DNA of 42,394 bases from Ministeria vibrans ATCC 50519 (Eukaryota > Protista > Filasterea), in NCBI GenBank assembly GCA_943704425.1, contig CALSCP010002675.1:1-42394 (forward strand), given 5' to 3'. A program made the position numbers and the translations under genes. Positions 1 to 42,394 of this stretch are shown one piece after another. The notes below the pieces were generated by a model. The model was not told the origin of the DNA and searched no databases. It saw nothing but the letters and a program-made list of their open reading frames with translations. Every line of letters begins with the position of its first letter. Position 1 is the stretch's first letter.

Positions 1-23
1 CTGCTGTGAGCACTGGGGGAACC

Positions 24-219
<196 letters not shown>

Positions 220-420
220 AAGAAAGAACGAAAGACGAGAGAGAAACACAAAAGTACAATTAGAAATTAATAACGTGGAAAAAGAAAAGTACATTTTTCA
301 TTGAAGAATACAAAGAAAAAGTCAGCAAAACAAATGAGTTTCCTTCTGAGCCTAAAAAAACAAAACAAAAAGAGAGCGAGGGAGAAAGAAAATCAGGCAA
401 ACAGGGGAACAACAATGTTT

Positions 421-2975
421 TTATATTTTTACTTTGACGAGCCGCTTTGCACGTTTTTGACCGACAATGCGCTGGAGAGCAAGCAGGTCAAAGGAGGAAA
501 AGAGGACGGAGACGGTCGGGTTGCGGTCGGTCTGGCGGGGGAGCATGTTGCAGAGCTGAACATAAAAGTCGGGTGTGGTTGGGGGTTGGTAGAAGAGGAG
601 GCGCGTGAAGGCGCGGAAGCGGAAGCGCCGGAAAAAGTGGGCACGCTCTGTGTAGAGCAGCAGGTGTACGTGCTCGTGGAAGAAGTCAGTGCGAGCGCGC
701 GCAATGTCTGAGCCGGACGAGTACTCGGCGATAGAGGTGAAGGGTGGTCGTTCGCGCGTTGTCAGGTGGTTTCGTACGCGCAAGAAGTCAAAGTAGGAGG
801 GGATAAAGAGGAGTGTGCGCTGAGCATTTTCCGTCGCTTGCGTCAGCTCGGGCAGGACGTGTGTGCAAAAGTAGTCGAAGCGCATGTCGGAGAGGCGCTG
901 AAAGTCGTCGCAGTCGATGCGACGGAAGAGTTGCGGGGCAGGAACAGCGACACGGTCAAGAACACCGTCGGTGAGAGAGGGAAAGAGGGCGGTAGTGGTG
1001 GAGGAAGACAAGGGAGGAGCGGCGACGGAGCGCACCTGACCGGCGTGCGAGCAGCAATGGCTGTTGGCAAGCGCGTTGAGTTCAGGCAGGGCGTATGCCG
1101 ACAGGACCAGTGTCTGCCGATAAAATCGCGCACGCGTCCCATACGCACCACTTTGAACCTCCTCCTCCTCCGCCTGCTCCTCCTCTCCCTTCCCCTTGCG
1201 CTTCCGCCCTTTCCCCTTCGCCTTTGCCGACACCGCTAGTGTGGGAGCGGGCAAGTCGGGCTCAAGGAGCTGTGTGCGCACACGGGAGAAGTCGGTGTCC
1301 TTGGTGGTGTCGCGGGGCATGCGGTTGACATGGCGCACAACATGCGCCAGATGCTCCCAGTTCTGCATGTGAATAACGTCCGCCCCCTCCACGACAAGCA
1401 CCTCAATGGACGACAACGCATCCCACCCGTCCCCTTCAATGAGCGTCCGCAGCCCCAGCGGCGACCCCACCACCACGTCTGCCCGTCGCAAGTCGGCGTA
1501 CAGGCGCACCTGCGACCTTGTCAGTGCTGCCCCTACAATGAACGCGTCGTCTGTGTTGCCCGCAAACATCCGGTTGAAGTCCGCTGGCTTGTGTTCGTCC
1601 GCCTCTGTCTCACCGCCAAACTCCTCGTCAAAGCGCTCAATGCCCTGTGGTGTGTACGACTTGGCGGTTGCACTCGAATGCGCTGCAATCAGATCAAGCA
1701 CAAACTCATGTGCAATGCGCCGGAAGGGCAGCACCACCAGCACGGTGGCGCGCGTAAACCCTTGATCGCGCACCGCTTCGTCATCATCCGCTCCGCCGCC
1801 CGTCTCCTCCTCCTCTGTCAGTAGCAGTCCGCGTCGTTTGCGGTCACTCTTGCGCTGTGCTGCGTCCCGTTCGCGTCGCTGCGCGTCACGTCGCTTCTCG
1901 CGCGCTCTGAGTCGCGCACTGTTGCGACGCACATGGGCATTGTGTGCAAGAACATGTTCAACAACATGCGTGGTGTACGCCGTGCGCATTTCTCCCGATA
2001 GTTCGTCGTCCATGAGCGATACATTGCTCAGCACAATGTCTGCATGTGTCGCGAGCAGTCGTCGCAGTTGGTCACCCGGCAGCTCCTCTGCTGACTCACT
2101 TGTCAATTGTGGCTGCAACGCCGCCTGCGATGCACGCAGCCACAACCCATTCCCAGCGTTCACCGCCGGCAAGAGGGTCGGGCGGCTCTCCGCGAGCATT
2201 GCGAGTGTCGCGTCCGACAGCGTCTCACGATAGAACACTTCTGAAACAGGCACGGCTGTGGCGACCGCCGTCGCAGTCAGGCTGCCACCATCCTCTTCTT
2301 CTCCCTCCTCATCGTCATCTTCAGAGAGCGATGATGAAGACAAATCCACGTCGGAAGCACCAGCGTCCGAGTGTCCATCCGATTGGTCTTCTCCTTCTTC
2401 TCCTTCTCCTTCTTCTCCTTCTCCTTCTCCTTCTTCCTCTTCCTCTTCCTCTTCTTCTTCCTCTTCTTCTTCTTCCAGCTCTTGTTCGTCTCCATCCGCG
2501 ACTGCCTTGGCTCGAATCTGCTGGGGAGCGAGTCGCAGGGAGTTGACAAGAAGCGAGTAAGGGTCGGGTCGAGCCGACGTGCCATCGTCCTCCTCCTCCT
2601 CCTCCTCCTCCTCCTCCTCCTTCCCCGCCCGGCTGAACAGGGCCGAGTCGCCCTTGTGTCTCTTGAACTCCCTCTTACTCTTCGTCTTGGTCTCGTCGAT
2701 GATCACGCGCGCACGTCCTTCGATCAGCGCATCAAGCGAACGATGACTGCAACAGCGTGTCTGAGCGACTCACTCACTCTCACGCTCTCCTTCTTACCTT
2801 TTTTCATCGTCCATGACCGGATGCGCTTCGCCATACGAGCTAAGATGTGCACCCCCTCCCATCTCTGAGATGAGCCGGCTGCAAAGACACAGCGCGTGTC
2901 GGGTCGCGTGGAACCAAAGCTCTTCAGTCCTTACCGGTTCTTTCCCGACCCACGCCCCTTTCCGCGTTTCGGCAT
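421..2975 (-). CDS. UTP25: U3 snoRNA-associated protein 25 (UTP25/DIEXF), SSU processome component
   Basis: Exons 2975-2935 (MPKRGKGRGSGKN), 2878-2798 (HLSSYGEAHP) and 2746-421, joined by GT-AG introns. Family motifs: RDQGFTRATVLVVLPFR, FAGNTDDAF, SPLGLR, DALSSIEVLVV, MQNWEHL, DFSRVR, LLFIPSYFDFLRVRN, LLYTERAHFFRR, ALQRIVG. Confidence 0.93.
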
Positions 2976-3203
2976 GCTGGCTATAGAGCAAATAAACAAC
3001 CCGTTTGGCGTCAGTCAAACGCTCTTGAGCCCGATCAAGAGAAAAAGAGAAGAAACGAAAATTTTTTTGATATCCGCTTCATTTACTAATTCAAATGATC
3101 AATATATTCGTAAAACACTCGAGTGACAGGTCACAAAAGAAAGCGACTCAGCAACGTCACAAAAGAAAAGCAAAAGAGAAGTGTAATGAGAAAAAAAAAA
3201 AAG

Positions 3204-4976
<1,773 letters not shown>

Positions 4977-5510
4977 TTAGGGTTAGATTTTTTTAGTGTG
5001 CGTGTGTATGTGTGTGTGTGTCGAGTTGAGTTCACAAGTGACACTTTGCACAATCGAGCCATCGCTCCACACCACAGCCAATATCAAATCAACACCATTG
5101 CCAGCACCCACAGCCACAGTTGGGTGTGGTGCGCGTACAGGCAAGTGCCAGCTTCGACTGCTTCAGTCGCTTTTTCGCAAAGAAAGTGTGTACGTAACAA
5201 AAATAAGGAAAAAAAAGAAAAGAAAAACAGACAAAGAAGCAATGCAGATAAGGGTGCAGAAAGACAAGGGGACGTATCTTCCAGACGTGACAAGCGTGTG
5301 CCATGTGCATCCTGATCAAATCCGATTTCGCTCTTTCTGTGAGTGTTTCTTTTTTTTTTTTTTTCGATTCCTCTTTTGTTATTCTCAGCGCATCGCTCTC
5401 TGTGGGGGCATCTGCGAATCGGGCGGACGAGAGGGGCAACGGGGCGAATGGCGGGCGGGGCAGGGGGGCAGGGAGGGGGCAGAGGGCGGCGGGGGCGGAT
5501 GTGTACAAAC

Positions 5511-6418
5511 NNNNNNNNNNNNNNNNNNNNNNNNNNNNNNNNNNNNNNNNNNNNNNNNNNNNNNNNNNNNNNNNNNNNNNNNNNNNNNNNNNNNNNNNNN
5601 NNNNNNNNNNNNNNNNNNNNNNNNNNNNNNNNNNNNNNNNNNNNNNNNNNNNNNNNNNNNNNNNNNNNNNNNNNNNNNNNNNNNNNNNNNNNNNNNNNNN
5701 NNNNNNNNNNNNNNNNNNNNNNNNNNNNNNNNNNNNNNNNNNNNNNNNNNNNNNNNNNNNNNNNNNNNNNNNNNNNNNNNNNNNNNNNNNNNNNNNNNNN
5801 NNNNNNNNNNNNNNNNNNNNNNNNNNNNNNNNNNNNNNNNNNNNNNNNNNNNNNNNNNNNNNNNNNNNNNNNNNNNNNNNNNNNNNNNNNNNNNNNNNNN
5901 NNNNNNNNNNNNNNNNNNNNNNNNNNNNNNNNNNNNNNNNNNNNNNNNNNNNNNNNNNNNNNNNNNNNNNNNNNNNNNNNNNNNNNNNNNNNNNNNNNNN
6001 NNNNNNNNNNNNNNNNNNNNNNNNNNNNNNNNNNNNNNNNNNNNNNNNNNNNNNNNNNNNNNNNNNNNNNNNNNNNNNNNNNNNNNNNNNNNNNNNNNNN
6101 NNNNNNNNNNNNNNNNNNNNNNNNNNNNNNNNNNNNNNNNNNNNNNNNNNNNNNNNNNNNNNNNNNNNNNNNNNNNNNNNNNNNNNNNNNNNNNNNNNNN
6201 NNNNNNNNNNNNNNNNNNNNNNNNNNNNNNNNNNNNNNNNNNNNNNNNNNNNNNNNNNNNNNNNNNNNNNNNNNNNNNNNNNNNNNNNNNNNNNNNNNNN
6301 NNNNNNNNNNNNNNNNNNNNNNNNNNNNNNNNNNNNNNNNNNNNNNNNNNNNNNNNNNNNNNNNNNNNNNNNNNNNNNNNNNNNNNNNNNNNNNNNNNNN
6401 NNNNNNNNNNNNNNNNNA
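5511..6418. other. Assembly gap (N run)
   Basis: 908 consecutive N bases; ORFs spanning them are artefacts. Confidence 1.
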
Positions 6419-7055
6419 AAAAAAAAAAGACGAAGAAACGGATAGAGTGGCGAGTTGGGGTAAGGGGGGAGGCGGGAGAGGGCTGTACAGAGACCATTTG
6501 GGACAGCGGGGAGAAGGGGCGGGGCAGGCACAGAGGGCAAAGGGGACCAGAGGCTCAAGCAATGCTGCAAATGCCATTTCCAACACGCGCTGTCGACTTG
6601 ATTAAGCACACCGTGCCCGCGCCCGGCTATCCGCATGCACACATCCATGCAGCGTCCGTGCGGCGAGAGAGGCGGTCCAATCGACGGCTGCGTCAGCGCA
6701 CACCAGTGGTTCAAGAGTGACGCGTCGAGTGCAGTAAAAAAAAAAAAAAAAAAAAAATACACACACACCCCCAAAGCAATACGCCTGGGGGCATGGTGCG
6801 ACACTGCAACGGCACTAGCGGACGGATCCTTTAAACTCACCTGTAGGGCAACAAAAAAAAAGGTCGATGATCGATCACATAATTCACATTGGTGCACGGA
6901 TGAATGATTCCATCGATAACTCACCGTGTCAGAGCCAGTTTTCACTGGCGACACTTTAATTGTGCACTTCACTCTCTCATCCACGCCAAGGCGGCCTCAG
7001 CACTTGGCTTCGGCTTGGGACATCGTTGTTGTTGCGAGTCGTGCGCCCGATCAAC

Positions 7056-8833
7056 ATGCCACACGAAGAGCCCCAGCGTCTCATCCAACACTTTGTGGGC
7101 GGTGGCCTTGCCGGGTAGGGCTTCTCTGACTTTGTCCTGTGCTGTTGTATCGGGCAAGCGTCAGTCGTTGTGTGATCGGCCAGTCTCACTTCAATCTGCC
7201 ATTCCCGTTCCGTTTGCAATCGCATTGACTTGTTCCTCTCCTCCCACTGTGCATCGTTGCCACCGTCACCATAGTGTCACGCGTTTTGTCGTGGCCGTGT
7301 GCAGCCCCCGAAGGGCGCTGGTCTCGCGATGGCAGCCGCTGCGATCGCCACGGCCCTTCACTGATGGGCTGTCGACTGTCGCCTGACTAAACCCACCTCC
7401 CACCTTTAGCGTCACCGCCAAGACTGTCATTGCCCCTCTCGATCGTGTAAAAATCCTCTACCAAGTCACTCCCGACCGGAAGTTCTCCATTATGGTAAGG
7501 AGCAGACACAGAAGAGCGAAAGGGCCATAAAAAAACGTGTTTTTCGCAGAGAGCCATTGTCTCCATTCACAATTGCTACCAGGCGGAGGGATTGGCAGCG
7601 CTGTGGCGAGGCAACATGGCAACAGTGCTGCGGGTCTTTCCCTATGCTGGGCTCAATTTCATGGCACACGAACGATACAAACAGGTTTGAAAGAGCGAGA
7701 GAGAGAGAGGCAGAGAGAGACTCAGTCTTGAACGGTGTTGCTTGACGAGACGTTTGTTGTCTTTGCTGTTGTCGTCATTCTCAGCTACTTCTTCCCGCCA
7801 ACGCAACGGACCTGTCCAATGTCCGAAGGTTCATATCAGGCTCGCTGGCCGGCGTGACTGCGAGTGCACTAACTTACCCACTCGATCTGCTGCGGGCGCG
7901 AATGGCTGTGCAAATCCAGCGCAAGAAATACAGCGGTACGAATTGAAAGAGCAAGAGAGCGAGAGTAAGGTGAGACAACAGTGAAGCTAATGGAACACGT
8001 ACAGGGCTTCTTCAAGCGTCCTCTGCACTGTACAATGAGACGGGAGTGCGCTCGCTCTTCCGCGGACTCACTCCGTCTCTCCTGGGAATGATTCCCTACG
8101 CGGGCTTCTCCTTCTTCACCTTTGAGACGCTCAAACGGAAGCTCAGAGAGAGTAGGTTATATTATGTGTTTGTGTATACCTCTAGTGAGGTCGAACGTGC
8201 GTGGTTGTGTGTCGATTTCGTGTGCTCACTTAGGTTTCAATATGTAGGATCGCCCACCAACACAGTTGAAGGGTGGCAGTTGCCCTTCTGTGGTGCACTC
8301 GCGGGCGTCACCGCTCAGGTGAGAGTATTTCTGGTCTTCTTCCTAGCTTAACACTTAGCTTCTCGCTTTCTGTCTTTGTAGTTCTCGTCCTATCCACTGG
8401 ATGTTGTTCGCCGTCGCATGCAGACTGATGGCTTTCTCTCGGGCTTTCCCACTGCGTCAGTCGCATCCGCATCCACTGCCACAGCCACGCCTACAACAAC
8501 CATCCGTCCCAAGCCACTGTACACCTCCACCCTGCAAACTCTTACAGTACGCACCACGAACACACCAAAAAGTGCCCACCAAGCACACACTCACTGTCAC
8601 TCTACTCTCTTTCACTTAATTCTCTCTCTATCACTTTTTTTCTTTTCCTTCTCTCACACTATTCACTCTCACTCACACACACACACTCTTAGACCATCTA
8701 CCGCAACGAGGGTTTTGCCAATGGGCTCTACCGTGGCATCACCCTTAACTTTGTCAAGGGACCCATTGCCGTTGGTATTAGCTTTACTGCCTTTGACTAT
8801 TGGAAACGTCTTCTCGGCACAAACGACATTTGA
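7056..8833 (+). CDS. Mitochondrial carrier, SLC25A42/SLC25A16-like (CoA transporter subfamily)
   Basis: Exon 1 7056-7114 ([20 protein letters not shown]) splices to 7410 ([19 protein letters not shown]). Later exons give [44 protein letters not shown] and [11 protein letters not shown]. The last exon ends [21 protein letters not shown]...NDI* (TGA 8831-8833). Three Px[DE]xx[KR] carrier repeats. Confidence 0.9.
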
Positions 8834-8912
8834 CCCATCTCCTCTCGCTGTGAGCCTTTTACTTTGTACCATCCACAGACAGAATTGTACTTTAATATAA
8901 CGCCAACAAAAA

Positions 8913-9006
8913 TTAATAATAATAATAATAATATAATCATAATAATAATACTCATAATATAATAATAATAATAATAATAATAATAGTAATAATAGTAATA
9001 ATAATA
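8913..9006. repeat. (AAT)n microsatellite between convergent genes
   Basis: Imperfect AAT run. Confidence 0.85.
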
Positions 9007-9019
9007 AACGTAGTACAAA

Positions 9020-9934
9020 TCAGTGAGCTATGAGACGACTGAGAGGAAGACGGCCGTGAAAAACGGTCTGAGCGGCGCCGGTCATGCGCACACTGGCCCC
9101 GTCTATCCCCGCCCACTCCACGTGCAGCACTCCCCCGTCCAGCACGACGCTCGCGCGCACAGAGTTCGGCAAAACGTGTGCAATCAACCCACGACGCACT
9201 GCTCCCACCACCGCAGCACACGCCCCACTCCCACACGCCTCTGTCCGCCCTGCGCCCCGCTCCCACACGCGAAAGCGCAGGTGCACTCCTGTCCCATCCA
9301 TCTTCGCCTCTACCTCGGCGGCACTCATCACACGCGCGAAACCCACGTTTACACCCTCGGGGAACAGCACTCGGTCACCACCAATGAGTCTCCCCAGTCG
9401 CTCCACCTCGGCATCGCCCCACTCCTCGTCCCCAAACAGCGTCACATGTGGGTTGCCCATGCTCACGGCCGACCCAATCCACCCGCTGCGCAAAGGTACC
9501 CGGCTAGTGTCCGCCTGCTCCACTCCCAACGGCACCCGGCGCCAGTGTGTCTCGGGCGCTCCCATGTCCACTGCCACTGCCATGGAGCCGTCGGCAAGCG
9601 CGGTGCGTCGCAGTGCCTCCCGCAGACCCGCCACCGTCTCCACAACAACTCTTTCTTTGCCCGTTGCGCGCATCACCAGCGCCGCCACGCAGCGCGTCCC
9701 ATTGCCACACGCCTCCGCACGCGTTCCATCGCTATTCACAATGCTCATAAACACGTCCGCACGCGCATCGCGTCGCTCGCTCATCAACAGTACTTGGTCA
9801 CACCCAATGCCGCGTCGTCGGTCTGCCACAAACCGACTCCCTTGTGTCGTCAAAAGCGACGGATCAAGGTTTAGCGGACGCAAGTCAATCACCACAAAGT
9901 CATTGCCGAGTCCATTCATCTTCACAAACCCAAT
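9020..9934 (-). CDS. dapF: Diaminopimelate epimerase domain (C-terminal half of a METTL22-DapF fusion ORF)
   Basis: Motifs FVKMNGLGNDFVVID, GIGCDQ, NSDGTRAEACGNGTRC (catalytic Cys1), VSMGNPH, FPEGVNVGF, RVWERGAGRTEACGSGACA (catalytic Cys2), MTGAAQTVFHG. Intronless and in frame with the upstream methyltransferase exon (ORF 9020-10381). Confidence 0.95.
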   Translation of the reverse strand: MGFVKMNGLGNDFVVIDLRPLNLDPSLLTTQGSRFVADRRRGIGCDQVLLMSERRDARADVFMSIVNSDGTRAEACGNGTRCVAALVMRATGKERVVVETVAGLREALRRTALADGSMAVAVDMGAPETHWRRVPLGVEQADTSRVPLRSGWIGSAVSMGNPHVTLFGDEEWGDAEVERLGRLIGGDRVLFPEGVNVGFARVMSAAEVEAKMDGTGVHLRFRVWERGAGRTEACGSGACAAVVGAVRRGLIAHVLPNSVRASVVLDGGVLHVEWAGIDGASVRMTGAAQTVFHGRLPLSRLIAH

Positions 9935-11040
9935 CTCCTCCTCCTCCCCCTCCTCCTCGTCCTCCTCTTCTTCTTCTTCTGCTCGAGCAAGAAGTCCCTG
10001 GCTCTTCTGACGCCCCATTTCTTCGTCATGATGAGACCGCTTTCGTTTCCGCTCACGACGCGCAAAGGTCCACAGCTCCATGTCTGTCGCAGAGCGACGC
10101 TCGTGCATTTCACCTACTACACGCACAGGTACACGTGCAAGCAGCGACGCTCCCTTGTCAACGTGCCACTCAATCAAGTGAGACGCAGCCTCGAGCGCCG
10201 CCAGGAGATTCTCGCGCGCCGGGCAAACCACTCGCAAATGCTCAATGGTGATGTTCACGCGTCGCTCTAGTGTTAGCACAAAGCGCACGGTGGGAAAGGT
10301 CGAGAGAACGCGCTTGATAAAGCTCACTAGCGCGTATGTCAATTCTCGGTCGTACACCACTGTTCGCACACACACACACACACAGAAACAAAAACAACAA
10401 AAAATGAATGTTATTGTTGTTTTCGTTGCGGTCAGTACGCAGTCAGTTGCTTACCGTCAGCGGCAATAAAAAGAGGCGCCTCGGAAAAGCGCGTGAGATC
10501 GTCGAGGTCTTGAAACGTCCAAAAGAAGTCCTGGCGCCCCGACTGACTGTCCATGAAGAGCGGGTTGAGCAGCGGCGTGTCGGAGCGCCAGTCGAGTGCA
10601 CGAACGCGCACTCGCTCGCCAGCGGCCGTCGCGCAGTTGCGTCGGCAGTTCTCGAGTACGTCATCGCCATGGTCGGTGCAGAAGACGAGCGGCGCGCCTG
10701 CGTACGCCGCCACCAGGGAGCACAGGCCGGTGCCCGCGCCCAGTTCGATGATGGGTGTGTCCTTGCGAACATGCCCCGACGCAACGAGCCAGTCCGCCAG
10801 CAGCAGAGCCCCTCTCCACACCTGTAGCCCGACCGTTTCCAACGGTGTTGCAACCGCGTGCGCTATCGCAAAGGAGGTGTACGCGTGCGCTGGCACTCCC
10901 TTTCGCGGCGGACACAGGTCGCCGTCGCCGTCGACCACAGCTTCCCGGTACACGCGAAACACACTTGATTTTGTTCCGGCCGGCGTGTTCACGTGGACGT
11001 CAGACACGATCGAGTCTGGTGGCTCATTTGCATTCGCCAT
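9935..11040 (-). CDS. METTL22: METTL22-like protein-lysine methyltransferase domain plus basic/acidic linker (N-terminal half of the fusion ORF)
   Basis: Exon 11040-10455 has IVSDVH, DGDGDL, HAVATPLETVGLQVWRGALLLAD, IELGAGTG and VRALDW. Intron 10454-10360 (GTAAG...CAG) rebuilds AADVVYD. Exon 2 continues LERRVN...MELW and has no stop before DapF. Confidence 0.88.
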
Positions 11041-11134
11041 TACAGCAAAAACAATGATAGTTAATGATCAATTCAAGTTTCAAAGGGGAGTGACGAGTTT
11101 CAAGTTTCAACAGCCTTTTTTTGATTCGTTTCTG

Positions 11135-11397
11135 ATGTCGAACGTTCGTGTTCACATTGTGCCGCACGACCAGGATGAAGACGAGTCGGATCCGTACCAG
11201 GAGATGATAGAGCGCACGGGATGCGCCAAAGAGCTAGAGGTGTGGCGTGGAGTGGATGAGAGTGTTGAGTTCACACGTTTGCGTAGAAAATGAACGAATG
11301 CTATGCAGATCGGAAGGATTGGCGAGTGTGCGCGCCCCAGGCGAAGGCTTTTCGAGCGTGCTTTGAAAAGCATCAGCGCGAAAGGGCAAAGGAGTGA
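11135..11397 (+). CDS. COA4: Cytochrome c oxidase assembly factor 4 (twin CX9C IMS protein)
   Basis: Exons 11135-11239 and 11287-11397 (47-nt intron): ...DESDPYQEMIERTGCAKELE|KMNECYADRKDWRVCAPQAKAFRACFEKH...*. Two CX9C motifs with TGC and DWRxC signatures. Confidence 0.88.
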
Positions 11398-11449
11398 GGC
11401 TTGTTGCGTACACTCACTCTATTGTAATTGTAATATGTTTTGTGTTCGT

Positions 11450-12730
11450 TCATTGCTGTGCTTCCCAAGCGAGCCGGTAGGGCGCCATGTCCATGCCCAG
11501 TGGCTCGTAGCGTGCACTGACCGCACCAAGAGTCTTTTCTGTCCAGTAGCTGTGTCCTGGGGCAGGGAAGCCCAGTGCGCTCCTCTGCTGCACAGTGGCG
11601 CCCGCTACGAATCGCTCAAAGTACCCTTCGGGCGAGAGCATCTTGCGAGCAGAGCCGGTGTTCCAGTGGTTGAGCCAGTCGGTGTTGGCGCGCTTGAACA
11701 CCAGGTTGTGCACGTAGCGCACGCCGCCCTCCTTGAGGGGCGTCCCGCGGTGCCATGCGTCGTGTCGGTAGAAGAGCACGGTGCCTCGCCCATACTTGAC
11801 ATACCGCTCCCGCTCGTACAGCTGTGCCCGATGCGCATGAGTCTCGGGATCCTACACAAAACGCAAACGCACATTGAGTTCGTTCATGATTTCAACGTGA
11901 GTACCTCCTTGGCAAAGTACGCCTCGACGGCGTCGCGATCGTTCTGAAAGGGCACTGCGCCAAAGCCAGGCAGTTGCGAAATGGGGTAGGCGTAGAGGGG
12001 GTCGTCGTCACCGGTGCGCGGCACGACGGCCGTTGCACCGCCTGCATCTGAGGGGCGGGTGCGTGCGTGAGTGACTGGCCAAATGTGTAAAAGTTACCTT
12101 CGACATTCGAATAGTAGATAATCATGGCAACAGCTTCGGGCTGATCAAATGGCGGTGGATGGACCAGCGTATGGTTAAGGTAGTCGCAGTGGATACGCTG
12201 GTTTCGGTTGTCCTGAGGTCCATAGGGCTCTGCGACAATCAATGTTAGGTGCACTGCGTATAAACAACAACCCAAGCAACAGCAACCGTCGTACTCGCCG
12301 TGTACACCTTGCGCCACGCATCAGACTGCGTCAGACGGATATCGGATGTGCCCAAGAGCTGTTCGCATGCGTCGAGGACCCGTGGATGCAGTGTAATGTC
12401 GTTGAGCGACGCAATTCGCGATGGGAACTCACACTGGCCATTCGATCCAAAATCTTGCTGAAACACGAAAATCAAAGACACTTCTGATTGTGACACGCCC
12501 GGCAGGGAAAACCGTACCTTTCCCTCAAACTCCACATCGAGAGCGTCGGTGGCGTCGGCAATCACCTTCTCGAGGAAGTCGGTCGGAAAGAGCCCTTCGA
12601 CGACACAGGCGCCCTTGACGCGCCAGTCCGACACTTGCTGCTCCGTCAGTGGCAGCGCGGCAGTGCTGGGTGTTGCTTCGCTTGACTCGAGGTACTTAGA
12701 CATGAGAGTGATACAATTTAAATCTGACAT
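11450..12730 (-). CDS. Phytanoyl-CoA dioxygenase (PhyH)-like 2OG-Fe(II) dioxygenase
   Basis: About 5 exons. Motifs LTEQQVSDWRVKGACVVEGLF, HPRVLDACEQLLG, IHCD (HxD), GGATAVVP and GTVLFYRHDAWHRG (distal His). The start could be 12730 or 12703. Confidence 0.8.
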
Positions 12731-12861
12731 AATGTTATATTTGCTTATTGCTTAATATTTTTTGTTTGTGTGTTATTAGTCTGCTGATTGACCTCCAGTC
12801 CTTCAAATCAATATCCCCATCACCTAAATTCATCTTATATTTCGTCAGTCGCAGTGCCAAG

Positions 12862-14851
<1,990 letters not shown>

Positions 14852-15325
14852 TAGGAACTTGTTGGGTCGTGAATTCTTCTCACTTCCCCGTGTATGTGAA
14901 GCTTATTATATATTATTATTATTATTATTATTATTATTGATTTGATAATAATAAAACAGCTGTGCCATATTATTTTTCCTTTCCTGTCAATCTTCAAAAA
15001 ATCCCAAAAATTGACAGAGCAAGTATCGGCCGGGTCTTACTAGACAGCTACTACTTAGTACTTACTAGTGGCTGCATGTACATGGCAGTCGGCGATCTGA
15101 CCCTTTTTTAAAGAGCCGCAATTAAGAAAATAAGAATAGGAAAAAGTCTACTCAAAGAGATAAAAATACAATACAATGAAGAGTAGAAGAGTAATACAAA
15201 TAAATACAATGCTTCTGTCAGTCTGCCACTGAGTGCCACAAGCTAGCTCCAAGTCCCAAGATTCAAGAAGATGGAGCACCCATAGGAAAATTGTGAAATA
15301 AGAATAAACTTGCCATTAATTTATC

Positions 15326-16918
15326 ATGTTTACATTCCACAAGAAAGACAAAGCAACTCCGGCGCCCGTCACACCGGACGACCTCGTCATCGCCGACCTC
15401 CTAGTCAAGCATGCCGATCTTATTTCCGAAATTAAGCAGCTCTGCGCTGACGATCTGGCGCCCCAGGAGGCGCCCGACTTCCTCGAGAAGACTCCGGGCG
15501 GTCTCGTCTTCGACGACATTGCCATCCTGAGGTACTGCCTCTCGTTCAAGAAGGCGCCCGCCGCCGCCAAGGCTATCAAGGCCGCTGTGGAGTATCGGAC
15601 CAAGGCGGCGTATCTGGTGGCGCCCGAAGCGCCGCACCACACGCGCATGACGGAATTCTGTAGGGAACTGACCCAAGACGCGTCTGAGTTCTGACCTCAT
15701 TCCTCTCCTTCCTTGCGGCAGTTGTCGGCGGCTTTCACGGCACGATGAAAGATGGCGGTCCAATCTTTTGGATTCGGGATGGCTTCACCGACATGGGTGG
15801 CATGGTGGCCAAGTTTACAGGCGACGAAGTAAGAACTGTTGCGACGATGACTGACCAAACAAGGTTTTGATGCATACCGCCTCTCCTTCTAGATTCTCGA
15901 GAACTGGATGTGGTGGAAGGAGCGGCTGTACCACATGTGCGACAAGATGTCGCGCGAGAAGGGGCGCATCATCAAGTCGGCGATGGTGGAGGACATGAAG
16001 GGCTTCTCCATGAGCATCGACCGCAAGTTCTTCAAAATTGCCGGTGACATCTCCAGGTGAGTCCTCCTCCGCCCCGTCCCTGCATTCAATCCTATTCTTA
16101 CCCCGGTTGCTCACTTTTTCTTTCTCTTTGCACCTGGATGTGCTAGTCTTGCTGAGAATGTCTACCCGTGTGCTATTGGCGCCCAGATCCTCCTGAATCC
16201 TCCGTCGTACATCAAAATGATCGTGCGCGTCGCCAGAGTAAGCATTATTGCCATGATGACGCCTGCACTGTTATTAATAGTGTTGTTGCACGCTTGTCGC
16301 GTTACTTAGCTGTTCATCTCGGCAAAAACGATGAACAAGATGCGAGTGTGTCCAGGACCCTCAAGCAAACATCCCTCGATGTCGGCCTGTCCCTTCGCAT
16401 CGCGCTTCGTCGACGAATCAGAGGTCCCTTCCTTTGCCGGTGGCACTTGTAAGTTCTCTTTCTTCTTAACCCTTGTACTGCGTAGTCAGTCACTTAGTCA
16501 CTCACTTTCTCACTCACTTACTTACTTACTTACTCACTCACTCACTTACTCACTCACTTACTTACTTACGCACTCACTCACTCACTTACATACTTACTTA
16601 CTTACTTACTCACTCACTTACTTACTCACCCACTCACTCACTGACTAATTTACTGACTCACTCACTGGCTCACCCACTTATTGCCACCCCTCCATCTTAT
16701 TCTCAGGTACTCATGGCGCATCTGGCGAGTGCTTTGAGAATGCACCCAACGTGGTTTTTACGCAGAAGCAACGCCAGGCCTACCGTCTCAACCATCTCGT
16801 CATCGACACCGCCGACGACAACGACGGGGACGAAGCACACATTGAAGAATCCCTCAAAGAGCTCTCACTGGCTGCCGAGGGCGATGCGGGGGCTCTCGAC
16901 GAAAGCGAAGTCGACTGA
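15326..16918 (+). CDS. CRAL-TRIO (Sec14-like) lipid-binding protein, paralog B (tandem duplicate)
   Basis: Colinear similarity to paralog A (DLLVKHA, LAPQEAPDF, FHGTMK, ENWMWWKE, EDMKG, FKIAG, CPFAS). The last exon 16707-16918 ends ...DESEVD*. Confidence 0.85.
16488..16680. repeat. Intronic (ACTC/ACTT)n tetranucleotide microsatellite
   Basis: Mixed CACT/TACT units in the last intron of paralog B. Confidence 0.9.
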
Positions 16919-17009
16919 CCGCATTGATAAAAATATGAAACTGTGCGAAACCTACACCTTTCCTTTGTATCAATCAATCAAATCATACAATCCCGTCTCC
17001 ATTTATTTT

Positions 17010-18856
17010 CTACAGTTCTGTGCTTCTCGATGTGTCGTCTCCATGGTGCAGCGTCATCTGAGCGGTGAGCCAGGCCAAGAGAGGTGCGCGGTGCACAGTG
17101 GCATGGGCGAATTCGGTGAGAAAATCTTCAAGCAGATGGTGCTCGCTGAGCGGGCGCAGTGCGTGCGGGGAGTACATGCGCACCACCGGATGGAGAAAGT
17201 TGCTGTGCTCTGCGCGCATCGCATCGCCCTCGGCTCGTCCACTGCGCAGCGTGTCGTCGCCTGCCCCTCCAAAGTGTGCTCCGTACTCGAGCGACAGTGT
17301 TAGATGACCTTCGGGGGCGTGCACTCCGTCACACCGCTCCTCCTCAGTGTACTCCAGTATCCTTCCCTGCCACCGCACCACATCGCACAGCTCCCCAAAC
17401 ATTTGATACAACCCACTAGACTCCATCGCTCGCAGCAACATAACATCGGCCAATTCCGCTGCTTGGGTCACCCTGCGACTGGGCCACTCCTTCAAAAACA
17501 CTAACAATTTGTTATGCATACGATTAGGGCTTTTTGTGGTGATCACCTGTTCGGTACCAGGCACGCGTGAGATAGCGAAAGCCATGAACAAAGCCACCGG
17601 ACGAGCGCCGGTGGTCGTGTGCGTGCATGAGCGCACCCACAAAGTACAGTCCGGGGACATTGATGCTCTCGTATGAGCGCGTCAGAGCCGGCAGTCGACC
17701 TCGCGCACTCCCGCTCTGCGCCATGACCGGACGACACGACTCGTCGAAAAGGTGCGTGTCCATGGCAAATCCAAGACACCGAATCACATGGTCATAATGG
17801 GAGCGCAGCGGCCAGTTCTCCGGTAGTGCCGCACCCATTGTGTGTGTGGGAACGACGCTCACGGTGTCGTTGTCGCGGCGCTCGAGTCGGAGCACATCAA
17901 ACGACGCAAGCTCCGTGATGCCGTCGAGTGACTTGAGCTGGTACGCATCAAGCAATTCCAAATTGACAGCACGCACGTCGCCCACATAATGCGTTTGAAA
18001 GGCCAGGCGCACGCGTGAACGCCCGAGAATGTGTGTCACAGCCGTGTGTTGATGAAGCTTGTTCGCCAGCTCAAACGCACTGTTACCCGCGCCCAACAGC
18101 AGCACACGAGATCCTTCAAAGCGTTCTGCCGACAAGTCGACGGTCGAGTAGGGCTGCGACAGGACCGCAAATCCCGCGTGTAGTTCCGAAGGAAAGTGTT
18201 CGACGGCAAGACCGGTTGCGACGACGACTTTGTCACAGCGATACGTTAGCGAGGCGTTGGTGTGAACGTGAAACAGGAAGGCTTCAGACGACGCATCCGC
18301 GGCATCGCCACGGGCGCGTCGTTCAATGTGGGTCACGGTGGTTGCATAGCGAATGCGATGCGCCAAGTGCGAGCACGCCACAGCCTGCACATAGGCGGCC
18401 AGGTCGTCGGCAGCGGGATAGTAGGCTGTCGAGAAGGACTGCATCTTCAGCGGGGTGTGCAACAGCGAGTGCCAGTCGTGCCGCAGGTTAAACTCAGTGC
18501 AATTCCGTTCACGGGCTAACCCTGGCCCTGGCCCTGGCCCTGCGCCGACAGAGGCACAGCCGGTGTGTCGCTTGTTGATTGAGATGAGTTTTCGATCGCG
18601 CGGCAACCTTGAAAAGGTGCTGCCCGCTACCGCATCCCTTTCAAGCACCACAAACTCATGGCTGTCCTGTTGTAACAGCAGCGCTGCCTGTACACCGGCA
18701 GGACCGCTGCAAAGACGATTAGAAGCTCCAGGACGGACAGACCCTTTTCGTCTCGTACGCTCCAACGATGCACGTCGGCACATCTTCAAAAGCCGCATTG
18801 GCAACACCGTGTCCCAGTACAAATGTGCACAGCAGAATGCAGCAAGCCAATCGCAT
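17010..18856 (-). CDS. FOXRED2: FAD-dependent oxidoreductase domain-containing protein 2-like (ER flavoprotein)
   Basis: Exons 18856-18759 (signal peptide MRLACCILLCTFVLG...CIVGA), 18706-17547 and 17500-17010. Motifs GAGPAG, PRDRKLISINKRHTG, EFNLRHDWHSLL, LGAGNSAFE, THYVGDVRAVN, LDAYQLKSLDG, SSGGFVHGFRY, SNFLHPVVR and HLLEDF. C-terminal STEL resembles a KDEL-type signal. Confidence 0.9.
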
Positions 18857-19090
18857 CGCAAAAAAAAAAAAGTTTTTCCTCTGAGTGATCAGCGATGATT
18901 TAGAAGATGAATGAAAGCGACAGCATAAAGACTAATCCATATTAAAAATTAATAATAAGAATAAGAATAACGTCATTATTGATTTATTAATAGTCTAAAT
19001 TAGTTTTTTTTTTTGGCTTTGAGTACAGCTCCCTTATCTCTATTCTATAATTATATTTCTTCATAATAAAATAATAAAGACAAAACGTTT

Positions 19091-19701
19091 TCATCTCCTT
19101 CTGTCGCTACTTGAACCTCGGACGGACTGAGAGGAACCCTCAACAGCAGACGACGTCGACGTCGACATGGCGGCGGTGGTAGTGGAAGAGGAAGGGGAGG
19201 CCGTCGGAAGTGACACCGCACCTGTCACCGATGGCTTGGCCGAGTCCTTCTCAAACACCTTGAGCGACGACGACAGAAGCATTCGACGCGCCCCAAACCC
19301 TTTCTTTCGGCGACTCCCCGTGGATCCACCCGACATAGCTCCTCCTTCAACCCCTCCGCCTGTCACGCCACCGGAAAACCCAGTCGTAGCACCGGTGCCT
19401 CCGCCCCCACTGCGCCCTCCAGTGCGTCGTCCTCGGCTACGCGCCGCACCACGACCAGGCGAGCCGGTCCCCATGCCCTCCATTTGCGAGCGCTTCTCGT
19501 AGTCCAACACAAGTGCACGCATCTCCTCGCGCTCCTTCTGCTCCTTCAGCTGAGAGTCCAGCATGTTGGCCACAAGCCGCGACTGCACCGGCATGGTCAG
19601 CTCCCTCTGTTGCTGCTTGTTGCCCTTGCGCGTCAGCATCGTAAACTTAAAGCCTGTAAACTCATCATCCGCCATCGCCTTTTTCACTACAATCCATCAT
19701 G

Positions 19702-19798
<97 letters not shown>

Positions 19799-21878
19799 TG
19801 AAGAGAGAGAAGCAAAGTGATGGAGAGAGAGAAACAAAGTGAGGGAGAGAGGGAGAAACAAAGTGATAGAGAGAGGGAGAAACAAAGTGATAGAGAGGGG
19901 GAGAAAAAAAGTGACAGAGAGAGGGAGAAACAAAGTGATAGAAAGAGAGGGAGAAACAAAGTGATAGAGAGAGTAAGTACCACAACGACGCCACGAAAAC
20001 CGTGAAAAAAAAGAAGTAAAAGAAAAAAAAAAGGAAGTACGATACCTTGGGCACTGTTGAACCCCTGCAGGTGTAAAGGAACGGCAAGGTCGACGGCCGT
20101 GCGCGCAACCTCCGCCTTGCGCTGCTCACACTCCTCGGCCATCATGCGCTCAAAGTCCGATGCAAGCTGCTGGTCCTCGCGCGAGTCGCCCATCGGCGCA
20201 CCGCCCACGCCACCTTCGTCGTCAAGCACAACCACAGGGTCATCGTCGTCACTCTCATCGTCATCGTCGTCATCGTCGTCCTCATCGTCATCGTCGTCCT
20301 CCTCATCATCGTCATCATCATCGTCTTCATCTTCATCCTCCTCGTCATCATCCGCCTCCTCCACTCCATCCCCGTGCGCCCCATCAACACACACCCGTTC
20401 CTGGTCATCCTGGTCGCCTGTGCTGGTGTCACTCTGGTCTCCGTCTCCCTCCTCCTTGTGCACCTGACCCCGCTCAATCTCCCCAATCAGCTCCCTCTCC
20501 AATGCTCGCACTGCCCCCTCTGCCTCCTCCAGCGACTCACACACCGTCAGCGACGGCCGAATTTTCTCCAGTAGATCCGTCACAAGGAACTCAATGTCCA
20601 GCGGAAGCGGTTGATTCTATTGCCAAAAAGAGAGAAAGAGAAAGAAGAAGCATGCGTAAGGAAAGCAATACAATACTAATTATAAAAGTTAGAAAACGGA
20701 ACCTTTTGATAAAGATAACGCTGGAAATACAAGAGGAAACAATCGAGCTTGCGCTGGAGGTGGCCGCGGGCAAAGTATAGGCCGGCAACGTCGAGCATGG
20801 CGCAGACGAGGCGGACGCGAAAGAAGGAATCGGGGGGGTCGAGAGGCGACGGGCGGGCAGCGGAGGCGGCGGGAAAAAAGAGTATGCGGTAGAGAGCATC
20901 GAGAAGCGTCTGTGAGTCGCACATCCGGTAGACAAAGAGAAAGGCCAGGAAGCGCGCATAGGCAATGCGGCGCTGGTGGAAGGAGGGACGCAGAGACGCC
21001 TCGAGACCGACACGGATCTCCTCAAGACAGGCGTCGACGGCACGCACGCCAACAACGCTGTGGTAGCGCACAAAGACGGCAAGCAGCTCGGCAAGGTTAG
21101 AGACGGCACTGAAGCGGACACGGTGAGCGCGCGACAAAGTGCGAATAGTATATTCGCGCACAACGGGATCGGTGGACCAGGGGAGACGCCGAAGCTGGGC
21201 GGCAATGTCCGCGACAGACATAACACCGGCACCCAACTCGACGGAGATGAGATGGCGCACGTAGGCGTGCAGGGGTGGTCTCACGCGGGGAACGTACGCT
21301 GCCTGCTCGGGCGGGTTGCACACAGCAATGGCATTTTCGAGGGTCGTCTCGAGACGCATATCAAGGTGCAGCGCACGCTTCTTCTTGACAAGGATGTCGA
21401 GCAGTCGACACATGCGCGAGTGTGAGTCGGGCGAGCGAAAGAGAAAGCGACCGCACGACTCGAGAAGGCAGGCAGCCATCTCAATGGCGTGGTGGGTAAA
21501 AACGCGGATGAGCCGCTCGAGCATGCGCATGGTCAGGTGCGGACGACACAGCCGAAACTTGGTAAGCTCCGAGATGAAGCGCACGTTGCGCAACTTCGAC
21601 TCGATGTTGTGCTGGTCGTTGCGCGTGAGCAGACGAAAAAACTCAATCTCGAGGCGGGTGGTGAGCTGGACGGCAATGTCAGGGATCGCTGGGTCCAGAG
21701 TGGCGACGAGGCGCGCGTGGTACGGCAGCAGATCAGGCCGATTGCGCGGCACGTCAAACAGTGCCTGCACCAGGCGCGCCCGACTCCCCTTGTTGTTCTT
21801 GTAGCAGAAGTCGCGCGCAATGTTATTCACTGCGTCTCGATTCACTGCCTTGCTCAGATTTCCAAACACCTCGTCGAG
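19091..21878 (-). CDS. UPF2: UPF2 (regulator of nonsense transcripts 2), MIF4G-2, MIF4G-3 and UPF1-binding region; 3' part of an apparent INTS7-UPF2 fusion
   Basis: Exons 21878-20703, 20616-20046 and 19686-19091. Motifs VNRDAV..DFC, LFDVPRNRPDLLPYHARLVATL, NVRFISELTKF, HHAIEMAACLLESCGRFL, CNPPE, QRRIAYARFL, LDPPDSFFRVRLVC, FLLYFQRY, PLDIEF, an acidic tract, and FTMLTRKGNKQQ. No start exon of its own is visible. Confidence 0.92.
19705..19972. repeat. Intronic (GA)n tract plus ~7 degenerate GAAACAAAGTGATAGAGA units
   Basis: Read directly from the sequence; lies in the last UPF2 intron. Confidence 0.9.
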
Positions 21879-22017
21879 CTAAAACAGAGGAGGGGCAATG
21901 TGAGTGAGTAAAACAAGAATGATCACAATTACACCACAAAGTCGCACTCCACAAAGACACAAGACACGCACCACAAAGGAAAGACACACACACACACACA
22001 CACACAAACACATACAC

Positions 22018-25243
<3,226 letters not shown>

Positions 25244-25539
25244 TCAAGAACCAAAACAAGTACCAATCGGGATCAATTTTTGTGAAAGTCGAAAGTCGAA
25301 ACTCACGAAAGATCACAAATACGAGAAACAAACAATCAAACGTAACTCACTGAATTCGGATGTGAGGCCAATTTTTGCGATATTCTCAAACAAACATCAA
25401 ACTATAACCAAAGGATTGTCAACGTAAAAGAGAGACTGTTGAGCGACAAGGGAAGTATAAGTAATTGATGTCAAATTGTCATTTCAATCAATGATCAATC
25501 GGTGATAATTCATTTTTATTTTTCAACAAGGAATGCCGA

Positions 25540-26207
25540 ATGGGACACTCTGCGTATGACAAGGAAGATGGTGCAAAGCCGTGCCGAGTGTGTACGGATT
25601 TTGGGAAAGCGATGAAGAAAACAAGCAAAGTGGCGGTTGAGGTAGACACCACTCGGTGTGACACAATCGCGATCAGCTCAACCGGATGTGTTGTGGTGCA
25701 GAAGGCGAAAGAGCCGGAAGTCGACCCCTACCGGGCGTGTCCTCCCGATGGCGGTGAGCTAGGAAGGGCCTCGTGGACGCTGTTGCACACACTGGCGGCC
25801 TACTATCCGGAGAAGCCGTCGACCGAGCATCGCACACACGCCACAAACTTCTTTGGCGCACTCTCGCGGTGCGACGTCGAGACCACGCACGCACACGCAC
25901 ACTCACTCACTCGCACCTGCAAACGTGTAGATTGTACCCGTGCGACTATTGCGCCGATCATTTGCGCGACTACATGGAGAAGAATCCGCCCGAGACGCAA
26001 GATCGTCGGAGTCTGACACAGTGGGTGTGTCGGGTGCACAATGAAGTGAACGCGAGACTGGGCAAGCGCGTGTTTGACTGTAGCAAAGTAGACGAGCGAT
26101 GGTATGAAAGGAGCGACGGTTCGTGTGATCCAGTAAGAAGCGAGAGAGACAGAGAGAAGCTGTCTTTTTGTTACTCAACTCACTCCGTCTTCGTTTGTAT
26201 GCAGTGA
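25540..26207 (+). CDS. ERV1: ERV1/ALR FAD-linked sulfhydryl oxidase
   Basis: N-terminal shuttle motif KPCRVC, then CPPDGGELGRASWTLLHTLAAYYP, LYPCDYCA (redox CXXC) and WVCRVHNEVNARLGK..FDC...ERW...DGSCD. Introns at ~25642-25701, 25869-25930 and probably 26133-26204. Confidence 0.93.
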
Positions 26208-26290
26208 TGGACAGATTGTCAGATTGTAGTGAAGTGAAAGAAAAATGTATTGTGACAACAAGTAATCGGACGAAAAAAACAAAAAAGAGC

Positions 26291-27026
26291 TCAAGCAAAG
26301 AGATTGAAACCACTCAGGAACCAGCAGGCGACATTGAGGACACCGTAAAATGCCATTGGAATGATGGCCATAAGGAGATTGCCCATAATGCCCCGACGAG
26401 TGACGGTCGCCCACAGCTCAGTCGTGGCAATGGTGGGTGCATCTTTGTGGGCAAAAGGTCCTGCAAAAACAATCTCAGTGAGCGAGGGAGTGAGAGTTTT
26501 TGAGAGAGAGAGAGTGTGTGTGTGTGTGTGTGAACGGGCAAGCGTGTGTGTCACTCGATTGTGGTGTGTGAGAGTGTGGCAGACACTGACCCGTGAGGCG
26601 AAAGAGGGGCGTGAAGGCAGCCTCCATGGAAAAGGCTACGGCTACGCGCACGCCAAAGCGACGGAGCAGCGTTAGGAGGGATGGCGCAGCACCCATGTCC
26701 ACGGCAAGTTGGTATGCATAGCCGGAGTAGTCAACGCCGTGTTGAATGCGCGCACAGGGGCTCTATTACAATTGTATATTTTAATATAATTATATAAATT
26801 GTATGTTTGTGTGTGCTTTTTGTTCAAACTGACTTTGAGGAGTCTGTAGGTCTCAGGCTCGAGAGGGCACTGCATGGGACGGTGTGCAAGGGCAGTGGCC
26901 CACCACATGGCCTGCAGCTCAGACAGCGGAGGAATGGCTCCAACCCCCGGTCGCACAAAGCCAATCAGCGCAAGTGTGTTGGTGCTTGTGTCGTCATCAC
27001 TGGGCGTCAGCTGTCACAACAACAAC

Positions 27027-27057
<31 letters not shown>

Positions 27058-29144
27058 TTCAGTGTGACTCGCACTCACAAAGCGTGGATCGCAATCAAGT
27101 GCACTCCTCACAATCGCACTCGCTCATCCACTAACTCATCCACTCTCCAACAGTAAATCTCACTAACTCACGCACTCTCAAATTAACACCCAGTCCTCAG
27201 GTTGCTCACGATGGGTCAATTTCACTGTCACTCGATCACTCATTTGACTCACTCTGGCACTTACGAGCATTTCTCTGACATCTCCTCTCGATGGAACAGT
27301 GCGCGTTTGGTTTCGACTGGCAAAAGAGTGATTTGCCAGAAAGGGAAACGAGTGCTCATAACCCGTTGCGTAAACCAGTGTGTCACACTCAATCGTCTCA
27401 TTTTCCACCAAAACCCCTAAAGAAACACATAAAGAGAAGGTGTCAACAACCCTTTCTCTCGGTCTAATACGATGTACCGTTTTCAGTTATTGATTGAGGA
27501 AAACTCGTTTTGACGTGAATTGTGCGATCGACTGAGGGATAAACGAACCGGAAAAAGAGTTGAGCGAAGTGAAAGGACTCAAAAGGGCGATTGATATAAG
27601 GAATAGCTCGAGACGACTTGTTGAGAATATTGTACCTACGAGGAGAGGAAGTGAGAGAGAAAAAGGATAGAAGAAAAAAACTCAAAAACAATGGAGAGAG
27701 AAAGCAACGTGATGAAGAAAGAAACAAATACAGGGATAATTAGGATACAAAATGATTAGAGGGAGAATCACTGAGATAAAAAATATATATGTGTGTACGC
27801 TCTTCCGCATTGAGAGACGTGACCGACAAGTTGGCCCATTCCGCAGGGAGAGCCGCTGAAGAGGCGCAGACCGTTGCGCAGAAAGAAATCGCTAATGTGC
27901 CAACGCAGACGGAGGCGGCGCACCCACGAGTGAACGTAGCTGTTTTCAAATACTACGTATCGAGTGAGTGATGATGAATTACAACATAATAAATTATGAG
28001 ACTTATGTGTGAATCATCAGGGATAGGGTTAGGGTGAGGTTGACACACAGTCATTGGGTTAGAGTTCGACGAGAAGAAGTGATCAATACTGTGATCAAAA
28101 ATACAACAGGGCAACAAAGCGAGGGGCATGCAAATCGATTCAAGTTTGCTTACGGTTTGAGATGAGTGTGTCAATGGGAGTGGTGCCGCGGAAGCGCAGG
28201 AAGGAGAAAAGACGCATTTCAGGAAGAGTCTTGGGGATGGACAAGAAACCATTTTGGGTGCAGACAGTGACTTTCTCTGCAGTCTGGACTGCTTCATAGG
28301 CCAAATCAAGTCCAGTCTCGCCTGAAACAACAAAACACTCGGTTACACTCTTCTCTGTCACACATACAGATATCTACACACACACCACTAAGCACACACC
28401 AAGCACACATACACACACACACATACATACATACAGATATACACACTGTCTCTCGCCGCATCTCTCTCTTCCTCTCTGTCTCTGTCTCTCAACCCCCTTT
28501 GCACGCACCAGACCCCAGTATGACCACATTTTTGCCGGTGAACTCTTCTCGTTTGCGATAGGCGCTGGAGTGGAGCTTTCTGCCGCGAAATTGATTGTCG
28601 CCAGCAATGGAGGGAACGACTGGCGTGACGTGCAATCCTGAGCAGACGGCAACAGCAAAGAACTCGGCAGACTCGCGGGTGTTGCTGGACAGGCGAGTGT
28701 AGGTGACGCGGTGTACGTCGCGCGCCGCCTCCCACACAATGTCGTCGACACGGACGCCGCACTGCACGATCGCACTGTCCAGGCCAAAGCGCGCGGCGTA
28801 CCGCTCGAGATACGCCACATACTCGGCCAGCGTCAGATGGTCGTCTTGGTCGTCGGGCAAGCGGAAGTCGCTGAAGGCCGTCAGCTGCTTGCTCGAGACC
28901 AGCTCGGCATTCTCGTAGGCACGGTACCTGCCAGACGGCGCCTGTAAGCATCCCAGACGCCTCACCGCCCCTGCTTGGCTTACCGAAACGTCCCACCAAT
29001 GCGCTCCTCACTCTCAAAGACGGTCACGGCAAAGCCACACTCGCGCAATGTCTTGGCCGTCACCAAACCGCTTGGACCGGCGCCAACAACGCAAACGTGG
29101 CGCCCTGCGCCCCAGCTGCTTCGATTCGTCTCGGTGTCTGTCAT
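26291..29144 (-). CDS. Flavin-containing monooxygenase (FMO; dimethylaniline monooxygenase-like) with C-terminal hydrophobic anchor
   Basis: About 9 exons. Motifs VCVVGAGPSGL, IGGTFRYRAYENAELVSSKQLTAFSDF, FRGRKLHSSAYR (FMO motif), VVILGSGETGLDLA, YATGY..SFPFL, IGFVRPGVGAIPPLSELQA and GVDYSGYAYQLA. Ends ...FYGVLNVACWFLSGFNLFA*. Confidence 0.9.
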
Positions 29145-29292
29145 ATTTCATACGCTACGCCCAATATAACAACTAGGCAGGTGTTGGGAGTTGGCCACAC
29201 AGACAAGGAGAAGAGAAGTGAGTTGTGAAGTAAATGTGAAGTTAATCAATCTATCAATTATCAAAAATCAATTATTTGCCTCTCGTTTAAAT

Positions 29293-30042
29293 ATGGCCGA
29301 CGACGAATTGGAAGCGATCCGCCAACAGCGAATGCAGGAATTGATGGCTGCTCAAGGAGGCGGTGGCGGTGGCGGTGCTGCAGTACGCAATCCATTTCGT
29401 CTCTGTCTCTCTCTCTTTCTCCCTCTCTCTCGTGCCACAATGCACCCCAACTCTTCTCATGCACCCGTACAATTTACCCACCACATGCATTCACATGCGT
29501 AGGGAGAGCGAGAGAAGGCAATGAAAGAGTAAGCCCAATTTTGAATATTCTTCACGAATCCCTTCGTTTTGCCTCACCTCTCGTCATTGCGCAGACAGCA
29601 GGCGGCCAAGACTGCCATGATCGCTCAAATTCTTGACCAGCAAGCACGTGCACGACGTAATCAAGGCGAAGCGGACCTTCGCAGCCGTTGCCATGAGTGA
29701 GACACTGACACACACACACACACACTCTCTCTCTCGTCGTTTCTGCAGTCGGAAGGATAGCCAGTGTCAAGGCGGACAAGGCCAAGGCCATTGAAGATTT
29801 GCTGGTGCGCATGGCACAGTCGGGCCAGATCTCGGGGCGTGTCAACGAGCAAATGCTTATTGGCCTTCTGGAACAGGTCGAGGGCAGAAAGCCCAAGACA
29901 ACGGTAGTCAGTCCTCTCTCTCTCTCTCAACACTCCTTATTAACGTATTCGTGTTTTTCTTTCTTTCTTTCTTTCTTTTCCCTCCTAGATTCAACGACGC
30001 CGTTACGAGTTGGATGTTGACGATGACTTGGATGATCTCTGA
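29293..30042 (+). CDS. PDCD5: Programmed cell death protein 5 (PDCD5/Sdd2)
   Basis: MADDELEAIRQQRMQEL, a micro-exon (GEREKAMKE), AQILDQQARAR, KAKAIEDLLVRMAQSGQISGRVNEQMLIGLLEQV, and a last exon IQRRRYELDVDDDLDDL*. Confidence 0.93.
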
Positions 30043-30285
30043 GAGTTTGGTATTAATTGGTGATTTGATAAATTACGTTGAACAAATTTCTCAATCATTG
30101 TCGACTCATCAGATGCGTACCAAACCCGCTCCATATCCAAACCCAGTAACCCTAAACCCACTCACTAGTCACTAGTCAGCACCAAAATGGTGTCAAAATG
30201 TTGTTTTGTGTTGTCGACGGTTAGATCGTATCTCCCTGTCTAAAATTTCAAAAATTAGAAAAATATTAAATCAAAAATAATATAT

Positions 30286-33200
30286 ATGGCTAGCCCTGTA
30301 GAGCCAGAGAGACTGGAAAAGTTCTTCTACTCAGTGGACGAAGAGCAGATTGCGCAGCAACGATTGGCGGCAGAATCAATGCTTGCGCACAGCGACGCCT
30401 CTCGCTCGCGTCCCTCCGCTGCCGAAGCCGCCGCTTCACACGCTGCGCACGACGCGTACGTCGCACACATGAACCACAGCGACGAGTCCGCCAGGCGACA
30501 CGGCAGGATGAGCGAGCCTGCAGCCACACGGGCAATGTCAACATCAGCGAGTTTTTCAAAATCCTTCACCAACCCGTTTGACGGCGAAGCCAACGACCAG
30601 CTTGGCCTGGTCATCGATGACTCAGAGTTTGCCGACGACGATGCTCAAGGCCGTGCCTTGCTCGACCAGCACGAGTGTGAGTTCCTCGATGAGCAGCGAT
30701 TTCGCATTGGCGACAACGGCAAGGACGACGACGACGACGACGAAATTGAAGAGCATCTCGAGGAAGACAGCGACGACGACGACAGCGCCGCCACCTCTCC
30801 CACCAAACTCGACGCTCTTCTCTTTGCCACGACCGAGAGCTCGGCGCCACCCCTTGCTCCTGCACCCTCGACGACTGCAACAGCGCCCACACCCGTTGCC
30901 ACTCCCTCTACCGCATCGCCCACACCGTCGACGCCGCCCCAGGCATCATCCACTACGACTGGCACGGCTACGCCAGGCGAGTACTTTCGCATCAAGTCGT
31001 ACGAAATTGGATCACTCTCAAAGCCAAAGCACGAACGCGAGCGGGTCAGTTTTGGTCAATCTCCCTCACGCGGACCCATTCGTACGCCCATGCCAGGCCC
31101 TCCACCACAGCTACTCAAGCCAGAGGAGGAATCGGCTCGTAATCATTTAGATGTGGCTACCATGGGCGCACTCACACCCACACAAACGCCCAGCAGTAAG
31201 AAACAGCGCAATCTTCATCAGGCGTCGGTCAAGCGTGCGGCTACTGCTGCTGCTGCTGCTGCTGCTGCTGTCGCAACGGTTGCTGCACACACCACCACCA
31301 CCACCACTACTACTACTACTAATACTACTTCTGCTGCTGCTGCATTTGCTTCCACACCGACTATTGTTGCAAGCACACCTGCGCCAGGTCGCAGTGGCGC
31401 CGCGCGTGGCTTTGGCCTGGGCGCCAGCCCGGCCATGAGCCCGCTCTACTCGAATCGTCCGGCGACCATGGCCAACCTCGCCATGGACGACAGCGACGAC
31501 AGCGACGAGCAGGTCAGCCCTGACAAAAGTGGTGACTCACGCAGCGTGTCGCGCGGCAGCAGTCGTTCCATCAACGGTCGTAACCTCACCAGTGAGTTTG
31601 AGCAGTCGGCCATTGACGACGCGCGCGAGGCGGCCGAGCGCAAGCGGATCAACACCAGCAACTTGCGCGTGCCGAAACAGCACATGTCGTCAAAACGCAG
31701 CCATTCAGCGAGCGAACGAATCGCCGACTTTGGTGTACCTTCCTCCGACGAACAGTTTGTGTCGGGGAGTCCGCGCAAGCGAGCGCACCAAGCAGTGAAT
31801 GGCGACGACTCGAGCGACGAACTCGAAGTGGTCGCCACAACAGACGCACACACTGCTAACGTCAAGACTTCCAGCAATAGCATCAACAACAACAACAACA
31901 CCGCTGCCGCCAACACCCGTACCGCCGAAAATGACGACGACGAGGTTGTCGAGCGTGCCATGCGAATGTTTGCAAGTCGTGGTGGAGGAGGGCAGTATGG
32001 CCAACACGCTCCTGCCGATGTCGCTTCTTCTTCTGCTGCTGATCGAACTGATGCTGCTGATGCTGTTGTGGTGGATGATGACATTGTGCGACGGGCCCTG
32101 GGCAGGGAAGACGGTCGTCCCAGTGACTGGGGCGAGCCCGTTGAAGATCCCACTGGCCGCATCAATGTCGATGTTGCCACCAGCCTGATGATGGCGCGCC
32201 TTCACCGGTCCCCCGACGACATCACCATGTGCGAGAACGAACTGCACGTTTCAGGCGATTCCTTCTTGCGCGACCAATACGACGACGAAGAGGGTGGCAA
32301 CGATGGAGCGCACACGAATGGCACAGCCGTTAAGGGTACGGCTACGACACGAGATACTACAACAGACGACAAGGAGGCCATTTCAGCCATGTTCTACGAT
32401 GAGCCGTCTATCAACCCTGGCGATCATCATCTGTCACACTTTCTGTTCGCACCGTCGCAGCAAGCCGCTCAGTCGGCAGCGGCCTTTGCGTCGCTCGGCG
32501 GTTCCAACATCGATGACATCGATGTGGTTGACGAGGCAACCGACTCGCCGGGTGTGGTGCAATCGCCACACCGACGCCACAGCGGCCGTATCAATCCGTA
32601 CACAACGGCCCATCCGGCCGAGATGCGTCGGCGCTCGTCCGTTGACATGGACCTGACGACCACCTCGTCAGATCCTCTAGGTGATGCGGTTGCCCAGCTT
32701 GACAATATGGTCGTCAATTTGGGCCTGTCAGATGTGCGCACCCAACACCCCTCTGCTTCGCCTAGTCACACGTACAGCTCACCGTCGAAGTCAACAACGC
32801 CAAAGCGCACGTATACCGGTGACAAGGCGACAACCCCCATCTCCCTCGCGAGCCTGTCTAGCACCTCGATGCCACTGTCCCTCTCGGTGCCTCAGCGCAT
32901 TCGCTTGCCACGCCTCTACGGCTCGAGCGAGCCCCTAAATGCCACCATCCCCGTCACCAACACGAGTTCGTGCGGTGTCTGGTGTCGTCTTCAGTTTGAC
33001 ACACTCGACACCAGCATCGATGTGGAGAACATGGATGATTCGGATGCCATTTTCCTTGCGCCCGGCGACCAAGGTGCCCTTCAAATGGAGATTGTGGCGC
33101 CAGTGGGGCGCCCGTGTACGGTCCGGTGCGCCGTCGTGGCCACCGGAACGCTTCACAACTCCCGTCCCTATGTGGTCAGCGTCACTATTGAAGCGGAGAC

Positions 33201-36200
33201 GGAGGAGCGTGCACATATTGAGCTGGAGGAGGTTCTCGCCTCTTCCAAACGACGCCCTTGCACTCTCATTGATTTTTGCACCGTCCATCTGGGTGACACC
33301 AACGCGCGTGCACTTGTTCTCTTCAACACGGGCGGTACCCGTGCGAGTGTACGCGTTGCCATGCGCGAGCCGGACGCCTACTTTTCCCTTTCGTACGGCG
33401 ATCAAGACCCCTCCGACGCGCTCGAGGTGGACGTGCCCCCCTTCACGCCTCAAGGCGTCACCGTGTATCTGCATTTCTCGAGCGACGCTGACAGCGCTGT
33501 TGCGCCCTGTGAGCCATTCAATCAAACGCACACCATCCGCAATGCGCTCATGGTCATCCCGCGTACTCCACAAGAGCCCCAGATTGTGCCTTTGTTTGCC
33601 ACCATTGGACGACCACACGTGCAGCTCCAGTGTCTCTCCCTCTCCCTCAGAGGACCCGCCGACAGCCAAGTTCTTGCCCTGCGCAATGTCGGCGCGGTTC
33701 AGGCGCGTCTTAGTCTGCGTGTGGGTCATGCAAGCTTTGCCGTGAAGCCCACCGAGCTTACAATTGAAGCGGGTGCCGCGAGCGAGGTGACTGTCGAGTA
33801 TATTGCGAGCGAGTGGGCCACACGTGTCGAAACGACCGATCTGCTGCTGTATGGGTGCACCGGCGGCGATCGTTCATGCACGCGCGTTCCTCTGGAAGCG
33901 ACCAATACGTCGAGCCACGACAACGCTGTTGACAATGACGGCACTGTGCGCCGCCCCCGCCCCCGCCCCCGCAGCAGCAGTAGCAGCAGCAGTGGTGGTG
34001 GTGGTGTGCCTCGTCGTGTGTCATTTGCCACCATGGCCTCGTCTGCAGTAGAGGCGGCTGTTTCTGTGCCGTCAAACGGTCACTTTGATCCATCTTTTCC
34101 GCTCTCTATTGACGCGGACAGTGTGGACTTTGGTGCGGTGCGCTTGCACACAACGGAGACGTGCGCCATTCACTTCCGCAACTTGCTCGATGATGACGAA
34201 ATCCGCCTGCGCATTGCATTGGATGTGACTTCGGCGCACCGCTCACACAAACACACTCATCGAGCCAATCAGATGGCACCGCAAGTGGAGGAGGAAGAGA
34301 GTGTCGAGGAGCGTGCGCGCGCGATGGAACAGCTCTCGCGCATGGGTTTGTCGCTGTGTCCTCCTCGCTCGGCCGACCCCACCTCGTCGCCGAGTCTTGG
34401 TGCACGTCGGGGTGTCATGGAGACGGTGATTCGACGTGGAACCAGTCAGGTGACGACACTCGTAGTGGCATTTGTGCCGTCGCATTTGTGCGAAGCGAAC
34501 GCCGTGCTTCATGTGTTTGCGGCCGTCGGCCGTGACACGCCCTTGCGACCCCTGACCGACATGCCAATCTGTGGACGTGGCGGACGCAGTAATGTGACGG
34601 TGTTGTCGGCTCGAGCGAGCACGCCAACATCGAGAGGTGGTGAGACGTATGAGACGGTATCAGTGGCGCAGCGACCAATTGCAGACAGTCGCTCGTCGGA
34701 AGTGATTGAAACCGATGTGACCCTGTCCAACGATGGTCAACGGGCCGCCTGGTGTCGCATTGTGCCGTTCAAAGAAGATGACTCGGATGGTCACAATCAA
34801 AAACAGCAACAACAGCAACGCTCGAGTGCGACTGCATCTGCTGCGTTGTCGAGTCCCGGGCGAAGTCGGTTCCTTCCGGCCCGACCCTTTGTCGAGCCAT
34901 CCTCATTTGTGCTGCCCGCTGGCCACACACGCACATTTTATGTGACACAACGCGGCGGTAATTCGCCCGTGATACCCTCGGTCAAGGTGGTGACGGGTGA
35001 TGAGCTGGACCGACGTCGCGTGGTTGCACGACGAGGTGTCACTGCGCGACTTGGTGGCGTGCGTGTAGGGGGCGCCGCACTGTTCACCAATGCGTTTCAG
35101 GTGAGTGCACAGAGTGAGCCTGAGATGGAGCATGTGGACTCGTGGGTGGACGATTGGCAGACTAGCGATGTGGCGACACGCTTGATCGTAGTTCGATTTG
35201 AGAGTGCTAAGACTGATAAGGAGGGGAACGAGGAGTGGACAGAAGAAGAAGTGGAGGAGATGCGAAGAGAGTCTGATAATGATGACGACGGCGAGGAGGA
35301 GAATGATGATGGTACTGTTGTCGATGATGATGGTGACAGCGACGACGAGTGTGCAGGCTCGTACAGTTTGAAAATGTCGGCGGACGTTGATTTCGAAGAT
35401 GGCCTTGGCGGAGATGTTAATTTCGATGATGTCAATGATGAAGATGTCAATGATGATGATGATGATGATGCTGATGACGGTGAGGGTGCGGGGTGCACTG
35501 TGCTGCCGGCACGTCTCGTGCTGGAGGACACGCGTGAAGAGGGCAGTGTGCACATTGTGAACAGGTGTCGGGGCGCAGTACCGTATCAAGTGCTGTGGCC
35601 GTCGCGACACCTGCTCGTGGACTCGTCCTCTGGGGTGATACCGGGCGACGGTGGTCGGGCTGTTATTGGTGTGCGACGACGCAAGCCACATACGTCCGAT
35701 GAGGCGACGACGTCTATGGACGAATTGTCGCAAGACTGGACTGGCAAGGTTCATGTGATTTGCGGGCGTCAACGTCGACAGACAGTGAAGGTGCTGTGGC
35801 GCCCAAGAGAAGCGCGTGAGCGTGCGCGAGCCGAAAAAGAGCGCAGGAAGCAGGAGAAGCGACGACGCGCCAAGGAAGCAGAGGCGGAACTGGTGCGAGC
35901 TCGTCGTGAGCGGGAAGAGGAAGAACAGCGGAAGCAACAACACAGACGTCAGAAGGAGGCTGTGGTGGAGCGAGTGCGCTCGTGTCCCGTGAGTATGCGA
36001 CCCGCAACCGTTGTGTTTGCCGGCGATCATGAGACGGGTGCGATGACACGACGTACGCTGACGTTGCAGAATGACTCGTTGAGCGACGCCTTCCAATGGT
36101 CGTTGAATCCGTTGACGCAAGCGCGCGTGTCCTTGGACAGCGGTGGCACAGCGACACGACGAGTGGAAGGCCACGACCCGTTTGGGACGGGGCGGCGTTC

Positions 36201-37404
36201 GGGCGTGCTACCACCGAGCTCGCGTGAGACCATCACGGCGTGGTACCGTGCACCGACTTCACGACTCCGCACGGTGAGCCAGACATGGACGCTTGCAGTG
36301 TCAACCCTGCCGCACGCGCCACGTCGCGCGTCCACCAGCGGACCGGCCTTCCCCGTTCAGCACATCAAGATGCAGGCTGTGTCCGCCAGTCGCCCCCCAT
36401 CGGCACAGGTGCCCCAGCGCACCGTCGCCACGACGGCCCATCTTAGTCGCCCCTCTGCACCCGCCGTGTTCTTCACCAAGCCCGATGCCATTGAGTTTCC
36501 GTCAACATCACTTACTGGACGCGCCGAGACGGCCACCACCGTCCACGTGAAGGTGTGCAATCCGTCGGGAGCCGACTTGACCCTCACTTCCGTCACCCAC
36601 GCACCGTTCATCTGCCGCCACCGCGTCTTTGCAGTGCCCGCCCGTAACTACGTACTGCTTCCCGTGTCGTTTCATCCATCGAGGTAACCATGTGCATGTG
36701 TGTATGTGTGAGAAAATAGAGAGAGAAATAGAGAGAAGGAGGAGAGAGAAAGAAACAAAGTGATGGAGAGAGAGAAAGGAGAGAGAAAGAAGCAAAGTGA
36801 TAGAGAGAGTGAAAGGAGAGAGAAAGAAGCAAAGTGATAGAGAGAGTGAAAGGAGAGAGAAAGAAACAAAGTGATAGAGAGAGTGAAAGGAGAGAGAAAG
36901 AAACAAAGTGATAGAGAGAGTGAAAGGAGAGAGAAAAAAACAAAGTGATAGAGAGAGTGAAAGGAGAGAGAAAGAAACAAAGTGATAGAGAGAGTGAAAG
37001 GAGAGAGAAAGAAACAAAGTGATAGAGAGAGTGAAAGGAGAGAGAAAGAAACAAAGTGATAGAGAGAGTGAAAGGAGAGAGAAAGAAACAAAGTGATAGA
37101 GAGAGTGAAAGGAGAGAGAAAGAAACAAAGTGATAGAGAGAGTGAAAGGAGAGAGAAAGAAACAAAGTGATAGAGAGAGTGAAAGGAGAGAGAAAGAAAC
37201 AAAGTGATAGAGAGAGAGAAAGGAGAGAGAAAGAAACAAAGTGATAGAGAGAGAGAGCAACGAAAGCGAATGATTATCGTTAAGAAAACAAATAGCTGAT
37301 GATCATGATTGTGTTGTAGATACGGCGTCTCTGGCGGTGTGTTGGTGTTGGGTTCGGACGGAATGGCCTCCGTGCGCATTCCCTTGCGTGGATTTGCCGC
37401 TTGA
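30286..37404 (+). CDS. CEP192: CEP192/Spd-2-like centrosomal protein (disordered N-terminus plus tandem ASH/PapD-like Ig domains)
   Basis: Exon 30286-36683 plus exon 37320-37404. Repeated ASH-type 'LxNxG' segments (LFNTGG, LRNVGA, LSNDGQRAAW), plus GRGGRSNV and GDELDRRR. The spliced end YVLLPVSFHPSR|YGVSGGVLVL...VRIPLRGFA* resembles the CEP192 C-terminus. Confidence 0.8.
36741..37256. repeat. 37-bp intronic minisatellite, ~14 copies (GAGAGAGAAAGAAACAAAGTGATAGAGAGAGTGAAAG)
   Basis: Period of 37 checked between 36861 and 36898; the array fills most of the CEP192 intron. Confidence 0.95.
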
Positions 37405-37537
37405 TGTCGAATTTGAAATGAACCCAATAAATTATTTCTGTCTTTGTGTACATTTCATTTCATTCATGTTCTTCATTAATAATTATTCTTAATTTTGTTG
37501 TGGATCTCTCTCAAACGTCTTCTTATTTGGTGTACTA

Positions 37538-38497
37538 TCACCACTCTTTCGCAGTGCGATCGGAAAAGAAGCGGCCAGTGATGGTTTCGTCGCTGGGCAA
37601 GGTAGCAAGCCAGAAGGGCGTGTCGGCACCCTCTTCGGCACTGCGGGGCGCCTTGTCACCCGCCATGTCAGTGCGACACTGTACGAAGACCAAACACAAA
37701 TCGAGAAAGGTACATAATTCAACATTAGTGATGAGAAGAGGAGGAGGCGCGCAGTGTGTTTTCTTCGTACCCAACCTGGGCATGCTGCGTTGATGAGAAT
37801 GCCGTTCTTGGCAAAGTTGCGCGAGTGGATGATGGTGAGAGCGCTGACAGCAACCTTGGAGACGCTGTAGGTGGAGTTGGGCCAGCCGCGCTCGACGTGC
37901 TGGCCGGCCGCAATGTCGTCGGTGAATCGCTGTACAAAGGCGTCCAGACCGGCAACGTCGAGTGTGGGGTCAAGGAGGATGGCGCGGAGCGAGTCGGAGA
38001 CGCGAGAGAAGGCGCCAATCGAACTGGAGACGTTGACAACGCGTCCGCCGGGTCGCACAAGGGGCAGGAGCGCATCAGAGACGTCTCGCGTGCCGTAGTA
38101 GTTGATACGCAGCGTCACCTTGGCCTGGTCGGCAAAGGATTCCGTTGCAGCGCGAGGGAAGGCAAATCCGGCGTTGTTGACCAGCACGTCAATGCCGTTG
38201 TGTTCGCTCTTCAAATGCGCCGCAAAGCGATCAATCGACGCTTTGTCGGTAATGTCGAGCTGGTGGACCCGCAACTTGTGGTAGAACGGCTGATCCTTCT
38301 GTGTCTCGACGGCTGCCTCTCCCTGCGAAGGGTTGCGGGCTGTGCGAACATGTTACGCGTGATTATATTCTATTCTTTCGCTCCTCCTTACCGGTAATGT
38401 AGACGATTGCATCGTCGGGAAGCGCCGCTGCAATGCGAATCGCAGTAAACCATCCAATGCCCTTGTTGGATCCGGTGACGACGGCGACGCGCGACAT
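37538..38497 (-). CDS. Carbonyl reductase [NADPH] 1-like short-chain dehydrogenase/reductase
   Basis: MSRVAVVTGSNKGIG (Rossmann), HQLDI, GIDVLVNNAG, NYYGT, RVVNVSS, GWPNSTYSVSK (YxxxK), ILINAACPG and RTDMAG...EEGADTPFWLA; two introns. Confidence 0.92.
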
Positions 38498-38698
38498 GTT
38501 AAATAATAAGGTAAAATAAAATTACTGAATACTGAATAGTGAATACACATTATTAATGAATAATTTTATGAAAAATCTTAATGACATTGTTTTTCTTCCT
38601 CTTCTGTGTCTGTCTTCTCCCTGTGCAGCGACCACATTCAACGCAAGTCTCCCAAGTAGGATAGAGAACGATCTGAGTACCGCGCGTTGCATTTCTTC

Positions 38699-42263
<3,565 letters not shown>

Positions 42264-42394
42264 AAAAATAAGAAAACAAATTTTAAGAAGAAGAAGAAGA
42301 AGAAGAATACAACCCATTTATTAATGATACAGTCACCACGCGAAGACACAGCCAGACCGCCTTGCAAACTCGACCGAAACTCTAGAGGTAACAT

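Follow-up and report, generated by a model that had tools for sequence, protein, structure and literature searches.

An in-frame fusion of a METTL22-type methyltransferase and a bacterial-type diaminopimelate epimerase in the filasterean Ministeria vibrans

A two-exon gene on the minus strand of the window, the whole 42,394-nt stretch of DNA that was analyzed from Ministeria vibrans ATCC 50519, a marine protist related to animals, joins a METTL22-type methyltransferase to a bacterial-type diaminopimelate epimerase (DapF). Genes in which intervals of host origin share a reading frame with intervals gained by horizontal transfer have been termed HGT-chimeras (Kapoor et al., PNAS 2026, PMC13389597), and HGT and domain fusions have also been described in oomycetes (PMC2705460). 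Like the chimeras of PMC13389597, the Ministeria gene combines METTL22 as its host interval with DapF as its bacterial interval in a single frame of 641 codons, and both ancestries are covered by one contiguous chimeric RNA-like sequence, which is an assembled contig and not a single molecule. The METTL22-DapF fusion is a new example of this class, the class itself being already described. We regard an expressed HGT-chimera whose DapF half contributes to the salvage of diaminopimelate as the probable explanation of the locus.

The gene consists of exon 1 (11040-10455) and exon 2 (10359-9020), which together comprise 1926 nt without internal stops and terminate with a TGA at 9022-9020. Another in-frame TGA is located 30 nt upstream of the ATG. 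Exon 1 begins with the start codon, covers the first 195 codons (plus 1 nt) of the methyltransferase, and ends in AAD. The single spliceosomal intron (10454-10360; 95 nt; GTAAGC...AACAG; GC content, 40%) splits codon 196 as G/TG, and splicing completes the sequence AAD/VVYD. Contigs of three RNA-like runs from two studies (X1, X3, and X5) lack the intron at the predicted position, whereas the DNA run X12 retains it. Between 10357 and 10455, each of these RNA-like contigs has just two letters, consistent with exons that end at 10359 and 10455; this joint is not among the joints listed by the read-mapping analysis. Depth in the intron bin falls by the expected fraction. Translation and profile searches gave the encoded order as Methyltransf_16 domain, basic cluster, acidic tract, and complete DapF. 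The first-pass annotation had given the same exon coordinates and 641-aa frame, the restoration of AADVVYD by the intron, a linker of about 45 aa between the methyltransferase and a DapF with both cysteines, and a fusion point inside one exon, and each of these held in our analysis.

At the 5' end, the RNA-like contigs of the fusion gene stop at 11038 (X1) and 11029 (X3), with no 5' untranslated region captured, and the contig of the plus-strand neighbor has an adapter-tagged end at 11136. A short divergent promoter region of approximately 95 bp (11041-11135) lies between the fusion-gene ATG and the transcript start of that neighbor. At the 3' end, the untranslated region (9019-8963) runs into an (ATT)n microsatellite that is shared with a convergent plus-strand neighbor. 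The second contig record of X1 runs 52 letters beyond 9015, and the contig of the convergent neighbor 85 letters beyond 8900.

By reciprocal best hit, the N-terminal ~295 residues are the genome's METTL22 ortholog, a predicted seven-beta-strand protein-lysine methyltransferase. Exon 1 alone matched the Pfam family Methyltransf_16 (PF10294) with 43.3 bits (cut-off, 21 bits; residues 68-155) and is 43% identical to residues 59-208 of tick METTL22. The first part of exon 2 (10359-10067; VVYD to MELWT), encoding the C-terminal third of the methyltransferase, is 35% identical to tick residues 210-263, and the colinearity of the two proteins crosses the intron and extends to the C-terminus. S-adenosylmethionine (SAM)-binding motif I (ELGAGTG; 10746-10726 in exon 1), CTD, and the DxxY motif in AAD/VVYD are present and aligned with tick METTL22. 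Named homologs of this half, from animals and one plant, are METTL22 in every case. Conversely, when the genome was searched with sponge METTL22, the fusion gene scored highest (83 bits), followed by paralogs at 36, 29, and 28 bits; six family-16 loci were detected in total. The Ministeria protein thus shares with METTL22 of animals and plants the reciprocal best hits, the domain, both motifs, and colinearity to the C-terminus, but differs in that its frame runs on into DapF with no stop codon in between. The genome contains no other METTL22 gene. Since the METTL22 frame lacks a stop codon of its own, METTL22 can be made only as a fusion. In humans, METTL22 methylates KIN17, and a KIN17 winged-helix gene is present on contig C899 of the Ministeria assembly. 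The N-terminal half presumably does the ordinary job of METTL22.

The C-terminal ~305 residues (9934-9023) are a complete alphaproteobacterial-type diaminopimelate epimerase that is catalytically intact as judged from its sequence. Two DAP_epimerase repeats were identified in exon 2 by Pfam (PF01678; 131.1 bits), and the match to the DapF model TIGR00652 (196.9 bits; NCBIfam cut-off, 114.65) spans model positions 2-268 of 270. The best true DapF in the PDB, 8qzy, was aligned over residues 6-276 of 278 (E = 5e-42; 147.5 bits). Both Cys-Gly motifs, ACGNG and ACGSG, are present, with the codons of the catalytic cysteines (Cys73 and Cys217 in Haemophilus numbering) at 9709-9707 and 9235-9233. In an alignment with 14 alphaproteobacterial-type DapFs, all 70-odd invariant columns were kept, including N12, Q48, N68, C77, N79, N162, N197, E226, R227, and C235. 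A structure model of the domain (pLDDT, 83.5; pTM, 0.83) had DapFs as its best PDB matches (E = 1e-27; TM, 0.75-0.85). With its two repeats, both cysteines, a fold that reaches TM values of 0.85, and an identity of 50-56% to alphaproteobacterial enzymes, the domain resembles bacterial DapF (EC 5.1.1.7; TIGR00652; PDB 8qzy, 4ijz, and 1bwz). It differs in being eukaryotic and nuclear encoded, in having lost its own start codon, in an N-terminal extension of 337 residues, in three small insertions, and in that the remaining diaminopimelate (DAP) pathway was not detected. The domain is intronless, and no second DapF was found in the genome.

A search with exon 2 returned ~277-aa bacterial DapFs as the best 120 of 7,963 matches. 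Those named among the 120 belong to Stellaceae, Caulobacteraceae, Micavibrio, and Acetobacteraceae (46-53% identity), and the values of 50-56% given above refer to 14 of these bacterial proteins. In a tree that contained no eukaryotic DapF, the Ministeria domain was placed among alphaproteobacterial-type sequences, apart from a clade of gamma, beta, and Clostridia sequences. It sits on a long branch (0.95) as sister to Micavibrio, with an SH-aLRT value of only 85. Bacterial contamination was ruled out: the locus lies on a 42-kb piece that also carries UTP25, INTS7, MIF4G, and Cep192 genes, the neighbors are spliced, and the GC3 of the DapF half (0.67) is similar to that of the host half. A bacterial-type dapF also occurs in other close unicellular relatives of animals, the choanoflagellates Salpingoeca rosetta and Monosiga brevicollis, where it is an HGT candidate (PMC7971027). 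In contrast to Ministeria, it is accompanied there by the DAP-pathway genes asd and lysAC, and a fusion is not mentioned. The 120 best matches included no choanoflagellate protein, which suggests that Ministeria may have acquired its dapF separately.

The long branch and the three insertions, together with the missing remainder of the DAP pathway, could indicate that the DapF-like half no longer epimerizes diaminopimelate. It would then be an inactive relic or another racemase, like the DapF-derived O-ureidoserine racemase, whose structure (PDB 7vdy) scored 143.5 bits, nearly equal to true DapFs such as 8qzy. We consider this improbable. The NCBIfam equivalog cut-off for DapF was exceeded by 80 bits, no invariant column was lost, the Cys-Gly motifs and the Asn, Gln, and Glu-Arg positions included, the tree groups the domain with housekeeping DapFs, and LysA, the consumer of the DapF product, has been retained.

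The METTL22/DapF junction lies within exon 2, and both of its sides belong to one open frame of 453 codons. The linker of approximately 45 residues (10066-9935), defined by translation, has no homolog covering it. It contains a basic cluster, RRERKRKR (10060-10037), and an in-frame ATG (10018), followed by a GAG/GAA repeat that codes for an acidic Glu/Asp tract (9979-9935). The second contig record of X1, an RNA-like contig of 1,981 nt, covers 11038-10455, 10357-9993, and 9922-9015 and therefore crosses the junction. The 70 letters that it holds over the masked repeat (9923-9992) equal the genomic sequence there in length, so the frame is kept. Its depth is uniform across the junction, and the contigs of the runs mapped to the gene showed neither insertions nor deletions. 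RNA continuity across 9900-10100 and an uninterrupted frame after MELW, both named as checks in the first-pass annotation, were found, the former as an assembled contig and not as a single molecule. It should be noted that a contig can join two RNAs, as the third record of X1 merges opposite-strand transcripts. The fusion would be an artefact if the sequence were mis-assembled, came from a contaminating bacterium, or merged two separate genes, and a simple repeat at the junction is where short-read assemblies break, as those of X3 and X12 do. This is very improbable given that the RNA-like contig crosses the repeat at its genomic length, that DNA contigs overlap within it, that one frame of 453 codons is open on both sides, and that the neighbors are spliced eukaryotic genes.

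Depth on the two sides of the junction was not equal in all runs. In X3 it was 62.7 on the DapF side and 40.2 on the methyltransferase side, and the same trend was seen in X5 (about 7 versus 2-3.5). The greater depth could reflect 3' bias or an additional DapF-only transcript. If there were an internal transcription start within exon 2, 5' of the in-frame ATG at 10018 that sits 28 codons ahead of the DapF homology, DapF might be made mainly alone as a product of ~330 residues, and the fusion would be incidental to the loss of the METTL22 stop codon. We judge this possible but rather unlikely. X1 yielded one contig with even depth over the junction, the gradient in X3 and X5 is as expected from 3' bias, and the region upstream of this ATG codes for METTL22 and offers no spacer or AT-rich, promoter-like stretch. 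METTL22 without a stop would, moreover, still be translated through DapF.

Relatives with the same architecture were sought in several ways, and none were found in protein or metagenome searches; the architecture is not widespread. When exon 2 was compared with 5.8 billion proteins, the best matches were only bacterial DapFs of ~277 aa. Exhaustive HMMER searches with exon 1 against 1.84 billion representatives returned one fragment with 100% identity and the next match at 116 bits, and DapF was present in none of the 10 longest exon 1 matches. A 202-residue junction query had no match covering more than 36%, junction peptides were unmatched in a metagenome scan, and an Atlas search gave plain DapF clusters only. 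One metagenome scaffold matched exon 1 with 98.6% identity; it ends within the intron and is therefore uninformative on the junction. What looked like an insertion of 11 nt at the ATG of this scaffold is a gap of 10 Ns. No paper pairing "diaminopimelate epimerase" with METTL22 was found in the literature, and nothing relevant for Filasterea or Ministeria. The fusion is therefore known from a single species so far, as are 81 of the 104 arthropod clusters (PMC13389597). Compared with those HGT-chimeras, the host is a unicellular relative of animals and not an arthropod, the METTL22/DapF domain pair was not found anywhere searched, and the foreign part is attached to the only host copy, so that no duplicate-then-fuse route is evident.

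Two explanations had been put forward at first pass, functional coupling of the two enzymes and capture of a horizontally acquired gene under the promoter of a host gene. The latter fits, because the DapF half is of alphaproteobacterial type and intronless and shares the only promoter-proximal exon of the host gene, with a host part that lacks a stop codon; the former found no support. Bacterial dapF may have landed just downstream of METTL22 and would be expressed by in-frame read-through, by means of the host promoter, start codon, and intron. The basic and acidic low-complexity stretch could be the remnant of a former spacer, and the METTL22 and DapF halves would work independently. Such a fusion represents a transcript-supported route by which a bacterial gene can reach eukaryotic expression, namely, in-frame attachment at the 3' end of a gene already resident there, without a promoter of its own. 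The HGT-chimera class, recently described in arthropods, is thereby extended to a unicellular relative of animals. Neither this nor the nutritional reading given below overturns current views, and the fusion may be limited to one species.

Functional coupling of the "Rosetta stone" type, in which DapF would act as a sensor or binding domain for diaminopimelate or lysine that tunes the methyltransferase, or would direct it to new substrates, could be argued from the facts that lysine concerns both halves, that both look intact, and that the fusion is the sole METTL22 in the genome. We nevertheless hold it to be quite unlikely. The architecture occurs in no relative, leaving no conservation that would point to selection on the combination, and the linker is unique and of low complexity. 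Furthermore, the substrates differ, one being a free amino acid and the other a protein side chain, and HGT-chimeras made of unrelated parts are common (PMC13389597). A specific version, in which the DapF domain binds bacterial diaminopimelate or lysine and gates nuclear METTL22 activity, with the halves kept for joint work, is a long shot. If it were true, prey cell-wall material would be reported through methylation of lysines in KIN17 or further nuclear proteins, by a metabolite-sensing methyltransferase made from a stolen enzyme.

The preferred reading, an expressed HGT-chimera with independent halves, leaves the DapF half with a metabolic role. The DAP lysine pathway implied by the first-pass annotation was not recovered, and only lysA accompanies dapF. 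This gene was located on contig C32 in at least two exons (113 and 84 bits to TIGR01048), and its best PDB match is the DAP decarboxylase 7jpj (192 bits). A second lysA candidate, on contig C2643, is an ornithine decarboxylase. For dapA and dapB, exon-by-exon searches of the fragmented assembly of 2,860 contigs gave no match to TIGR00674, TIGR00036, or PF05173 and one weak match to PF00701 (30 bits). The best DapL match to TIGR03542 in the same genome searches scored 34.8 bits (cut-off, 364.7 bits). With dapA, dapB, and DapL undetected, de novo lysine synthesis by the DAP pathway is not supported. Nor was a complete aminoadipate pathway established; its LYS2-type reductase gave a strong match, but homoaconitase only 74 bits.

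Because the upstream DAP-pathway genes were undetectable, salvage of prey diaminopimelate is likelier than de novo synthesis and the most likely role of DapF and LysA. The DapF half would convert LL-diaminopimelate to meso-diaminopimelate, which the separately encoded LysA would decarboxylate to lysine, and this two-step route would draw on the cell walls of eaten bacteria. In most bacterial cell walls the meso form is already present, and LysA uses it directly; an epimerase would therefore bring only a modest gain to salvage. A bacterivorous relative of animals may in this way recover lysine from its prey with just two enzymes, while the line leading to animals lost lysine synthesis. Trypanosomatids offer a parallel: they possess LysA alone, joined by DapF in Herpetomonas, and are able to grow with DAP in place of lysine; LysA is also found in Capsaspora and Dictyostelium (PMC3846528). 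Like Ministeria, they are eukaryotes with only the last one or two enzymes of the pathway, which are of bacterial origin, and they could use external DAP instead of lysine. The trypanosomatid enzymes, however, stand alone and their DAP nutrition was shown experimentally, whereas the Ministeria DapF is fused and its salvage role is predicted.

Four coding differences were observed between strains or samples. Each of them affects a third codon position of the methyltransferase half; exon 1 holds three, and exon 2 holds the fourth (10316).

On the minus strand, a reading frame opens with the ATG at 11040 and continues to GTAAGC (exon 1, 11040-10455), where an intron of 95 nt (GTAAGC...AACAG) separates it from exon 2, which begins at 10359 and stays open as far as the TGA at 9022-9020. 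The ATG is preceded, 30 nt upstream, by an in-frame TGA, and the GC content of the intron is 40%, compared with 57-63% in the exons. Joined, the exons comprise 1926 nt, or 641 codons. Codon 196 is divided by the intron (G, then TG), and splicing gives AAD-V-VYD, confirming that the single intron restores the methyltransferase motif AADVVYD, as the first-pass annotation had claimed. Methyltransf_16 was matched in exon 1 (Pfam; 43.3 bits, cut-off 21) and two DAP_epimerase repeats in exon 2 (Pfam; 131.1 bits). The NCBIfam equivalog model for DapF scored 196.9 bits, above its cut-off of 114.65, and was covered from position 2 to 268 of 270. The predicted two-exon methyltransferase-DapF fusion was borne out by this frame and these domain matches.

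Contigs from sequencing reads were placed on positions 7600-12600 of the window, using two runs of a 2025 study (X1 and X3), one of a 2011 study (X5), and X12. Because the introns of the neighbouring genes were all missing from X1, X3, and X5 and all kept in X12, the former runs were regarded as RNA and X12 as DNA. In the fusion gene, contigs of the three RNA-like runs carried only two letters between 10455 and 10357, matching the predicted exon ends 10455/10359, and the X12 contig was continuous through the intron. This joint was taken from the contig pieces and is missing from the placement's own joint table. A single contig of 1,981 nt (X1 record 2) was placed on 11038-10455, 10357-9993, and 9922-9015. 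The GAG/GAA repeat at 9923-9992 was masked in the read placement; since the contig holds 70 letters there, equal to the window's length, the frame is kept across it. All four runs were free of reported insertions and deletions over 7600-12600. Methyltransferase and DapF are transcribed as one unit according to these contigs, which are good but not final evidence because X1 record 3, consisting of merged transcripts of opposite strands, shows that contigs can merge RNAs. The X3 contigs break within the repeat, with a depth of 62.7 on the DapF side versus 40.2 on the methyltransferase side and a similar trend in X5; the locus may give rise to an additional, DapF-only RNA beside the joint transcript. 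Independently of the RNA data, no stop codon interrupts the methyltransferase frame ahead of 9020, and therefore, judged by its frame, METTL22 can be produced from this locus only with DapF attached.

The RNA-like contigs of the fusion gene ended at 11038 (X1) and 11029 (X3) and contained no 5' UTR. The neighbouring plus-strand transcript begins at 11136, which leaves about 95 bp to the ATG at 11040 as space for a putative divergent promoter. Two overlapping opposite-strand transcripts are joined at 11136-11850 in X1 record 3, which displays a plus-strand GT..AG intron (11238-11284) and then minus-strand introns from 11850 onward. At its 3' end, the fusion gene converges with a plus-strand neighbour containing four introns (7782-8900). 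About 110 bp of (ATT)n/(TAA)n microsatellite separate the two (8901-9014); contigs of both genes extend into it, and their 3' UTRs may overlap. The other genes in the window include UTP25, MIF4G, INTS7, and a Cep192-type gene. Bacterial contamination was ruled out by these eukaryotic-type genes and by the spliced neighbours on both sides of the fusion gene; the locus lies on a eukaryotic chromosome.

All named homologs of exon 1 were METTL22, from a priapulid, a sponge, a tick, a coral, many insects, cladocerans, and one plant. Exon 1 aligned with residues 59-208 of tick METTL22 (43% identity), ending at ..LAAD, and exon 2 resumed at 210 (VYD) and extended to 263 (35% identity). Because this alignment passes from one exon into the other, the intron interrupts a colinear METTL22 whose domain is complete. 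Elsewhere, the genome holds five further family-16 methyltransferase loci; in a search with sponge METTL22, the fusion gene came first with 83 bits, followed by 36, 29, and 28. By homology, the methyltransferase half is identified as a METTL22 ortholog, apparently the only METTL22 of this genome. Contig C899 carries a KIN17 gene. An environmental metagenome scaffold of 1,231 nt (L026, SCHR19-1_SAMN09406036) is 98.6% identical to 11590-10371, which places the organism, or a closely related strain, in the sample from which it came. Its three differences in exon 1 all fall at third codon positions, and the sole RNA/DNA difference in exon 2 (10316) is synonymous; though tiny, this sample is consistent with the methyltransferase half being under purifying selection. 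Exactly at the start codon, near the ends of the RNA contigs, the scaffold is interrupted by a 10-N gap. One predicted protein of another organism (P0263, 566 aa) carries a METTL22-like Methyltransf_16 domain after GINS PSF1/Sld5 domains; it reflects either a further joining of this methyltransferase family to an unrelated partner or the merging of separate gene models.

For the DapF half, the best 120 matches among 5.8 billion proteins were bacterial DapFs of about 277 residues (46-53% identity), those with names coming from Stellaceae, Caulobacteraceae, Micavibrio, and Acetobacteraceae; none was eukaryotic or longer. Aligned with 14 of them (50-56% identity), it kept all invariant columns, including both Cys-Gly motifs, and displayed three small insertions. 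The solved DapF 8qzy aligned end to end (residues 6-276 of 278; E 5e-42), and a structure predicted from the alignment (pLDDT 83.5) gave TM values of 0.75-0.85 to DapF structures. Because the O-ureidoserine racemase 7vdy scored nearly as high as true DapFs, specificity for DAP should be regarded as presumptive. In a quick maximum-likelihood tree of 80 bacterial sequences from named genomes, the DapF half was placed among alphaproteobacterial-type DapFs, beside Micavibrio (SH-aLRT 85, unstarred; branch length 0.95), and outside the well-supported gamma/beta/Clostridia clade; containing no eukaryotic DapF, the tree shows the type of DapF and not its donor. Its GC3 was 0.67, versus 0.73 and 0.64 in the methyltransferase parts. 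Since this composition is not foreign, the transfer was probably not very recent. The window gene is the only DapF copy in the 29.7-Mb assembly.

The only other DAP-pathway gene found was lysA (C32:47755-48997), which contains at least two exons and has DAP decarboxylase 7jpj as its best solved relative (192 bits); the second decarboxylase match of the genome is an ornithine decarboxylase. Across the fragmented assembly, neither the dapA nor the dapB model was matched, Pfam DHDPS found one weak 30-bit relative only, DapB_C found none, and DapL, at 35 bits, fell far short of its cut-off of 365. A working DAP lysine pathway was thus not upheld; on the genes found in this fragmented assembly, lysA and DapF, the genome appears to hold the last two steps only. 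A strong LYS2-type alpha-aminoadipate reductase was split over two contigs (C1204:17467-20286, 440 + 288 + 162 bits; C528:11106-12385, 250 bits), and homoaconitase, at 74 bits only, was not evident in the assembly, a combination that would not support a full aminoadipate route. Similarly, trypanosomatids are reported to possess the last DAP step or steps alone, with LysA and, in Herpetomonas, DapF, both bacterial in origin; in these organisms DAP can stand in for dietary lysine, and LysA was reported for Capsaspora and Dictyostelium as well (PMC3846528). The fusion raises the possibility that a close relative of animals salvages DAP. Prey peptidoglycan is a natural source of DAP for a bacterivore. 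As most of it is already in the meso-DAP form, DapF would give access only to the LL form, which is a weakness of a salvage role.

Two explanations had been proposed. Capture of a horizontally acquired gene under the promoter of a host gene fits the evidence, and functional coupling was unsupported. We infer insertion and read-through as the most likely history, with independent halves. A bacterial dapF would have inserted directly 3' of METTL22 on the same strand, and a single frame would have arisen once the METTL22 stop codon and the frame-breaking sequence of the spacer were lost. The foreign DapF would thereby have come to use a host promoter and start codon and to follow a 5' part that contains an intron. 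In the linker, which may be the remodelled former spacer, the basic stretch RRERKRKR is followed by an internal ATG and then by a Glu/Asp tract whose codons form a simple repeat; no homologs of the linker were found with a junction-spanning protein query or in a metagenome scan with junction peptides. The two halves would act independently of each other. RRERKRKR resembles a nuclear localisation signal and, if functional, would carry DapF into the nucleus together with METTL22, a location that should be no obstacle to an enzyme acting on small, diffusible compounds.

HGT-chimera is the recent name for a gene in which host and horizontally acquired intervals share a reading frame; 104 independent origins were described in arthropods, most of them each restricted to one species, and an earlier screen is cited there for 37 such chimeras in 11 unicellular species (PMC13389597). 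Oomycete examples of HGT fusions are also on record (PMC2705460). In choanoflagellates, dapF is an HGT candidate beside other DAP-pathway genes, with no fusion mentioned (PMC7971027), whereas the window dapF is fused to METTL22. Like most arthropod HGT-chimeras, METTL22-DapF was seen in one species; the pair was not found elsewhere in the protein databases, metagenome scan, or literature searched. The kind of host-bacterial fusion gene is therefore already known, and this domain pair, known from sequence and RNA-like contigs, is a tidy, testable example.

Elsewhere in the window, an intronless minus-strand frame of 445 codons (17527-18861) matched flavin monooxygenase families (Pyr_redox_3, 82.8 bits; weakly, Lys/Orn N-oxygenase) and could be a further bacterial-type gene amid an intron-rich neighbourhood. 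A 2-kb stretch at 5000-7000 has a GC content of 26-31%, versus 50-62% in the rest of the window.
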